Below are positions 1 to 64,000 of a stretch of DNA of 64,000 nucleotides, piece by piece. The DNA comes from Candidatus Bathyarchaeota archaeon. Its GTDB lineage: Archaea > Thermoproteota > Bathyarchaeia > 40CM-2-53-6. The notes under the pieces were generated by a model, which saw only the letters and a program-made list of their open reading frames with translations, was not told where the DNA came from and did no database searches. Position 1 is the first letter of the stretch. Every line of letters begins with the position of its first letter. The stretch spans positions 6,298-70,297 of the forward strand of contig VBAW01000025.1 of the NCBI GenBank assembly GCA_005888635.1. Reading direction: 5' to 3'. A program made the position numbers and the translations under genes.

Positions 1-246
1 TTGGGGGATGCCAGCAGCGTTTGCCTTCATCACCCATTGGCCTCGGCTCAGGGCAGTCATGATAAATCCACCATCACTCGTCTGCTCGACAGAACTCCCG
101 CCCGCCGGATCTATCTGCAGGTATGTCCGGTCCCAGGTAAGACCCAACACTCTCTCGGCCTGTGCTGGCCGGACAAATGGCAATCCGGCGAATAGTACGA
201 GAATGAGCAGAGCCGCAGTGCCAGCCCTCGGGCCTAGAACAGCCAT
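1..246 (-). CDS. Partial secreted protein, N-terminal part only (runs off the window edge). ATG at 244-246 on the minus strand. Not in the ORF track because there is no stop in the window.
   Basis: My translation of the minus strand: MAVLGPRAGTAALLILVLFAGLPFVRPAQAERVLGLTWDRTYLQIDPAGG... This is a classic signal peptide (basic n-region, hydrophobic core, AQA cleavage-like site). There is an in-frame stop immediately upstream of the ATG. Confidence 0.4.
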   Translation of the reverse strand, partial: MAVLGPRAGTAALLILVLFAGLPFVRPAQAERVLGLTWDRTYLQIDPAGGSSVEQTSDGGFIMTALSRGQWVMKANAAGIPQ

Positions 247-581
247 TGTCTGTTAACGTACGACCAAGCCGTTCCTTTCAGATAAGCATACCTGGCACGT
301 TTGACGGGATTGCTTTTATGAAAGTAGTTAGTTGTCTTCCAAACGTTAACCCGAATACAACAACATTCCGAACGGTGGAGTCTTGTGCGGGAAGTGGCTA
401 ATGTGGTCCGTCTTTGAATGGATCCAGGTAGCCGTTGGCGATATAGTTTCCGGGTGTTGTAGTGTAAATGTCGTACATGGTGTGGATGCCACTGTTCTGG
501 TATTGAATGTTGGTGATGGGGACCCATGTCTGGGATAGTGGCTGGACGAGCTTGTAACCCGTTTGACGGCCAATGAATGAC

Positions 582-1172
582 TTAGTACTTGAGGCTGAAT
601 CCACTGAAACTATGGCCGTTGGTATCGCCGAAGGTCCAGGAATACGTGGTACCACTTTGGAACGTGGCGCTTGAACATCCATTGTCACTAAGGCCGTTGC
701 TGATCTTGGTCGGCGTATTCGCTGATGCATAGGTGCCTTGACCGCTAGGGGCCGTACCGCTACAAATGCTAGTTGAACCATTGGTAACTGTGAGGCTGTT
801 CATAGTTTCGCTGGAACTGACAGTAAATGTGAAGTTGAAGTATTGGCTACTGTAACCGTATTGGGTGATAGTCATAGTCACGCCACCAGGAGGACTCCGA
901 CCAAGTCCCGCTCTGACAGTTCGACGTGCATCCAGTGTTCCCACCATTGTTGCAATTGGTGGTGCAGTTTTTTTGTTATTGTTGCAGTCGTTGCCGTTGC
1001 TGCCCTGAAAGCTGGGCAGAATAACGTACCTGAACGTGACATAAGTGCCTACACCAGCTCCAACAAACGCTCCGATAGAGACTAGGCTGATGAGAATAGC
1101 CGCGGTGGCCTTGCCCATCCCTTTAACAGTGGGAGTCACTAGCGCGGGAACTGCGTCGGCTTTCTGAGACAT
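582..1172 (-). CDS. N-terminally membrane-anchored, Ser/Thr/Gly-rich secreted or cell-surface protein. It may continue to about 398 in another frame (possible frameshift).
   Basis: N-terminal TM helix (AAILISLVSIGAFVGAGVGTYVTF) followed by S/T/G/N-rich low-complexity sequence. The overlapping ORF 398..781 encodes protein-like beta-rich sequence (KLVQPLSQTWVPITNIQYQNSGIHTMYDIYTTTPGNYIANGYLDPF) only downstream of this ORF's stop. Confidence 0.45.
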   Translation of the reverse strand: MSQKADAVPALVTPTVKGMGKATAAILISLVSIGAFVGAGVGTYVTFRYVILPSFQGSNGNDCNNNKKTAPPIATMVGTLDARRTVRAGLGRSPPGGVTMTITQYGYSSQYFNFTFTVSSSETMNSLTVTNGSTSICSGTAPSGQGTYASANTPTKISNGLSDNGCSSATFQSGTTYSWTFGDTNGHSFSGFSLKY

Positions 1173-1347
1173 TGCTTGCGACTAGGAGAGGCGCCAATTT
1201 GAATCTCGTGTAATCCTCACCCAACTCCGGCTAGTCTAATGTACGTTTGATCATGTACAGCCTCGCTGCGAGATCAGACTCATAGTGTTATCAGCGTAGC
1301 TTGTCTCGGACCTCACTTAAGTAGGGGTCGCCAAGTGACGATGAGTT

Positions 1348-1734
1348 ATGAAGATCAAACTAACAAGTGTATTCGTCAACGATCAAAACAGAGCGCTTGA
1401 CTTCTATACGAAGACCCTGGGTTTTGTTAAGAAGGCAGATATCGGCGCGGGCAATTACCGATGGTTGACAGTCGTTTCGGCTGAAGAGCCGAATGGGCCT
1501 CAGCTGGTTCTCGGGCCAAACGACAACCCCGCCGCCAAATCCTACCAAGAATCGATCTTCAAACAAGGTATTCCAGCATCCATGTTCTTCGTGGATGATA
1601 TTCAGAAGGAGTATCAGAGACTGAAGAAGCTCGGCGTGAAGTTCAAAATGGAGCCGACAAAGACAACCGGCTCAATAATAGCTCAGCTTGACGATACCGT
1701 CGGTAACTTGATTCAGATAACCCAGCTCACCTAG
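1348..1734 (+). CDS. VOC-family (glyoxalase/bleomycin-resistance/dioxygenase fold) protein
   Basis: 128 aa. The KIKLTSVFVNDQNRALDFYTKTLGF N-terminus is typical of glyoxalase-I-like VOC domains. Size fits a single VOC module pair. Confidence 0.75.
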   Translation: MKIKLTSVFVNDQNRALDFYTKTLGFVKKADIGAGNYRWLTVVSAEEPNGPQLVLGPNDNPAAKSYQESIFKQGIPASMFFVDDIQKEYQRLKKLGVKFKMEPTKTTGSIIAQLDDTVGNLIQITQLT

Positions 1735-1836
1735 AGACCACGAACCTCTGAAGAGTTTTACCCGGGAGCACTTTACCCCGTGTTCCGAATAGTTTCTTCA
1801 AGCTGACCAGTCTATCTTCCTGGCCCTGGACAATCA

Positions 1837-2067
1837 ATGATGGGGGTAGTATTGGAACTGGATTACGTTCGGCTGGCTCCAGGCTTCGCAAGAGAGGTAC
1901 TAGAGATCTACGAGAATTGGGAGGGAAAAAATTCTGCGCCTATGAAGGTCAGAGAGCTTATGATGGTGATTGAGATAGAAGTCAACAAACTCTATGACCC
2001 AGGTGGTTGGGATCGAAAGTACGGAATGCCGAAGCCCCCGCCACTCAAAGACACTAAGCTGAGCTGA
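1837..2067 (+). CDS. Small hypothetical protein
   Basis: 76-aa ORF in an otherwise non-coding gap. No recognisable motif. Confidence 0.2.
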   Translation: MMGVVLELDYVRLAPGFAREVLEIYENWEGKNSAPMKVRELMMVIEIEVNKLYDPGGWDRKYGMPKPPPLKDTKLS

Positions 2068-2073
2068 GGTCCT

Positions 2074-2439
2074 CTACTTCTTTTCTAGAATTTCCTTTCT
2101 TCTAGACAAAACGATCCTGGTAACCAGATCGTATGGGATCGGTTTGTCGGTTGGGAATTTGAGATTACCCTTCGGACCAAGGTACGAGGATACTTCCTTC
2201 TTGAATTCTCTGGGCGCCGGTGGGTAAAGCCCGATGTGTTTTCTAAACGCGGCAAAATGTACTAGAGAGGTGCCCTTCAGTTTGAACGTGGGTATCTGAT
2301 AGCTGATCGTTTCTTCCGCCTCGGGTGCCGCTCTTTTGACTGTCTGTCTCATTTTCTCCAGAACGGTTTGGACATTTTTCGGAAACGTCTTGATGTATTC
2401 ATCTATCGTCTCAAACTGCTTCTTGGCTGGCATTCGCAT
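2074..2439 (-). CDS. DUF1801 (YdhG-like) domain protein
   Basis: 121 aa. The pattern FETIDEYIKTFPKNVQTVLEKMRQTVKRAAPEAEETISYQIPTFKLKG..HFAAFRKHIGLYP matches the YdhG/DUF1801 fold family. Confidence 0.7.
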   Translation of the reverse strand: MRMPAKKQFETIDEYIKTFPKNVQTVLEKMRQTVKRAAPEAEETISYQIPTFKLKGTSLVHFAAFRKHIGLYPPAPREFKKEVSSYLGPKGNLKFPTDKPIPYDLVTRIVLSRRKEILEKK

Positions 2440-2470
2440 CTCTTTCCCAGAAGGGCCCGGCGACCGGATT

Positions 2471-3367
2471 TTATCCTATCCGTATGCCTAGGAACTGGCC
2501 AACTACTGTTCCAATTATGAAGAGGATTAGGCTTGCTGCCATTATTATTCCTGCGATCTCTGCGAACTGTCGCATGAAGTGCCGCCCCGAGATCACTGTA
2601 TCGTAGAATGTCATTGCTGCTACTAGTATGACCCCGATCACGAGCGAGGTTCCTAGCGCACCCGCCATGTTCGCCGTCAGGAAGTAAGGAAGCGCGAGCA
2701 AGACCGCCGTAATCATATATGAAACGCCGGTGTAGATAGCTGACCATTTGGCTGATCCTTCGAAGCCCTGCTTGGCCTGTGCGTAGGCGGCAGACGCCAT
2801 GGCAATTGACGCGGCCAGCCCCGCGATTATTCCAGCAAGCCCCGCGAGCTCCGTTTTCCCGTAGATTCCCAGGGACCCTGCATGAATTCCAGAGATCTCG
2901 ACAACTGCATCTGCGAGTCCGAGGACTATGAATGACATGTACTTGACCCGGTTCTCCTTGATCTCTCCAATCAGAAGGTCCTCCTGGCTCTCCTCGCTAT
3001 CCATCATGGCCTGAAAACGAGCCATGTCGGCGGGAGGAATACTCTCCGCGATCCTCTTGTAACGCGTGTGAAGCTTACCCTCATGCCTCTCCAACAGTTT
3101 TAGAGTGAAAGTCAAGCCGAGGATTAGTCGTAACAGGACAATCACATACATCCGGAGCTTCTTCGCCGAGGCCTTCGCCTCGGGAGCGTAGGTCTTCCAG
3201 AACTCGTAGTGAGTCTGCTCTCCATTTCCAATATTCTCGAGAGCCCTCTTGAAGACCGGGTTCTTCTCGCGACGAGCGAGTGCAAGATAGACGGAACGGT
3301 CGGCATACTCGTCCTGTGCAGATTCTCCGGCTAGCTTGACGAGCTCGGGGTTCAGGGTTTCTTGCAA
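2471..3367 (-). CDS. Ferritin-like (rubrerythrin-type) domain fused to a VIT1/CCC1-family iron/manganese transporter
   Basis: The N-terminal ~130 aa are soluble with E/H-rich ferritin-like helices. The C-terminal ~170 aa have 5 hydrophobic helices with the G-rich VIT1 pattern (SFIVLGLADAVVEISGIHAGS..). This two-domain layout is the common prokaryotic VIT arrangement. Confidence 0.7.
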   Translation of the reverse strand: MQETLNPELVKLAGESAQDEYADRSVYLALARREKNPVFKRALENIGNGEQTHYEFWKTYAPEAKASAKKLRMYVIVLLRLILGLTFTLKLLERHEGKLHTRYKRIAESIPPADMARFQAMMDSEESQEDLLIGEIKENRVKYMSFIVLGLADAVVEISGIHAGSLGIYGKTELAGLAGIIAGLAASIAMASAAYAQAKQGFEGSAKWSAIYTGVSYMITAVLLALPYFLTANMAGALGTSLVIGVILVAAMTFYDTVISGRHFMRQFAEIAGIIMAASLILFIIGTVVGQFLGIRIG

Positions 3368-3424
3368 GAGAGTGACAACTCCTCGAATTCTGGGGTTTTC
3401 ATGCTAGTAGCCTTGCTTTTTCAA

Positions 3425-3688
3425 CTATTGGTCGAGCTCCACGAACACCTCATCGTTCTCGACCTTCACGTTGTACTTGGTGAGCGGTTTCTCGGCAGGA
3501 GGATTGACCGCCTCCCCTGTCAATAGGTTGAACCGGGACAGGTGAAGCGGGCAAGTGATCTCTTCTCCAATTAGGAATCCGGTCGAAAGGTCAGCTTCTT
3601 CATGCGTGCACGTCCCATCCCAAGCGTAGAGTTTTCCGTCCAAATTCACAATCAGAATCCGTCGACCATCGTGCTCGACTCCCTTCAT
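3425..3688 (-). CDS. Rieske [2Fe-2S] ferredoxin-like protein
   Basis: 87 aa with CTHEEADL (CxH) and CPLHLSRF (CxxH) boxes about 17 residues apart. Lies 62 nt downstream of sufD on the same strand. Confidence 0.75.
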   Translation of the reverse strand: MKGVEHDGRRILIVNLDGKLYAWDGTCTHEEADLSTGFLIGEEITCPLHLSRFNLLTGEAVNPPAEKPLTKYNVKVENDEVFVELDQ

Positions 3689-3750
3689 CGTGCCTGGCGG
3701 AAGCTCAGAAAGAGGGCCGACGGGGATGAGCGTTCCCAGAATGTGCTTCC

Positions 3751-5172
3751 CTACCGGTACTTGTAATGTCTCTCGAAGAGATCCGCTTCTACAGCCTCCT
3801 TCTCAGGCTCCTCTTCAAACTCTGGAAGCTGTTCCACGCTCGGAGGAATCATTCCACCTCTCCCGGCCCATTTCTCGTCGATCAGAAACTGGATCACAGC
3901 TCGAACCGACCTAAGCGGTATGCGTTTGACGGCGGGGTGGAGAAATCCTAGGATAACCATTCTCTGAGCCTCGCTGTGAGTCAGTCCTCGCGACATAAGG
4001 TAGAAGATTTGTTCCTCGTCCACCTGGCTCACGGAGCCCGAGTGGGTCGCCTTCACCTCATTCGTGAAAATCTCAAGGCCAGGGATTGCGTCGGCCCTCG
4101 CCTTCTTGCTAAGGATCATCGCATGCTCCGCCAAATAGGAGTTTGAATTCTTGGCTCCCTCGCTGATCCTGATCATTCCCTTGAAAATCGCACGAGCACT
4201 ATCCCTCAATACTCCACGAGCTAGAACATGCCCTGTAGTGTTTGTCGACTGGTGCGTTAGATCCGTTACGACATCGAACCGCTGCGACTCCGAACCGAAC
4301 ACCACCTCGACATCCTCGGCCGTAGATCCGGGGCCATCGAGAACACTGTCCATCCGAGAACGCGTGGTTCCACCTCCAAGGTGTCCCACTGTCCAGTTTA
4401 TCCGGGAATCCTTCTGACCGATTGACCTCCGATTGACCGTCGAGTGAACGTCGCTCTCAAAGTCCTGGAGACTGGCAAAATTCACTTCGGCTCCTTCGGC
4501 GAGATAGATCTCCGTGACCTCGCTGTAGAGGGCCGGACCTTGACGCTCCTTACCCAGTCGTGAGTATGCTTCCTGCAGGAAGTTGACTTTGCTGTTCTCC
4601 TCAGCCACAATCATGTTGTGAGTGAAAGAAGCTTGTCCTCGGGTCGTGAGGAGCACGATGTTCCGGAAAGGAATCTTGACGCTCAGCCCCTTGGGAACGT
4701 AGAGAAAGGTTCCCGCTGTGAAGAATGCGTCATTGAGAGCTGCAAACTTGTCGTCGCCCGGCGGGATTGCTTTTGTGAACCGGTTTCGGGCGAGGTCTGG
4801 AAACTTGACCAAGGCCGATTCCAAGTCTGAGAAGACGATTCCCTCCTTCTCCAGAGCACCATGTACTTCGGTGCGGACCATCTGAGAATCCACTTGCAGT
4901 GCAAGTGTCGGCTCATCCTTCTCCCTGATTAGGTGAGATATTTCACTAGGAATAGTTCGACTATTCGACGGCAATCCAAGTTGGATGGAATCAAGATTGA
5001 GCCCCGAGAGGATGTCGACATATTTCGTGTATAACTGAGACTTTTCGATGGGGAGTTTGTTGAAGTAGTCGAGAGCCACTGATCGTTCTCTGCTAATTTC
5101 CTCAGGTTCAGCGAGGAGGCCGGAGACCTCTTTCACCATACTTTCGGTTGGATTGGCGAGAGAGTTGCCCAT
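3751..5172 (-). CDS. sufD: Fe-S cluster assembly protein SufD
   Basis: 473 aa, SufB/SufD-family beta-helix. More divergent than the adjacent SufB and directly downstream of it. Confidence 0.85.
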   Translation of the reverse strand: MGNSLANPTESMVKEVSGLLAEPEEISRERSVALDYFNKLPIEKSQLYTKYVDILSGLNLDSIQLGLPSNSRTIPSEISHLIREKDEPTLALQVDSQMVRTEVHGALEKEGIVFSDLESALVKFPDLARNRFTKAIPPGDDKFAALNDAFFTAGTFLYVPKGLSVKIPFRNIVLLTTRGQASFTHNMIVAEENSKVNFLQEAYSRLGKERQGPALYSEVTEIYLAEGAEVNFASLQDFESDVHSTVNRRSIGQKDSRINWTVGHLGGGTTRSRMDSVLDGPGSTAEDVEVVFGSESQRFDVVTDLTHQSTNTTGHVLARGVLRDSARAIFKGMIRISEGAKNSNSYLAEHAMILSKKARADAIPGLEIFTNEVKATHSGSVSQVDEEQIFYLMSRGLTHSEAQRMVILGFLHPAVKRIPLRSVRAVIQFLIDEKWAGRGGMIPPSVEQLPEFEEEPEKEAVEADLFERHYKYR

Positions 5173-5221
5173 GGCTAGTTGAGGGCCAGGAATATGTTTA
5201 GAAGGTTTGGGCTCGGAGGAA

Positions 5222-6628
5222 TTAGCCTACGGCGCCTTCCATTTCCATCTCGATGAGCCTGTTGAACTCTACCGCGTACTCCATCGGTAGGACCCGGGTG
5301 AAGGGTTCCATGAATCCTGTGACGATCATGCTGAGAGCCTGGGTCTCAGACAAGCCTCTGGACATTAGATAGAACAATTGATCCTCGTTGATCCTTCCAA
5401 CGGTGGCCTCGTGCGTTATGGTCGCGTCGTCCTCGTTAACCTCCATGTAAGGATAGGTGGTCGTCTTCGATCGATCGTCCATTAGGAGGGCATCGCATCG
5501 GACACTTGATTTTACGCCAACTGCTCCCTTGGCCACGTGGACAAGACCCCGGTAGGTCGTTAGTCCTCCGTCCTTGCTGACGGACTTCGCCGTGATCCGG
5601 GAGCTTGTGTACGGTGCGAGGTGGATTACTTTGGCGCCCGTGTCCTGATGTCTATCCTTACCAGCAAAAGCCACTGAGACAATCTCGGCTTTGGCCCTAG
5701 GTCCGACCAGATAGACTGATGGATATTTCATCGTAAGCTTGCTGCCTACGTTAGCGTCGATCCATTCTACCGACGCATCTTCATACGCATAGGCTCGCTT
5801 TGTGACGAGGTTGTAGACGTCGGAGCTCCAGTTTTGGAGCGTGGTATATCGGACCTTGGCACCCTTCTTGGCGATGATCTCGACTACTGCGGAGTGAAGC
5901 GCATCCTTGGAATAGACCGGGGCTGTGCAGCCCTCAATATACTGAACATCAGCGTAGTTGTCTGCGATGATGAGCGTTCTCTCGAACTGTCCCATGTTCG
6001 CGGCGTTGATTCTGAAATATGCCTGTAGAGGAAGATCTACCTTGACTCCTTCGGGAACGTAGATGAAGCTGCCACCGCTCCAGACGGCGCTGTTGAGCGC
6101 GGCCAACTTGTTATCTTCAGGAGGGATAATTGTCCCGAAATATTTCTTGACAAGCTCCGGATGAAGCTTAACAGCAGTATCCGTGTCGCAGAATATGACT
6201 CCTTTATCTTCGAGATGTTTTAGAAGACTATGATAGACGACTTCGGACTCGTACTGGGCACCCACTCCAGCCAAGAATTTCTTCTCGGCCTCAGGTATGC
6301 CCAATCGGTCGAAGGTCTTTTTGATCTTATCCGGAACGTCGTCCCAGCTCTTCTCAACCTTGTCAGTGGGACGTAGATAGTAGTAGATGTCATTGAAATC
6401 AATGTGAGCAAGATCGCCTCCCCACATGGGCATTGGGCGTTTGACGAAGTGTTCGTATGCTCGTAGCCTGAACTTTAGCATCCATTCGGGCTCTTTCTTC
6501 ATCTCAGAAATCTGTTCGACAGTCTGTCGTGAGAGTCCCTTCTCGGACTTGAACACGTATTTTTCTGGATCCTTGAAATCGTACTTGGCGTAGTCCAGGT
6601 CCAGAATACTCTTGTTAGCCATCTTCAC
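5222..6628 (-). CDS. sufB: Fe-S cluster assembly protein SufB
   Basis: 468 aa. Conserved SufB blocks ([19 protein letters not shown]..., [38 protein letters not shown]). Confidence 0.9.
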
Positions 6629-6937
6629 ACTCTCCCTTTATGACGTACGTTATACACGATAGCCCTGTGCCTATATGTATTTACAGGTTCCGTCCCATGG
6701 CCACACTCTCCGGCCATGCCAGTCAAAACTGGCGAAGAAACATTGTAAGTTCGCACGTCTGATGCTCGTTATCCTTGCGGCTCCTGCTCGTTCCCGCGCA
6801 TCATCAGAATCCGTTTCCCGCCACGAGACGAACCCCAAACCATCAATCAAGCCCAGAATAGAAAGATCCATTCCAGCACCCCCCCTCCCAGGGGGCGGCT
6901 TCCAAAAAGACCGGCGAGAAAATGAGCCAAGTTTTAT
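6629..6937. promoter_or_regulatory. Divergent intergenic/promoter region between sufB and the SOD gene. Contains the C7-T-C3-A-G5 motif at 6879-6895.
   Basis: 309-nt gap between two divergently transcribed stress genes. Only short overlapping junk ORFs. The GC-rich inverted motif is described under findings. Confidence 0.3.
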
Positions 6938-7573
6938 GTGAAAGGTTCCAGCGAGCCACGTTTCATGCCAGGAAAAAGATACTCTCTACCGAACCTGCCC
7001 TACAAGTACAACGCACTAGAACCAACAATTTCTGAGAAGATAATGACGCTGCACCACGACAAGCACCACCTCGCATACGTCAACGGAGCAAACGCGGCAC
7101 TAGACAAGCTAGAGAAAGCACGACAGACCGGCTTCGCGGGAATCGACGTTCGCGGAATCTCTCGTGATCTCGCCTTCAACGCGTCAGGTCATACTATGCA
7201 CAGCTTGTTTTGGCCGAACATGAAACAGGGTGGAGGCGGAACGCCCGGTGGACGCATCGCTGACCAGATCAACAAGGACTTTGGAAAGTTCGACTCCTTC
7301 AAAGAACAATTCGGAAACATCGCCAAACAGGTCGAAGGATCAGGCTGGGGAATACTAGCCTACGAGCCAGCCTCAGACCAGCTGATCACCCTCCAGGCCG
7401 AGAAGCACATGGACCTAGCCGTCCAAGGCATGACTCCACTCCTAGCCGTCGATGTCTGGGAGCACGCCTACTATCTCGACTACGTGAATGACCGCGCCAA
7501 GTATGTTGATGCTTGGTGGAATGTGGTCAACTGGGACGACGTAGCAGCCCGCTTCGATAAGGTTCGAAAGTAA
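6938..7573 (+). CDS. sod: Fe/Mn superoxide dismutase. The true start may be the internal Met at 6965.
   Basis: The sequence YSLPNLPYKYNALEPTISEKIMTLHHDKHH...DVWEHAYYLDYVNDRAKYV carries the canonical Fe/Mn-SOD signature (metal ligands His, His, Asp-x-W-E-H). Confidence 0.9.
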   Translation: MKGSSEPRFMPGKRYSLPNLPYKYNALEPTISEKIMTLHHDKHHLAYVNGANAALDKLEKARQTGFAGIDVRGISRDLAFNASGHTMHSLFWPNMKQGGGGTPGGRIADQINKDFGKFDSFKEQFGNIAKQVEGSGWGILAYEPASDQLITLQAEKHMDLAVQGMTPLLAVDVWEHAYYLDYVNDRAKYVDAWWNVVNWDDVAARFDKVRK

Positions 7574-7648
7574 CCCCGTCAAACTCCCAATCTTTTCTTT
7601 TCAGATAGTCCTTGCCAGGGCTACCTCTGTCCGAAGATTTGATCATCT

Positions 7649-8440
7649 CTAAGATGCTTCAGCTGAAAGATCCTTCGCAAGACTCTCAAGATCAATATCC
7701 TCTGCGTCTTTCTTCGTCTCCATTTTCACTGGTTTGGCAATCCTCTCTTTGATCCTGATTTTCGAAGGGGGCAAGGGTTTGCCGCGGCTTGGGCAGAGGA
7801 TGACCGGATGCAGATCGAGGATTCGCTGAACACTCGACCTTTCCTGTGAGATATTCTCCATGAATAGTGGCTCTCTAAGCTTGCCGCGCTTGGTCCTCAG
7901 AAGATCGCCGATAATGGCAACCCTGCTCTTGTTTACGAATAGAGAGATGGACCCCTTTGTATGACCAGGGGTCCAGACGATCGACCCGTCCAGCCCGACA
8001 TCCTTTAGTATCGACTCATCATCGGACGCCCCGTCCACGAGCACCGGGTGATACTTGACGAGCCGAAGCAACTTCTTCGTTGATGACGCAATAGCCAGAG
8101 CACGCCTGGCTATCCGTCCGTAGAGACTCCATGCTCGCGGCGTTATTACCACAAGGGTCCCAGCAACGTACGGCTTTTCGAACCCATGAGAGACGAGCAT
8201 TCCAGAAGTCGCTTTCTTCAGCGCGGCGGCACTTCCGATGTTATCCCAGTGTCGATGAGTCAGAAGAATCAGCTTAACATCGCTAGGCTCGCGGCCGAGA
8301 TCCGCCACTGCTTTCAGTATCCGATTCTCACTACCCGGCATCCCGGTATCGACAAGCACGAGTCCATTGTCCGCCTCGACAAGGTAGGTGTTAGCATGAC
8401 GAGCTGGTACCCTATAGACCCCTTCAGCCACTTTCGACAA
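7649..8440 (-). CDS. MBL-fold metallo-hydrolase
   Basis: 263 aa with the LLTHRHWDNIG (HxHxDH) zinc-binding motif and further His/Asp ligands. Confidence 0.75.
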   Translation of the reverse strand: MSKVAEGVYRVPARHANTYLVEADNGLVLVDTGMPGSENRILKAVADLGREPSDVKLILLTHRHWDNIGSAAALKKATSGMLVSHGFEKPYVAGTLVVITPRAWSLYGRIARRALAIASSTKKLLRLVKYHPVLVDGASDDESILKDVGLDGSIVWTPGHTKGSISLFVNKSRVAIIGDLLRTKRGKLREPLFMENISQERSSVQRILDLHPVILCPSRGKPLPPSKIRIKERIAKPVKMETKKDAEDIDLESLAKDLSAEAS

Positions 8441-8531
8441 TGCTAACTCGTCCCTCTAACAGTCACAGTCGCAGCTCGAACTCTTCGCCAGCCCAAGTAA
8501 TTGGCCTATCCAATTTAAGACTCGTGAAACC

Positions 8532-9620
8532 CTAGGGCTTCCGCGCCGCCACGACACTGTCGACTCTACCTAGAACCTCTCCCAGCGTAGGAGGTTCAAG
8601 CCCGCGTCCCTCCAGATACGCCGCTCCAGCCGCGTTGGCGAATATCAGCCGATCCTTATGCCCCAGCCCAACTCCCTGTGCATAGATGTCTGCCGCGTTC
8701 CAGACATCTCCCGCACCCGTAACCTTTGCAGGCTTGATCTTCGCGCAAGGAACGCGAACCCTCTGCCCATCCACAAATGTAGCCGAGAACTCTGGTGTAT
8801 GCAGATCAACTCTCGGAATCATCATGCTAAACACGCTCGCAGCTCCGAACAGCGGGTCCTCAGCCCCCTCAATCTCCGACGTGTCCTCGGCTACCCCCTT
8901 CGCCAGATGGACCAGCTCGTTCTCGTTCACGCTCAAAACATCCACCAGTCCAGGAGTCAGGACCCGTTCGTTCAGTCCCTCTATCTCACCCGTCCGTAAA
9001 GCGGGATCTCCGGGGTCGAAGAACGTGACAGCCTTTCCCTGCTCTTTGGCTATCGAGAAGACTTTCTCGGCGAGATCGGTTCCCTTCATGTTCTGGTTCC
9101 AGTTTAGAACACAGACAAAGTCGGCTTCGGATATGATCTGCTTGTCCTCCTGTGTCAGCTTCTCGGGGCCAAACTGGGATAGAGATCCGGGGTCGCTGAC
9201 CATGATGTTGACACGCCTGCCCGAGTGCTCAGTCTCAAACGACAAGGTCCGCGACATTGTTCCCGTTGTCCTGACGTGCGAAAGGTCTACACCCTTGAGA
9301 AAGTGTTGGAGTACTGTCTTGCCCAGTTGGTCTGTCTCAATAATCGGAACGACCTGACAGCCAAGCTTCGAGAGCTGAGCCACCACATTCGACGCGTTTC
9401 CTCCCCGGCCGACCGTGTGGCCCCAACCTAGAAGATTCCCTCCTCCCCTCTGGGCCACCTCAAGGAAGGAGGCGGTCAGGTCTTCAAGCTTGCCCGGATA
9501 AGTGAGAATGTAGTCGAGGTAGAAATCCGGCATCACTACGACCCTGAAGCTGGGCTTCGCATGGGTGAGAGTCTCTTTCAGCCCTGCAACAGGGTCTACG
9601 GATTCTTTAGCTCTCGACAC
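8532..9620 (-). CDS. PfkB/ribokinase-family carbohydrate kinase
   Basis: 362 aa. N-terminal GG dipeptide region and C-terminal anion-hole motif KVTGAGDVWNAADIY (TGAGD), typical of the PfkB family. Confidence 0.7.
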   Translation of the reverse strand: MSRAKESVDPVAGLKETLTHAKPSFRVVVMPDFYLDYILTYPGKLEDLTASFLEVAQRGGGNLLGWGHTVGRGGNASNVVAQLSKLGCQVVPIIETDQLGKTVLQHFLKGVDLSHVRTTGTMSRTLSFETEHSGRRVNIMVSDPGSLSQFGPEKLTQEDKQIISEADFVCVLNWNQNMKGTDLAEKVFSIAKEQGKAVTFFDPGDPALRTGEIEGLNERVLTPGLVDVLSVNENELVHLAKGVAEDTSEIEGAEDPLFGAASVFSMMIPRVDLHTPEFSATFVDGQRVRVPCAKIKPAKVTGAGDVWNAADIYAQGVGLGHKDRLIFANAAGAAYLEGRGLEPPTLGEVLGRVDSVVAARKP

Positions 9621-9702
9621 GCCTCCAAGCTCCAGAGTATCGGATTGACTATTCGTTCATAAGCATGGACTGAAATCACGACTTAAGCCTGGCTTATCCA
9701 AA

Positions 9703-10311
9703 ATGTCCATCGAAACCGAGATACCCGCATCAAGACTCCAGTTGGGTCTGATGTGGTCCCGGATGAAGAAAGCATCCAGACTGGACCAGCAAGGAGTCTT
9801 AGAGCTGAAGACGGACACTACATCAACAGGGCAAGCCGTCGCAGTTCTAGTTCTTGCAGCTCTCGCCTACGGGATCGGCTATACTGCACAAACACAGTTC
9901 CAGAGGCACGACCTGTCAATCTATGGAATAATCGTCGGCAGCCTTGCGAACACGGTCACCGTATGCTTCGCGGCCTTCGTATGGTCAGCCACAGCTTTTC
10001 TTGTCGGGACGAAGCTATTCCAAGGGAAAACGGGCTACTGGGAACTGGCACGACCTCTGTTCTTCGCGAGCAGCCCGTTCCTCCTCTTCCTCTTAATCAC
10101 GATCCCTGTTCCTCCAATCCTAGTCCAAGGAAATGTTCCAGTCTACTGGTTCCAGGGGACCATCGCCGTTGCAGCAGTAGTCTGGCTCTTCCTGTCGCAA
10201 ATATTTGTCCTGAAACAAGTCATGGGATTGAACCTGCGAAGAACGGTCCTCACGGTCGGCGTAGGCCTCCTCATCCTGGCCTTTATCGGACTACAGTTCG
10301 GAACAGGCTGA
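9703..10311 (+). CDS. Yip1-like polytopic membrane protein (paralog 1 of a tandem pair)
   Basis: 202 aa with a soluble N-terminus and about 5 TM helices. Shares a colinear pattern with the next ORF (..G.TGYWELARPLFFASSP.L.FLL.IPV.P..). Confidence 0.45.
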   Translation: MSIETEIPASRLQLGLMWSRMKKASRLDQQGVLELKTDTTSTGQAVAVLVLAALAYGIGYTAQTQFQRHDLSIYGIIVGSLANTVTVCFAAFVWSATAFLVGTKLFQGKTGYWELARPLFFASSPFLLFLLITIPVPPILVQGNVPVYWFQGTIAVAAVVWLFLSQIFVLKQVMGLNLRRTVLTVGVGLLILAFIGLQFGTG

Positions 10312-10371
10312 ACAGATCCCACAGTATGAGTTGATAATCCGGGTCAGCGTACATTTCTTTCAGACTCGTCG

Positions 10372-10941
10372 ATGATCTCCCGGGCTAGTCCCTTCACCAT
10401 TGACAGGCTCCGGACTATGCTGGATCGAATGGTGAAATCGGCCCGTTTCAACCGCGACACGTTCTTGGCATTGAAGGAAGATTCCTCGGCGACTGTTCAG
10501 GCACTGATTGTATTGGCTCTTGCTGGAGCTAGTTTCGGTGTCGGATTCGCAGCATCGATCGGATTTGGCACAATGGGGATTCTGGTAGGTGCTGTTTTCG
10601 GCGCCGTTGTAAGTATTGCTCTGGGAATCGTCTGGGTATCCTTGACATTTCTCATCGGAAGAAGCCTCTTCGGAGGAAGATCGAACTACTGGTCACTGGC
10701 GAGGCCAGTATTCTTCTCAACCTCTCCCGGCCTGATCTTCCTCATCATGTCGATCCCCGTGTCGCCAATCCCAGACGTTGCACGAGCGATCGGCGTGGCT
10801 TGGATAGCGATTTCGACAGTGATCGCGGTGAAGAGCGTTATGGGATTGGATACTCAGCGCAGCCTTGTGACATTCATCATAGTCGCATTCATCGTTCTCC
10901 TCGGCTACGGATTTGTTGCCTCTCTGTTGAGCGCCATCTAG
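10372..10941 (+). CDS. Yip1-like polytopic membrane protein (paralog 2 of a tandem pair)
   Basis: 189 aa. Same topology and conserved block (GRSNYWSLARPVFFSTSPGLIFLIMSIPVSP) as 9703..10311. Confidence 0.45.
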   Translation: MISRASPFTIDRLRTMLDRMVKSARFNRDTFLALKEDSSATVQALIVLALAGASFGVGFAASIGFGTMGILVGAVFGAVVSIALGIVWVSLTFLIGRSLFGGRSNYWSLARPVFFSTSPGLIFLIMSIPVSPIPDVARAIGVAWIAISTVIAVKSVMGLDTQRSLVTFIIVAFIVLLGYGFVASLLSAI

Positions 10942-10970
10942 AAATCGTTAACCGCAACACGAGGCGAGGC

Positions 10971-11153
10971 TTACTGTTCGGCAGTTGGAGTCTTTGCCAC
11001 CGCGGGTTTGTATTTGTTGAAAATATCCATTGCAGGGTCTTTCTTCATGTCGTGATCGCGGTACAGATGTTCCTGAAGCTCGTAGTACGTGTTGAAGGTC
11101 CGTTCAATGTTCTTCACAGCACAGACAAAGCATAGAATCTTGTCCTTCACCAA
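10971..11153 (-). CDS. Small C2H2-type zinc-finger protein
   Basis: 60 aa. CFVC...F-x5-L-x2-H-x4-H (CxxC-x17-HxxxxH) with the F/L hydrophobic core positions of classical C2H2 fingers. Confidence 0.4.
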   Translation of the reverse strand: MVKDKILCFVCAVKNIERTFNTYYELQEHLYRDHDMKKDPAMDIFNKYKPAVAKTPTAEQ

Positions 11154-11545
11154 CGTGGACCACGATATCTACCAACTAGACTTGCGGGAAGGGGAATAAA
11201 AAGAGAACTTGGACCGAGAAGCACAAGCTCTCCAAGAGAGTCGGGTCCGTAGGATGGGGAAGGACTTGAATGTCAATCCCTCAGCTAATATCAAGAGCTG
11301 GAAACCTCGCCTTTCCGGAGTAGCAACCGAACGCCTTATGGATGAAGTTGGCAAACGGAACGCTGGGCGATAGCCTGGAGGCGAAAGCTCGTTGTGTGAC
11401 ACATGCGTCGCACACAATCCGAAAAAGAAGAAAAAGTAAACGCGTCATACGTTGTCGAGTGTCTGTCCGGTCCATACTATTTCTCATCTTCCAGACCGAA
11501 GAACGACTGAGAAGTTTAGAAGACGGCGCTGTAGGCAGATGACCA

Positions 11546-12817
11546 ATGTCTAAGGCTTGGAGCTTCATCAAAGACCCAATTCACGGATACGTTCGAATTA
11601 GCGGAGCCGAAAAGACGATAATTGATACTCGACCTGTGCAGAGACTTCGACGACTACGCCAGCTCGCCGGATCAGAGTTCGTCTACCCCGCTGCAAACCA
11701 TACTCGGTTTGAACATGTCATCGGAGCGATGCACCTTGCGGGCGTTCTCTCCGAAGTCCTGCCTACACACCTCGACGTTCACACACAAGAGCAGATGCGT
11801 CTAGCCGCTCTACTTCACGACATCGGACACGGTCCATTCTCACACGTGTTTGAGCCTCTAATGGTTCGCCATCTGAAAAAGACACATGAAGACTTCGTTC
11901 CATGGCTTGTAAATGAGACAGAAATCGAGGGAAAACTCGACAAGGCCGGCTTTGACCCGCGCAAGCTCGGGCTACTAGCCGTGGGCCGGCTTAGAGATGC
12001 AAAGCGACCTTATCTTGACCAGATCATCAGCAGCAGCGTCGACGTTGACAAGATGGACTTTCTAGTCCGGGACTCCTTCCATACAGGAGCAGGGTATGGG
12101 TCCGTGGACGTTCACAGGCTCCTCTACACCATGGACGTGATCAATGGGAACCTTTCCGTTGATGGGAGAGCTGTCGCGACCCTTGAGAGCTTCTTGTTGG
12201 CAAGACTCGAATCCTTCAGAACCATCTACTTCCACAGAGCCTCCAGAGCAGTCCAGATCATGATCGTCCAAGCCCTAGAGGCGGCAAAGGACGAGCTGGA
12301 CCTACTTTCTTTTGACGAGCCTGAAGACTACTTGCGCCTCGACGATTACAAGGTCTGGACTGATCTGAGGGAGTGCAAGCAGTCCAAGAAAATAATGCAG
12401 GATCTAGAAGCTAGAAGACTGCTAAAGTGTTCGTATGAGAAGACTCTCTTCGCTCAGGAAGAGCTCGTTTCAAACGTGATAACGAAGGAGAGCGTGCGAG
12501 ACAAGATCCGAGACGAGATCGCCAAGAAGGCACATGTCGGGATCGACGATGTGATGATTGATGTACCAACCCTTCCCTCAGTGCCTTACCACAACGCGGT
12601 GGAGATACAGCCCCTCGATATACCAGTCTTCAGACATGGACCGACTGGTAAGAAAGAGATCGTACAGCTCTCGGAGATCTCGAGAATAATCGGCGTGCTC
12701 AGGACCTTCATGAATCTCGTCCGGGTCTACACCAAAGAACAGTACCGTTCCAGAGTTGAAGCCGCATCGAGACAGATCCTCGGAGAGACATCATCTTCAG
12801 TGAAGGTTTCCTTCTAG
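11546..12817 (+). CDS. HD-domain phosphohydrolase (COG1078 / dNTP-triphosphohydrolase-like, SAMHD1-type)
   Basis: 423 aa. HD motifs (RFEHVIGAMHLAG..., LLHDIGHGPFSHVFE, DKMDFLVRDSFHTG) in the order typical of archaeal HD dNTPase-like proteins. Confidence 0.8.
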   Translation: MSKAWSFIKDPIHGYVRISGAEKTIIDTRPVQRLRRLRQLAGSEFVYPAANHTRFEHVIGAMHLAGVLSEVLPTHLDVHTQEQMRLAALLHDIGHGPFSHVFEPLMVRHLKKTHEDFVPWLVNETEIEGKLDKAGFDPRKLGLLAVGRLRDAKRPYLDQIISSSVDVDKMDFLVRDSFHTGAGYGSVDVHRLLYTMDVINGNLSVDGRAVATLESFLLARLESFRTIYFHRASRAVQIMIVQALEAAKDELDLLSFDEPEDYLRLDDYKVWTDLRECKQSKKIMQDLEARRLLKCSYEKTLFAQEELVSNVITKESVRDKIRDEIAKKAHVGIDDVMIDVPTLPSVPYHNAVEIQPLDIPVFRHGPTGKKEIVQLSEISRIIGVLRTFMNLVRVYTKEQYRSRVEAASRQILGETSSSVKVSF

Positions 12818-12891
12818 CAACTCTCGCTTCCCGTTCTGTCACTAGGTCAGAATTCTAGAAGTTACATCAGCACTTTATTTCAACCCCAGAA

Positions 12892-13110
12892 ATGATACTG
12901 ATATCCGAAGAAACCGTGGTACCTGCTTTGCCCAAGTTCATGCAAACACTCGACGATACTATCTTCCGAGAGCTAGAGAAGATAGCGAAGAAGAGAGGCA
13001 TTTCTATTCAGGAGCTGATCAGAGCTGTCATCGTTCCCGAGTGGGTGACGGGCCACGATGGCTCCGAGGCCAAAGAGCCGGCCGCAACTAAGCTGAACAG
13101 TTGGCGCTAG
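12892..13110 (+). CDS. Putative ribbon-helix-helix (CopG/Arc-like) DNA-binding protein. The start may be the internal Met at 12943.
   Basis: The segment TIFRELEKIAKKRGISIQELIRAVI fits the RHH strand-helix-loop(G)-helix pattern. Confidence 0.35.
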   Translation: MILISEETVVPALPKFMQTLDDTIFRELEKIAKKRGISIQELIRAVIVPEWVTGHDGSEAKEPAATKLNSWR

Positions 13111-13241
13111 TCTCCACCATTTTCTAGAACGTTGGGTCGCAACTAGACGCCACGCGACGGCCAACTTGTGATCGATCACTCATCCTATTAAAGAATCATG
13201 GACGAATCGTTAGAGTCTTCCCCGTTACATCGAAATTACTT

Positions 13242-13448
13242 TTGACCCATCATCCACTGATCATTTTGACGATGGTTGATGTCCGGAAAGAAGACGAGAA
13301 TCTCTCCCAAGGTTGCAACAATTCTGTCTATGATGCGGTTGACGGTGACAGTAAGATGAGCGTCGAAAAGTTCGACGATGCAATGGCTGCACTCACTTTC
13401 ACAGCCATGGCAGTCACAATCGCCTTGGGGTTCTTATTCCATCTCTAA
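13242..13448 (+). CDS. Small hypothetical protein with a C-terminal TM helix
   Basis: 68-aa ORF with a hydrophobic C-terminus (ALTFTAMAVTIALGFLF). No family recognised. Confidence 0.2.
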   Translation: MTHHPLIILTMVDVRKEDENLSQGCNNSVYDAVDGDSKMSVEKFDDAMAALTFTAMAVTIALGFLFHL

Positions 13449-13468
13449 GATTTTGAAACACGTTCCAA

Positions 13469-13798
13469 TCAGGAACTTTTGACTTTATCCAGAAGCTCTG
13501 AGTAGACCCTTAGAGCCTCTCCCTCGGAGAGTGTCGTGTTGAGAGAAACCAAGCTCATCTTCTTGAAGATAGCAGCAGACCTCTCCGCAAGAGCTCGAGC
13601 TGCAATGAGATATCTTCCTCCCAAGAGAACGGACGATGTGCCCACTACGCCCTCGGTTAGACCGGGGGTCGACACGGCAAGCGTCCCCAATTTCATTGAT
13701 CCCTCGTAGCAGAAAGCGAGGATGGCATTGTCCATTTGGAGCAGGTTCACTTTGTGAAGCCTGCCTTCTCTCTCTATACCAGCTTCCTGCAGGACCAT
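13469..13798 (-). CDS. Hypothetical protein
   Basis: 109-aa ORF immediately downstream of the PAC2-family gene on the same strand. No confident family. Confidence 0.3.
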   Translation of the reverse strand: MVLQEAGIEREGRLHKVNLLQMDNAILAFCYEGSMKLGTLAVSTPGLTEGVVGTSSVLLGGRYLIAARALAERSAAIFKKMSLVSLNTTLSEGEALRVYSELLDKVKSS

Positions 13799-13818
13799 AT
13801 TCTATCCGAACATCGTGT

Positions 13819-14595
13819 CTAGGTGATGTAGCGGTCTTTTCCTTCTTCCGTCTTCTCCTCTCCTTCTTTGACCTCTTCGAGTTCGGTTCGACGGAACTTC
13901 TCCATCTTCTTACGCATATCCTCGATCTCTGTATCCAAGTCCTTCAGCTCGACCGGCATTCCGACCAGTCCAGTCAGCATCTGAATCACTGCCCGAGCCG
14001 CTTCCAGATCAGGATACACTCCTGTTGTCGCCCCCAGGAGACCCGCGCATTGCAGCCCTCTCTGCCGACCAATGCCTAAGATGACTCCCGCTGCCCCAGT
14101 AACGGCTCCTCCCTTTGCGAGCTTAGCGCCCATCTTCTTCAACCGTTCTCCGACAACCGAATCACCGGCAACCGCGTATACCGCTCCAACATCGTTCCCA
14201 GACCTAGTGCCATAGCCTCCCATCGTGAGAACCATTTTGGAATTGAACCGCTGGGCAAAGTCCAGAACTATACTAGCAACTTCGTACTGGCCTGTTACAC
14301 TCGGCTGCGCGTCTCCAGTAAGAAATATGGCGTTAGGCTCCTTATCGCCAAAAGAGTAGAACTCATACTTGGGAAGTGAATAGGTCCCATCCTCGGAAAT
14401 ATTGATGCCTAGATTCCCGTCGGGGAAAAGAAGATAGCTAGAATAGAGTTCAGCGAACTTTTTCGGCTTCAGCTTCTCGATAAAATAGTCCACCGCGACC
14501 TTTCCAACATAACCCAGACCCGGCAGGCCCTGGATCAGGACCGGCTCCTTCAATTCTGCCTTTGAGAGTTCATGAATTCTGGTATCATTAATCAT
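13819..14595 (-). CDS. PAC2-family protein (archaeal proteasome assembly chaperone-like, COG1938)
   Basis: 258 aa. N-terminal LIQGLPGLGYVGKVAVDYFIEKL block characteristic of PAC2/PbaA-type proteins, with an acidic C-terminal tail. Confidence 0.7.
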   Translation of the reverse strand: MINDTRIHELSKAELKEPVLIQGLPGLGYVGKVAVDYFIEKLKPKKFAELYSSYLLFPDGNLGINISEDGTYSLPKYEFYSFGDKEPNAIFLTGDAQPSVTGQYEVASIVLDFAQRFNSKMVLTMGGYGTRSGNDVGAVYAVAGDSVVGERLKKMGAKLAKGGAVTGAAGVILGIGRQRGLQCAGLLGATTGVYPDLEAARAVIQMLTGLVGMPVELKDLDTEIEDMRKKMEKFRRTELEEVKEGEEKTEEGKDRYIT

Positions 14596-14700
14596 TACAA
14601 CAGGCCAGATCGAGGAGTCTCTCGCGATTTTTCGGTAGAGTTGTTTAAATAGTTTGATTCATCAAGCCCTCTCTCAGCCGAACAGAGAGTTTGAAACAAG

Positions 14701-15171
14701 ATGAGCTGCGCGCCATTCGTCTCGTCACCTCATGACGTTGTCCGCAAAATGCTAGAGGTAGCCAAGGCTACAAAGGACGATGTGGTCGTAGATCTCGGAT
14801 GCGGCGATGGTCGCATTCTAGCGACTGCGGTGAAAGACTTTGGAGTCAAAGCAGCGTTCGGCTACGAGATAAGAGAAGACCTCTTCAAGACCGCCTCTGG
14901 CGAGGTTGAGAAGCTCAATCTTACGAACAAGGTCCACGTATATAACCGCGACCTCTTTCAGGCCGATCTCAAAGAAGCTACTCTCATCACTCTCTACCTC
15001 ACAACCTACGCGAATGAGCGACTGAAACCGAAGCTGAGAGCTGAAGCAAAGCCCGGTTCGCGAATCGTCAGTCACGACTTCATGATCAACGGCTGGAAGC
15101 CTTCACGGAAAGAGAACTACAACGAACATACGATTTACGTATACTCGATTCCTGAATCGTATTCAATGTAG
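14701..15171 (+). CDS. Small class I SAM-dependent methyltransferase
   Basis: 156 aa. Motif I VVDLGCGDGRI, acidic residue at end of beta2 (FGYEI) and motif IV-like NRDLF. Confidence 0.65.
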   Translation: MSCAPFVSSPHDVVRKMLEVAKATKDDVVVDLGCGDGRILATAVKDFGVKAAFGYEIREDLFKTASGEVEKLNLTNKVHVYNRDLFQADLKEATLITLYLTTYANERLKPKLRAEAKPGSRIVSHDFMINGWKPSRKENYNEHTIYVYSIPESYSM

Positions 15172-16266
15172 AGTTCCGGAGCCAACTTCATCGTACCTCG
15201 ACGATAAGGCAATATTTCCGATCTCAAGAACAGTCGGCATTTCGTTCGTCTTAGTCTCAACGATAACCTTCCCGTTTTCGACCTGATTGATTCTCCCTAT
15301 GGCGAGAAGTTCCTCGTTCTGATTCAGCAGACCGGCAACTAGCCCTCTGAAGTGCCGATTCTGTGGGAAGATTGTCTGCTCTAATTGGTCAAACATTCTC
15401 ACTCTTGTTTCTTGACTGATTACTAACTTGTGGGACCCTTGAAGGAACCGTCGATACCCTGCTTCTCGAGCCTTCTTCCTCTCCTCCTTGGATCGAATGC
15501 TTGCGAACGAAGAGCTTGGCATTTTTAGCGCCGCGAACTTTACTCTGTCGAGAAGAGGATCAATGATATCGTCTGATCGACTCAGCCCAATGACCAAGTC
15601 GGGTTGAATCTCTTCAAGCAGGAGCTGCTTGTGACGTATGGCGTTGAACTCTGCAAGCCATCCATCCGTATTCACAAGCACTACGTCAGCTGAACTCGTG
15701 ATTCTCTTCTTCAACCGTGTGGCTAGGGTGACGACTTTGTCGGGAACGAAGGATGGGCTAGTGTCGCCTATGAAGAATGAAATTTCCGCTTCTGCTTTGT
15801 GAAGGCCAATAATCGGTGCCTGGACAACAGACGAGCTAATGGTGGTTGGAGGCCCAATGTCCGCTTGACCCACGTCTGCGTCAACTACTCCTACTTTACC
15901 CGTGTCTTCTAGGCATTTGTTGGCTAGGAATGTGCAGAGGCTGGACTTGCCAGAATCTACCTCTCCGATTATGACGCAGACGCCTCGCTGCCGTTGGAGA
16001 ACTTGCGCTGCCTCGTTCCAGGCCACTGGCACAGTTGACTCTCCAGCCACAGACCATGAACTTCCTGAACCGCGTCTGATTTCCAGAAGGGTATTGTCCG
16101 CAGCGTAGATGGGTTCTTGTCGCGACTCCTCTATCATGGTCCAATCGTCAGATTGGATTGGAGCGCCGAAGCATTGTGCGTCTCCTCTTTTCGCTCTGAT
16201 CCACGCCGGTCCCTTCAGAAGTAATGTGTGACCTTGTTCGAGGTCGAGTGTGACTGGTTTAGTCAT
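15163..16266 (-). CDS. Clp1/Grc3-family polynucleotide 5'-kinase (archaeal Clp1 homologue)
   Basis: 367 aa. P-loop IIGEVDSGKSSL, Walker B-like VVLVNTDGW, three-domain size typical of archaeal Clp1. Confidence 0.7.
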   Translation of the reverse strand: MTKPVTLDLEQGHTLLLKGPAWIRAKRGDAQCFGAPIQSDDWTMIEESRQEPIYAADNTLLEIRRGSGSSWSVAGESTVPVAWNEAAQVLQRQRGVCVIIGEVDSGKSSLCTFLANKCLEDTGKVGVVDADVGQADIGPPTTISSSVVQAPIIGLHKAEAEISFFIGDTSPSFVPDKVVTLATRLKKRITSSADVVLVNTDGWLAEFNAIRHKQLLLEEIQPDLVIGLSRSDDIIDPLLDRVKFAALKMPSSSFASIRSKEERKKAREAGYRRFLQGSHKLVISQETRVRMFDQLEQTIFPQNRHFRGLVAGLLNQNEELLAIGRINQVENGKVIVETKTNEMPTVLEIGNIALSSRYDEVGSGTLH

Positions 16267-16323
16267 CTATGATCAGAGCTGGCTAAGCTTCTTACCTCGC
16301 AACGAAATATTGCGAATTCAAGA

Positions 16324-17004
16324 TTGGAATCTCTCAGCACAGGAGTTCGGGGACTTGATATGTTGCTGGGAGGCGGTTTCCCGCTTCGACAGATAAGCCT
16401 CCTGTATGGCGAAGCATCGACGGGCAAGACCATACTCTCTATGCAGTGCGCCCTGGAGATGGCACGAAAGGACTTCCGCGTCTTTTACGTGGATGCTGAC
16501 CAGTCATTCTCGGCTCAGCGGCTGGAACGTATGATTGGAGGCCCTGAGTTTGCCGAAAGGATTGTTTTGTTTCAGCCCGAGGATTTCAAAGACCAAGTTG
16601 GAATCATCGAGAATCTGGAAAGTGTGCTCACCAAGACTCCGGCACTGGTAGTGGTGGATTCGATCACCGGACTCTACCGGGCAGACAACGGAGGGTCCGA
16701 GAAGATCTTTGCTCGCAATCGAGAACTCAATCGCCAGCTCGCCCACCTAAACAGTCTCGCAGCCCGATTCAAATTATGGGTACTACTCACCGGACAGGTC
16801 CACAGCACACCGTCTGGAGGAGAATGGCTAGTGGAACCAGTAGCGACTCGAACCCTGAAACACTGGTCTGACCTAATTCTGAGACTAAGACAGACCCCGA
16901 AGACAGACGTGAGAGACTGCATCTTGGAGAAGAAGAATGGAGGTGAAGTCTCTGGCTACCATAGCTTATTCAGGATAGGCGAGGATGGTATCGAAGACGT
17001 CTAG
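16324..17004 (+). CDS. radB: DNA repair and recombination protein RadB (RecA/RadA paralog)
   Basis: 226 aa. LSTGVRGLDMLLGGGF...YGEASTGKT (Walker A), VVVDSITGLYR (Walker B). Short, with no N-terminal HhH domain, which distinguishes it from RadA. Confidence 0.75.
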   Translation: MESLSTGVRGLDMLLGGGFPLRQISLLYGEASTGKTILSMQCALEMARKDFRVFYVDADQSFSAQRLERMIGGPEFAERIVLFQPEDFKDQVGIIENLESVLTKTPALVVVDSITGLYRADNGGSEKIFARNRELNRQLAHLNSLAARFKLWVLLTGQVHSTPSGGEWLVEPVATRTLKHWSDLILRLRQTPKTDVRDCILEKKNGGEVSGYHSLFRIGEDGIEDV

Positions 17005-17051
17005 GGCTTGAATTATTAACCATAGCCAGCTCGCTACGCCTCTTCGGGACG

Positions 17052-17540
17052 ATGACAGGACTCATTACTTCGGCTCTGCTCTTCATTGGTCCCGCCTACT
17101 TCGCCAACGCCGGACCCTTGGTCTTAGGCGGAGGTGCTGCTCTTGATGGCGGCAGAACGCTTGCGGATGGTCAACCGATTTTTGGACCTCACAAGACGGT
17201 TCGAGGAGTTATAGCAGGAATCGTAGCCGGTACGCTTGTTGGGCTGGCCGAGTCTTTCGTCGACTCCCGTCTTGCGTTTGCAGGATTCATGATTGCGCTT
17301 GGAGCAGTTTTTGGAGATCTCTTGGGCGCTTTCGTGAAACGTAGACTAAAGGTAGAACCTGGCAGGTCATTTCCATTACTGGACCAGCTTGACTTCATTC
17401 TGGGAAGCGTTCTACTCGGATATCCTTTCTTTCAAGTCGGGCTCGTTTCAATCATTCTAGTCGTTGTTGTGACGCCTCCGATACACTTGGCTACAAACTA
17501 TGGCGCTTTTCGGTTGGGAATCAAGAAGACGCGATGGTAA
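17052..17540 (+). CDS. carS: CDP-archaeol synthase (CarS, DUF46 family)
   Basis: 162 aa, 4-5 TM helices, conserved FGPHKTVRGVIAG and DxxGAFVKRR blocks of the CarS/DUF46 cytidylyltransferase family. Confidence 0.75.
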   Translation: MTGLITSALLFIGPAYFANAGPLVLGGGAALDGGRTLADGQPIFGPHKTVRGVIAGIVAGTLVGLAESFVDSRLAFAGFMIALGAVFGDLLGAFVKRRLKVEPGRSFPLLDQLDFILGSVLLGYPFFQVGLVSIILVVVVTPPIHLATNYGAFRLGIKKTRW

Positions 17541-17858
17541 CGAATTGTCGATCCTTGAACATGGATTCTAGAACCCACGTTCGACTCTTCGAGAGCTAGC
17601 TGTCTCTGAGAAGATTGGACCGAAGTACCCGCAATGTTCGCAGTGATATAGCGTCCTGCTTCTACCTGCTGCAGTTCCTCCTAGCCATGGAGTCGTCTTT
17701 TCTGACCCGCAGCTCGGGCACTTTCTACTCATACATCTCACCTCAATACCCAGAAGCGAACAGATTGACCATACCGATTCTCCTAGGAATTTGCTTATGT
17801 TCTCCGGATTCTTCGAATCGCAGGACCCGCCCAGTTCAACGATGCTAGACCATTCAAG

Positions 17859-20189
17859 GTGAAGCTTCGAGAGAACGCGTTTCTCGTGATGCCCGCGGGC
17901 TACGGAGTCGTTCTCATCCTCTGGTATGCATACTACGGAGTGTTATTCTCATTTTCACTCGGGCTTGTCTTCCTTGCTCTGCTACCACTCACATTGCTCC
18001 TAGGCAGTAGCGCACAATTTGTCAAAGAGCTGACCCCGTTCATCGTCCTCCTCATGTCATACGAGGCCCTACAAGGTGTGGCCGGGTCGTTGACCCTCGC
18101 TCCTGTAATTCATCAAGCTGGCTCCGGGACCTCCTATGGCATCATCGAGGCCGTTCAGTCCGCATTCTTATCCCCTGACCTTACGGATGTCATGAGCCTA
18201 TTCTACGGTCTCCATTTTCCTCTCGTGATTGGCTCAGCAATCCTACTCTGGTACTCAAATCGGGTACTCTACCAGAGATACCTCTATTCACTCGTGGCCT
18301 GTTCCTACGTTTCACTAGTCTTCTATACCCTAGCTCCCTCAGCCCCGCCGTGGTACAACGGTGTCGCCTCCAACCTGCTTGCAACTACGAGTGGTAAGAT
18401 CGGCTCCTCTAGCCTCTTCTCGGAGCTAGCCAGGATTGGAAGCCTGATCGAATCCGACAAGCTCGTCGCCTTCCCGAGCCTTCACGCCGCTTATGTCGTA
18501 CTCTTCAGCTACTTCACGATCAAATTGAAGAGAACATATGCTCTTGTGAGCATTCCGATAATGGTAGGAGTGCTCTTCTCAACCATCTATCTCGGCCAAC
18601 ACTACATCACTGACCTTGTAGCAGGAGTAGTCGGTGTCAGCGACCTGCGTGCTCATCGTTACGCGGTTGGACCGAGGGAAAGGCTCCGCCAAGTCAAGTT
18701 ATTGGAAAGCTCTAAAACATACCGGGCCAGAATCGGCGCCGTGAATTCTACAAAGAGCCTGGGGGAAGAGCTGTCAAGAGTTTGTCTTGAGACTGCCGCT
18801 CAAGAGAACGCTACATATGCGGATTTCAGACTTGTGAACACAGTCTCCGAAGTTGTCAGTGTAATCAATGAGAATCCCGCAAGTGAAGAATTGAACGACC
18901 TGGGCGCTGGAATAAGGGTCCTCTACAAGGAATCGGGCTGGGGCTTCGCAGATACGGACGAAGTCAACCTAGAAAACATACGAGAAACGACGCGTAAAGC
19001 ACTAGCATTGGCTCGCGGATCGGCAAAGATCGGATCCAAAGCATCCTTCGTCAAGGAACCGGTTCATGTAGACGATTGGGTTTCGCCGAAGAAGAAGGAC
19101 CCGCTCGCAGTGTCTACAGGCACGAAGTACAGTCTTCTCCATGATGCGACAGGGAGAATGAAAGAGGAGGGCATTGTAGCGAGAAGAGGCCAGATTTTCT
19201 CGACGAGGATCGAAAAATACTTTGCGAACTCTGAAGGCTCCAAGATCTTCCAAGACCTGACACAGACAGGCGCGTCACTGATTGTAGCGGCCAAGGGGCC
19301 ATCGGGTATCCAGAGAAGATCCATACAGCAGTATGTGCTGGGCGGCTACGAGCTCCTTGACGAGCTAGATCTTCCCGGTCAAGCTCCAACGCTGACAAAA
19401 GAGGCACTAGCGCTGACGCAGGCCGAAGGATGCCCAACAGGCAAGTCGGACGTAATCCTCAGCGCAGACCAAGTCGGACTACAAGTGCACGAGTCATGCG
19501 GCCACCCCATAGAGCTCGACAGAGTGCTGGGGTACGAGGCTAATTTCGCGGGCAGAAGCTTCTTGACACCTGATCAGCTCGGAAAATTGCAATACGGGAG
19601 CGAACACGTTTCCATCGTTATGGATGCTACATTGGCACATGGACATGGACTTGGCACTTTCGCCTACGATGATGAAGGCGTCCAAGCTCAGAGAAAATAC
19701 GCTGTGAAGAACGGGAAATTCGTCGGCTACCTAATGTCACGCGGCACAGCGTCCCAGGTTGGAGAGACTAGGAGTAACGGTTGCATGAGGGCAGACACCT
19801 ACAAGCTCCCGATCATTCGCATGACCAACGTGAGCTTGGAACCCGGAGACTGGGACTACGATGAGCTGATAGAAGATACACCGGATGGGATACTCATGGA
19901 TACAAACTACGGCTGGAGCATCGACCAGAAAAGATACAACTTCCAGTTCAACTGTGAGAAAGGATACCGGATAAAGAATGGCAGCCTAGGAGAAATGATC
20001 CGAGGCCCTGGCTATTCGGGAATTACTCCAGAGTTCTGGAACGCCTGCGACGCAGTCAGCAACCAGAAAAGCTGGGTCCTCTGGGGAACCCCGAACTGTG
20101 GAAAAGGTCAGCCACAGCAAGTCATGGGCACCGGCCACGGGGCTGCGCCTTCAAGGTTCAGAAACATCCGAATATTTGGAGCGTCCTAG
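17859..20189 (+). CDS. tldD: Fusion protein: N-terminal PAP2-like (PAP2_C/AUR1-type) polytopic membrane domain (about aa 1-270) plus C-terminal TldD metallopeptidase (about aa 290-776)
   Basis: A single uninterrupted 776-aa ORF. The N-terminal 6-TM region carries FPSLHAAY (PSxH) and S-x6-HYITDLVAG (H...D) motifs of the PAP2 superfamily. The C-terminus has the TldD HESCGHPIELD zinc motif and the conserved GxC/GNG blocks. A normal TldD is about 460-480 aa. Confidence 0.75.
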   Translation: MKLRENAFLVMPAGYGVVLILWYAYYGVLFSFSLGLVFLALLPLTLLLGSSAQFVKELTPFIVLLMSYEALQGVAGSLTLAPVIHQAGSGTSYGIIEAVQSAFLSPDLTDVMSLFYGLHFPLVIGSAILLWYSNRVLYQRYLYSLVACSYVSLVFYTLAPSAPPWYNGVASNLLATTSGKIGSSSLFSELARIGSLIESDKLVAFPSLHAAYVVLFSYFTIKLKRTYALVSIPIMVGVLFSTIYLGQHYITDLVAGVVGVSDLRAHRYAVGPRERLRQVKLLESSKTYRARIGAVNSTKSLGEELSRVCLETAAQENATYADFRLVNTVSEVVSVINENPASEELNDLGAGIRVLYKESGWGFADTDEVNLENIRETTRKALALARGSAKIGSKASFVKEPVHVDDWVSPKKKDPLAVSTGTKYSLLHDATGRMKEEGIVARRGQIFSTRIEKYFANSEGSKIFQDLTQTGASLIVAAKGPSGIQRRSIQQYVLGGYELLDELDLPGQAPTLTKEALALTQAEGCPTGKSDVILSADQVGLQVHESCGHPIELDRVLGYEANFAGRSFLTPDQLGKLQYGSEHVSIVMDATLAHGHGLGTFAYDDEGVQAQRKYAVKNGKFVGYLMSRGTASQVGETRSNGCMRADTYKLPIIRMTNVSLEPGDWDYDELIEDTPDGILMDTNYGWSIDQKRYNFQFNCEKGYRIKNGSLGEMIRGPGYSGITPEFWNACDAVSNQKSWVLWGTPNCGKGQPQQVMGTGHGAAPSRFRNIRIFGAS

Positions 20190-20191
20190 CC

Positions 20192-21595
20192 ATGTCGCAG
20201 AGCAGTACACAGAAACAAACTTCCCTCGCACAGCAAGGGCATCGAGTCTTCGACATGGTGCGGAAGTTCGCCAAAGGAGCCCAAGAAATCGAAGCAACCC
20301 TGACATCTACGACGGGCGAGTTCCTTCGTTTTGGAAACAACGAGCTCGGACAGTCACAGTTTACGAAGAGCAGAACGCTCTCCATCCGACTAGCGTCCGG
20401 GAAGAAGCAAGCGCGAACGACTACCGGGAGACTCGACGAGAGCTTCATTCAGAAAGCAGTAGAGAAAGCTGTCGACCAGCTGAAGACAGCACCCGAGGAC
20501 CCGGATTATCTTCCAATGTTGGGGCGCCAGAAATATCCCACCGTAAACAGGTATCATGAACGGACCGTTGAAGAGTCGGCTGAGACCAAAGCAGGCCACG
20601 TCGGACACGCGATTGATCTTGCGCGGAAGAACAAACTGCTCGCGTCAGGAATCCTGGGAACAAGTGTTGACGAGGTCTTCATGCTCAACACAGCTGGATT
20701 AGAGGCAGATTACAAGGGAACTGGCGGCTACTTCTCACTCACAATGGACGCTGATAATGGAAACCAGACAGGATTCGCAATGTCCACCTTCGCTGATATC
20801 TCGGAGCTGGATCCTAAGCAGGTTTCGGAGACAGCACTGGAACGAGCGCGGCTCAACAAGGCACAGTCAGAAGTCACCCCTGGAAAATTTGACGTGGTAA
20901 TCGATCCTAACGCCTGGAGTGAAATGCTGTTCTTTTTCATAGTCTCAGCTAGCACAGGATTCTCCCCTGATTTCGGAGTGAGACAATATCGCGAGGGACG
21001 AAGCTACCTGTCTGGTCGCATGGGTGAGAAAATACTTGGCGACAATGTGACACTCGTGGACGATGTGTACCATCCACTACAGACCGGTCCCACGTTTGAT
21101 GGAGAAGGCTATCCGAAGAGTAAACTGACTCTGGTCGACGATGGATTGCTGAAGGGATTAGCGTCAAGCCGAATATCGGCTCACAGGTACGACGATGTGA
21201 ATCCGACGGGGCATGAGCTACCTCTACCCAATCCGCTAGGCGAGGCTCCAACGAATCTCGTCATCCAAGGAAAAGGAGGGACCAAGACGACCGACGAACT
21301 TGTTGGCGAACTAGACAAGGGATTATTGTTGACGAGGCTCTGGTATATTAGAGAAGTCGAACCGCGAACCAAGACCCTGACAGGCATGACTCGCGACGGA
21401 ACCTTCCTCGTAGAGAACGGTGAGATCAAGAGACCGGTCAAGAATCTGAGGTTCAACCAGAGCCTGCTAGATCTGTTCAAGAACATCGATGGATTCACCG
21501 AACCCGTTAGGAACACGTCCTTCACCGGAACTGCGATGCTACAACCCGGAATCTTGGCTCGAGACTTCAACTTCACTAGCGTGTCGCCGTTCTAA
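20192..21595 (+). CDS. pmbA: PmbA/TldE-family protein (TldD partner)
   Basis: 467 aa, TldD/PmbA fold without HExxxH. Starts 2 nt after the TldD stop (operon). Confidence 0.8.
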   Translation: MSQSSTQKQTSLAQQGHRVFDMVRKFAKGAQEIEATLTSTTGEFLRFGNNELGQSQFTKSRTLSIRLASGKKQARTTTGRLDESFIQKAVEKAVDQLKTAPEDPDYLPMLGRQKYPTVNRYHERTVEESAETKAGHVGHAIDLARKNKLLASGILGTSVDEVFMLNTAGLEADYKGTGGYFSLTMDADNGNQTGFAMSTFADISELDPKQVSETALERARLNKAQSEVTPGKFDVVIDPNAWSEMLFFFIVSASTGFSPDFGVRQYREGRSYLSGRMGEKILGDNVTLVDDVYHPLQTGPTFDGEGYPKSKLTLVDDGLLKGLASSRISAHRYDDVNPTGHELPLPNPLGEAPTNLVIQGKGGTKTTDELVGELDKGLLLTRLWYIREVEPRTKTLTGMTRDGTFLVENGEIKRPVKNLRFNQSLLDLFKNIDGFTEPVRNTSFTGTAMLQPGILARDFNFTSVSPF

Positions 21596-21700
21596 GCCTC
21601 GACGCTCCGGAGTTTCTTCAAAACTTCTCGAGCAGACTTCCACAAGTAGAATCACCTGACGAAAAACAAAGGGAGGATGACGCGAAATGCTTCGCGTCAC

Positions 21701-22076
21701 CTATACGTTTTGATATCCTTGGTTGTGCTGTTGTAGGTCTCGCGTCATCTGGTCGAACTGCTCCTTTGTGATCTCTCCTCTAGCATATCGTTCCCTTAGG
21801 ATGTAGTAGGCCTGGTCGCCGTATCTCCAGTATCGGCGCAGACCGTACCCACGCCATGGCCAGAAAGCCCATCTGATGAACCAGAAGACTACGAATATCC
21901 AGAAGAAACCGAAGAACCCAAATGGGAAGAAACCGAAGCCGTAAGGATAGTAGCCGACCGGTCGGAAGAAGATCCAGCTAATCGCCGCAACCGTCGTGAC
22001 TACCGCTATGAGAGCTAGTATTCCCCAGAAGAAGAAACGCCCTGGATATCCCCATTGATGTTGACTCGTCTCGTTT
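21701..22076 (-). CDS. SHOCT-domain small membrane protein (COG3462-like), not in the ORF track. It has no in-frame ATG/GTG/TTG start; a likely frameshift in a G4 run places the ATG (22055-22057) out of frame.
   Basis: My translation of the stop-to-stop minus-strand frame: ..QWGYPGRFFFWGILALIAVVTTVAAISWIFFRP...YYILRERYARGEITKEQFDQMTRDLQQHNQGYQNV*. This is a TM helix plus the classic SHOCT C-terminus. Removing one G from ATGGGG would give M-G-Y-P-G-R-F-F-F-W.. in frame. Confidence 0.45.
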
Positions 22077-22171
22077 CACCTCCTCTCGATCGTCTCGGGT
22101 TTAGCGATATCGGATATACGATATCGGAAGTCTTGATTTAAACCTTGCCATTTTAGAGTCGCGAAGTGGAC

Positions 22172-23314
22172 CTATAGTGCCTTAAAGCCTCGGTTCAGGT
22201 CTTGAACCAAGTCCTCTACGTCCTCTATCCCAACACTGACACGGATGAGATTATCAGAGATTCCAAGCTTGAGTCGTCTATCCCTCGGAACGCTTGCATG
22301 AGTCATGCTCGCCGGGTGCTCAATGAGGCTCTCGACACCACCGAGACTCTCAGCGACCGTGAATACGCTGAGCCTTTCGAGGAGTTTCTTGCACTGGTTG
22401 AAGCCGCCTCTCAGTTGGAAGCTGAGCATTCCCCCGTTGCCCTTCATCTGACGCTTGATGATGCTTCGTTGCGGATGATCGGGAAGCCCTGGATAGTTTA
22501 CCTTCTCGACCTTGGGTTGTTTAGCTAGAAATTCGCTGACGGTTCTCGTATTCTCGTTGTGACGATCCATTCGGACAGCCAGGGTCTTGATGCCGCGGAG
22601 GACTAGGTAGCAGTCTAAGGGTCCTGGAACGGCCCCGACAGCGTTTTGCAGATATTTGAGACGGCTCTGAACATCTACATCCTTTGTGATTGTGGCGCCG
22701 CCGATGAGGTCGCTGTGGCCGCCGAGGTACTTGGTGGTACTATGAACGACGATGTCTGCCCCATGCTCTAGTGGGTTCTGAAGATACGGGCTCATGAAGG
22801 TGTTGTCCACGACAAGAAGGGCATGCGCCTTCTTGCTAATCTTACTGATCTGTCGAATATCCACAATTCGCATCAAGGGATTGGTCGGTGTTTCAATCCA
22901 GACAAGCTGGGTGTTTTTCCGGATCGCCTTCTCGACATTGTCAGGGTTTTCAGGGTTAACGTATGTGAATTGTAGGCCGTAGTTCCGGAGAACTTGTTCG
23001 AATAACCGGTAGGTCCCGCCATAGATGTCATCCCCTGCAATGACGTGGTCGCCCTGTTTCAACGACAAGAGGATTGTAGTTGTAGCCGCCATGCCGCTAC
23101 TGAATGCCAGGCCGTGTCGTCCCGCCTCCAGGCTAGCTAGGCATTCCTCAAGGGCGGTGCGAGTTGGATTGGCGGTTCTACTGTAGACGTATTTTCCCTC
23201 CTTACCCGGGCCAGGTTGCTGATATGTGCTGGTGAGGTAGACGGGAACAGTAACGCTACCAGTTACAGGATCAGGGTCCTGACCCGCATGTATTGCCCTC
23301 GTCGAGAAACGCAT
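22172..23314 (-). CDS. Cys/Met-metabolism PLP-dependent enzyme (cystathionine gamma-synthase/beta-lyase, O-acyl-homoserine sulfhydrylase, or methionine gamma-lyase family)
   Basis: 380 aa. Family signature DNTFMSPYLQNPLEHGADIVVHSTTKYLGGHSDLIGG (PLP-lysine in STK) and N-terminal TRAIHAG. Confidence 0.85.
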   Translation of the reverse strand: MRFSTRAIHAGQDPDPVTGSVTVPVYLTSTYQQPGPGKEGKYVYSRTANPTRTALEECLASLEAGRHGLAFSSGMAATTTILLSLKQGDHVIAGDDIYGGTYRLFEQVLRNYGLQFTYVNPENPDNVEKAIRKNTQLVWIETPTNPLMRIVDIRQISKISKKAHALLVVDNTFMSPYLQNPLEHGADIVVHSTTKYLGGHSDLIGGATITKDVDVQSRLKYLQNAVGAVPGPLDCYLVLRGIKTLAVRMDRHNENTRTVSEFLAKQPKVEKVNYPGLPDHPQRSIIKRQMKGNGGMLSFQLRGGFNQCKKLLERLSVFTVAESLGGVESLIEHPASMTHASVPRDRRLKLGISDNLIRVSVGIEDVEDLVQDLNRGFKAL

Positions 23315-23430
23315 GGAACAGTCGATACGGGTTTGAGATTTAACCCTAGGTTGAGACGCCTATTGCTCGTCTAGGGCTCAAGCAGTCTACCTAAACCTCA
23401 TGACCACATCGTCCGAGTAGCATTTGTGAG

Positions 23431-24606
23431 ATGCAGAGACTCCACTACATCTTCATCTCGAAAGCTTCTAGAACCTCCGTCGCCAGTCTGCTGAGCATCC
23501 TCACTCCCATCTATCTCGCCAGATTGGGATACTCAGCCCTCTATGTTGGCGTAGCGCTTACCGCAATCCTTGCCGGCAATGCTTTCTTCAACATCATACT
23601 GACACGGTACGGAGACTATCTGGGACGCAGGAGATCTCTGCTAGTCTTCGGTCTCCTCGTGGTCGCCTCGGGGGTCCTGCTCTCGTCCACTATCTTCTTG
23701 CCCATTATCATATTGGGTCTGTTTCTGGGCAACATCAGCACGACTGCAACTGAGGCAGGACCTTTTCAGTCGATCGAAACTGGAGTTCTGCCCACCCTGG
23801 TCGCGAACGGGAAGGAGAACCGAGCTTTCGGTGTTTACAATTTCATTGGATACGGCGCATCATCGATTGGGGCATTCGCTGCGTCAGCTCCTGACTATTT
23901 TCAAGATAGTCTGCTTGCCTCTCAACTACTCTATCTAGTCTACGGGCTGGTTGGAATACTGCTACTGGTTGTCTATCGTAAGCTGGGGAATATTGAACCT
24001 CGGGAGGCTGGACCAACAAAGATTGGTCTTGGTAATGTCCGTCCAGAAGCGAAACGAGACATCACAAAGCTATCATTCCTCTACTCAGTCGATGCGTTTG
24101 GTGGAAGCCTTGTGTCCCAGTTCGTCTTGTCGTACTGGTTCAGCCAGGTCTACAAGGTGTCGCTATCCAGTCTGGGAGTAATTTTTCTCGCAGTGAATGT
24201 GGTCACCGCTTTCTCCACACTAATGGCACCCGTTCTGGCTGAGCGACTGGGAAATCTCAGAACTATGGTATCCACACACTTATTGTCAAATGTTTTTCTC
24301 ATTTTGGTCCCGCTGGCCGGTTCATTCTTAGCGGCTCTCGTATTCCTGTTTCTCAGACAGAGCATATCGCAGATGGATGTGCCGACAAGACAGGCTTTCA
24401 TGGCGCAGTTGTTCACGGATCAAGAGAGAGTGCCAGCGAACGCTATCACGAATACCTCCCGAAGCCTAAGCGGCATCATGGGAGGACCGCTAACTGCCAT
24501 CATGTTCACAATTGGCGCCTCGTTCCTGCCCATTCTGACTGGAGGCTTCTCAAAGATACTATACGATCTATTGGTCTTCCAATCCTACAGAAAGAAAGTA
24601 CATTGA
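23431..24606 (+). CDS. MFS transporter
   Basis: 391 aa, about 12 TM helices, a G/R-rich loop between TM2-3 (YGDYLGRRRS). Confidence 0.7.
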   Translation: MQRLHYIFISKASRTSVASLLSILTPIYLARLGYSALYVGVALTAILAGNAFFNIILTRYGDYLGRRRSLLVFGLLVVASGVLLSSTIFLPIIILGLFLGNISTTATEAGPFQSIETGVLPTLVANGKENRAFGVYNFIGYGASSIGAFAASAPDYFQDSLLASQLLYLVYGLVGILLLVVYRKLGNIEPREAGPTKIGLGNVRPEAKRDITKLSFLYSVDAFGGSLVSQFVLSYWFSQVYKVSLSSLGVIFLAVNVVTAFSTLMAPVLAERLGNLRTMVSTHLLSNVFLILVPLAGSFLAALVFLFLRQSISQMDVPTRQAFMAQLFTDQERVPANAITNTSRSLSGIMGGPLTAIMFTIGASFLPILTGGFSKILYDLLVFQSYRKKVH

Positions 24607-24628
24607 AAACGAGACGGAGTCAGAAACC

Positions 24629-25576
24629 CTATCTCTCTATCTTTGACATAATGTAGTCGGCCGCCATTGCGTCTAGGACCGCGAGTCCTCCAGACTTGAA
24701 CAGAGTAACATCGTTAGGGCCGCGCGAGATTGAACGCTTCTTAGCGAGTAGTTCTCCCAGCTCTGCTCGAATATGGGTGTCTTCAATCGCTTTCTCTTTA
24801 ATCGGAATGCTAATGTCTCCGTAGGTGGAGATCGCCTGTTCTCGCGAATCTACGACTAGAATGGACCTTTTGACTAGTTTTGTATCAACCTCTCTCGCGT
24901 CGGGTTCTGCAGCTCCTATGATGTTCAGGTGCGAGCCGTCTTTGACCAGTTCTCCCTTGAACAAGGGAGTGTGGGACGTGGTCGCTGTTACGAGCACATC
25001 AGACTCATTCACGACTTCCTCAGGAGAATTGGCGGCGGACGCCTCTACTTTGCAGTCTCGCAAAATCTTTCGAGCAAAGGCTTCCCGCCTGGCCATATCT
25101 CTTGAAAAGACTACTACTCGGGATATGTCCCTCACCAGTTGAATGGCAGGGACGTGAGCTTCTGCCTGACGACCAGTACCCAACATCCCTAAGCATTCCA
25201 TATCGCTCCTTGCCAGAACGTCTGTCGCCACTGCAGAACTCGCGGCGGTCCGAATTGCGGTCAAGCTCTCGCCGGGGATCTCCGCAAGCAAGACTCCGCT
25301 CTGAGAATCGTACACGAGGATGTCGGACATCACCGTTGGGAGAGAGACTGCCGGGTTTCTAGGATTGAGGCGGGCAATCTTGACGGAGACCGTTCTTTGT
25401 CCAGAGACATATGCGGGCATGAAGAACATTGAAGCGCCGTTCGGAACAGTCAACCAGACACGATCAGGGTTGATCGCATTCCCATTCGCGAGTCTCAGAT
25501 ATGCATCTCTCGCCAGCTCAATGGCCTTTGAGTACGGGAGAAGAGTTCTTACGTCAGCTTCCGTGACGCGGAGCAA
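24629..25576 (-). CDS. Ornithine cyclodeaminase/mu-crystallin family protein (possibly archaeal alanine dehydrogenase-type)
   Basis: 315 aa. Rossmann GxGxxA (LGMLGTGRQAEAH) in the middle; overall OCD family layout. Confidence 0.75.
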   Translation of the reverse strand: MLRVTEADVRTLLPYSKAIELARDAYLRLANGNAINPDRVWLTVPNGASMFFMPAYVSGQRTVSVKIARLNPRNPAVSLPTVMSDILVYDSQSGVLLAEIPGESLTAIRTAASSAVATDVLARSDMECLGMLGTGRQAEAHVPAIQLVRDISRVVVFSRDMARREAFARKILRDCKVEASAANSPEEVVNESDVLVTATTSHTPLFKGELVKDGSHLNIIGAAEPDAREVDTKLVKRSILVVDSREQAISTYGDISIPIKEKAIEDTHIRAELGELLAKKRSISRGPNDVTLFKSGGLAVLDAMAADYIMSKIER

Positions 25577-25581
25577 ATCGC

Positions 25582-26562
25582 CTAGCCCGATTCTTCAGAG
25601 TCTGGTCTGTTTCCAAGAATATCGTCGATTCGTTCCATCACTCCAGAGTCCAGCTTGTCTACCACATCGATTGCCTTCATGTTCTCGACGACCTGTTCTG
25701 GTCGGCTGGCCCCTGTCATCACGGTGCTGACGTGTGGGTTTTTCAGGCACCAGGCCAACCCCAACTGCGCCATACTACAACCCAGGTCTTTTGCGATCGG
25801 CTCCAGCTGACTTACCTTCGCAATATTCTCCGGGGTTATCAGATTCTCCCGCAACCATCCATACCCTTCCAGCGTGGCTCGCGAGCCTGGAGGGACACCA
25901 TTCTTGTATTTGCCGGTCAGGAGTCCGGAGGCTAGCGGGCTCCAGATCGTGGTTCCAAGTCCAATCTCCCGATACAACGGCAGATACTCGACCTCGACTC
26001 GTTCTCGGTGAAGCATGTTGTACTGTGGCTGTTCCATAGTTGGAGGCGTCATACCAAGTTCTCGGGCTATTCCGTAAGCTCGCATGATATCCGCGGCGCT
26101 CCATTCTGAGGTTCCCCAGTAGAGAATCAGACCCTGGTGAATGAGATCGTCCATTAATCGAACCGTCTCTTCGATCGGAGTGTTCGGGTCAGGGCGGTGG
26201 CAGAAGAACAAGTCGAGATAGTTTAGTTGCAGTCTTCGCAAAGAATTTCGGCATGCTTCATAGACATGTTTCCTCGACAATCCCTTGTCGTTGGGTCCAT
26301 CTCCGCCCCAGAAGACCTTGCTGGAGACGACGATACTCTCTCTGCGCCAGCCCAAGCGCTTGATCGCATTCCCCATCACAGTCTCCGCGTTGCCATGAGC
26401 GTAGGCTTCGGCATTATCGAAGAAGTTCACCCCAGCATCGTGGGCGGCTGACATACACTTGACCGCAACCTCCTCTCCGACCTGCCCACCGTACGTGACC
26501 CATGCGCCCAGCGAAAGTTCACTGAGCTTAAGGCCGGAAATCCCAAGCTTACGATAGTTCAC
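25582..26562 (-). CDS. Aldo/keto reductase (AKR, Kv-beta-like)
   Basis: 326 aa. [19 protein letters not shown]..., [22 protein letters not shown] (catalytic Lys). Confidence 0.85.
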
Positions 26563-26665
26563 TCTTCAACATCTCCCTTCGCTAAGGGAATTCTGGTTAC
26601 TAATATCCACTTTCCGAAAGGAATATGAGCAAGAATCCTCTCTCGAAAGCAACGAGCGAGATAGT

Positions 26666-28000
26666 ATGAAAACATCTCCCTTGCTATTTGCAATAGCCTT
26701 GATCATGACAATCGCCATACCAGTCGCGGTGCACGGAAAGTCCACCTCGCCCAGCTTCGTCAATATCTCACTAATTCGACCGGACGGGGGCAGTGAGCCT
26801 GAACTCTCCATTGGACCGGATGGCACCGCGGTCTTCGTCTCGCTCTCCTGGACCCAGTTTGCCACCAACACTTGGAAAGCATCATTTGGACAGACTCCCG
26901 CCTTCCAGGGTCAAATCGACACTTCCCTCGCGCCTGGAGTGGGAGGAGGAGAGGACGCTGATGTTGACATTGGCTCAACGGGCACATTACATGCAACGAC
27001 CCTGCTGGCTTTCTTCAATCCTCAAACCAAGATTACCCAGCTTGGAGTATCCGCCATTACCTGTCCTAATTCGGACTTTTCTGACAATTTTGCTCACTGT
27101 ACGTCCCGGATCATTGATACAACCCAAGCTGATCGCCCATGGATTACATCCGACGGAGCGCACGTCTACATTTCCTACCACGACTCGGGTTCCAGCACAA
27201 CGATTCACGTTCAAAGATCAGATGACGATGGTATCACCTTCCACCGAGTAGGCGACCCGATAGTCGGCCAAGCCGGAGCAACGAGCAACTCGACCTTCGA
27301 CAACGACCAAGGAAAGATCGTAGCGGATCCAGTAACCCACATCGTCTACGATGTTTACGCCTCGGGCGTTGGAGGACTGCAGAAGGCGAAGACCGCCAAC
27401 TTCAACAACATCTATGTCTCGAAGAGCACCGACATGGGCAAGACCTGGACCCCAACACTCGTCTTCTCTGGAACCACAAATGTGGCGTTGAACAACGTCT
27501 TCCCCATCCTCGCGGCGGATCCGCTGAGCGGGAACCTCTACGCTGGATGGTCTGATGCCCACAACGTCTTCCTCTCCAAATCAAACGACCAAGCCCAGAG
27601 CTGGACGAGCCCCATAACTGTCAATGCAGCTCCAGCTGTAACAGCTGTCTTTCCTTGGATTGCCGCTCGAGGTAGCACAGTTGACTATGTCTACTATGGG
27701 ACGAGTGCTTCCAGCAAGGATGATTCCAGTGCAGTCTGGAACGTCTACATGGCTCGGAGCACTGATGGTGGAGCTCACTTCGCACAGACGGTTGTTACCA
27801 GCCATCCCAACCATGTCGGAGTCATCTGCACCAACGGCATTGGCTGCCAGCGAGGAACACGCAATCTTCTAGACCTCTTCCAAGACGCGATAAACCCGAC
27901 CAACGGCTTAGCAGTGATAATCTACACCGACGACACCTTGACGACTCAATCTGACGGCTCACCCCTACCCCAAGTTGCAGTAGCTTACCAGACCGCGTAG
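26666..28000 (+). CDS. Secreted BNR/Asp-box repeat protein (sialidase-like beta-propeller)
   Basis: Signal peptide MKTSPLLFAIALIMTIAIPVAVHG and multiple S-x-D-x-G-x-T-W/F boxes (SDDDGITF, STDMGKTW, SNDQAQSW, STDGGAHF). Confidence 0.65.
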   Translation: MKTSPLLFAIALIMTIAIPVAVHGKSTSPSFVNISLIRPDGGSEPELSIGPDGTAVFVSLSWTQFATNTWKASFGQTPAFQGQIDTSLAPGVGGGEDADVDIGSTGTLHATTLLAFFNPQTKITQLGVSAITCPNSDFSDNFAHCTSRIIDTTQADRPWITSDGAHVYISYHDSGSSTTIHVQRSDDDGITFHRVGDPIVGQAGATSNSTFDNDQGKIVADPVTHIVYDVYASGVGGLQKAKTANFNNIYVSKSTDMGKTWTPTLVFSGTTNVALNNVFPILAADPLSGNLYAGWSDAHNVFLSKSNDQAQSWTSPITVNAAPAVTAVFPWIAARGSTVDYVYYGTSASSKDDSSAVWNVYMARSTDGGAHFAQTVVTSHPNHVGVICTNGIGCQRGTRNLLDLFQDAINPTNGLAVIIYTDDTLTTQSDGSPLPQVAVAYQTA

Positions 28001-28139
28001 CTCCGGACGAAACACAACCTCTTCAACCCTCTTTTTTAGTTCAATCCTCGACGGGGCGGAATGGCTCGACCTATAGGTCCATGGTAGTTGGAGGAAAACT
28101 TAGAGTAGAGAGTACGGAATTGGTTGGGAGGCGATTCCT

Positions 28140-28787
28140 ATGGAACCAAGCTCGGTCGAGACAGACAGGATCGTCCAAGAATTTGATGGGGATGCATGCA
28201 AGTTCTGCGAGCGTTACAAGAACAAGGGATTATCGCGAAGCAGCAAATTACTCCTGAGATTCATTCTCGATAACGCGGTGCGGGATCGATCGGTACTTGA
28301 CCTAGGCTGTGGCGCAGGTGGCTTGTCGTTGGAGCTGCTAAAGGAAGGGGCGGCTAACGCTGTCGGGTTCGACCTCTCTCCGAAGATGATCGGCGCTGCC
28401 ACCGAACTGGCCCGAGCGGATGGATTTGAGAGTCGAGCCAAGTTTCAGCTGGGAAACGGAGCGACGAGTGAGCTCCCAGAATCGGATATTGTGGTCATGG
28501 ACAAGGTACTGTGTTGCTATTCCGAATGGAAGCCCTTGCTGAAGAACGCGATAGAAGCTAGTAGAGTCATGATCGGTTTCACAGTTCCCCGGGACGAAGG
28601 CATCACCAAACTGCCCTTTCGAATTGCCTTGAGTATCGTGAATTACTTCCAGAGAAGGAGAGGAGGTGTGCTCTTCTATTTGCACCCGCTAGGCAGTGTT
28701 GACACAACCTTACGAGACTCAGGATTCAACCGTCTTAGAAAACAGACTTCAAGGTTCTGGCTGGTTTTTCTGTACTCACGGGTTTGA
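28140..28787 (+). CDS. Class I SAM-dependent methyltransferase
   Basis: 215 aa. Motif I VLDLGCGAGGLSLEL and motif II-like IVVMDKVL. Confidence 0.65.
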   Translation: MEPSSVETDRIVQEFDGDACKFCERYKNKGLSRSSKLLLRFILDNAVRDRSVLDLGCGAGGLSLELLKEGAANAVGFDLSPKMIGAATELARADGFESRAKFQLGNGATSELPESDIVVMDKVLCCYSEWKPLLKNAIEASRVMIGFTVPRDEGITKLPFRIALSIVNYFQRRRGGVLFYLHPLGSVDTTLRDSGFNRLRKQTSRFWLVFLYSRV

Positions 28788-28876
28788 GGATGAAAAACCG
28801 GTCCGATAGTTGGGACCCTAATTGAGCCTATGATTCGTAAATCGTCTCGCTAATCGATCAATCTTACATAACCCCG

Positions 28877-29398
28877 ATGTTCAGACTTGCATCTGCTATG
28901 TTGAAGCTTCGCAAAGCAGTCCCCGACGATATCCCGTTAATATTATCGTTCATTCGAGAGTTGGCCGAATACGAGCGGGCACCGAACGCGGTCTCCTGCA
29001 CTGAGAAAGATCTGCACCGCGACGGGTTCGGACCTAGCCCAAAGTTTCGAGTGATCATCGCCGAATGGAACGGAGAGCCTGCGGGCATGGCTTTCTTCTT
29101 TTACAACTACTCTACGTGGCAAGGTCGACCTGGAATCTTCATCGAAGATCTATTCGTACGATCCCAGTTCCGAGGCAAGGGCATCGGTAGAGCGCTTATG
29201 GCGCGTCTTGCGAAGACTGCGATTGCCGAGCAGTGCTATGGCGTGCGATGGGAAGTCCTTGACTGGAATAAGCCCGCAATAGACGTGTATCAGCATCTAG
29301 GCTCAAAGTTTCGAGAAGGCTGGCGAATCATGCAATTAATGGGTCGAGAACTGAATGAATTAGCGGAAAGCTCCTCGACTCACGTTTCCAAAGACTAG
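28877..29398 (+). CDS. GNAT-family N-acetyltransferase
   Basis: 173 aa. The acetyl-CoA-binding motif A is present: FVRSQFRGKGIGRALM fits the Q/R-x-x-G-x-G/A pattern. Confidence 0.75.
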   Translation: MFRLASAMLKLRKAVPDDIPLILSFIRELAEYERAPNAVSCTEKDLHRDGFGPSPKFRVIIAEWNGEPAGMAFFFYNYSTWQGRPGIFIEDLFVRSQFRGKGIGRALMARLAKTAIAEQCYGVRWEVLDWNKPAIDVYQHLGSKFREGWRIMQLMGRELNELAESSSTHVSKD

Positions 29399-29561
29399 CA
29401 GCACGGTTGGGCGACGGGCGAGGACGAGGCCAGCCATTAGCCCAAACGGCCCAACACAGAGGCTCGTATGGCCTGGAGGCCTCTCAATCGGGGGGTGAGT
29501 CTCGAAGCGCTTTTGAGACTCGATTCTTCGACGCTCTGGTGCGCTCAGGGATTATTGATTC

Positions 29562-31415
29562 ATGTCAGACAGCCCAAGTTCGGCAGTAGATTACAAGCCG
29601 ATCAGAGATTACGGAGTCATCGGAGACATGCACTCTGCCGCCCTTGTGGGATTGGACGGCTCTATCGACTGGTACTGTGCCCCACGGTTCGATTCCCCGA
29701 GCGTGTTCGCAGCCTTACTCGACGTGCGGAAGGGCGGAAAATTCCAGCTGTCTCCTACTGAGAAATTCACGACAAAGCAGAGTTACAAGGGGGACACGAA
29801 CGTGCTCTCCACTATTTTCGAATCTAAGCAGGCAAAGATCGAGCTCACAGACTTCATGCCCTGTTTCATGGAGAAAGGTGAGGCGAAGGGATTCCAGGAA
29901 CTTCACCGAATTGTCGACTGCGTCGAGGGCGAAGCTGGACTTCGAATCATTTTCCAGCCTCGACTAGATTACGCTCGAGGAAATACGACACTACTGGAGA
30001 CTGCAGAGGGATGCACAGCGAAAAATCGGGGACTTCACGTCAATCTCGCCTCATCAGTGAAGCTGCGCGTTGCGGACAGCGATATTCTGACTAATGAGTT
30101 CAGATTATCGAAGGGTCAGAGGGTTGTCTTCGTTCTCAAGTGGGGGAAGAAACCGGCAGTCCCCGCATCACGATACGAGACTAGCAAGAAGCTTTCCAAA
30201 ACTCTGTCCTACTGGAAACGCTGGGTCGGGCATGTAAAATACCAAGGACCCTTCCGAGCGAATGTTGTCAGATCCTGTCTAGTCCTGAAGCTATTGCAGT
30301 ATGCTCCAACGGGAGCAATGGTCGCGGCAGTCACGACCTCTCTCCCCGAGAGTATTGGCACTCTGAGAAACTGGGACTATCGATACTCTTGGATCAGGGA
30401 CAATGCGCTTTCGGTTCTTGCTCTTAGTGAGGCAGGAGCGAGCAGAGAGGCTTTGGACTATGCAAGATGGCTCATCAATCTCCGCAGACATTCAAAGGAG
30501 AAATTGCAGATTATGATGGGCATCGGCGGTGAGAGGGAAATACCTGAGACCACCCTCGACCACCTAGAAGGGTATCGACGGTCAAGCCCGGTCCGCGTTG
30601 GCAATGCAGCTTCAAAGCAGCTGCAGCTAGACGTGTATGGAATCCTGGCAGACTACGTCTACTTTCTCCACACATTGGGATGGACGACTGGTCAGGTCTA
30701 CGAAAACCTCGTCAGGTATTCAGCGGACCGTGCGATGAAGGAATGGCAGAGCCCTGATAGTGGAATATGGGAGATCCGGGAGCCAAAGACGTTCGTAGAG
30801 TCGACGATGTGGTGTTATGTCGCTCTCGACCGGGCGAGCAAGATGGCTCGAGAGCTCGGGTATGACGAGGACTGGCAGAGATGGGAGCCAGTTAGAAAGA
30901 AGATCAAGAGCCACATACTCTCGGAGGGATGGTCTGAGAAGAAGAAGGCTTTCGCCATGGTTTTTGGAGGAGAAGACTTGGACGCCGCGAATCTTCTCAT
31001 GCCCCTAGTCGGGTTTCTTCCGGCAAAGGATCCGAAGATGAGCGCAACCATCCAAAGGATTCGGGAAGAATTGTCTGAAGACGATCTGATTTACAGATAC
31101 AGAGTAGATGATGGCCAGCTAGGAAAGGAGGGCACTTTCACAGTCTGCAGCTTCTGGATGGTCGACTGTCTGACGAGACTGGGAAAGCTTCGGGAGGCAG
31201 AGGGACTGTTGACCCAGTTGACGAAGCGAAGCAATCATCTTGGACTGTACTCGGAAGAGATTGACCCAAAGACTGGCGAAGCGCTGGGGAATTTTCCTCA
31301 GGCCTACACTCACATGGGACTCATAACCGCGAGCGTACATCTCGAAGAAGCGCGGCGGAAGAGCGGACTGATCCGATATGCCAAAGCGATATCGAACAAG
31401 ATCAGCGGCCGATGA
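29562..31415 (+). CDS. Glycoside hydrolase family 15 (glucoamylase/trehalase-like) protein
   Basis: 617 aa. N-terminal beta-sandwich block (YKPIRDYGVIGDMHSAALVGLDGSIDWYCAPRFDSPSVFAALLD), characteristic of prokaryotic GH15, then an (alpha/alpha)6 barrel region with WxRDxA (SWIRDNA). Confidence 0.85.
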   Translation: MSDSPSSAVDYKPIRDYGVIGDMHSAALVGLDGSIDWYCAPRFDSPSVFAALLDVRKGGKFQLSPTEKFTTKQSYKGDTNVLSTIFESKQAKIELTDFMPCFMEKGEAKGFQELHRIVDCVEGEAGLRIIFQPRLDYARGNTTLLETAEGCTAKNRGLHVNLASSVKLRVADSDILTNEFRLSKGQRVVFVLKWGKKPAVPASRYETSKKLSKTLSYWKRWVGHVKYQGPFRANVVRSCLVLKLLQYAPTGAMVAAVTTSLPESIGTLRNWDYRYSWIRDNALSVLALSEAGASREALDYARWLINLRRHSKEKLQIMMGIGGEREIPETTLDHLEGYRRSSPVRVGNAASKQLQLDVYGILADYVYFLHTLGWTTGQVYENLVRYSADRAMKEWQSPDSGIWEIREPKTFVESTMWCYVALDRASKMARELGYDEDWQRWEPVRKKIKSHILSEGWSEKKKAFAMVFGGEDLDAANLLMPLVGFLPAKDPKMSATIQRIREELSEDDLIYRYRVDDGQLGKEGTFTVCSFWMVDCLTRLGKLREAEGLLTQLTKRSNHLGLYSEEIDPKTGEALGNFPQAYTHMGLITASVHLEEARRKSGLIRYAKAISNKISGR

Positions 31416-31717
31416 TTAAGGAGGGCGGCCTAATACATCTCAGAGAGTTCTGCTAAATCTGTATGACGTTTAGTTTACGGGAAGAACTTGGCGATTATTG
31501 CCAAGATCGCCCGATCGCGGGGACCTCCGTCAGCCAAAGCAGACAATCGAAGTAAGAATTTGTCCAATCTGATCTCAAAGGGTCCCCCGGGGAGGGGGGG
31601 CTGCATTGTTGATTGTTCTGATTCGGGCTTTGTTTTAGGTTTTGGGGTTGTTTTGAATCTGGAAGGCGCATTTTTCAGGGTCTGGAAACGAGCAGGAGCC
31701 GCAAGGAAAACGAGCAA

Positions 31718-33958
31718 TTAAGGTACGTTGGTCGTCTTTGTAAGATCAGTCAGTAGTTGAATAACGTCGCGATGGTTTTTCAGGTTGAATTTCGCGTAGG
31801 ATTTTGCGAGTCCTACTTTGATCGAATAGGATTTTTCGGGAAGAACCTTGAAGAGTTCTTCGTCAGCCAGATCGTCACCCACGGCCAGAACGAAGTCGAA
31901 TGTCTTTTCGGAAAGGAGTAGCTTCGCAGCCATTCCCTTGTCGATCCCGACGTTTCTCACCTCGATCGACTTGCTATCTTGCAACACTTGGAGCTCAGTG
32001 TTCTCAGTGAAATATCCTAGCTCATCCGCAAGCTCTTTCGACCGTACAGAGGCCAGTTCCGGGTCGGCGGCTCGATAATGCCAGACTAGGGAGAACTCTT
32101 TCTCCTCGGCAAAGGAGCCGGGAAGCCGATCTTCATAGCTCTGGAGAATGGGCCGAACCTTCTCCTTCCAGTTGCTCTCCACCTTGATCGCGGGTAGCCA
32201 GTCTTTGTCCTTCTCTCTAATCCAGGCCCCATGCTCCGCAACGATTCCTATGCTTAAGGGTCCGAACCATTTGTGTAAGAGATCTCTATGACGACCACTC
32301 ACGATTACTAGATTGTTTCGCGGATCCTCCGCGAGCGCGTTGAGAGTTGCGAGGAGGACCGCCCCGGGGACCGCGGTCTCAGGACGCTCCTTGAAGGGCG
32401 ACAATGTACCGTCATAATCTAGGAATAGGATTCTGTTCGCAGAACTCGTGTAATCTTTGATCAGCTTCTCTCTTGTTGACTTGTCCATTAGACGTGCATT
32501 GAACCTTTTCTGCTGGTCTTTGACCGAGTTGAGTTTTCCAGTAAAGTCCTGGCCCCATCTGATAACGTCGTAACGTCCTAGCCTGTTCTGCATTACCTGG
32601 TTGCGCCGTACTTGTTCCTCTTCGGGCATTTCCAGACCGGTCTTGAGCGCGTCTACGATTTCTGACTCATCGTTGGGATTGATTATGAGCGCCTCCCCTA
32701 GCTCTCGCGAGGCTCCAGCCATCTCGCTAAGAATCAGGACCCCTTTCTGATCGGCCCTAGACGCGACGTACTCCTTCGCAATCAGGTTCATACCATCTCT
32801 CAGAGGAGTTACTAGAGCCACGTCGCTCATAGCGAAGAGGCTCAACAATTGGTGATACGGCAGAAACCTGTATCGATAGACTATCGGGTTCCAATCGATT
32901 GCCCCGAATCTTCCGTTAATGCTCCCTACTAGTTTGTCGATCTCCTCCTTCATCTGCTCGTAATGCTCTGACCCTAACCTTGAAGGAACCACTGAAAGCA
33001 TGAGGACCACTTTTCGTAGCCATTGAGGATACCGCTCGAGAAAAGTAGCATAGGCCTCTAAACGGTGCTTGATCCCTTTCGTATAGTCGAGCCTGTCAAG
33101 GGACAGAACGACCTTAGGATTGCCTAGTCTATCCCGGAGTGCCCGGGCTTCCTGCTGCACGATGTCGCTTTTCACATTATCCCGAATCTGCTCGTAGTGG
33201 ATGCCCATAGGGAAGGTGTCAACCCTTACGGCTCTTTCCCCGTCGATCAGCACCTGGCCAAAATTGTGTTCGATTCCCAGGATGCGGAGTATGCATCTGA
33301 GGAAGTGTTGTGTGTAGTCGATTGTGTGGAATCCGATCAGGTCAGCTCCAAGAATACCTTCCAGTATGGCTCTCCGCCATTTCGTCGGGAGGGTGCGGAA
33401 AACGTCGTACGATGGGAAGGGTGTGTGGAGGAAGAAGCCGATGGGCAGATCAGGCATCTTCGCTCTCAAGAGCTGCGGGAGAAGCATGAGATGATAATCG
33501 TGGACCCAGATAGTGTCGTTTGGCTGGACCACTTTCAGTAGTGAGTCTCTGAAGACTTCGTTTACTTTGACGTATTGTGCCCAATCGTTCTCGTCGAACC
33601 TGGCATTTGTGGGAAAATAGTGGAACAAGGGCCAGATTGTGCTGTTGCAGAATCCGTGGTAGAACCCGTCCATTGTCTTGGCGTCTAGAAAGACCGGTGA
33701 GGCCTGTTGCTTAGCAGCTTTTGACCTCAGTCTGTCCTGAGAACCCTCGTCGATCTCGATGCCTGGCCAGCCGACCCACAAATAATCTCGACTGGGGGAC
33801 CCCTGTCTGGATGATTCCAGATACGCGGTTAGTCCAGAGACAAGCCCGCCTGGGCTTGCGCGGAAAGCCAGCTTGCCGTCCTTGCTGCTCGCTGTGAACG
33901 GTAGCCTGTTAGAGACGACTACTAATCTCAAAGCTGGCTGTTCCCCTGAACTATTCAC
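31718..33958 (-). CDS. Bifunctional trehalose-6-phosphate synthase (GT20, OtsA-like) / trehalose-6-phosphate phosphatase (HAD, OtsB-like)
   Basis: 746 aa. N-terminus LRLVVVSNRLPF...GGLVSGL and HDYHLMLLP (GT20). C-terminus ILFLDYDGTL (HAD motif I) and later HAD motifs. Confidence 0.9.
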   Translation of the reverse strand: MNSSGEQPALRLVVVSNRLPFTASSKDGKLAFRASPGGLVSGLTAYLESSRQGSPSRDYLWVGWPGIEIDEGSQDRLRSKAAKQQASPVFLDAKTMDGFYHGFCNSTIWPLFHYFPTNARFDENDWAQYVKVNEVFRDSLLKVVQPNDTIWVHDYHLMLLPQLLRAKMPDLPIGFFLHTPFPSYDVFRTLPTKWRRAILEGILGADLIGFHTIDYTQHFLRCILRILGIEHNFGQVLIDGERAVRVDTFPMGIHYEQIRDNVKSDIVQQEARALRDRLGNPKVVLSLDRLDYTKGIKHRLEAYATFLERYPQWLRKVVLMLSVVPSRLGSEHYEQMKEEIDKLVGSINGRFGAIDWNPIVYRYRFLPYHQLLSLFAMSDVALVTPLRDGMNLIAKEYVASRADQKGVLILSEMAGASRELGEALIINPNDESEIVDALKTGLEMPEEEQVRRNQVMQNRLGRYDVIRWGQDFTGKLNSVKDQQKRFNARLMDKSTREKLIKDYTSSANRILFLDYDGTLSPFKERPETAVPGAVLLATLNALAEDPRNNLVIVSGRHRDLLHKWFGPLSIGIVAEHGAWIREKDKDWLPAIKVESNWKEKVRPILQSYEDRLPGSFAEEKEFSLVWHYRAADPELASVRSKELADELGYFTENTELQVLQDSKSIEVRNVGIDKGMAAKLLLSEKTFDFVLAVGDDLADEELFKVLPEKSYSIKVGLAKSYAKFNLKNHRDVIQLLTDLTKTTNVP

Positions 33959-34041
33959 GCTCCGCCCTCCGCTGACGGTTTAGAATGATAGTAACCGAGC
34001 CATAAACAAGCCGAGTACAGACTCCAACTCGTCATTATCTG

Positions 34042-34746
34042 ATGACCAATGGAGCGCCTATTGACGTCTCCGTGAGGACGTGGACTCACTCGTGGGCGTC
34101 AAGTTTAAGCCGACGGCAAGAGATTCGAACGTCCGAGTTTCCCTTGGTATACTGCTGGAAGTGCGGGAGCGAGCTTCGAGAAGACGCAGCCTTCTGTTGG
34201 AAGTGCGGGGCGTCTGTTCGGGGAACTATGGGCGTCCAGTCTCCAACAGGCTTCGAATTACTGAGAGACGACAAGAATGCCCAGAACCACTGGGCCCGGC
34301 GACTAATCGCTTTCATCATCGACGCAGTTATTGTCACGGTCGTACTAGCAATCATTGCAATCGCCGTGTCGATTCCTTTCATTATCGGTTTGAGCTTCCC
34401 ATCGACGAGTCTAGGGGCATTTCCAGCGTGGTGGAATGCGTGGTGGAGCCTATCGTTTGGCGGATTGATACCTCTAGTCGTCTTCCTCTACTTCTTCCTC
34501 GCTGAGGGACTCTACGGTAAGACCCTGGGCAAAGAGATCATGGGTCTGCAGGTACAGAGAGTTGATGGAAAACCAATGGATATGCGAACCAGTCTCATTC
34601 GGAACATCAGCAAGATCTACTGGGTCCTACTGCTAATAGACGTGGCGGTTGGATTGGGGACGCACGGTGAGATGAGTCAAAAGTGGAGCGACCGCTACAT
34701 CGGGACAAAAGTGGAAGAGAAGACCCGCATGACAATAATTCCCTGA
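34042..34746 (+). CDS. RDD-family membrane protein with an N-terminal zinc-ribbon. True start probably downstream (a possible TTG just before the ribbon).
   Basis: CWKCGSEL...CWKCGASV (CxxC-x10-CxxC), then 3 TM helices, and the conserved R-x-x-A-x-x-I-D block typical of RDD proteins. Confidence 0.6.
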   Translation: MTNGAPIDVSVRTWTHSWASSLSRRQEIRTSEFPLVYCWKCGSELREDAAFCWKCGASVRGTMGVQSPTGFELLRDDKNAQNHWARRLIAFIIDAVIVTVVLAIIAIAVSIPFIIGLSFPSTSLGAFPAWWNAWWSLSFGGLIPLVVFLYFFLAEGLYGKTLGKEIMGLQVQRVDGKPMDMRTSLIRNISKIYWVLLLIDVAVGLGTHGEMSQKWSDRYIGTKVEEKTRMTIIP

Positions 34747-37535
34747 GACCCCAATACTATTCACAATATTCACAAAGAACATTTTTCGGATTAGCTACTG
34801 AAAATTTGTCGACTCAGCTTTCGCGACATCGACCAGTCATCGCCCTCGTTGCTGCTCGCATCGTCTACGCGATAAACTGGCTGAACATCGGAGCGATCTT
34901 CTACCTGATGAATGCCGACCTCAACAGCGGCGTCTCAGGCCTCGGAACTCTCACCTCAAGCTTCTACCTAGGCGTCGGAATCATGCAGGTTCCGGGCGGA
35001 GTACTCGCGGCGAAATGGGGTCCCAAGAGAACAGTATCACTAGGCATACTCGTCTCGTCTCTAGCCGTGCTAGGCACTTCCATCTCAGCATCCATTCTTC
35101 AAGTTGCAATCCTACGTTTCATCGTGGGAGCTGGAATGGCACTGGTATTCGCACCCTCGGTTGTGCTCATGACTAGATTTCTCGGAGGAAAATCGGGCAC
35201 TGGCGTCGGGCTCATCAATTCCGCATTCGATATCGGGGGCTTGTTCGGCCTCTTCGGATGGATTCTCCTCGCAACAGTCACGGGCTGGCGGTCTACCCTC
35301 GTGCTCAGCGGGGGCCTCGGACTGCTCACAGGACTCTTGGTAATTGCCCTCGTCCCGAAAGACGGAGAGAATGTTCAGTTCAGGTTTTCCACTGGTCAGC
35401 TTGGCAATATTCTGAGCGATAGGAACCTGATCGTGTTGGGGCTCGGATCTCTTGGCTCGAACCTCGGAAGCGTTCTCATCTCGAGTTTCATGGCATATTA
35501 CCTCCAAGCAAGCCTAGCAGAAACCGCGGCAATCGCAGGCATAGTCGCAGCGATGATCGTTGTCCTCCCGATCTACACATCTCTATGGGGAGGAAAACTG
35601 TACGACCGCACGAGGAAGCCAAGGCGATTACTCGTCCTCTCTGGCCTAGGAATGACCAGCGCGCTCTTGGTGGCCGCAGCGCCAACGCTTACTGCTGCGG
35701 CTGCTGGAGCGGTATTGGGCGGGATAGCTGTCGGACCCGCGTCAACAATCAACTTCGCCGCAGCTCCTACTCGTTCCTCTACTCTTCCTCCGAGAAGAGC
35801 CATCAAAGTTCGCCAAGGTGAGCTAATGGCTAGTCCCGAAAACGATGTTGCATCACTCAACCGTTTGTACGAGGATTACTGGGAGTTCATCCTCAAAGAG
35901 AATCCCACCTTCGCCACGTATCTTGGAGACCACAGGTACGATAACTGGCTAGAGGATGTTTCTTCGGAAGCCTATCAACAGCGCATCGACCGGTTCAGAA
36001 AATTCCTATCAGACCTTAAGGGGTTCAAGAGACCGACTAACGGAGAGGACCGGCTCAACTATGATCTCTTCAAACGTGAACTGGCATTACAGATTGAAGG
36101 CGCAAACTATCAGCCGTATCTTCTGCCGATAACCCAGCAGACCGGCCCTCACATCGACCTCCCTCAACTCATCACCTACCATCCGTTCAAGACTCTGCAA
36201 GACTACGTGAATTACATCAGTCGCCTGACACAGTTTCGGAGAGTCTTCGACCAGACGATCACAAATCTCAAGACTGGAATAGAGAAGAAGACGGTTCAGC
36301 CTCGAAACGTTGTCGAAAAGATCATCCCCCAACTAGAAGCACAGATCGTATCTGTACCCGATAAGAGCGAACTCCACAAGCCGATAGACAAGCTCCCCTC
36401 TGAAATTTCTAGCGAAGCGGCTCTCAGAATAGCATCGGACGTAGACAACTCGATCCTGAACTACGTCGTCCCCGCCTACAGGAAGCTCCTCAAATTTGTC
36501 AGAGAAGAATACCTACCAAAATCCCGGACACACCCGGGAGTCTGGTCCATTCCCAACGGGAGAGCGATGTACGCTTACAATATCCGGCTTCATACGACAA
36601 CTAATCTCACACCCAGCCAGATCCACAGTCTGGGAAAACGGGAACTTGTTCGAATCAGCAAAGAGATCGACGCGATTCTAAAAAAGGCCCAGTTCAAAGG
36701 CTCCCTCCAAAGATACAACAAAACCCTGCGAGAAGACAAGTCGAACTTCTACACTAATGGCCAGGACCTGCTGAACGGTTTCAAGGAAATTCTCCGACAG
36801 ATGGACAATAGACTTGCCGAGTTTTTCGCCCGACTCCCCAAAGCTAAGTATGATTTCAGGGAAATCGAGGAATGGAGGGCGGACGCTGCTCCTGCTGCCT
36901 ACTACTATGCACCCCCAGAAGACCGTTCCCGACCCGGATACTTCTACGTCAACACGTACAAGCCTGAGACCCGGCCGAAGTACATGATGGAGGCTCTCGC
37001 ATACCACGAAGCAGTTCCTGGCCACCACCTCCAGATCGCAACCCAGCAAGAACTTACGAATCTTCCCAAGTTCCGACGCCACGGCGGATACACTGCCTTC
37101 GTCGAAGGTTGGGCTCTCTACGCAGAGTGGCTTAGCAAGGAGATGGGGTTCTACAAAGACCTCCTCGCTGACTACGGCCGGCTCACGGCAGAAGCCTGGC
37201 GAGCATCACGATTGGCGGTGGATACCGGTATTCATAGTCTGAAATGGACGCGAGACCAAGCCATCAAGTTCCTCAAGAACAATACCGCCAGCTCTGAGCA
37301 AGACATTGTCTCAGAGGTAGACCGGTATATCGCCTGGCCGGGACAGGCACTCGCCTACAAAATGGGTGAGTTGAAGATACGAGAACTTCGAGCCAAGGCC
37401 GAGAAGAGAATGAAGCGGCACTTTGATCTTAAGAAATTCCATGATGAACTTTTGAACGATGGGGCTTTGCCTTTGGACATTCTCCAAGCAAAGATGACCC
37501 GCTGGACAACAAAGACGACCGGCAAGGAATCCTGA
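34683..37535 (+). CDS. MFS-type transporter domain (about 10 TM helices) fused in-frame to a DUF885-family domain (from about nt 35826). A possible alternative TTG start lies at 34806.
   Basis: Continuous 950-aa ORF. The N-terminal about 385 aa are MFS-like. The C-terminal about 570 aa carry the DUF885 hallmark HEAVPGHHLQ (HExxPGHH). No stop codon separates the two parts, and the other frames show no MFS continuation (I translated them). Confidence 0.55.
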   Translation: MERPLHRDKSGREDPHDNNSLRPQYYSQYSQRTFFGLATENLSTQLSRHRPVIALVAARIVYAINWLNIGAIFYLMNADLNSGVSGLGTLTSSFYLGVGIMQVPGGVLAAKWGPKRTVSLGILVSSLAVLGTSISASILQVAILRFIVGAGMALVFAPSVVLMTRFLGGKSGTGVGLINSAFDIGGLFGLFGWILLATVTGWRSTLVLSGGLGLLTGLLVIALVPKDGENVQFRFSTGQLGNILSDRNLIVLGLGSLGSNLGSVLISSFMAYYLQASLAETAAIAGIVAAMIVVLPIYTSLWGGKLYDRTRKPRRLLVLSGLGMTSALLVAAAPTLTAAAAGAVLGGIAVGPASTINFAAAPTRSSTLPPRRAIKVRQGELMASPENDVASLNRLYEDYWEFILKENPTFATYLGDHRYDNWLEDVSSEAYQQRIDRFRKFLSDLKGFKRPTNGEDRLNYDLFKRELALQIEGANYQPYLLPITQQTGPHIDLPQLITYHPFKTLQDYVNYISRLTQFRRVFDQTITNLKTGIEKKTVQPRNVVEKIIPQLEAQIVSVPDKSELHKPIDKLPSEISSEAALRIASDVDNSILNYVVPAYRKLLKFVREEYLPKSRTHPGVWSIPNGRAMYAYNIRLHTTTNLTPSQIHSLGKRELVRISKEIDAILKKAQFKGSLQRYNKTLREDKSNFYTNGQDLLNGFKEILRQMDNRLAEFFARLPKAKYDFREIEEWRADAAPAAYYYAPPEDRSRPGYFYVNTYKPETRPKYMMEALAYHEAVPGHHLQIATQQELTNLPKFRRHGGYTAFVEGWALYAEWLSKEMGFYKDLLADYGRLTAEAWRASRLAVDTGIHSLKWTRDQAIKFLKNNTASSEQDIVSEVDRYIAWPGQALAYKMGELKIRELRAKAEKRMKRHFDLKKFHDELLNDGALPLDILQAKMTRWTTKTTGKES

Positions 37536-37612
37536 GGGATCCCTCCGGGCGAGGAATTTAAGAGAGTGAGATACCCTTCATAGAGTAGCGTTCACGAACG
37601 GAGTGTTGTTGC

Positions 37613-38038
37613 ATGTCCGACAAAGATCCTGAGCTCCAGAGCATAAAAGAGAAAAAATTGGTCGAGATGATGCGTCGGACGCGGGCCCAGCTTCAGTCAT
37701 CAGAAAAATACGATGGCAAACCGATAATCCTCTCAGACGCGACCTTCTCATCAGAGATCTCAAAATATCCACTGATGGTCGTGGACTTTTGGGCCGCATG
37801 GTGCGGTCCCTGCAGAATGGTCGCCCCTATCGTTGAGCAGCTCGCCAAGGAATACTCTGGCCGCGTAGCATTCGGCAAGTTGAACGTGGACGAGAACCCC
37901 TTGACTTCTGGTGAATTCCAAGTTCAAAGCATCCCGACACTCCTCATCTTCCGTGACGGACAGCCCGTCGATGGAATTATTGGAGCGGTGCCAAAGTATC
38001 AGATCGAGTCAAAGCTCAAAGCCCAGCTAGGCAATTAG
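37613..38038 (+). CDS. trx: Thioredoxin
   Basis: 141 aa with WAAWCGPC active site and thioredoxin-fold spacing. About 30-aa N-terminal extension. Confidence 0.9.
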   Translation: MSDKDPELQSIKEKKLVEMMRRTRAQLQSSEKYDGKPIILSDATFSSEISKYPLMVVDFWAAWCGPCRMVAPIVEQLAKEYSGRVAFGKLNVDENPLTSGEFQVQSIPTLLIFRDGQPVDGIIGAVPKYQIESKLKAQLGN

Positions 38039-38212
38039 CCGATTCAGCAGCTTGCCATCTCTCAAATCTCTGAAGTACAGATAACCTACGCCGCAAGCTA
38101 ACCGAATGAAATCCGGACGATACGAACGTCTTGCGTAGGCGCACTGAGTCCGGTGTGCAATTTCAACTTCATCGGTTAAGTACTCGACAAGCTCTGGAAC
38201 ACCGAACTGCAA

Positions 38213-38539
38213 ATGTCGACCAAAGCATCCCTGCGTTCAATAGCTCGTCTGCTTCTCCTGATTGGCGGAATCATACTGATTCTTGAGGCAGTTCTCCAGC
38301 TTGGCGTGGACCTTCGAGGTCTTCTGAACTTTGCACCACGGGTCCCGTCTCTGGACATCTTCACCAGCGCAATAGTCAGCGTGCTTGTAGGGATCCTAGC
38401 TCTGGTCGGAGCGGGACAAATCCGCAACCCCGCATGGAGTATCATCCTGCTGGTCCTGGGGTTTCTGTTGATTGGAAGCCTTGGCGGTATACTCGTCTTC
38501 ATTGGCGCCCTGATCGCGCTGGTTGCGACATTTGTCTGA
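38213..38539 (+). CDS. Small polytopic membrane protein (3-4 TM), hypothetical
   Basis: 108 aa, almost entirely hydrophobic helices separated by short loops. Confidence 0.35.
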   Translation: MSTKASLRSIARLLLLIGGIILILEAVLQLGVDLRGLLNFAPRVPSLDIFTSAIVSVLVGILALVGAGQIRNPAWSIILLVLGFLLIGSLGGILVFIGALIALVATFV

Positions 38540-38669
38540 GTAGATTCCAGTTCTCATAGTCGGGGGCAGGGGCTTGTTCCCTCAGCATTAGCGACGCTGA
38601 CAGCAACGCTCTGAAAAAGCGTATCAATAAGGTACGTAGCACAAGTCAACCCTGCTTGTGGGATGATTT

Positions 38670-39641
38670 TTGGAAATGGAGTTTAGAACCATAGGAAAGA
38701 ATGGTCCGAAAGTATCCAGAATCGGAATGGGAGTCTGGCAGGCTAGCGACCTGTGGAAAGGTGATGATGAGCAGATCGTTCGCGCAATAACGCGAAGCCA
38801 TGAACTTGGCGTGAATCTTGTTGACACGGCCGAGGCCTACGGTAATGGGCATAGTGAACAGGTCGTTGGACGAGCTCTCAGAGACATCGGCAGGGAAGAG
38901 TTTGTTGTAGCAACCAAGGTCCATGGGGCCAATCTGAGATATGATGAGCTTCAGAGAGCCGCGGCGGCTAGCATGAAACGGCTTGGCGTCAACGAGATAG
39001 ACCTCTACCAGGTGCACTGGCCCGATCCATGGGAGCAGATTCCTCTCAAAGAGACTATGAAAGCGCTTGAGAAGCTTTACGCTGAGGGAAAGATCCGGGC
39101 TATTGGTGTCAGCAACTTTGCGGTCCGAGACCTCGAAGAGGCCAGATCCCACCTGTCCCGGACCGACATCGTCTCAAACCAGGTCAGGTACAACTTTCTA
39201 CAACGAGAAATCGAAGAGGAGGTCCTACCTTACTGCAGGAAGAACAACATCACAATTCTAGCCTATAGCCCGCTCGCGCAAGGAGCCCTAACTGGGAAGT
39301 ACAATCGAGGGCATGTTCCAAAGGGCGACATCAGAGACGAGAACAAACTCTTCGCACCCAAGAATATCGAGCAGATAGAGAAGATCAACGCTGTCCTCGC
39401 AAGCATCGCTAGGCGACATAGATGCTCGGTCTCCCAAGTAGCACTCAGCTGGCTCCTAGCCAACCAAATGGTTGTGCCGATCCCAGGCGCTAAGAACGAG
39501 GCTCAAGCCGAAGAGAATGTCGGCTCGACCAAGCACCTGCTTACCAACCCGGAACTCACCGAACTGGATACAGCCTACGAACTTGTCGACATTGACTATC
39601 TGCCAACCGTCCCCGACGTACCAATTGAACTAGTGACGTAA
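38670..39641 (+). CDS. Aldo/keto reductase
   Basis: 323 aa. MEFRTIGKNGPKVSRIGMGVW.., DTAEAYGNGHSEQVVG, catalytic Lys (VVATK), IGVSNF. Confidence 0.85.
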   Translation: MEMEFRTIGKNGPKVSRIGMGVWQASDLWKGDDEQIVRAITRSHELGVNLVDTAEAYGNGHSEQVVGRALRDIGREEFVVATKVHGANLRYDELQRAAAASMKRLGVNEIDLYQVHWPDPWEQIPLKETMKALEKLYAEGKIRAIGVSNFAVRDLEEARSHLSRTDIVSNQVRYNFLQREIEEEVLPYCRKNNITILAYSPLAQGALTGKYNRGHVPKGDIRDENKLFAPKNIEQIEKINAVLASIARRHRCSVSQVALSWLLANQMVVPIPGAKNEAQAEENVGSTKHLLTNPELTELDTAYELVDIDYLPTVPDVPIELVT

Positions 39642-39731
39642 GCCCATACGGAAAGAAGCCATGTCTAAATACTTCAACCATGGGATGCCGGGAATGATGT
39701 TCGACATTTTACCGATCGGGACGCGTCTACT

Positions 39732-40295
39732 ATGAAGACAATTAGTTTGCAGCGGAATCGAAGAAAGAGGATTAGCCAAACAAGAGCCCAACGTGTTGGA
39801 GGGAAGTCAGCAAGAAGGAACCCTTCCATTCTAAACCCTGGGAGGAAGGCCCCGAACTTTTCGCTAAACAGTACCCCAGACCAGAAAGTATCTCTCAAAG
39901 ACTTCCGTGGCCAACCGGTAATTCTCGCGTTCTATCCCGCAGACTGGAGTCCCGTGTGCACAGACCAGCTGTCTTTGTATGCTATGGTGATGCCGGAGTT
40001 CAAAAAGTTCAACGCTGAGCTAATCGCCATATCAGTCGACAATATCTGGTCCCATCTTGCGTTCGCCAAAGACCGTAAGCTGAACTTCCCTGTGCTTGCA
40101 GACTTCGAACCGAAGGGAGAAGTATCTAGAAAGTACGGAGCTTTCAAGGAAAAAATCGGGGAATCTGCGCGTGCGCTTTTCGTTATAGATGGTGAAGGCA
40201 TCGTTCGGTGGAGTCATCTCTCGCCAGACGGTGTGAACCCTGGAGCAGAAGGCATCCTCACTGCTCTCGACCAACTCGCCAAGCCTAATGCGTGA
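39732..40295 (+). CDS. Peroxiredoxin (AhpC/TSA family) with an unusual 30-35-aa Arg/Lys-rich N-terminal extension
   Basis: Peroxidatic-Cys motif FYPADWSPVCTDQL and KAPNFSL substrate-entry block. No alternative in-frame start exists between 39732 and the Prx core (checked codon by codon). Confidence 0.8.
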   Translation: MKTISLQRNRRKRISQTRAQRVGGKSARRNPSILNPGRKAPNFSLNSTPDQKVSLKDFRGQPVILAFYPADWSPVCTDQLSLYAMVMPEFKKFNAELIAISVDNIWSHLAFAKDRKLNFPVLADFEPKGEVSRKYGAFKEKIGESARALFVIDGEGIVRWSHLSPDGVNPGAEGILTALDQLAKPNA

Positions 40296-40313
40296 ATGAG
40301 GATCGGTTGAAGC

Positions 40314-40928
40314 ATGGCAACGACGACAGCAACCAGGCATAGCCGAAGAACCAGCAAGACCCTGCTGGAGCCAACAGGCAAGGAACTCGAGACTTACGAG
40401 GCCCCCAAGCTTGTGATTCCGGTCGACCCTGGTCGCGACCATATCCAGGGAGACCCGAAGGCCATCCTTACCTTAGTAGAGTACGGCGACTATCAGTGTC
40501 CATTCTGCGGCGCTGCTTATCCAGAAGTGAAGAAGGTCCAGAAAGAGCTCGGATCAAAACTACGATTCGTCTTCCGAAACTTTCCCTTAACCAATGTTCA
40601 CGAATTTGCCCAAGTCGCGGCTGAGACAGCTGAAGCTGCGAATGTTCAGGGAAAATTCTGGGAAATGCACGATTTTCTCTACGAGCACCAACGAACTCTT
40701 GGAGATAATAGTGTAGCCCTCGGATATGCGAAGAAGATTGGACTCGACACTCAGAAATTTGAACGCGAGATATCACAGCACGTCTACCAGAAGAGAATCA
40801 AGGAAGACTTCATGGGAGGAGTACGGAGCGGCGTCAACGGAACTCCAACATTCTACGCCAACGGCGTGAGACATGACGGTCCCGCCGAGGCCGAGGCGAT
40901 AATCGAATCACTCAGAGCTAAATCCTAA
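40314..40928 (+). CDS. DsbA-family thiol:disulfide oxidoreductase-like protein (no signal peptide)
   Basis: 204 aa. CPFC (CxxC) in a thioredoxin fold with inserted helical domain and C-terminal GTPTFY(ANG) cis-Pro loop block. Confidence 0.7.
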   Translation: MATTTATRHSRRTSKTLLEPTGKELETYEAPKLVIPVDPGRDHIQGDPKAILTLVEYGDYQCPFCGAAYPEVKKVQKELGSKLRFVFRNFPLTNVHEFAQVAAETAEAANVQGKFWEMHDFLYEHQRTLGDNSVALGYAKKIGLDTQKFEREISQHVYQKRIKEDFMGGVRSGVNGTPTFYANGVRHDGPAEAEAIIESLRAKS

Positions 40929-40985
40929 AACTGGTTCACGAGCCTCAAGCATTATGAGGCTCTCACTCGCAGTCTTCAATCAGGA

Positions 40986-42557
40986 ATGACCGCAACGGGT
41001 TGCATAACACTTAACAGTCGACCTTCTGGCCCTCGCTTCCCTACGATGATGAACGTTTCAAAACGCGGCAATGCGCGGCTTCTCGCGTCAGGCCTGTTGC
41101 TTCTGGCCGTGTTCTCCTCAATCGGCTCATTTGGACATGCTGCCGTCTCCCTCCCCGTTCAACATGATTCACTCGCTCTGACCGTTAACCCCGATAGGAG
41201 CGTCGGAGTCGCCTGGAATACGACATCATCTTTAGGGACCCTTACGCAGAATGTCAGCAGCTATTTCACGCCTGGCTATGCGATACATTCCTCGTCCAGC
41301 TTCTCACAACAGTCAAGCGCTGTAGTTCAGACCTCAACGATCCAGTATCAACTACCCCCGCCAGCTGTAAGCATCTTCAACTCGATCAGCCTCACAGCCA
41401 CACAGACAGGACTCACGGGATCTGGGTCTCTAATGATCACCACGAATGTTCCGACGAGCACCATAACGGCCACTTTCTCCACCAGCCCCACGCGGGTGAA
41501 GGTGAACGCCACGGTTCAGCTCCACTTCTCCCCGGCATTTTTCGGAGGAACATTCCTTGCTAACCAAACAGTGTTTCAAACCGAGTGGAACCGTACATTT
41601 GGAAACGTGACATGGACTGACAGGATCGCCTCTCAAATCCAGAATGCGACCGTCCATTTCGTAACTGTTACAGCCTTCAACGGCACCCTAACTTCCATCG
41701 ACTCAAACCAAGCCACTGTCTCCATCGGATTTGTGGCAGTACCATCTCAAACTGGAACCGACTTTGTCACAGTACTCGAAAACATTCTGACCCCTTTCGG
41801 GGGGGTCGGATTGGACCCGATAATCCGGTCAGCCCTAAACCTTCAGACAGGTGAGACTGTAAACTTGACCTACAATGGCTCGACGTACACCCTGACTCTA
41901 CAATCCACCACAACTTACGTCAGCGACCTAGATGATCAAGTGAACAAGCTGAAGACGCAATACCTCCAGCCACTACTCGCCGTATTTCCAGCGGGAACCG
42001 CCCCCGCCTCGTTAGTGTTCATTAGTGCGACCTCGATCATTATTAACCAGATGTCTACGACGAGCGATCTCGATCTGAGTGCTGGAACCTCTTCGACCAG
42101 TCTCAAAGGACTCGTGCTGAAACCCCAAACGTTCGGAAGCAACACTAACTTTACGATACCCGGACTCTTCCAGACGATAGGCAAGAGTCCAACGCCTGGA
42201 GTGAACTTCACACTGATCGGCGGCTCGGACTCGAGCAACCAAGTGAAAATCGTCGTCCCAGCGGACACCCGCCAGCCTAACAGTACTACATCGAACTCTG
42301 CAACTTGGACGAACCTCCAGGATGCCTCGACGCTCTCAGCGGTAGAATTCCAAGTGCAGCCATTGCCGAACAGCTTCCTGGCCTTCCTAGTATCTCCGGT
42401 AGGCATTGGTATCGAAGCGATTGTAGCGATCGCTGTCATCGCAGCGGTAGTTCTCTACATGGCTAAGAGACGCGCAACGAAATCGTCGATTCCATCGATG
42501 TCCGGACCGACACCATCTCTAGGCTTGGGTCTTAACCCAGCACCACCCGCACCTTAA
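40986..42557 (+). CDS. Cell-surface (S-layer-like) glycoprotein candidate. Signal peptide probably starts at the internal MMNVSK Met; C-terminal TM anchor.
   Basis: Ser/Thr-rich 523-aa protein with at least 14 N-x-S/T sequons. Hydrophobic signal peptide (LLASGLLLLAVFSSIGSFGHA). C-terminal TM helix followed by KRR stop-transfer and a Pro-rich tail. Confidence 0.5.
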   Translation: MTATGCITLNSRPSGPRFPTMMNVSKRGNARLLASGLLLLAVFSSIGSFGHAAVSLPVQHDSLALTVNPDRSVGVAWNTTSSLGTLTQNVSSYFTPGYAIHSSSSFSQQSSAVVQTSTIQYQLPPPAVSIFNSISLTATQTGLTGSGSLMITTNVPTSTITATFSTSPTRVKVNATVQLHFSPAFFGGTFLANQTVFQTEWNRTFGNVTWTDRIASQIQNATVHFVTVTAFNGTLTSIDSNQATVSIGFVAVPSQTGTDFVTVLENILTPFGGVGLDPIIRSALNLQTGETVNLTYNGSTYTLTLQSTTTYVSDLDDQVNKLKTQYLQPLLAVFPAGTAPASLVFISATSIIINQMSTTSDLDLSAGTSSTSLKGLVLKPQTFGSNTNFTIPGLFQTIGKSPTPGVNFTLIGGSDSSNQVKIVVPADTRQPNSTTSNSATWTNLQDASTLSAVEFQVQPLPNSFLAFLVSPVGIGIEAIVAIAVIAAVVLYMAKRRATKSSIPSMSGPTPSLGLGLNPAPPAP

Positions 42558-42603
42558 CAATCTTACAGAATTCATAGAGTACCTAGCAGGTACGTACCAC
42601 ACC

Positions 42604-43797
42604 TCATTTAGTGTGTACCCGACTAGTCGCCGCCCCTCTTCTAATACGGAATCCTGCTAGTGCCGCTAGGAGGACGAAGAGGACAGATGTGGTGATAAGG
42701 ACGCTTGTGTGGTTGCTGGCGTAGAGGAATCCGCCGATTAATGAGCCTACCACGAGTCCGAGCTGTTCGAAGGTCAAGTAGAATCCGAACTGGCCAGCCC
42801 TAGATTTCCCCTCTCTCATGTTCGAGAGCAGAGAATATGCGACATAACTCGAAGCATGAGCTCCGCCGAGCAGGAACACCATGGGCACAACTAGCAGGGG
42901 AGATCCTGCTAGGGCTATTCCAAGAGCCCCTCCCGCAACCAGCATGAGTTCCTTCGCTATTGTTGACCCTGGATTCCGAGTGGCAGCCCATCGACCGAGA
43001 AGGATCGCAAAGATTGCGCTACCCAGAGACTGGGCAGTTCCCAGAAGTTGGATCTGAGCATCCGTGAGATGAAGCTGATCTTGAAGGAATAATGGAAGGA
43101 ATGATGGTGAGGTAATGCTGAAGGCTACTGCTCCGCCGAAAAGGAATGCGAGAATCGTCAGCTCTCGTGAAGACCTTGGTAGCTCCAACAATGGAGCCTT
43201 CGAATCCACTTCCCTTGGTGGCTGGCGCTTTAACGGGAAGAGGATGATAGTAGAAACGGTCCAGAGTGCTAATGTGAACCAGAATAGATCCCGGATACTC
43301 AACCAGGTTAGCAGTAGGCTTCCGACGGCGGGGGAGAGGACTAGACCTAGTGGGAATGCGGAGTAGACGGCTCCAAACGCTGACGACATACGTTTCTGAT
43401 CGCCCAGTGCGCTGATGAACGCGTTCATTGCGGGCACGTTGAAGGCTGAGAGTTGAAGGATGATCAGCCCTGGAATTACGTCGGACCAGGTTCGTGAAAA
43501 GTAGAAGAGGATAGGGACAGGGATGCTCATCGCCCATCCAATGATGAGTAGGGATCTGTTGTCGTACTTGTTTGCTAGGATTCCTCCGGGGATCATCGAT
43601 ATGGCGGCTGCGAAGAAGCCGATGGAGGAGACGAGGCCGACCTGTTCCGGGTTAGCGTTGAGCTTAGTAAGGTATAGGGACCAGACATAGTTGTAAATTC
43701 CCAGACCGAACGTCCAAAGGAAGAGAGAGAAGAAAAGGAGGCGCAAATCGCGCGGGAGACTCCGGCTCCAGGAAAGGATGCCCATCCATCTCATCAT
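42604..43797 (-). CDS. MFS transporter
   Basis: 397 aa, 12 predicted TM helices, cytoplasmic mid-loop. Confidence 0.7.
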   Translation of the reverse strand: MMRWMGILSWSRSLPRDLRLLFFSLFLWTFGLGIYNYVWSLYLTKLNANPEQVGLVSSIGFFAAAISMIPGGILANKYDNRSLLIIGWAMSIPVPILFYFSRTWSDVIPGLIILQLSAFNVPAMNAFISALGDQKRMSSAFGAVYSAFPLGLVLSPAVGSLLLTWLSIRDLFWFTLALWTVSTIILFPLKRQPPREVDSKAPLLELPRSSRELTILAFLFGGAVAFSITSPSFLPLFLQDQLHLTDAQIQLLGTAQSLGSAIFAILLGRWAATRNPGSTIAKELMLVAGGALGIALAGSPLLVVPMVFLLGGAHASSYVAYSLLSNMREGKSRAGQFGFYLTFEQLGLVVGSLIGGFLYASNHTSVLITTSVLFVLLAALAGFRIRRGAATSRVHTK

Positions 43798-43905
43798 CTA
43801 ACGCGGGACCAACCATCTTCCTACTGCGGAGTGAAGAGAGCCTCCGATAGACTGAGGTGAATTAAGCTACGCTTATCCGCGTGTTGCTCTTAGTAGCTCT
43901 TGACC

Positions 43906-44745
43906 CTAGCAGCCAGGCTGCTTTGAAGCTTGCTTTAGAGCCGTGATAGTTTTCTTCAGATAATGTGGAGCCTCTCGGGGATCGTCCAGATGCTCAGCGA
44001 CTGTTCTGACCAGCGCGCTGCCGACAATGGCTCCATCTGCCCCCGCGCGTAACAGCGATGAAACGTGTTGGGGCTGACTGATCCCGAACCCTGCGGAAAT
44101 TGGAATCACGCCTTTTGCAAGTGATTTTACTTTCTTGACCGTTTCCAGCGCTTGGGGACTGAGCGTGTCACGTGGGCCCGTAACGCCGTACAGAGAGACG
44201 AGATAGACGAATCCCCTCGACTTTTCAAGAATACCCGCTAGTCTCTTTTCCGACGTGTTCGGTGCCGCTAGGAGGATGCTGTCAATGTTGTGTTTGAGAG
44301 CCGTGTCACGGAATCTGTCGCCTTCCTCCATCGGTAGGTCGGGAACAACGACGCCATTAACACCGTTGTCACTTGCATTCTTCATGAACTGATCTATGCC
44401 CATTGCGAGAATAGGATTGTAGTAAGTCAGGATCACGAAAGGTGTTGTATACTGTGATGAGAGTTCTCCGATCGTATCGATAATCTTCCTAGGGGTGGCT
44501 CCTGCGAACAAGGCTCGCGTGCCTGCCGCTTGGATAACTGGTCCGTCTGCGACAGGGTCGGAGAAGGGGATCCCTACCTCGAGAATATCAGCTCCACCTT
44601 CGATTAACGATTCAGCGTCTGCCACAAACGCTTTCGGGTCTGGATCGTGACCCATGAGATAGGCAACTATTACTCCTTCAGCACGGTTGCCTAGTTCGCG
44701 AAATTTCTTTTCAATAGGGTCGTCACTGCGGGAATTGTTTTGCAA
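43906..44745 (-). CDS. trpA: Tryptophan synthase alpha chain
   Basis: 279 aa TIM barrel with conserved [16 protein letters not shown] block. Overlaps the trpB 3' end by 23 nt. Confidence 0.9.
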
Positions 44746-45925
44746 TCGTGTCCACGTCCTTGTCTCCTCGGCCAGAGAGGTTTACGATTATCGAGTCATC
44801 CTTTTCGAGCGTCTTCGCCAGCTTTGTAGCGTAGCTAATCGCGTGAGCAGGTTCCAATGCTGGCATTATTCCCTCCAGTTGTGAGAGCCGATTGAAAGCC
44901 TGCAAGGCATCCTTGTCAGTCTGCGTAACGTATTTCGTCCGTCCTACGCTCATCAGGTAGGAGTGCTCTGGACCAACCGCGGGATAGTCAAGCCCAGCCG
45001 AGATGCTCTCCGTGGTCTCGATCTGACCCTCCGCATTCTGCAACACGTAGGTCATCATTCCATGAAGGACTCCTTCTCTGCCTGCGACGAGCGGTGCAGC
45101 ATGCTTCCCAGGTGACATATCGTGTCCACCGGCTTCGACACCGTACAGGTCCACGTCCGGGTCATTGAGGAATGCGTGGAATATGCCGATCGAGTTGCTT
45201 CCCCCGCCAACGCAGGCAACAACACTCCTTGGCAGCCTGCCTTCTTGCTTCAGGATTTGTCGATGGGCCTCTCTGCCGATGACGCTCTGGAAGTCGCGGA
45301 CCATGGTCGGGTAGGGGTGTGGGCCCACTACGGACCCGAGAAGGCAGTAGGTATTTTCGACGTTGGTGACCCAGTCCCTCAACGCTTCGTTGATGGCGTC
45401 TTTAAGTGTCTTGGAGCCTGAGTCGACGGGATGCACTTTGGCTCCGAGCATTTTCATTCTGTAGACGTTGAGCCTCTGTCGTTCCATGTCCTCGCTGCCC
45501 ATGTAGATCTCGGCCGCTAAACCGAGAGCTGCGCAGGCCATTGCGGTGGCGACTCCATGCTGCCCTGCTCCTGTCTCGGCTATGATCCTAGGCTTTCCCA
45601 TCTTCTTTGCGAGTAGTGCTTGTCCGAGAGTATTGTTGATCTTGTGAGCGCCGCCATGCAGGAGATCTTCTCTCTTGAGATAGATCTTGGCTCCCCGAGC
45701 ATCATCGGTCAGCCGGCCGGCGAAGTATAGCGGGGTTGGTCTTCCCGCATACTGTTCTAACCAGTTCGCCAACTCCTTCTTGAATGACGGATCCCGAGAG
45801 AAGCGCCGATAGGCATCCGCCAACGTTTTCAGTGGTTCCATCAGGGTTTCAGGCACGTATTGTCCGCCATACTTTCCAAACTTGCCAGCCCCGTCTGCTG
45901 AGCCCAACTTTGCGAGGCTTTTCAA
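44723..45925 (-). CDS. trpB: Tryptophan synthase beta chain
   Basis: 400 aa. PLP-Lys block [18 protein letters not shown] and other TrpB signatures. Confidence 0.95.
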
Positions 45926-46698
45926 GCGTTGACCAGTTCCCGCACTTTCGACTCCACGTCAGACGACTTCATGATCGACGTCCCAACGAGGAACGCTTCT
46001 GCCCCGGCATTTCTCAGTCGCACAATGTCTCTCGGATTTTCTATGCCGCTCTCGGAGACGACCGTGCGATCAACATCACCGTTCGTGGCAAGGACCCTTT
46101 CCGTCGTTGACATATCCAGTTGGAACGTGGAAAGATTTCGGTTGTTGATTCCATACAAGTCTGGCTTGTATTCGGGAAGCTTCCTAAACTCCTCCGGGCT
46201 ATTCGCCTCTAACAGAACTTCAACTCCGAGTCTACCCGCTTCTCGCACGAGTTTGTCGAGTGGCTCCTCAGTTAATCTTCTACTGAATAGTTCACTGATC
46301 AGTACAACCGCCTTGGCCCCAGCCTTAGCTGCGGCCTGGATTTGTACAGGCGACACAATGATGTCCTTCATTACAACTGGGACATCGACTTCACGGCTCA
46401 GCAGTGCGAGGATGTCTAAATTTCCTTGAAAATCTTCAGGGTCTGTGAGGACTGAGATGGCGCAGGCTCCGCCTTTTAGCATCGCTCTTGCGATTCGGAG
46501 CGGGTCCCCATGTTCCCGTATTTTTCCAGCAGAAGGAGAGGCGAACTTTACTTCCGTGATTACCGGCATACCTTGAACCTTCTGAATAGTTTCTGTGAGA
46601 CCTTTGCTAGGATGCCCTCCTCGCCGGACATTGTCGTAATAGCCGCGTCCGACCCTCGCGCCTGCTTTTAGAGCCAAACCCGCGATGTAGTCGACCAT
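45922..46698 (-). CDS. trpC: Indole-3-glycerol-phosphate synthase
   Basis: 258 aa. [17 protein letters not shown].., GINNRNL IGPS blocks. 4-nt overlap with trpB. Confidence 0.85.
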
Positions 46699-46704
46699 CG
46701 AATC

Positions 46705-47754
46705 TCACGCCATGGTTTCAAGTCGCTCAGGATTCCCACCGCTCAGTTCGACCAGTTGACGCAGGATCTGGAGTCCCTTTCCGTTCTCAACAGCATTGAG
46801 AGCCAGTTCGACTCCCGTCCTCATATCTTCGGCTGCTTCGCAAAGTACCAGCCCGGCCGCGGCGTTTGCCGCAACGATCTGGACCCGGGGATCATCTCTT
46901 CCTAAATGACCAGAAAGTATTCTGGCTGTAAGCCGAGCGTTCTGCTCAACGTCTCCACCGGCCAGCATCTCTGCAGTGGTCTCGTTTAGGCCGAGGTCTT
47001 CAGGCAGGATTTCTTCTCTGACTGTTTTCCCGTTCTGGTGTCTGACGATGACGGTCTTTCCCGTTAGGGAAATCTCGTCGACCCCATCAACCCCGTAAAC
47101 GGTCATGACAGATCTTGCTCCGAGATTACGGGCGGCGACACACATCGGTTCCAGGAGTTCGCTTTCATAGACTCCGATGAGCTGAGCATTTGCCCCCGCC
47201 GGGTTGCTCAGCGGACCCAGAATGTTGAAGATTGTGCGAACTCCTATTTCCCGTCTAATCAACGCAACGTTCTTCATGGCAGGATGGAAGTTTGGTGCGA
47301 ACATGAACCCGATGCCGATTTCTTCAATCGCTTTCTCAGCAAGCGCGGGCTCGATCTCCAGCTTAACGCCGAGCTGTTCCAGAACATCTGCACTACCACA
47401 ACGGCTCGTAAAAGAACGGTTGCCATGCTTTGCAACCCTAACTCCAGCTGCTGCTATTACAAAAGCCGCGGTCGTGCTGACGTTAAAGGTCTTAGTCCTG
47501 TCTCCGCCAGTACCACAGGTGTCAAGTAGGTAGCCCTCAACCTTCGGGTTTACTGCTCTGCTGAAGCTTCTCATCACTCGAGCTATCGCGGTGATCTCGT
47601 CAACTGTCTCGCCCTTCTTCTTCAGGCCGATCAGGAAGGCGGAGATTTGCGAAGGCGTCGCCTGTCCGGTCATGATGTCCATCATTGCAGCCTCCGCCTG
47701 GTCAGGGGTTAGGTCGTGGTCTTCAAGGAGAGCCGGAATATACTCCCTGATCAT
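46705..47754 (-). CDS. trpD: Anthranilate phosphoribosyltransferase
   Basis: 349 aa. DTCGTGGDRTKTFNVST (GTGGD PRPP motif) and downstream KHGNRS block. Confidence 0.9.
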   Translation of the reverse strand: MIREYIPALLEDHDLTPDQAEAAMMDIMTGQATPSQISAFLIGLKKKGETVDEITAIARVMRSFSRAVNPKVEGYLLDTCGTGGDRTKTFNVSTTAAFVIAAAGVRVAKHGNRSFTSRCGSADVLEQLGVKLEIEPALAEKAIEEIGIGFMFAPNFHPAMKNVALIRREIGVRTIFNILGPLSNPAGANAQLIGVYESELLEPMCVAARNLGARSVMTVYGVDGVDEISLTGKTVIVRHQNGKTVREEILPEDLGLNETTAEMLAGGDVEQNARLTARILSGHLGRDDPRVQIVAANAAAGLVLCEAAEDMRTGVELALNAVENGKGLQILRQLVELSGGNPERLETMA

Positions 47755-47830
47755 CTTGGATTAGGCCTCCGGGAGATTACTGATCGTGAATTGCTGTTGG
47801 GCGGCATCATGATCTTTTGTTACCCTTTCT

Positions 47831-48688
47831 TTATCCTGCGAATGAGATCCTCGGATAGGTCGCGAAACTAGGTCTGGTCAGAACTGTTTCGGTCTTCTCA
47901 CCGAGCCCAGTCGGTGCGTTTACCGGGTTTGCGTCGCTGTGCACAATCTCTGAGATGGCACGCGTCATGATAGTCGGATCTTGGTGCTGGAAAATATTCC
48001 TGCCAATCGATACACCGACGGCCCCTCCTTTGATAGATTCGTAAACATCTCGAAGACACTCGCTCGCACTGTTTGCTTTTGGTCCTCCTGCAACAACGAT
48101 CGGTACTCTCACGCTGTTGACGACGTCTCTGAAACTTTCGACGTCACCAGTGTAGTTCGTCTGCACGATGTCTGCCCCAAGCTCGTATCCTAGTCGAGCC
48201 GCGTGACTGACGACGTCGTGCGAATGTTCGTCCCGGATTTTCGGTCCTCTCGGATACATCATAGCGAGTAGTGGTATGGAATAGTCGTCGCACTCGTCAA
48301 GTATTCGCGAGAAATTGTCAAGCATATTTTGCTCATGTTCCGATCCGAGGTTGATGTGGACTGAAACTACGTCGGCGCCCAAACGGACTGCTTCTTTGAC
48401 GGTGCAAAGCTGCGTTTTCCAGTTGGGGTCACCCGCTAAGCGAGTGGCTCCGGACAGGTGGAGAATGAGACCTAAGTTGGTGGTGTCAACAGTCTTCGCG
48501 ACTCCAGCGTGCACTAAGATCGCGTCCGCTCCTCCTTTGGCAACTTGATCCACAATTCTCCTCATGTCCCCGAGTCCTTCGATCGGACCAGCCGGTACTC
48601 CGTGATCCATCGGAACAATGACGGTTTTGCCATCGTCCCGGAATATTCGTCCGAGTCTGCGTGTCTTTCCCGATTCCATCATGATCAC
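47831..48688 (-). CDS. DhnA-type class I aldolase: 2-amino-3,7-dideoxy-D-threo-hept-6-ulosonate (ADH) synthase or class IA fructose-bisphosphate aldolase
   Basis: 285 aa TIM barrel with the DhnA-family pattern (VIVPMDHG..., Schiff-base Lys region, IVVAGGPK). Lies at the head of the trpDCBA gene string, which favours the archaeal aromatic-pathway ADH synthase assignment (inference). Confidence 0.65.
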   Translation of the reverse strand: MIMMESGKTRRLGRIFRDDGKTVIVPMDHGVPAGPIEGLGDMRRIVDQVAKGGADAILVHAGVAKTVDTTNLGLILHLSGATRLAGDPNWKTQLCTVKEAVRLGADVVSVHINLGSEHEQNMLDNFSRILDECDDYSIPLLAMMYPRGPKIRDEHSHDVVSHAARLGYELGADIVQTNYTGDVESFRDVVNSVRVPIVVAGGPKANSASECLRDVYESIKGGAVGVSIGRNIFQHQDPTIMTRAISEIVHSDANPVNAPTGLGEKTETVLTRPSFATYPRISFAG

Positions 48689-49091
48689 TAAACAAAAGTT
48701 GAGAGTCGATTGTAAACCACAATACGGAAAACAACTGCGGCACGAGTTCCGCGGCGAACACTAGAGCTGCAGATGATACGTTCCCGCTGATTCTTCGAGT
48801 TGGAAAAACTGGACTTGCCTAAGTTGACAACAAACAGACGACGGCAGTATTGAAAGCAATCTGTGCGACGAGTAGAGAGTGAGCGGGGCGAGTCTTGGTG
48901 CTTGTGCCTAGTCGTCGAGGATGGTCTCGACGCGGCACTCATGCCAGAAAAGATGACCACCCATCGCCCTCACACCAATTATGCCGGGAAGCTTTCCAAT
49001 TTGCCTTTTTAGGTTTGCGGAACCGGGTCTAAAGCAGACGCGAACTCGCGATTCTGAAAATCGTGCTAGTAAATGTACATGACAAGAGACC

Positions 49092-49937
49092 GTGAAAAAA
49101 CGGGAGTTGGAAAACGTGAGCAACATTCTAGATAGGGCCTCGCCCCTTTTTGACGTACGGGTCCATTATGGCAATGATCCCAATCAGTTCGCCGAGCTTA
49201 GGTTTCCCAACGTAAAAGGATCGTTTCCGCTACTCTTCGTTGTCCATGGAGGGTTCTGGCAATCCGAATATGACCTATCGCACATCGGACATCTCTGTGC
49301 CGCCTTCACTTCCAGAGGGATAATCACCTGCAGTATAGAATACCGGAGAATCGGGAACCCTGGTGGCGGTTGGCCTGGAACTTTTCAGGACATTGGTCTT
49401 GCAACTCGTAGCATTTTCCGAGATCTGTCGAATGATTCACGCTTCGACCAGGCTCGGACAGCCATAATTGGGCATTCTGCAGGGGGTCATCTAGCCCTCT
49501 GGTTGGTTGGCAGTCACCGAATCAGTAAAGACTCGCCTCTTCACAACGAGCAGAAGCAAGAAATCAGAAGGGCGATCTCGCTCGGAGGAGTGTCCGACCT
49601 ACGTTCCGCGTGGAAGAAGAAGCTGGGACGCGGTACCGTGACACGGCTCATGAGTGGAACTCCGGAGGAACACCCAGACAGGTACGATGCCGGCTCACCA
49701 ATCGAACTTCTTCCAACAGGCGCGAGATATGCACTAGTTCACGGGACAGACGATGATACCGTCCCCCTTTCCCAGTCCGAGGCATTCGTCGAGAAAGCAG
49801 AGAAACTAGGCGACCAATCTACACTGGTCAAGCTTGATGGCATAGGCCACTACGAGCTCATTGACCCAGAATCAGAAGCATGGCAACCGGTAGTTAGAGC
49901 TGTCCTGTCTCTACTAGACTTGGATCAACACCGGTAG
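49092..49937 (+). CDS. Alpha/beta hydrolase (esterase/arylformamidase-like)
   Basis: 281 aa. Oxyanion-hole VVHGGFW, nucleophile elbow GHSAGGHLA, C-terminal Asp/His (HGTDDDTVP, GIGHYE). Confidence 0.7.
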   Translation: MKKRELENVSNILDRASPLFDVRVHYGNDPNQFAELRFPNVKGSFPLLFVVHGGFWQSEYDLSHIGHLCAAFTSRGIITCSIEYRRIGNPGGGWPGTFQDIGLATRSIFRDLSNDSRFDQARTAIIGHSAGGHLALWLVGSHRISKDSPLHNEQKQEIRRAISLGGVSDLRSAWKKKLGRGTVTRLMSGTPEEHPDRYDAGSPIELLPTGARYALVHGTDDDTVPLSQSEAFVEKAEKLGDQSTLVKLDGIGHYELIDPESEAWQPVVRAVLSLLDLDQHR

Positions 49938-50033
49938 CGGTCCGCCCGCTCTGCTATTCGAGGCCTTAGCCAATCGTATGTAGAGTTTCGGGTTGGAGGT
50001 CTATCAGGAAGATCTGACGTTCTTAGCCACAAG

Positions 50034-50579
50034 TCAAAGTTTTGAGACCATCTCAAACAGGATGTTGGTTGTCTTCCAGTTCCGAGTCGTAGCCTTCACT
50101 AACAGCGCTTTTTCGATTGCACTGTTGGAGAGTTTGGTCCGACCATACCCACCAGGACAGTACAAGTAGATTTCACGAGGGATTGCGTAAATTCGGTCTG
50201 GGCTCATTGCGAGTGTTTCCAGTTTTTTCTCGGAGCCTCTTTGGGCGGCTTCCGAGAGAAAAGTAACATGCAGCTTCGAGGAATCGATGCCCTTCTCTTT
50301 CAAGAACGGATTACTCGCGATAACATTTCCTATTTCCTTTGATGTTCTGACAAGGACGGGTGTGTCGAATCCGAAGGATTGGAAGATTGTTTTGCCGATA
50401 CGTTTCGAGAGGGTTGCGGAATTTTCTGGCGCGGTTTGAAAAACTATGTTTCCACTCTGGACATAGGTCTCCACGTTCCGAAAGCCGAGACCTTGGCAGA
50501 GTCCGCGAAGAACGTCCATCTTGATTGTGTTGTGTCCGCTGACGTTGACTCCTCGCAACATCGCGATGTAGGCGGCCAT
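50034..50579 (-). CDS. DUF1697-domain protein
   Basis: 181 aa. N-terminal AAYIAMLRGVNVSGHNTIKMDVLRGL.. matches the DUF1697 start region. Confidence 0.6.
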   Translation of the reverse strand: MAAYIAMLRGVNVSGHNTIKMDVLRGLCQGLGFRNVETYVQSGNIVFQTAPENSATLSKRIGKTIFQSFGFDTPVLVRTSKEIGNVIASNPFLKEKGIDSSKLHVTFLSEAAQRGSEKKLETLAMSPDRIYAIPREIYLYCPGGYGRTKLSNSAIEKALLVKATTRNWKTTNILFEMVSKL

Positions 50580-50793
50580 ACTTTGTACGTGATCGAGATG
50601 CTCTAATTGGAGTTCGCCATGGTGAAATCGTCCACAAAAAGTCCGGGGCCTATCGATTTCCCTCCGGACGGTCCGAACTAGCTTGTTAGGTGATACAGAG
50701 CTAGGAAAACGGCTTTTATCTAATTGGCGCGAAAAGTAAAATGTCTTATACTTCTATCTTCGTGCCATTACAGAGGAGTATAGGCGCGTTTAC

Positions 50794-51336
50794 TTGAGCG
50801 ACGATATGGCGGATATCAGGAAAGAGCTGCGGGAGGAGATCAGGTCGCTGAAGGATGAGGTCCGGCGACAAGTCTCCCAGGCTATCGAGAAGTCGGGAAA
50901 TGGTTCAATCAGAGTTGACCTTAACAAGGACGACGTGGCTCAGACAGAGCCTTCCTTTGTTGTCGTCAAGGACCTTGTCAGACAGATTCGCGAGAACGTC
51001 AAATCAAGTCTAGCCATGAGGGGCGAGATTGCCGTCGACGAACTTGTCGATAGCATGCCCGAGACCACGGCAGCCGACCTCCTAAAATCTCTGGCTAACA
51101 CTGACCGGCTAAAGATGGTCAAGATGCTCTACTCGACAAGGAAGACATTCTCAGACTTCAAAACAGCCACTTGCCTCGAAGCAGCCTCGGTCAATAATCA
51201 CTTGAAGAGCCTGCTGAATATGGGACTCGTTTCGCACAGCGACGAAGGAGGCTACGAACTTACAAAGAGAGGGAGACTACTCGTTAGGACTCTGGCATTG
51301 ATGAGCGAGGCACTTGGAGGAGAACAGATTGATTGA
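50794..51336 (+). CDS. Putative winged-helix (ArsR-like) transcriptional regulator with N-terminal coiled-coil
   Basis: The C-terminal region reads as helix-turn-helix plus wing: MVKMLYSTRKTFSDFKTATCLEAASVNNHLKSLLNMGLVSHSDEGGYELTKRG. The N-terminus is a charged heptad-like segment. Confidence 0.45.
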   Translation: MSDDMADIRKELREEIRSLKDEVRRQVSQAIEKSGNGSIRVDLNKDDVAQTEPSFVVVKDLVRQIRENVKSSLAMRGEIAVDELVDSMPETTAADLLKSLANTDRLKMVKMLYSTRKTFSDFKTATCLEAASVNNHLKSLLNMGLVSHSDEGGYELTKRGRLLVRTLALMSEALGGEQID

Positions 51337-52585
51337 GATAGGACGCGACTCTGCAATGTCGCTAGTGTTCAGGAGAATCGCAGGCACGTTCAGTGGCCTG
51401 TCAGTACTCCTCGCTCTAGTCTGGTTGATACGAGGACCACTCGGAATACAATCATCCTCTACTACCCTACTGCTCACTGCCTTCGGCCTATTTTTCGCGG
51501 GCCGAGTTCTTCGGACTGAGACTAACTCTGGGGTGGGCAGAGCACTTGTCAGCTTCCTCTGGAACCTCACAGCCGGATTCGTCGGGATCATATTGTCGAT
51601 CTGGATCCTCGGCTGGATCGCGTCGTTGCAGTCGAGCATCTTCCCAACCACGATCTCTAGCTGGGTCCCGGACCTTGTCATCGGAGCAATCGCGACGGGT
51701 CTCGGAGCATACGCTGTGCAAAAGTCCGGCCTTGCAAAAAGGGCGGTGAAGCCGTTTCTGGTCGCCGAAGGCAGAGGTCCCACAATGAAAGGAACCAACC
51801 TAACCGTGAAACAAGACACGGTCGGAATGCCAATCAGACGTGAAGGACGGACCATCGGCTGCGTACTACTCGGTGAAGTATCAACCTCATTCAAGACCCC
51901 GATGGGAATTGTGAGCGCATCGCTTCCGGGTCCCGTCACGACAGTCGGAATCCCGTTTCAAGGACAAACCGTGACCAACGATGAAGCTCTGAAAATGACA
52001 GGGAGAGAACCTAGTCAGCTGATCGAAGAGACCACTTCGCGCGCAGCGAATGTGGATGTTGGACGGATAAGGATCCGCGACGGGTGCATGGGGGACCGGT
52101 GGAAGATAGGTCCACTCATCTTCGACTGGGACGGGGACGGGGAGCACCATCCCAAAGAGAGATGGTTGGCGAAGGGGACTGGCAGCGCGTACGTTACAAC
52201 CGACGGCCACCGCTCCACTGCAAAATGGAACGGCAGCACCCTTTCACTCGGGGATGGCTCAATGGAGCTCGCGGTCGGCTCCGACAGCTTTTCCTACTCT
52301 CCGACAGAAGTCAAGACTGCTTCACCACTTCACTCGCTTCATGTCACTCAGGACAGGATTACACTTGACACTCGAAAGTTCACACTGAAGATCCTAGGGG
52401 ACAATGTCGTTTTCAGGACTGAAGACAAGACCAGCAGAACAGAATCTAAGGCACTCGCCAACGACCTGAGGGCGCTCCTTACCGAGACGGCGAAGAAGCA
52501 GGTGAAGGATGTGATGGAAGAAACCCCAATTGACCTAGTCGAGATGCTGAACACGACAGAAGAGGTACTCGCGAAATATGATTGA
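51314..52585 (+). CDS. Membrane protein (4 N-terminal TM helices plus about 270-aa soluble C-terminal domain). Hypothetical; overlaps the 3' end of the upstream regulator gene by 23 nt.
   Basis: Hydropathy pattern read from the sequence. No recognisable catalytic motif. Confidence 0.4.
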   Translation: MEENRLIEIGRDSAMSLVFRRIAGTFSGLSVLLALVWLIRGPLGIQSSSTTLLLTAFGLFFAGRVLRTETNSGVGRALVSFLWNLTAGFVGIILSIWILGWIASLQSSIFPTTISSWVPDLVIGAIATGLGAYAVQKSGLAKRAVKPFLVAEGRGPTMKGTNLTVKQDTVGMPIRREGRTIGCVLLGEVSTSFKTPMGIVSASLPGPVTTVGIPFQGQTVTNDEALKMTGREPSQLIEETTSRAANVDVGRIRIRDGCMGDRWKIGPLIFDWDGDGEHHPKERWLAKGTGSAYVTTDGHRSTAKWNGSTLSLGDGSMELAVGSDSFSYSPTEVKTASPLHSLHVTQDRITLDTRKFTLKILGDNVVFRTEDKTSRTESKALANDLRALLTETAKKQVKDVMEETPIDLVEMLNTTEEVLAKYD

Positions 52586-53684
52586 GGAACCAGCAATGAT
52601 AGCCGAACCAAAGCCACTGGAGACAGGACTCATGAAAGCGATCGTCCGCGAACGTTTCGGATCACCAGACGTTCTCCAGATCAAGGACGTGGAGAAACCA
52701 GCTCCGAACGAAGTACGTGGAGTATTGGTAAAAATCTATGCGTCCTCCGTGAATGCCGCAGACAAGCATGACATGAGAGGAGCTTCGCTCGTGATACGCC
52801 TTGTCGGGCCCCTGTTTCGACTAAGCATGGGAGTCCGCCGGCCAAAAGAGCCCGGACTGGGCACTGATTTCGCTGGCGTAATACAGGCAGTAACTAATAA
52901 CGTAACTCAGTTCAAACCAGGAGACGAAGTATACGGCGTAGCCAACGCCGCTTACGCAGAGTACGGTCTTGCACGTGAGAGCAGGATAGCCTTGAAACCG
53001 AGCAATACTTCGTTCGAACAGTGTGCAGCGGTACCGATCGCCGGATTTACGGCTCTACAAGCTCTCCGCGACCATGGGCACATCAAACCCGGTCAGAAGG
53101 TGTTGATCAACGGTGCAGGCGGTGGAGTAGGAACTTTTGCCGTTCAGATTGCCAAGGCATTCGGAGCCAGAGTCACCGCCGTGACCAACTCGGCGAATCT
53201 AGACATGGTCCGCAAGCTCGGCGCTGATCAAGTTATCGATTACACTCAGGAGGATTACACCAAGAAGGGGGAAGCCTATGATCTGATCGTGGAGATTGGA
53301 GCGTCTCATTCCATCTCTGACTACAAGCGCATAATGAATCCGAATGGCACCTTTGTCCTCGTCGGCTTCAAAGACAAGATCGTGAGGCGTCTACTCTATT
53401 TCATAATCAGAAGCCGATTCGCGTCGCGCGGAGACAAGAAGTTCACGTTCTTCATCGCAAAATCAAACCATGACGACCTCGTCGTCCTGAAGGACCTCAT
53501 CGAACAAGGAGACATCATTCCCGTGATCGATAAACGCTACCCCTTGACAGAGACAGCCCAGGCTATTCGCTATTTCGAAGAAGGACGCACCAGAGGAAAA
53601 ATAGTGATCACTGGAGACCATGACACCGACAAACCAGTCTGGTCCGACTCTCACAAACCGCCCGGGAGGGGAACATCGCGATGA
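52578..53684 (+). CDS. Zinc-type alcohol dehydrogenase / quinone oxidoreductase (MDR superfamily)
   Basis: 368 aa. GroES-like N-terminus, Rossmann motif NGAGGGVGTFAVQIAKAFGARV. Confidence 0.8.
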   Translation: MIEEPAMIAEPKPLETGLMKAIVRERFGSPDVLQIKDVEKPAPNEVRGVLVKIYASSVNAADKHDMRGASLVIRLVGPLFRLSMGVRRPKEPGLGTDFAGVIQAVTNNVTQFKPGDEVYGVANAAYAEYGLARESRIALKPSNTSFEQCAAVPIAGFTALQALRDHGHIKPGQKVLINGAGGGVGTFAVQIAKAFGARVTAVTNSANLDMVRKLGADQVIDYTQEDYTKKGEAYDLIVEIGASHSISDYKRIMNPNGTFVLVGFKDKIVRRLLYFIIRSRFASRGDKKFTFFIAKSNHDDLVVLKDLIEQGDIIPVIDKRYPLTETAQAIRYFEEGRTRGKIVITGDHDTDKPVWSDSHKPPGRGTSR

Positions 53685-54624
53685 TTCTTGTTATTGGTGG
53701 TTTGAACGGTTTCATAGGTTCGAACACGACAGAAGCGCTAGTCGACTTGGGCCAGGACTGCGTTGTCACACGGCACAAGAATACGGACGTTCCTGGTTTC
53801 CTTCAGAAGCATATTGATCATCACCGCGTGTTTATCGAACCTGCGGACTCGACTTCAATCGCGGACCTTCGAAAGATAGGCCAGAAACACCAAATCGAAG
53901 GCATCGTCAACGTCGCTGGAGGCTTCGCCTCAGGGGAGGCCCTCTGCGCGGTCTCAGAGGATACTTCGACATGCTCGACGCCACTTTCCGAGTCGCCCAG
54001 GAATGGAAAGTCGAACGGGTCACATTCTCGAGTACAGGAGGAATGTACCTCGGGCTTTCGGGAACGGTGGACGAAGAACATCCTATTGCTCTTCAGAGTA
54101 TGTTCCCTATTCTTGCGTATCAGAAGATTGTCGAGGTGGCCGCAGAACAGTTCGCAAAGAAGACAGGGATAAGCGCTATCTGCGTACGGTTAATGGGAAT
54201 GTTCGGACCTTTTGACGGTGCACAGCTCGGTCTCCCAGCACGTCTCGTCCATGCGGCTGTAAGCGGAAGACCGCTGAGCTTCAAGGACGTATTTTTCGGT
54301 AACGCAGACGATGCCGTAGATCTCTTGTACATCAAGGACATGGCACGAGCGATCGCACTGCTTCAGATCGCAGAGAAGCTCCAATACGACGTCTACAACA
54401 TAGCCTCGAGCAAGGTCACACCCAATAGAGAACTGGTGGACGCGGTCAAAAGAGTGGTCCCGGACTTCAAAGCAGACCTTCCCCTTGGACGCTATCCATT
54501 TCCACCACTTCCTCTTCCGGATACCAAGCGGCTACAGGCGGACACCGGCTTCTCGCCGAAGTTCGACACTCAGTCGGCAATTCAACACTACGCCGACTGG
54601 CTCAAGGCTGGAAACCCCAAGTAG
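53681..54624 (+). pseudogene. NAD-dependent epimerase/dehydratase, split by a single frameshift near 53955-53968 (ORFs 53681..54172 and 53971..54624)
   Basis: ORF1 has the Rossmann IGGLNGFIGSN and ..IVNVAGGFASGE, then dissolves into non-protein-like sequence. ORF2, in the -1 frame, continues with the expected epimerase blocks (..FDMLDATFRVAQEWKVERVTFSSTGGMYLG, YQKIVEVAAEQFAKKTGISAICVRL). The start overlaps the upstream stop (ATGA). Confidence 0.55.
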
Positions 54625-54676
54625 CCCAGATACTTAACGATCCGGCCGGTCAAGCAAGGTTAGTGTTTTAGAAGCG

Positions 54677-55324
54677 CTAGCCTGTCCAAGGTGGGAGTTT
54701 CAAAGCACGCTCATAGGCTGCACGGTCATGCACCGGTTCACGGTCGCTGTGTGAAATGATGACTTGCTCGAATGGAAGCTTGAGCAACTCTCGCAGCGCT
54801 GGCAACGCTCGCTTCTCATGCCACGGTGAAGACCAGACCCGGAGGACTCCAGCTCGTTCTGTCAATGCGTCTCCAAAAACTATGACCCGCTGTTCGGGCA
54901 GCCAGAGAGGTGTCTCTAGCCGCCCTCTTCCATCGTAGAGGGCGACAACGCCTCCAGGAAGCACTCCGTCTGATTCGAGTATCTCCAGCTTGCTCTTCGG
55001 AACGTCGTCGGGCCAGAAGAGTCTCGGACCGAAAGCGCGGACCCGATAGCGACTGACGAAATCATCGACGTCCCGCACGTGGTCAGGAATTGTTACCGCG
55101 GCTATGGTAGGCGGCCGACTGTCCAGTCTCTTCCACAATTCTTCGGCGGACGCTTTGGGGACGAGCGGGTCAATCACCAGACTCTCGCCTCCCGATTCGA
55201 CATAGGTTGATGTCACGATCGGCTGCCAGTCATCGCCAGGCTTCCAGTGATGATGTTCCGCACGCCAGATCCATAAGCGATTTGCTACATCGCGAATCTC
55301 GACCTTGCTGGTCATCGACTGCAT
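54677..55324 (-). CDS. Hypothetical protein
   Basis: 215-aa ORF with good coding statistics. No confident family. Confidence 0.3.
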   Translation of the reverse strand: MQSMTSKVEIRDVANRLWIWRAEHHHWKPGDDWQPIVTSTYVESGGESLVIDPLVPKASAEELWKRLDSRPPTIAAVTIPDHVRDVDDFVSRYRVRAFGPRLFWPDDVPKSKLEILESDGVLPGGVVALYDGRGRLETPLWLPEQRVIVFGDALTERAGVLRVWSSPWHEKRALPALRELLKLPFEQVIISHSDREPVHDRAAYERALKLPPWTG

Positions 55325-55395
55325 GATAAGATTGTGAGATCCAGTATATGAGATAAGTATTGAGGCGTGCTACGCCGGCAGATTAGTGAGAGCAT

Positions 55396-56079
55396 TCAGA
55401 TCGGCCTTCTCATTACAACAGTGGCTGTTCTGCCGGTCGAAAGGGGTGCGATCGTCTTGAATCCAACCTTTTCGAACATCTTGACTGTTCCACAGTACAT
55501 GTAGTTTGATCCTTGATCAGTCTTACTCACGGGATAGGCTTCGACGAGCCCCCCGCCCTTCTTCCTTATCGCTTCCAGCGCCGCTTTCAACGCGACGCTA
55601 GCTACACCGCGTCGCCGATGCTGTTTGTCGACGACAAAGCAAGTAATTCTCCACAATCTTTCTGTACCACCTTCGAGGGCAAGTCTTCGATAGTTCTGAG
55701 TATTGTCGACACGAGGAAGCTCCTCCCTAGGCCCATATTGGCACCATCCTACCGGTTCTCCCTTTGCATAAACAAGGATCCCGTGGGCACATCCTTTCTC
55801 CACGAGCTCTGCTTTCTGCCGATGGTTTCTCACCGCTCTCTCGGCCCGGGTCCGCGGCTGCTGGTTCTCAGGCAAAGAGTAGGATGACACGTGATGATGC
55901 ATGCACCAACACCACCAACCATCCCCTACCACTCCTTGCTTCAGGAAGAGCTTTTCAAAATCAGACCAAGTCCGCTTCGACAATTCCTTCGTGGAATACT
56001 CTGCAGGAAACTCAGCGGACATTCCAAACCCACGATTATCCCCAACCGGACTAAAACCGTATCGATTAATGTCGATCAA
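55396..56079 (-). CDS. GNAT-family acetyltransferase
   Basis: 227 aa. C-terminal HRRRGVASVALKAALEAI (motif A). Confidence 0.6.
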   Translation of the reverse strand: MIDINRYGFSPVGDNRGFGMSAEFPAEYSTKELSKRTWSDFEKLFLKQGVVGDGWWCWCMHHHVSSYSLPENQQPRTRAERAVRNHRQKAELVEKGCAHGILVYAKGEPVGWCQYGPREELPRVDNTQNYRRLALEGGTERLWRITCFVVDKQHRRRGVASVALKAALEAIRKKGGGLVEAYPVSKTDQGSNYMYCGTVKMFEKVGFKTIAPLSTGRTATVVMRRPI

Positions 56080-56155
56080 TCGTGATTCGTTCGGTGTCCC
56101 CCCGGGATCCGACGCAACAATGCTTATTCAGATTCAGGTGTAGAATGAGAAATCG

Positions 56156-56980
56156 TTGCAAAAAATCATCGACGCCCACGTGCACCTGTCTGAACGGCAA
56201 GACGATGCCCTCATCCGATTCGCACAGGTGAACGGGCTGAGATACACCCTAGATGAGTTGCTTGGCACCATGGAGAGGTACGGGATCATGCGCGGTCTGC
56301 TTCTTAGCCCGCCCCTGCAAGGAGCAACCTCCCTTCCAAACGACAAAATCATCACACTGTGCACACGGAGCGATGGGAGGCTCGCGCCCGTGATTACGGT
56401 AGAGCCCACCCCCAAAGACGTCAAGGCCGCGCTCAAGCTCGCCGAGGAGAACAAGAAGGAGGTCAAGGCCTTCAAAATCAGGCTGGGTTACGTGAAGGCA
56501 TCAGCGCAAAGCCCCGTGTTCAACGGGTTATACGATTATGCTGAATCAGAGAGGCTCCCAGTGCTCTTCCACACCGGAGACACAGCGTTCAGCACAGGGG
56601 ACCTTGTGCACTCGCATCCGCTGACACTTGACGGACTCGCCAACAAGAGAGAGGGACTCACCATTATCCTCTGCCACTTTGGCAATCCATGGTTTGAGGA
56701 TGTCGCGGAGCTCATCTACAAACACCCGAATGTCTACGCGGACATTTCCGGATTGATTACGGGGAGTAAGGGATACGCCGAGAAGTATGTAGAGTGGCTT
56801 GCCAAGAAGATCAGCGAAGCTATCTACTTTGCTGGCGGCGCAGAGAAGATAATCTTCGGAACCGATTACCCAGTCACGAAACACTCCGAAGCATTAGATC
56901 TAGTGAGGAGATTGGACGTAGAGGAAGTTGACAGGGAGAAGATACTTTGGCGCAACGCCGAGCGAGTCTTTCGCCTATGA
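56156..56980 (+). CDS. Amidohydrolase-family (metal-dependent TIM-barrel hydrolase, amidohydro_2-like) protein
   Basis: 274 aa. N-terminal IIDAHVHL metal-binding HxH, later His (ILCHFG) and Asp (GTDYP) ligands. Confidence 0.7.
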   Translation: MQKIIDAHVHLSERQDDALIRFAQVNGLRYTLDELLGTMERYGIMRGLLLSPPLQGATSLPNDKIITLCTRSDGRLAPVITVEPTPKDVKAALKLAEENKKEVKAFKIRLGYVKASAQSPVFNGLYDYAESERLPVLFHTGDTAFSTGDLVHSHPLTLDGLANKREGLTIILCHFGNPWFEDVAELIYKHPNVYADISGLITGSKGYAEKYVEWLAKKISEAIYFAGGAEKIIFGTDYPVTKHSEALDLVRRLDVEEVDREKILWRNAERVFRL

Positions 56981-57468
56981 CCGCGAAGGAGGATATCGCG
57001 ATCATAGACATTCCGACGAGGGAACGGGCTGGCTTGGAATGGATACTAGAGGAGAGTTTCGAAGGATGGTACCTACTGCATTCGAAAAAGACCCTTCGAG
57101 ACATTGAAGTGGTCAGAGCCGCAGTGTCGTTGGGCAAGCCAGTCGGGTTGGTCATGTTGAAAACCCTAGAAGGGAGCACCGGGTATGTGTACTACATCGC
57201 CGTAGCAAAGGCTCACCGGAAGAGAGGCATCGCGAAACTGCTTCTAGAGGACGCCCTTCGGCGCTTCAGAGTCTCCCGCATGAAAGAAGTGTTCGCTAGC
57301 GTGGAAAAGAACAACAAACCTTCTGAAGCACTTTTCGTGTCAGAAGGATTCACACCGACGAGCTTCAGCGAAGTCTCCAAGAGACATGGGAATCTTCACA
57401 CACTCAACATGTACAGGGAGATGCTAGTCGTTCCTGGCGAGGTCTTGTTACGCAAAGCGATGGCCTGA
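56947..57468 (+). CDS. GNAT-family acetyltransferase
   Basis: 173 aa. Motif A YYIAVAKAHRKRGIAKLLL. Overlaps the upstream gene by 34 nt. Confidence 0.7.
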   Translation: MAQRRASLSPMTAKEDIAIIDIPTRERAGLEWILEESFEGWYLLHSKKTLRDIEVVRAAVSLGKPVGLVMLKTLEGSTGYVYYIAVAKAHRKRGIAKLLLEDALRRFRVSRMKEVFASVEKNNKPSEALFVSEGFTPTSFSEVSKRHGNLHTLNMYREMLVVPGEVLLRKAMA

Positions 57469-57474
57469 GCTTCT

Positions 57475-58653
57475 CTATCTCTTGAATTTAACTGAAATCT
57501 TGGCCGCTTGATACTCAGCGTAATTTGCGAACTCTTCTTCAATTGACCTTCTTTCTCTAGCTATCAAGGGTCGTAGCGGGCTTACATTCGCTGTCATGCC
57601 TGCGCGATCTTTCTTCCTCTTCCAGGTTGCCGCGACAAATCCATCGAGAAGAATTGTTCGGTTGACTGCGGCGAAGCTCCCAAAGACGTTCTTGATCCTA
57701 TCGTGAGTGAGGAATCTGGATTTGTCCCTGTATCCCATCATCAGGCTGTCAAATTCAGGAAGAATAGTCACTCTGGGCGGTTCAACTGGCTCGCCTGAGT
57801 CTTCACCAAACGAAAAATATTCTCTGCTCGAATGGAGATTCTCCTTGGTCAGCTCCTTCTCCAAAGCATCTAGGGCTTTGTCTACCTGGTCCTTTCGAAG
57901 GAACGACCAGTACAGAATGTCTTCGCGAGTTACTGGCCCGTAACGTTCGATGTACTTGCGAACCAACTCAACCGTGCACTCTTCCGGGTCGAGAGGGGTG
58001 CGTGGCGCGGCAAGGTAGTCGGCTGATCCCATCCAGAGGCTCTCAGAACCTTTCCTTCCAGCATTGACGAGGAGACCAAGATAAGACATCTCCGACATAC
58101 CCGTCCACGATGGCCCGTGGGTCGGCGTGCTTGACCATCCTCTTTGCAGTTTCATTCTGCTTCGCAGACCATGTTGTGTTAGCCTTTCAATCATGAACTG
58201 CTTGACTTCGTTTGACGTTGCCGCTCGTCCTTTGATGTGATCCAGGAATGGCTGGTAGAGAAACCGGACTCTGAAATCTCGGTCGGGAATGCCACGTTTT
58301 TTTGCCGTCCTGTCGAACCAGGGTTGGAAGCGTCTGCCTGGGCCACCGAGCACGTATACCCAGTAATCCTTTGAAGGAATGGTGTGCATCGTGCTTCTGA
58401 CAGTCCAAGTTCTGACAAGACCTCCCCTGGGTCTGAGCTCGGATGTAAGGTCCGAGTCCCGGAACCCGTCTACCCGGGCCCAGAACGATGAGTAGCTTTC
58501 GAGAAGGTCCTGAGAATTCATGCCGCAACATGCTTCCGCGACCTTCACGGCAGCGCGTGGCCCTGAAGCTTTCCGGGAGAGATATTGTGAAGTCAAGAGC
58601 CTTCTGTTAAGAGCCCTCAAGACTGGCGAATCCAGCCAACTCGAGAGATTCAC
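57475..58653 (-). CDS. Winged-helix DNA-binding domain protein of the YcaQ/AlkZ-like family (putative DNA glycosylase-like)
   Basis: 392 aa. N-terminal LLTSQYLSRKASGPRAAVKVAEACCGMNSQD... and the MHTIP segment resemble the conserved N-terminal region of YcaQ/AlkZ-type proteins. The call rests on pattern memory only. Confidence 0.45.
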   Translation of the reverse strand: MNLSSWLDSPVLRALNRRLLTSQYLSRKASGPRAAVKVAEACCGMNSQDLLESYSSFWARVDGFRDSDLTSELRPRGGLVRTWTVRSTMHTIPSKDYWVYVLGGPGRRFQPWFDRTAKKRGIPDRDFRVRFLYQPFLDHIKGRAATSNEVKQFMIERLTQHGLRSRMKLQRGWSSTPTHGPSWTGMSEMSYLGLLVNAGRKGSESLWMGSADYLAAPRTPLDPEECTVELVRKYIERYGPVTREDILYWSFLRKDQVDKALDALEKELTKENLHSSREYFSFGEDSGEPVEPPRVTILPEFDSLMMGYRDKSRFLTHDRIKNVFGSFAAVNRTILLDGFVAATWKRKKDRAGMTANVSPLRPLIARERRSIEEEFANYAEYQAAKISVKFKR

Positions 58654-58730
58654 AGATGTAGAACACTAGGGCAGAGACTTATGCATTAAACAGCATGCGT
58701 AGTAACGTGATGGAGATCCGCTCGATCCTG

Positions 58731-60338
58731 TTACAAGTCTTCTCTACGAGTAATCGCGTCTCCAGCCCTGTTCAGTAGCACGTTGATCGACATTCCGGTG
58801 AAGGCAATCGAGATCAACACCAGGGCGACAGCTAATATCGGAAGCGTGGCGGGTCCCATTATTGCAGCGAGCGCCTCCGAGACCAACACCAGCAGAATAA
58901 TCGGTGAGACCATGATCAAATTGATGATTGTTTGAAAGAGGAACCTCCGGATGTCAGCTAGCTCTTGTGCCTGAGACGACAAGATATCATCCGCGGAGCT
59001 CTGACCATATCTTGACGCAAACCACATTCCACCAGCCATTGTGATTCCCGCGATTTCCAATGCTCCTGGAAGTGCCAGCACTACGCCCAGCAACAGCGAC
59101 GGTGAGGACAGCTGGCCTAAGACCAAAGGCACGCCAACCGCGACAGTGACCGGTACTAGATAGAACAGCAACGGCGCTACCCGCGCGCGATAAACCTCTT
59201 TCACGTACCTGCGCATGCTGACTGGCGATGATTTCAGGATCCAGAGGCGCTCTTTCTCAATCCAGCGGGACGCTGTCCCGGACCCGAACGATCCGATGAT
59301 GAAGAGGATGAAGAGAAACGAGGTCGGCGAGGACTGGAAAGATCCGGAGAGTGCGTAGATGACTAGGAACCCTGAGAGGAACATGGCGTTGATGAAGAGC
59401 GCCCGGGCTTCTCGGGTCCTGCTGATCAGAATCTTCTCCTTCAGCCGCACTATCGACCAGATCGATTTCCCGCGCGGGTCCAGCCGTGAGGTTTGGTTCG
59501 GGTGGTCGAATTTTTCCCCGCCTGGCGTTGAGACTTCGAGAAGTTCGTAGAAGTGTCCGCGTGCCATCCGTACCCCGAGAACCAGGAATCCTCCAAGCCA
59601 AGCAAACAGCAACAGAAGATCAACGAGATAGTCGAGCCCTCCCGGGGTCCCGCTGACAAGACCAACACTGACAATCGCAGCGAGCCCGTTCGGCAGGATC
59701 CTCGTAACATCGGCGATCTCGACCGGGATTCCGGGAATTAGCAGAGTTATCGGAAGGAGACTAAGAACCAAGACAAGTACGATGAACAGGTTTCTCCAGA
59801 GTTTCTTTCGCTCACCGATCCCGCGCCCTAGCGAGAGCGTGATGTCCGCGGCAAGAAGCAATCCGATTACTAGGAAGACGAGAGTTACGAGCCCGGCCAG
59901 AATGGCGGCGGTCATTGGCGTGTGATAGTATGCGGAGAATCGCAGGTAGAGGACGATTATTGGGGGAAAACCGAACAGCACTGTCGTGAGTGAGTTGAGC
60001 AGGACCTTGGCTGCGAAGACTTCCCGTGGTGGCACTGGAGAGGTAAAGACGTAGTCGACATCGCTTGAACTAACAGGCAACCCGCCTCCGTTGAAGCCGC
60101 TCTGTATCAGCCCAACAAGGTAGAGTGCGAGGACGAGACTGCCTGCAACTTCCGAGAGTCCAGTTGTCAAGCCGACCCTGTTCGAGAACGAGAGGTACGT
60201 AGAGCTGCCGAATAGGATGAATATTACAGAGAAAGTTTCTCCGATAATTAGGCCTAGAATTGTGGCTTTGGTAAATCGTCCTTTTACCCAGTATCGGATT
60301 AGGATTCCAACGGTTCCGAGTGGACTTGCAACGCTCAT
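58731..60338 (-). CDS. ABC transporter permease (ABC-2-like, about 12 TM helices)
   Basis: 535 aa, highly hydrophobic. 4-nt overlap with the upstream ATPase gene. Confidence 0.6.
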   Translation of the reverse strand: MSVASPLGTVGILIRYWVKGRFTKATILGLIIGETFSVIFILFGSSTYLSFSNRVGLTTGLSEVAGSLVLALYLVGLIQSGFNGGGLPVSSSDVDYVFTSPVPPREVFAAKVLLNSLTTVLFGFPPIIVLYLRFSAYYHTPMTAAILAGLVTLVFLVIGLLLAADITLSLGRGIGERKKLWRNLFIVLVLVLSLLPITLLIPGIPVEIADVTRILPNGLAAIVSVGLVSGTPGGLDYLVDLLLLFAWLGGFLVLGVRMARGHFYELLEVSTPGGEKFDHPNQTSRLDPRGKSIWSIVRLKEKILISRTREARALFINAMFLSGFLVIYALSGSFQSSPTSFLFILFIIGSFGSGTASRWIEKERLWILKSSPVSMRRYVKEVYRARVAPLLFYLVPVTVAVGVPLVLGQLSSPSLLLGVVLALPGALEIAGITMAGGMWFASRYGQSSADDILSSQAQELADIRRFLFQTIINLIMVSPIILLVLVSEALAAIMGPATLPILAVALVLISIAFTGMSINVLLNRAGDAITRREDL

Positions 60339-61129
60339 CTTCGAGCCGGGTCCTCGCCCTTCTCTTCAGTCAACCGCAGGAACACGTCTTCTAGTCTCGC
60401 ATCGCTTGTAGTATTCGCCATATGCCGAAGACTCTCAATATCGCCCACCGCCACGATCTTCCCATGGTCAATGATCGCAATCCTTCCTGCGTGGGTCTGA
60501 GCCACATCGAGATCATGAGTTGACAGTATCGTAGTGACGCCTCTCGCCGTCTGTCCACCGATCCAGTCCTTGACCGAGACGCGAGTCTTCGGATCTAATG
60601 CTGTCAACGGCTCATCCAACACTAGAAGCTGGGGATTGTGCAGACTCGTAGCAATTAGCGCCACTTTCTGCTTCATCCCTTTTGATAGGGTTCCGACCAG
60701 ACTATTCCGTTTCTCCTCCAAGCCGAAGCTCTTGAGCAACTCGGAAATCTCCCGGTCGAGAAGATCATCGGGGACTCCTCGAATCTTCCCTACAAACTGC
60801 AGAAACTCTAGCGTAGTGAGCCCTGTGTAGAGACTCGGGTTCTCCGGCAAGTATCCAATCATCTTCTTCGCCTTCTCAGGATCCGCGACAATGTCTATGG
60901 CTCCGATTCTGATCGTCCCGGTTGTCGGTCTAAGGATTCCTACCAGAGTCTTCAGAAGAGTGCTCTTGCCCGCTCCATTGGGTCCAAGCAGGCCGAAGAC
61001 TTCGCCTGAAGCTATCTTGAGTGAGACGTCGTCGAGAGCCACGAGGGTTCCATAATGTTTCGTAAGGTTCTCGATGGATATCTCGACCATGTTCGTCGAC
61101 CCTTTCTGGAAGACCGATGAGCAAGACAT
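60335..61129 (-). CDS. ABC transporter ATP-binding protein
   Basis: 264 aa. Walker A GPNGAGKST, signature LSKGMKQKV, Walker B LLVLDEPLTALD, H-loop STHDLD. Confidence 0.9.
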   Translation of the reverse strand: MSCSSVFQKGSTNMVEISIENLTKHYGTLVALDDVSLKIASGEVFGLLGPNGAGKSTLLKTLVGILRPTTGTIRIGAIDIVADPEKAKKMIGYLPENPSLYTGLTTLEFLQFVGKIRGVPDDLLDREISELLKSFGLEEKRNSLVGTLSKGMKQKVALIATSLHNPQLLVLDEPLTALDPKTRVSVKDWIGGQTARGVTTILSTHDLDVAQTHAGRIAIIDHGKIVAVGDIESLRHMANTTSDARLEDVFLRLTEEKGEDPARR

Positions 61130-61272
61130 CTAGCGATACTTAACGACCAGCTCGACGCATCAAGAAACCCACCTTCGTCCAAGAAGCTAGGTCCCCATCA
61201 TTACTGACACTGACTTTCCAATAAGACAGGGAAAGAAAAAGAGGAGAGTGTAATTCTTGATCGGACGATAGT

Positions 61273-61647
61273 CTATTGGTGAATCAGTCCGTGACCAGTG
61301 CTCTGGCCGCTGAAGCTCTCGTGGCCCCGGTGAAGCGCGTCGTAGTGGACGCCGCAGAAGCTCTTGCCGCAGCTGTTGCAGAACTCTGTCGCCCGCTCAG
61401 TGCAACGGTTGCTCGTCGCCATTGTCTCGTCGAACGAGCCGAACCCACCAGTTTCCATCTCTTCGCAAGTCTTGGTCTTCAGGCTCTCATGAGCACCATG
61501 CTCATGGGTTGGACTCCCGAAAGTGGTCGGCTGATGCGCTGGGGTTGGATGAGTGCTCGTAGTAGTGTGCGGATTCGGATGGGGCGTACCAGTGTGATGC
61601 TCTGGATTGGTATGCGCGTTGTTCTTGGGCTTCGTCTTGGATTTCAT
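61273..61647 (-). CDS. Small Cys5His3-motif protein with a His/Thr/Pro-rich N-terminal tail (paralog A)
   Basis: 124 aa. The C-terminal block KTCEEMETGGFGSFDE...RCTERATEFCNSCGKSFCGVHYDALHRGHES is shared with ORF 62921..63292. Confidence 0.5.
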   Translation of the reverse strand: MKSKTKPKNNAHTNPEHHTGTPHPNPHTTTSTHPTPAHQPTTFGSPTHEHGAHESLKTKTCEEMETGGFGSFDETMATSNRCTERATEFCNSCGKSFCGVHYDALHRGHESFSGQSTGHGLIHQ

Positions 61648-61867
61648 GTCGACTCATCAACGAAAAATTCACGGCCGGTCATAGTCTATTTCTAACCCAC
61701 ACTCTTCGAGCCCAGTAACAACCGACCCCCTAGATGCTGATAGTGAGCAGTCTCCCGATCCTCACAAGTCTTAAATCGAAATGTTTCGCGAGCCGAGTTT
61801 CAGGCGCGTGAGTGGGGCCTCCCACCCGTTGCGCCTCGCAAGAAAAACCCCGGAGTAGGGAGGCAAA

Positions 61868-62572
61868 ATGATCAGACCAGAAAATAGAAGACCATGGGTT
61901 CCTAAAACCGCTGAACTCAGTCTGACCGCCGGCCTCGCGGCCATCTATACTATCACAACCTATCTCCCGCTGAGCAAGTTCATTGGCGGACCTGGATTTA
62001 TCACCCTCGAAATCGTCATGCTCCCAATAATCGCCGCACTGTTGAGACCACCCCTAGCCTCTGCAGCGGTCTTCGTGGGCAGTCTCGTAGGGGCGCTGGG
62101 ACAGTCCAGTTTCACGTTTGTTTTTGGACCTTTAGGGCTTCTCATCCCGTTGATTGCAGTTGCGACCGGAAGCATTGCTTTCCACTACCGCCTTGGACCC
62201 GTGGTCGCTTGCCTCTATGTCATAGCTGGCGCAGTTTACTACGTCGTGCTATCCGGGGGCGGAACGCTTTTCTGGCTTGTTCCGTACTTTCTGGTAATAG
62301 TCTCCCTTCCCGTGACTTTCAGGATTCGGGACAATCCTCGCATAGGATTACTCTCTTTCTACACTGCCATGGCCGAGCAGGTCACTCTGAACATCTTGAG
62401 CATCAGTATTCTGGGCTTGACGGGGCCATTCTGGCTCGGCGTTACACCGTTGATGTATGGAGAGAGAACGCTTGCGACGATAGGTGGAGCGGCAGGAATC
62501 GTTGCCCTTAAATCGGGACTTGGAGGCAGACTCGACCTAATAGAGCGGTCGCCGAGGGAGGTGAGACAGTAG
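61868..62572 (+). CDS. Polytopic membrane protein (about 6 TM; ECF S-component-like topology, tentative)
   Basis: 234 aa. Six hydrophobic helices with short loops. Immediately followed (3-nt gap) by a zinc-ribbon ORF. Confidence 0.45.
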   Translation: MIRPENRRPWVPKTAELSLTAGLAAIYTITTYLPLSKFIGGPGFITLEIVMLPIIAALLRPPLASAAVFVGSLVGALGQSSFTFVFGPLGLLIPLIAVATGSIAFHYRLGPVVACLYVIAGAVYYVVLSGGGTLFWLVPYFLVIVSLPVTFRIRDNPRIGLLSFYTAMAEQVTLNILSISILGLTGPFWLGVTPLMYGERTLATIGGAAGIVALKSGLGGRLDLIERSPREVRQ

Positions 62573-62574
62573 AA

Positions 62575-62775
62575 ATGTGTGTTACACCAGTCGTAAAATG
62601 CTGGCATTGTGGAGAATGGTTCGTCAAGAAATCCAACAGAGAGAGCTTCGAGGCATGTCCGAGCTGCGGAAAGGGCTTCGAACAACTCAGCCCTGAGGCA
62701 CAACGGGCCGTGAAGGCTACGCTAGCGCCATTCTTCGAAGTACCTAGGCTGAAGGCAGAAAATATCGCAGCCTAG
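62575..62775 (+). CDS. Small zinc-ribbon protein
   Basis: 66 aa. CWHCG...CPSCG (CxxC-x16-CxxC). Confidence 0.45.
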   Translation: MCVTPVVKCWHCGEWFVKKSNRESFEACPSCGKGFEQLSPEAQRAVKATLAPFFEVPRLKAENIAA

Positions 62776-62920
62776 GTTGCCTCCATTTTTTGAACTAGCA
62801 AAAACTCAACCATTTTCCACTTGTTTTACGAGGCACGTCGGCAGGACTGTTACCAGATTTTCAACGCATGGGTTAGGTGTGGAATTTGACCAACCATGAG
62901 CCTCTTAACACTCGGTTCTA

Positions 62921-63292
62921 ATGAAGTCGAAGAAGAAAGCTAAGACCCGTTCAAAATCTAAACCTCGTGCCAAATCGAAGGCGCACACAAAGAGCAAGAC
63001 TCATGCTCGCACCGGGACAAAGGAGGCTCATCCAGCCATCGTCGAATCGATTCCTAGCCCGAATGTCACTCTCAATCCTGCACTGAAGACGTGTCAGGAG
63101 GTAGAAGTCGGCGACATCGGCGGATTCGGCAGTCCAGATGAACTGGAGGAGCATGAGAAACGTTGCGCCGAGCCAGCCACAGAGTTCTGCAGCAACTGCG
63201 GCAAGAACCTGTGCCGCAACCATTACGATCTGATCCATAGAGACCACGATAGTAGCGGACACTCCACCAGCTCCAACATGACGCAGCAGTAG
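62921..63292 (+). CDS. Small Cys5His3-motif protein with a Lys/Ser-rich N-terminal tail (paralog B)
   Basis: 123 aa. The C-terminal block KTCQEVEVGDIGGFGSPDE...RCAEPATEFCSNCGKNLCRNHYDLIHRDHDS is colinear with paralog A. Confidence 0.5.
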   Translation: MKSKKKAKTRSKSKPRAKSKAHTKSKTHARTGTKEAHPAIVESIPSPNVTLNPALKTCQEVEVGDIGGFGSPDELEEHEKRCAEPATEFCSNCGKNLCRNHYDLIHRDHDSSGHSTSSNMTQQ

Positions 63293-63592
63293 AAAGACCC
63301 CAGGGCAAACCCTGAGAGTCCCCTGTGAAACGCCCTAGAATCCGCTTAGGATCAAAAACCTGAGCATAGTCATGCTAATCCTCTGAGATCAGGGACGACA
63401 ATCCAGCCGTCGAGTCTAACATCATCCCGTAAAATCTTTAATGGTCCAGAATTCAAGAATATTTCTAGAATCGACCCATCCTTGCGTGACAGATCCGGCT
63501 GGATCTTATTTCCGGTTCTAGGCTAACGGCCAGAATCTTCTTTTCTCGTTAGTTGGGCCGCAACAACTAGGGAGTAGTGACGGTGCCCAGTC

Positions 63593-63985
63593 TCAGTTGT
63601 TTCTCGTCTTCGCCGCTGTCTGGACCGCGAGCTGCTTTAGGAATCTCGTTCCAACGGGGTCCGTCGCAGCCCGAGTCTTGCTTGTAAACGGAGAGTCCGG
63701 CACCCGGGCATACATCATCATGTACGGCGCCATCGCCAAGACAATCTTGCTCTCCGCCTTCCGAATATGCTCCTCAAGCGTGCTGCGCGGCGTTCCCAGC
63801 TTGCCAGCCAATTCATCCGCGGTTGTCCGTTTCGGAATCTCGTAGTATCCTCCCTCGATCGCAGCCAAAAGCGCCTTCATCTGCTTCTCAGTCAAATTCC
63901 CGAACAGACTGCTTAGTGACAGTAGGAAAGCGTCGTCGGTCATGCCTTCAGCAGATCCCTTGTGCAAGACCTCCGTCTTCCCCAC
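63593..63985 (-). CDS. HTH_10 (bat-type helix-turn-helix) domain transcriptional regulator; may extend beyond the window end
   Basis: C-terminal LTEKQMKALLAAIEGGYYEIPKRTTADELAGKLGTPRSTLEEHIRKAESKIV is the archaeal bacterio-opsin-activator-type HTH. Confidence 0.55.
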   Translation of the reverse strand: MGKTEVLHKGSAEGMTDDAFLLSLSSLFGNLTEKQMKALLAAIEGGYYEIPKRTTADELAGKLGTPRSTLEEHIRKAESKIVLAMAPYMMMYARVPDSPFTSKTRAATDPVGTRFLKQLAVQTAAKTRNN

Positions 63986-64000
63986 TTTGTCCAGGCCCTT

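Follow-up and report, generated by a model that had tools for sequence, protein, structure and literature searches.

Stand-alone, B-box-like paralogs sharing a private upstream element in soil Bathyarchaeia

To our knowledge, B-box domains have been studied almost wholly in eukaryotes, i.e., in the TRIM ligases and the plant BBX/CONSTANS factors. In plants, the small microProteins miP1a/b (BBX30/31) consist of essentially one B-box and modulate CONSTANS, associating through the B-box with a related protein of full function. A search of the literature found no paper on archaeal B-boxes. Prokaryotic B-boxes have been linked to membrane-protein folding, stability and proteolysis, according to PMC4506424, citing Burroughs et al. 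2011. The other closely comparable systems are the small archaeal CPxCG zinc-finger proteins, e.g., Brz of Halobacterium salinarum (PMC2253796) and the Haloferax micro-proteins (PMC6562870), and some proteins of this type regulate the transcription of adjacent genes (PMC2253796, PMC6562870).

The locus described here lies in a 64-kb stretch of bathyarchaeal DNA (hereafter the window) and carries two small genes whose products are annotated as hypothetical proteins, paralog A (TMI63319.1, 124 aa; 61273..61647, minus strand) and paralog B (TMI63322.1, 123 aa; 62921..63292, plus strand). A first-pass annotation of the sequence had reported these two ORFs, which are present at those positions and on those strands, and had described them as sharing a colinear C-terminal module. 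The two proteins are genuine paralogs, showing 39% identity over their full length (BLASTP, E 2e-22) and approximately 53% in the module, and the near-identical 5′ codons that the annotation had pointed out were confirmed at the nucleotide level. Both genes are under purifying selection, with dN/dS values of 0.07–0.38 overall (A 0.07–0.36; B 0.08–0.38). Each protein is laid out as a tail, an acidic loop and a B-box-like module. The tail of A is disordered and rich in His, Thr and Pro (10, 12 and 9 residues, respectively, in 57 aa, with HxH and HxxxH spacings), with a dN/dS of 0.26–0.36 that itself indicates purifying selection, and is followed by the loop KTCEEMETGGFGSFDE. The tail of B is a polybasic K/R/S/T tract (15 Lys/Arg in 54 aa, net charge approximately +13), followed by the loop KTCQEVEVGDIGGFGSPDELEEH. 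The residue counts thus bear out the description of the two tails as divergent low-complexity sequences, one His/Thr/Pro-rich and the other Lys/Ser-rich.

The module contains five Cys and three His residues, as had been noted from the sequence of the two genes, in the arrangement C-x21/24-C-x7-C-x2-C-x4-C-x2-H-x4-H-x2-H. Of 162 database relatives, 147 keep this pattern unbroken, and the remaining 15 are visibly frameshifted or truncated reads. In an alignment of 85 sequences, all eight Cys/His positions are invariant, together with E60, G67, G68, F69 and E74. The Pfam family that best matches the module is PF22586 (ANCHR-like_BBOX), with 25.7 bits (E 1.3e-5) for B and 19.3 bits (E 0.0012) for A, both of which narrowly miss the gathering cut-off of 27 bits; for the canonical B-box family PF00643, B reaches 14.8 bits against a cut-off of 24.1. 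PF22586 is the top match at E ≤ 0.01 for 83 of 85 relatives, with a best E-value of 7.2e-7, and many of the database relatives carry a precomputed match to it. When a profile of the family was searched against 1.84 billion representative proteins, the sole match from outside the family (E 4.6e-4) was a eukaryotic triple B-box protein, which scores 68.8 bits for PF00643 and whose contig carries adjoining kinesin genes. Alignment of the module with the repeats of this protein by hhalign gave a probability of 93.4% (E 2.4e-7), a test that is partly circular because the partner was chosen after the profile match. The module is therefore similar to B-boxes, as the first-pass description of it as B-box/treble-clef-like had proposed, and is best read, from its sequence, as a divergent B-box, i.e., a treble clef of the binuclear, RING-like kind.

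The resemblance can be followed position by position. The canonical B-box pattern is C-x2-C/H-x7-12-C-x2-C-x4-5-C-x2-C/H-x3-6-H-x2-8-C/H, and its positions 2–8 correspond in B to C82-x7-C90-x2-C93-x4-C98-x2-H101-x4-H106-x2-H109, all of them invariant. In common with the B-boxes of TRIM, BBX/CONSTANS and ZFYVE19 proteins (PF22586, PF00643), the module thus has C-x7-C-x2-C-x4-C-x2-H-x4-H at ligands 2–7, eight Cys/His residues for two zinc ions and a predicted core of a β-hairpin followed by a helix. However, the hhalign alignment places C82 on the second Cys of the canonical CxxC, and the position of ligand 1 is occupied by Glu in B, so that the canonical ligand 1 is absent. An invariant Cys lies instead upstream of C82, across the acidic GGFG loop, at a distance of 24 residues in B (C58) and 21 residues in A, and this Cys probably replaces the missing ligand. 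In the predicted model, a bridge joins the KTC segment to the RCxE segment. The last His also differs from the canonical arrangement, lying two residues past ligand 7 rather than later. With C58 included, the eight conserved ligands would suffice for two zinc sites, which is the answer that the sequence suggests to the earlier question of one site or two; both this stoichiometry and the role of C58 are read from the conserved pattern. Unlike known B-box proteins, A and B stand alone and measure about 120 aa, their tail is polybasic in the ancestral form, and RING, coiled-coil and CCT domains are all absent; unlike eukaryotic B-boxes, the family is archaeal, is found only in soil Bathyarchaeia, and in A and B scores below the Pfam cut-off. 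They are also set apart by their signature from the CPxCG-type proteins, which are likewise small stand-alone archaeal zinc fingers, since A and B are twice the size and carry a single CxxCG knuckle (CNSCG, CSNCG) within a C5H3 module rather than two CPxCG motifs.

The same data might also be explained by a module unrelated to B-boxes, an independent Cys/His zinc knuckle or ribbon whose spacing is convergent. The sub-threshold PF22586 scores and the missing ligand 1 are compatible with this, as is the fact that the B-box fold of the module is a prediction. A sequence search of the PDB returned nothing significant, the best match being the C5HCH domain of NSD2 at E 0.29, and weaker matches to C5HCH, zf-C2HC_2 and the TRAFD1 zinc finger were observed in addition. 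Of the very many canonical B-box proteins among those searched with the family profile, just one reaches significance, and it does so through the summed scores of three repeats. However, the NSD-type C5HCH match (PF17982), which covers C-x7-C-x2-C-x4-C-x2-H, is always weaker than that to the B-box, PF22586 leads for nearly every member of the family, and the profile search of 1.84 billion proteins, which was unbiased, arrived at a canonical B-box protein and nothing else outside the family. The likeness further extends to non-ligand positions, with A/T-x-F-C, L-C and L-H-R/K common to the module and the B-box in the hhalign alignment. Convergence is thus considered unlikely, and the Cys and His residues are most simply taken as the structural zinc ligands of a B-box rather than a metal-trafficking site.

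A total of 227 database relatives of B were found. The family is tiny, with about 20 clusters that all come from soil Bathyarchaeia, and in each of the 22 clusters inspected (22/22) the proteins stand alone and combine a basic tail with an acidic GGFG loop and a B-box. The B type is present in all nine GTDB species in which the family was found, these being soil Bathyarchaeia or their mis-binned equivalents. Paralog A is confined to the closest clade, and the His-rich tail occurs only in the A subfamily, the tails of all other members being K/R/S/T-rich. The Lys-rich B is the ancestral type, and the His-rich A is a derived, lineage-specific inverted duplicate that includes the promoter region. 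Proteins of 312–433 aa in the 90% cluster of A look like fusions; they are unrelated Thr/Ser/Pro-rich surface proteins, and the apparent fusions are thus a clustering artefact. A viral or mobile origin was considered and rejected, as no relatives were found in IMG/VR and the composition along the 64-kb window is flat.

Between the paralogs, the first-pass annotation had placed a membrane protein with six transmembrane segments and a CxxC..CxxC zinc-ribbon gene, and both are indeed present. The product of the first gene of this two-gene cassette (61868..62572, plus strand) is a polytopic membrane protein, uncharacterised and 234 aa long, with 5–7 hydrophobic segments; it has no Pfam match at E ≤ 1 and no NCBIfam match, and its 182 relatives are all unannotated. 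The second (62575..62775, plus strand) begins 2 nt after the stop codon of the first and encodes a 66-aa zinc-ribbon protein (TMI63321.1) with the CxxCG...CPxCG signature (knuckles CWHCG and CPSCG), i.e., a feature of the CPxCG type, and a sub-threshold match to Zn_ribbon_3. In close relatives, the slot between A and B is filled either by this pair or by an unrelated 202-aa QueT protein, and where QueT is present (about 20 loci, e.g., L005–L007) the zinc ribbon is absent. The pair also occurs at unrelated loci of other Bathyarchaeota (L017–L019), where B-box genes are absent from the surrounding 4 kb, and there the zinc ribbon is 76–83% identical and always lies immediately 3′ of the membrane gene. 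The membrane and zinc-ribbon genes are thus an independent cassette in a variable slot, outside the B-box system. The possibility that the 234-aa protein is a distant QueT/ECF S-component was also examined and rejected (BLASTP E 2.5, hhalign 6%, no PDB match and no PF06177).

Further out, a pair of ABC exporter genes (58731..61129, minus strand), whose products are a 535-aa permease of the PF16962 type and a 264-aa ABC_tran ATPase, lies 3′ of A on the same strand. It had been called an ABC-2 transporter, a label that should be replaced by ABC_tran plus PF16962 ‘ABC_export’, and it is missing beside B in divergent species. Convergent with B is an HTH_10 regulator gene (63593..64000, minus strand), as had been reported (PF04967, 67 bits); however, the window holds only its C-terminal part, and the full-length orthologue has 269 aa and an HVO_A0563_N domain. 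This gene is found next to B in close relatives as well as in L012 and L013; in L014–L016 and L101–L104 it is not. In divergent species the B-type gene occurs by itself, the ABC, A, membrane and zinc-ribbon genes being absent, and its neighbours are heterogeneous; across the loci compared, the family has no conserved gene neighbour.

These comparisons bear on the main proposal of the first-pass annotation, namely a single metal-handling or metal-sensing module composed of both paralogs, the membrane protein and the zinc ribbon, with the ABC exporter and the HTH_10 regulator as possible further members, in which the trafficked or sensed metal would be bound by the His-rich tail and by the Cys/His domain. 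The proposal can draw on the ten His residues of the A tail with their HxH and HxxxH spacings, on the selective constraint acting on that tail, and on the adjacency of the genes in about 50 closely related contigs. However, the unrelated QueT takes the place of the membrane and zinc-ribbon pair in about 20 loci, the pair is found alone elsewhere, and divergent species retain only B among unrelated neighbours, so that the gene set is not kept together in related genomes and a four-gene metal module is unsupported. The His tract is moreover limited to the derived A, the ancestral tail being Lys-rich, the Cys/His pattern fits a structural B-box, and among the loci compared no neighbour matches a family of metal transporters, metallochaperones, metalloregulators or metalloenzyme-maturation proteins. 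Taken as a whole, the metal reading is very improbable and largely refuted by these comparisons.

A DNA element of approximately 45 bp recurs upstream of the family genes. Its general form is TGTTAC-N18-GTTAG-N10-T.T.AC, and it occupies approximately −73 to −30 relative to the start codon. The copy of A reads TGTTACT-N17-GGTTAG-N5-AGACTATGACC (61677..61720, minus strand) and that of B reads TGTTACC-N17-GGTTAG-N5-GGAATTTGACC (62848..62891, plus strand); each starts 73 nt 5′ of its ATG, and together they form an inverted repeat at the DNA level. These are the only two matches in the 64-kb window, where 0.18 would be expected. In the first 19 loci examined, there is one element per family gene and none in L017–L019, which have no family gene. 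Over all loci and the window, 159 instances (96 distinct sequences) were collected, mostly at exactly −73, and the most divergent members keep the element at −72 to −74 despite saturated synonymous sites. The element is private to the family and present on each family gene. As A and B carry the same element, they are probably co-regulated, and because the family gene is the element's sole constant neighbour, autoregulation, at the level of either DNA or the mRNA leader, is the most economical model. The survey covered the flanks of family genes and one 64-kb window, so the element may instead belong to a wider regulon under an unrelated regulator. A short ORF, opened by TTGACC/ATGACC and ending in a stop that shares nucleotides with the main ATG (as TAATG in B and as ATGA in A), also lies in this region and is fused in frame in L012 and L014; an upstream-ORF reading was rejected because it meets an early stop in L005 and there is no start codon there in L013 or L016.

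The fixed distance of the element from the start codon would also suit a different explanation, in which the proteins are small RNA- or ribosome-associated zinc proteins and the conserved leader is an autoregulatory translational operator. The proteins join a basic disordered tail to a zinc module, much as many archaeal ribosomal proteins pair a basic extension with a zinc knuckle, and the tail together with a ‘KT.EE.E....GF.SFD’ segment weakly resembles snRNP 27K. However, RNAalifold on 13 leaders gave a consensus structure of 0 pairs and an E-value scan of the leader against Rfam returned nothing relevant, on which grounds a reading of the element as a structured RNA was rejected. About 20 clusters in one soil lineage would likewise be unusual for a ribosomal component. 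Membership in the snRNP 27K family (SNRNP27) was rejected separately, as the match is not significant (E 0.16) and contains a biased low-complexity contribution, and no match to the SNRNP27 family was listed for either A or B at E ≤ 1. A ribosomal or RNA-bound role of this kind is thus regarded as decidedly unlikely.

The role reported for prokaryotic B-boxes (PMC4506424, citing Burroughs et al. 2011) leads to another explanation, i.e., that A and B are adaptors acting on the folding, stability or proteolysis of whichever membrane protein the neighbouring gene encodes. The module resembles the prokaryotic B-boxes of Burroughs, Iyer and Aravind 2011, as cited in PMC4506424, in being a predicted binuclear treble clef of B-box type in a prokaryote, and B does adjoin genes for membrane proteins, such as the 234-aa protein, QueT and ORFs with a hydrophobic start in L012, L014 and L016. 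However, these membrane proteins are not mutually homologous, adjacency to such genes is common by chance, and the neighbours in L015 and L102–L104 are soluble enzymes. No linked protease or chaperone gene was observed, and no hydrophobic segment or membrane anchor was found in A or B. Unlike the prokaryotic B-boxes reported in that work, the A/B family shows no conserved linkage to membrane-protein folding, stability or proteolysis. This explanation is accordingly viewed as rather improbable.

The explanation that we prefer, tentatively and at somewhat less than an even chance, is that A and B are co-regulated duplicates of a stand-alone B-box type that act as nucleic-acid-associated adaptors and are possibly autoregulated. 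An inverted duplication that took in the promoter region would have given rise to A and B from the soil-Bathyarchaeia family. Each protein would consist of a charged and disordered tail, a strongly conserved acidic loop with its invariant GGFG, and a B-box core of approximately 30 residues, and C58 would close the acidic loop onto the finger and so complete two structural zinc sites. As soluble cytoplasmic adaptors, the proteins would use the B-box and acidic loop for association with themselves or with partners, and the polybasic tail of B (approximately +13) would bind a polyanion, most likely DNA or RNA; binding of nucleic acid is suggested by the composition of the tail together with the private cis element. 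Paralog A would have kept the interaction module and exchanged the basic tail for the His/Thr/Pro-rich one, and would probably either modulate B as its partner or compete with it, possibly in a way that depends on pH or metal. Such an interplay, with A modulating B, is drawn by analogy with miP1a/b, an analogy of mechanism only. The common element would keep the two genes co-regulated, with autoregulation at the level of DNA or of the mRNA leader. A more specific form, which we consider unlikely, is that the split B-box is a sequence-specific autoregulatory nucleic-acid factor acting on its own −73 to −30 element, with the basic and His-rich copies forming, in one subclade, a heteromer that switches in response to pH or metal, as the first functionally coherent archaeal B-box family.

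The four-gene ‘metal module’ consists of two unrelated units that are merely neighbours in one lineage, and the label should therefore not be propagated in annotation. A compact stand-alone archaeal B-box with a displaced ligand 1 offers a minimal system for what a lone B-box does, and the family provides one more case for the question of how binuclear RING-like fingers arose. The constant spacing between the 45-bp element and the gene makes binding of the proteins to their own promoter or leader directly testable. If the autoregulatory B-box reading is true, a B-box can be the core of a prokaryotic regulator of transcription or translation, and the family would be relevant to whether the B-boxes of eukaryotes have archaeal roots or were instead transferred from soil eukaryotes into Bathyarchaeia.

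The two small ORFs at either side of the slot, A (61273-61647, minus strand, 124 aa, TMI63319.1) and B (62921-63292, plus strand, 123 aa, TMI63322.1), were re-found with the coordinates, strands and lengths given in the first-pass annotation. Both are deposited, like the 66-aa Zn-ribbon protein encoded between them (62575-62775, plus strand, TMI63321.1), as 'hypothetical protein' of a Candidatus Bathyarchaeota MAG. Their proposed paralogy was confirmed by BLASTP, which aligns A and B over their full length at 39% identity (E 2e-22), rising to ~53% in the C-terminal 65 residues, and the pair forms an inverted repeat in the DNA (95 nt at 74% in the module, i.e., the shared C-terminal Cys/His part, and 31 nt at 71% upstream). 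With B as query, database searches gave 227 relatives; with A, they gave 42. The complete pattern C-x(15-30)-C-x7-C-x2-C-x4-C-x2-H-x4-H-x2-H is kept in 147 of the 162 retrieved sequences, the other 15 being obviously frameshifted or truncated read-derived sequences. In an 85-sequence alignment, the five Cys and three His already noticed in the annotation are all invariant, as are five residues of the loop that joins the first Cys to the second (E60, G67, G68, F69 and E74). The dN/dS values from codon-level comparison with orthologues (0.07-0.29 for modules, 0.19-0.38 for tails) indicate that A and B are real, constrained genes and that selection acts even on the low-complexity tails.

Long antisense 'shadow' ORFs run across both genes (61276-61695, plus; 62951-63262, minus). 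In several JGI contigs, such an ORF (148-167 aa, plus strand; near 4274-4777 in loci L001, L003 and L004) was called instead of gene A, which partly accounts for the far fewer database entries for A than for B. The 90%-identity cluster that holds A has as its representative a 312-aa Thr/Ser/Pro-rich surface-type protein with no relation to A, and takes in members of 380-433 aa (P0316, P0318 and P0324 were examined); this is a low-complexity clustering artefact, which hides A from representative-based searches. An 18-nt inverted match (89%) between 61357-61374 in gene A and 62662-62679 in the Zn-ribbon gene underlies the zinc knuckle SCGK[SG]F that the two unrelated proteins have in common, probably through convergence or chance.

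The module, previously described only as B-box/treble-clef-like, can now be assigned as B-box-like. The best Pfam match of both proteins is PF22586 (ANCHR-like B-box), with 25.7 bits (E 1.3e-5) for B and 19.3 bits (E 0.0012) for A, both short of the 27-bit gathering cut-off; zf-B_box and the NSD C5HCH domain match more weakly. When the 85 aligned relatives were scanned singly, 83 matched PF22586 at E<=0.01 (best 7.2e-7) and 14 matched PF00643. A HMMER search of 1.84 billion representative proteins with the family profile yielded only 22 clusters at E<=0.001, 21 of which are the family itself. The last, P0179 (E 4.6e-4), carries three canonical B-boxes (PF00643, 68.8 bits; PF22586, 58.6 bits), and is encoded by a eukaryotic contig, beside kinesin genes. 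Profile-profile alignment of the trimmed module with the three P0179 repeats (93.4% probability, E 2.4e-7) pairs RC-AEPATEFC-SNC-GKNLC-RNH-YDLIH with QC-EEKDAALHC-NDC-SKNFC-SGC-FDLLH, placing C82 of B on the second Cys of the canonical C-x2-C knuckle, C90 and C93 on ligands 3 and 4, C98 and H101 on ligands 5 and 6, and H106 on ligand 7; the invariant H109 is the candidate for ligand 8. Glu occupies the canonical ligand-1 position. C58, part of a K-T/S-C motif, is the one remaining invariant Cys/His; it lies upstream by 24 residues in B and by 21 in A. The module is accordingly best read as a B-box whose first ligand appears to have shifted beyond an acidic loop that is inserted and highly conserved (C-QEVEVGDIGGFGSPDELEEHEKR-C). 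A low-confidence AlphaFold model is in keeping with this reading: a beta-bridge links the KTC and RCAEP segments, and a beta-hairpin and then a helix follow. A convergent fold that is not a true B-box is unlikely, even with the sub-threshold Pfam scores of A and B.

Residues 3-78 of B and 55-75 of A show a non-significant resemblance (E 0.16) to human snRNP 27K (PDB 6qw6_X), the common features being a basic tail rich in Ser, Lys and Arg and, after it, a similar motif ('KTCQEVEVGDIGGFGSPDEL' in B, 'KTCEEMETGGFGSFDET' in A). The Pfam scan listed no SNRNP27 match for either protein at E<=1, and the resemblance is probably due to chance.

The family members, all about 90-150 aa long and stand-alone, share a three-part build in which a K/R/S/T-rich tail leads through a Pro/Ser/Thr linker to the acidic loop and B-box. 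Within the GTDB species set (185,579 genomes), the family is carried by only nine species, all of them soil Bathyarchaeia MAGs or syntenic contigs binned under bacterial names; no viral contig was found to encode a relative. The bacterial names (Candidatus Dormiibacterota, 'bacterium Centralia_MAG_577', Candidatus Angelobacter, Limnocylindrales) belong to contigs DASPWZ010000006.1 (L011) and JAJPJY010000042.1 (L014) and proteins P0073, P0302 and P0332, which are syntenic with the archaeal locus or 80-100% identical to it, and probably reflect mis-binning in soil MAGs. The Lys-rich B type is present in all nine species and all divergent clusters, whereas the A type, His/Thr/Pro-rich and shorter by three residues (GDI) in the loop, is confined to the closest clade, always in the same inverted position. 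By this distribution, B is ancestral and A a lineage-specific duplicate with a tail of changed character (tail charge +12.8 in B vs. +2.4 with 10 His in A; module charge -6.8 vs. -4.2).

In ~80 closely related metagenomic contigs, the gene order ABC permease, ABC ATPase, A(-), slot, B(+), HTH_10(-) is stable and the slot content is variable. An AlkZ-like DNA glycosylase gene upstream of the ABC exporter pair (57475-58653, minus; PF06224, 162 bits) is syntenic in close relatives only. Most slots hold a 234-aa membrane protein and the 66-aa Zn ribbon, which JGI names 'predicted nucleic acid-binding Zn-ribbon protein'; in ~20 contigs of a sister lineage with the same flanking genes, the slot holds a 202-aa QueT of the queuosine-precursor transporter family (PF06177, 82 bits; 5271-5879 in L005-L007) without a Zn ribbon. 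QueT and the 234-aa protein show no relationship (BLASTP E 2.5; hhalign probability 6%). The membrane-protein and Zn-ribbon genes (61868-62775, plus strand) lie 2 nt apart in the window, the Zn ribbon being better conserved than its partner (76-83% vs. 54-65%), and the pair recurs at unrelated loci of other Bathyarchaeota, beside glyoxalase and DNA polymerase genes (L017, 4001-4893; L018 and L019, 4001-4905), with no B-box gene within 4 kb. The membrane protein and the CxxCG...CPxCG Zn ribbon thus form a conserved two-gene cassette independent of A/B. In the five more divergent GTDB species, B alone is present, next to aldo/keto reductases, uncharacterised ORFs with initial hydrophobic stretches, DUF6295, dienelactone hydrolase or, in two of the species, HTH_10; still more divergent metagenomic members neighbour PurH, HAD hydrolase, GNAT acetyltransferase, RibD_C or TrkA. 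Given such heterogeneity, there is no conserved partner gene. The first-pass annotation had proposed that A, B, the membrane protein and the Zn ribbon form a metal-handling or metal-sensing module; since the slot cargo is swapped, the cassette occurs alone and divergent species keep only B, the gene set is not conserved together in relatives, the very outcome that the annotation had said would refute it. No gene context examined pointed to metal transport or sensing, and the metal module is now very improbable, the His-rich tail of A notwithstanding.

What does accompany the family is a non-coding motif. When A and B were aligned with 120 nt upstream, the duplication was found to include a cis element (61677-61720, minus, for A; 62848-62891, plus, for B), which is present at all loci examined, preceding all family genes of L001-L016, L020-L099 and L101-L104. 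Its consensus is TGTTAC-N18-GTTAG-N~10-T.T.AC (in B, TGTTACC..GATTT...GGTTAG..GTGGAATTTGACC), the third box being GACTAT[GC]AC in A and in the most divergent members. A scan of the 64-kb window for TGTTAC-N14-22-GTTAR gives two hits, one upstream of each paralog (0.18 expected). Among the first 19 loci fetched, there is exactly one element per family gene and none in the three loci without one, and neither these loci nor the window hold any element elsewhere. Across all loci and the window, there are 159 instances (96 distinct); TGTTAC starts exactly 73 nt before the start codon in 37/40 distinct A and 45/56 distinct B sequences, and nearly all the rest have it no more than a few nucleotides away. 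The element is kept at -72 to -74 in members with the most divergent proteins, and also in species whose synonymous sites are saturated (dS above 1.3). RNAalifold found no conserved pairing in it and Rfam no match, and a short upstream ORF seen in the window is not kept in relatives, which together argue that the element is a sequence-specific site. It could be promoter/UAS DNA, as the third box occupies the position expected of a TATA-like box ahead of a short leader, or an unstructured site for protein binding within a ~73-nt mRNA leader.

Because only the B-box gene always accompanies the element, autoregulation is the most economical hypothesis. A candidate alternative is a dedicated regulator encoded elsewhere, e.g., the often-adjacent HTH_10 protein (63593-64000, minus, cut by the window end; full length 269 aa with an HVO_A0563_N domain, 6670-7479 in L002). 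Its gene is convergent with B in close relatives having enough flank and in L012 and L013, where identity is 84-85% for HTH_10 but just 58-63% for B.

A and B are soluble proteins, with no hydrophobic segments in either, and their disordered tail is polybasic or His-rich. Their genes are paralogous and constrained, encode a B-box-like Zn-ligand pattern and have a private cis element in common, and the cassette between them is independent. In a tentative scheme, as a whole somewhat short of an even chance, the basic tail would bind nucleic acid, the B-box and acidic loop would mediate self-association or partner association, A would act as a modulatory partner of B, by analogy with plant B-box-only microProteins, and the proteins would act back on their own expression through the element. 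A ribosome- or RNA-associated protein, to which the basic tail would also be suited, is rather improbable. A passage of PMC4506424 citing Burroughs et al. 2011 assigns prokaryotic B-boxes a part in membrane-protein quality control; for A and B, an adaptor of this kind is also rather improbable.

B-boxes have been described chiefly in eukaryotes, and a 2008 survey found none in prokaryotes (PMC2533329); the same passage of the later article places prokaryotic ones in membrane-protein contexts (PMC4506424). No paper on B-boxes of Archaea turned up in the literature search. PF22586 is already assigned to some family members by automated annotation, so there is nothing new in calling the domain. 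The novelty lies in the combination: the proteins stand alone, their first ligand is apparently displaced across the GGFG loop, the family is limited to soil Bathyarchaeia, its duplicated pair differs in the tails, and a private cis element is conserved upstream. Rather than the undescribed metal system first proposed, A and B represent a well-defined family with a testable regulatory hypothesis.
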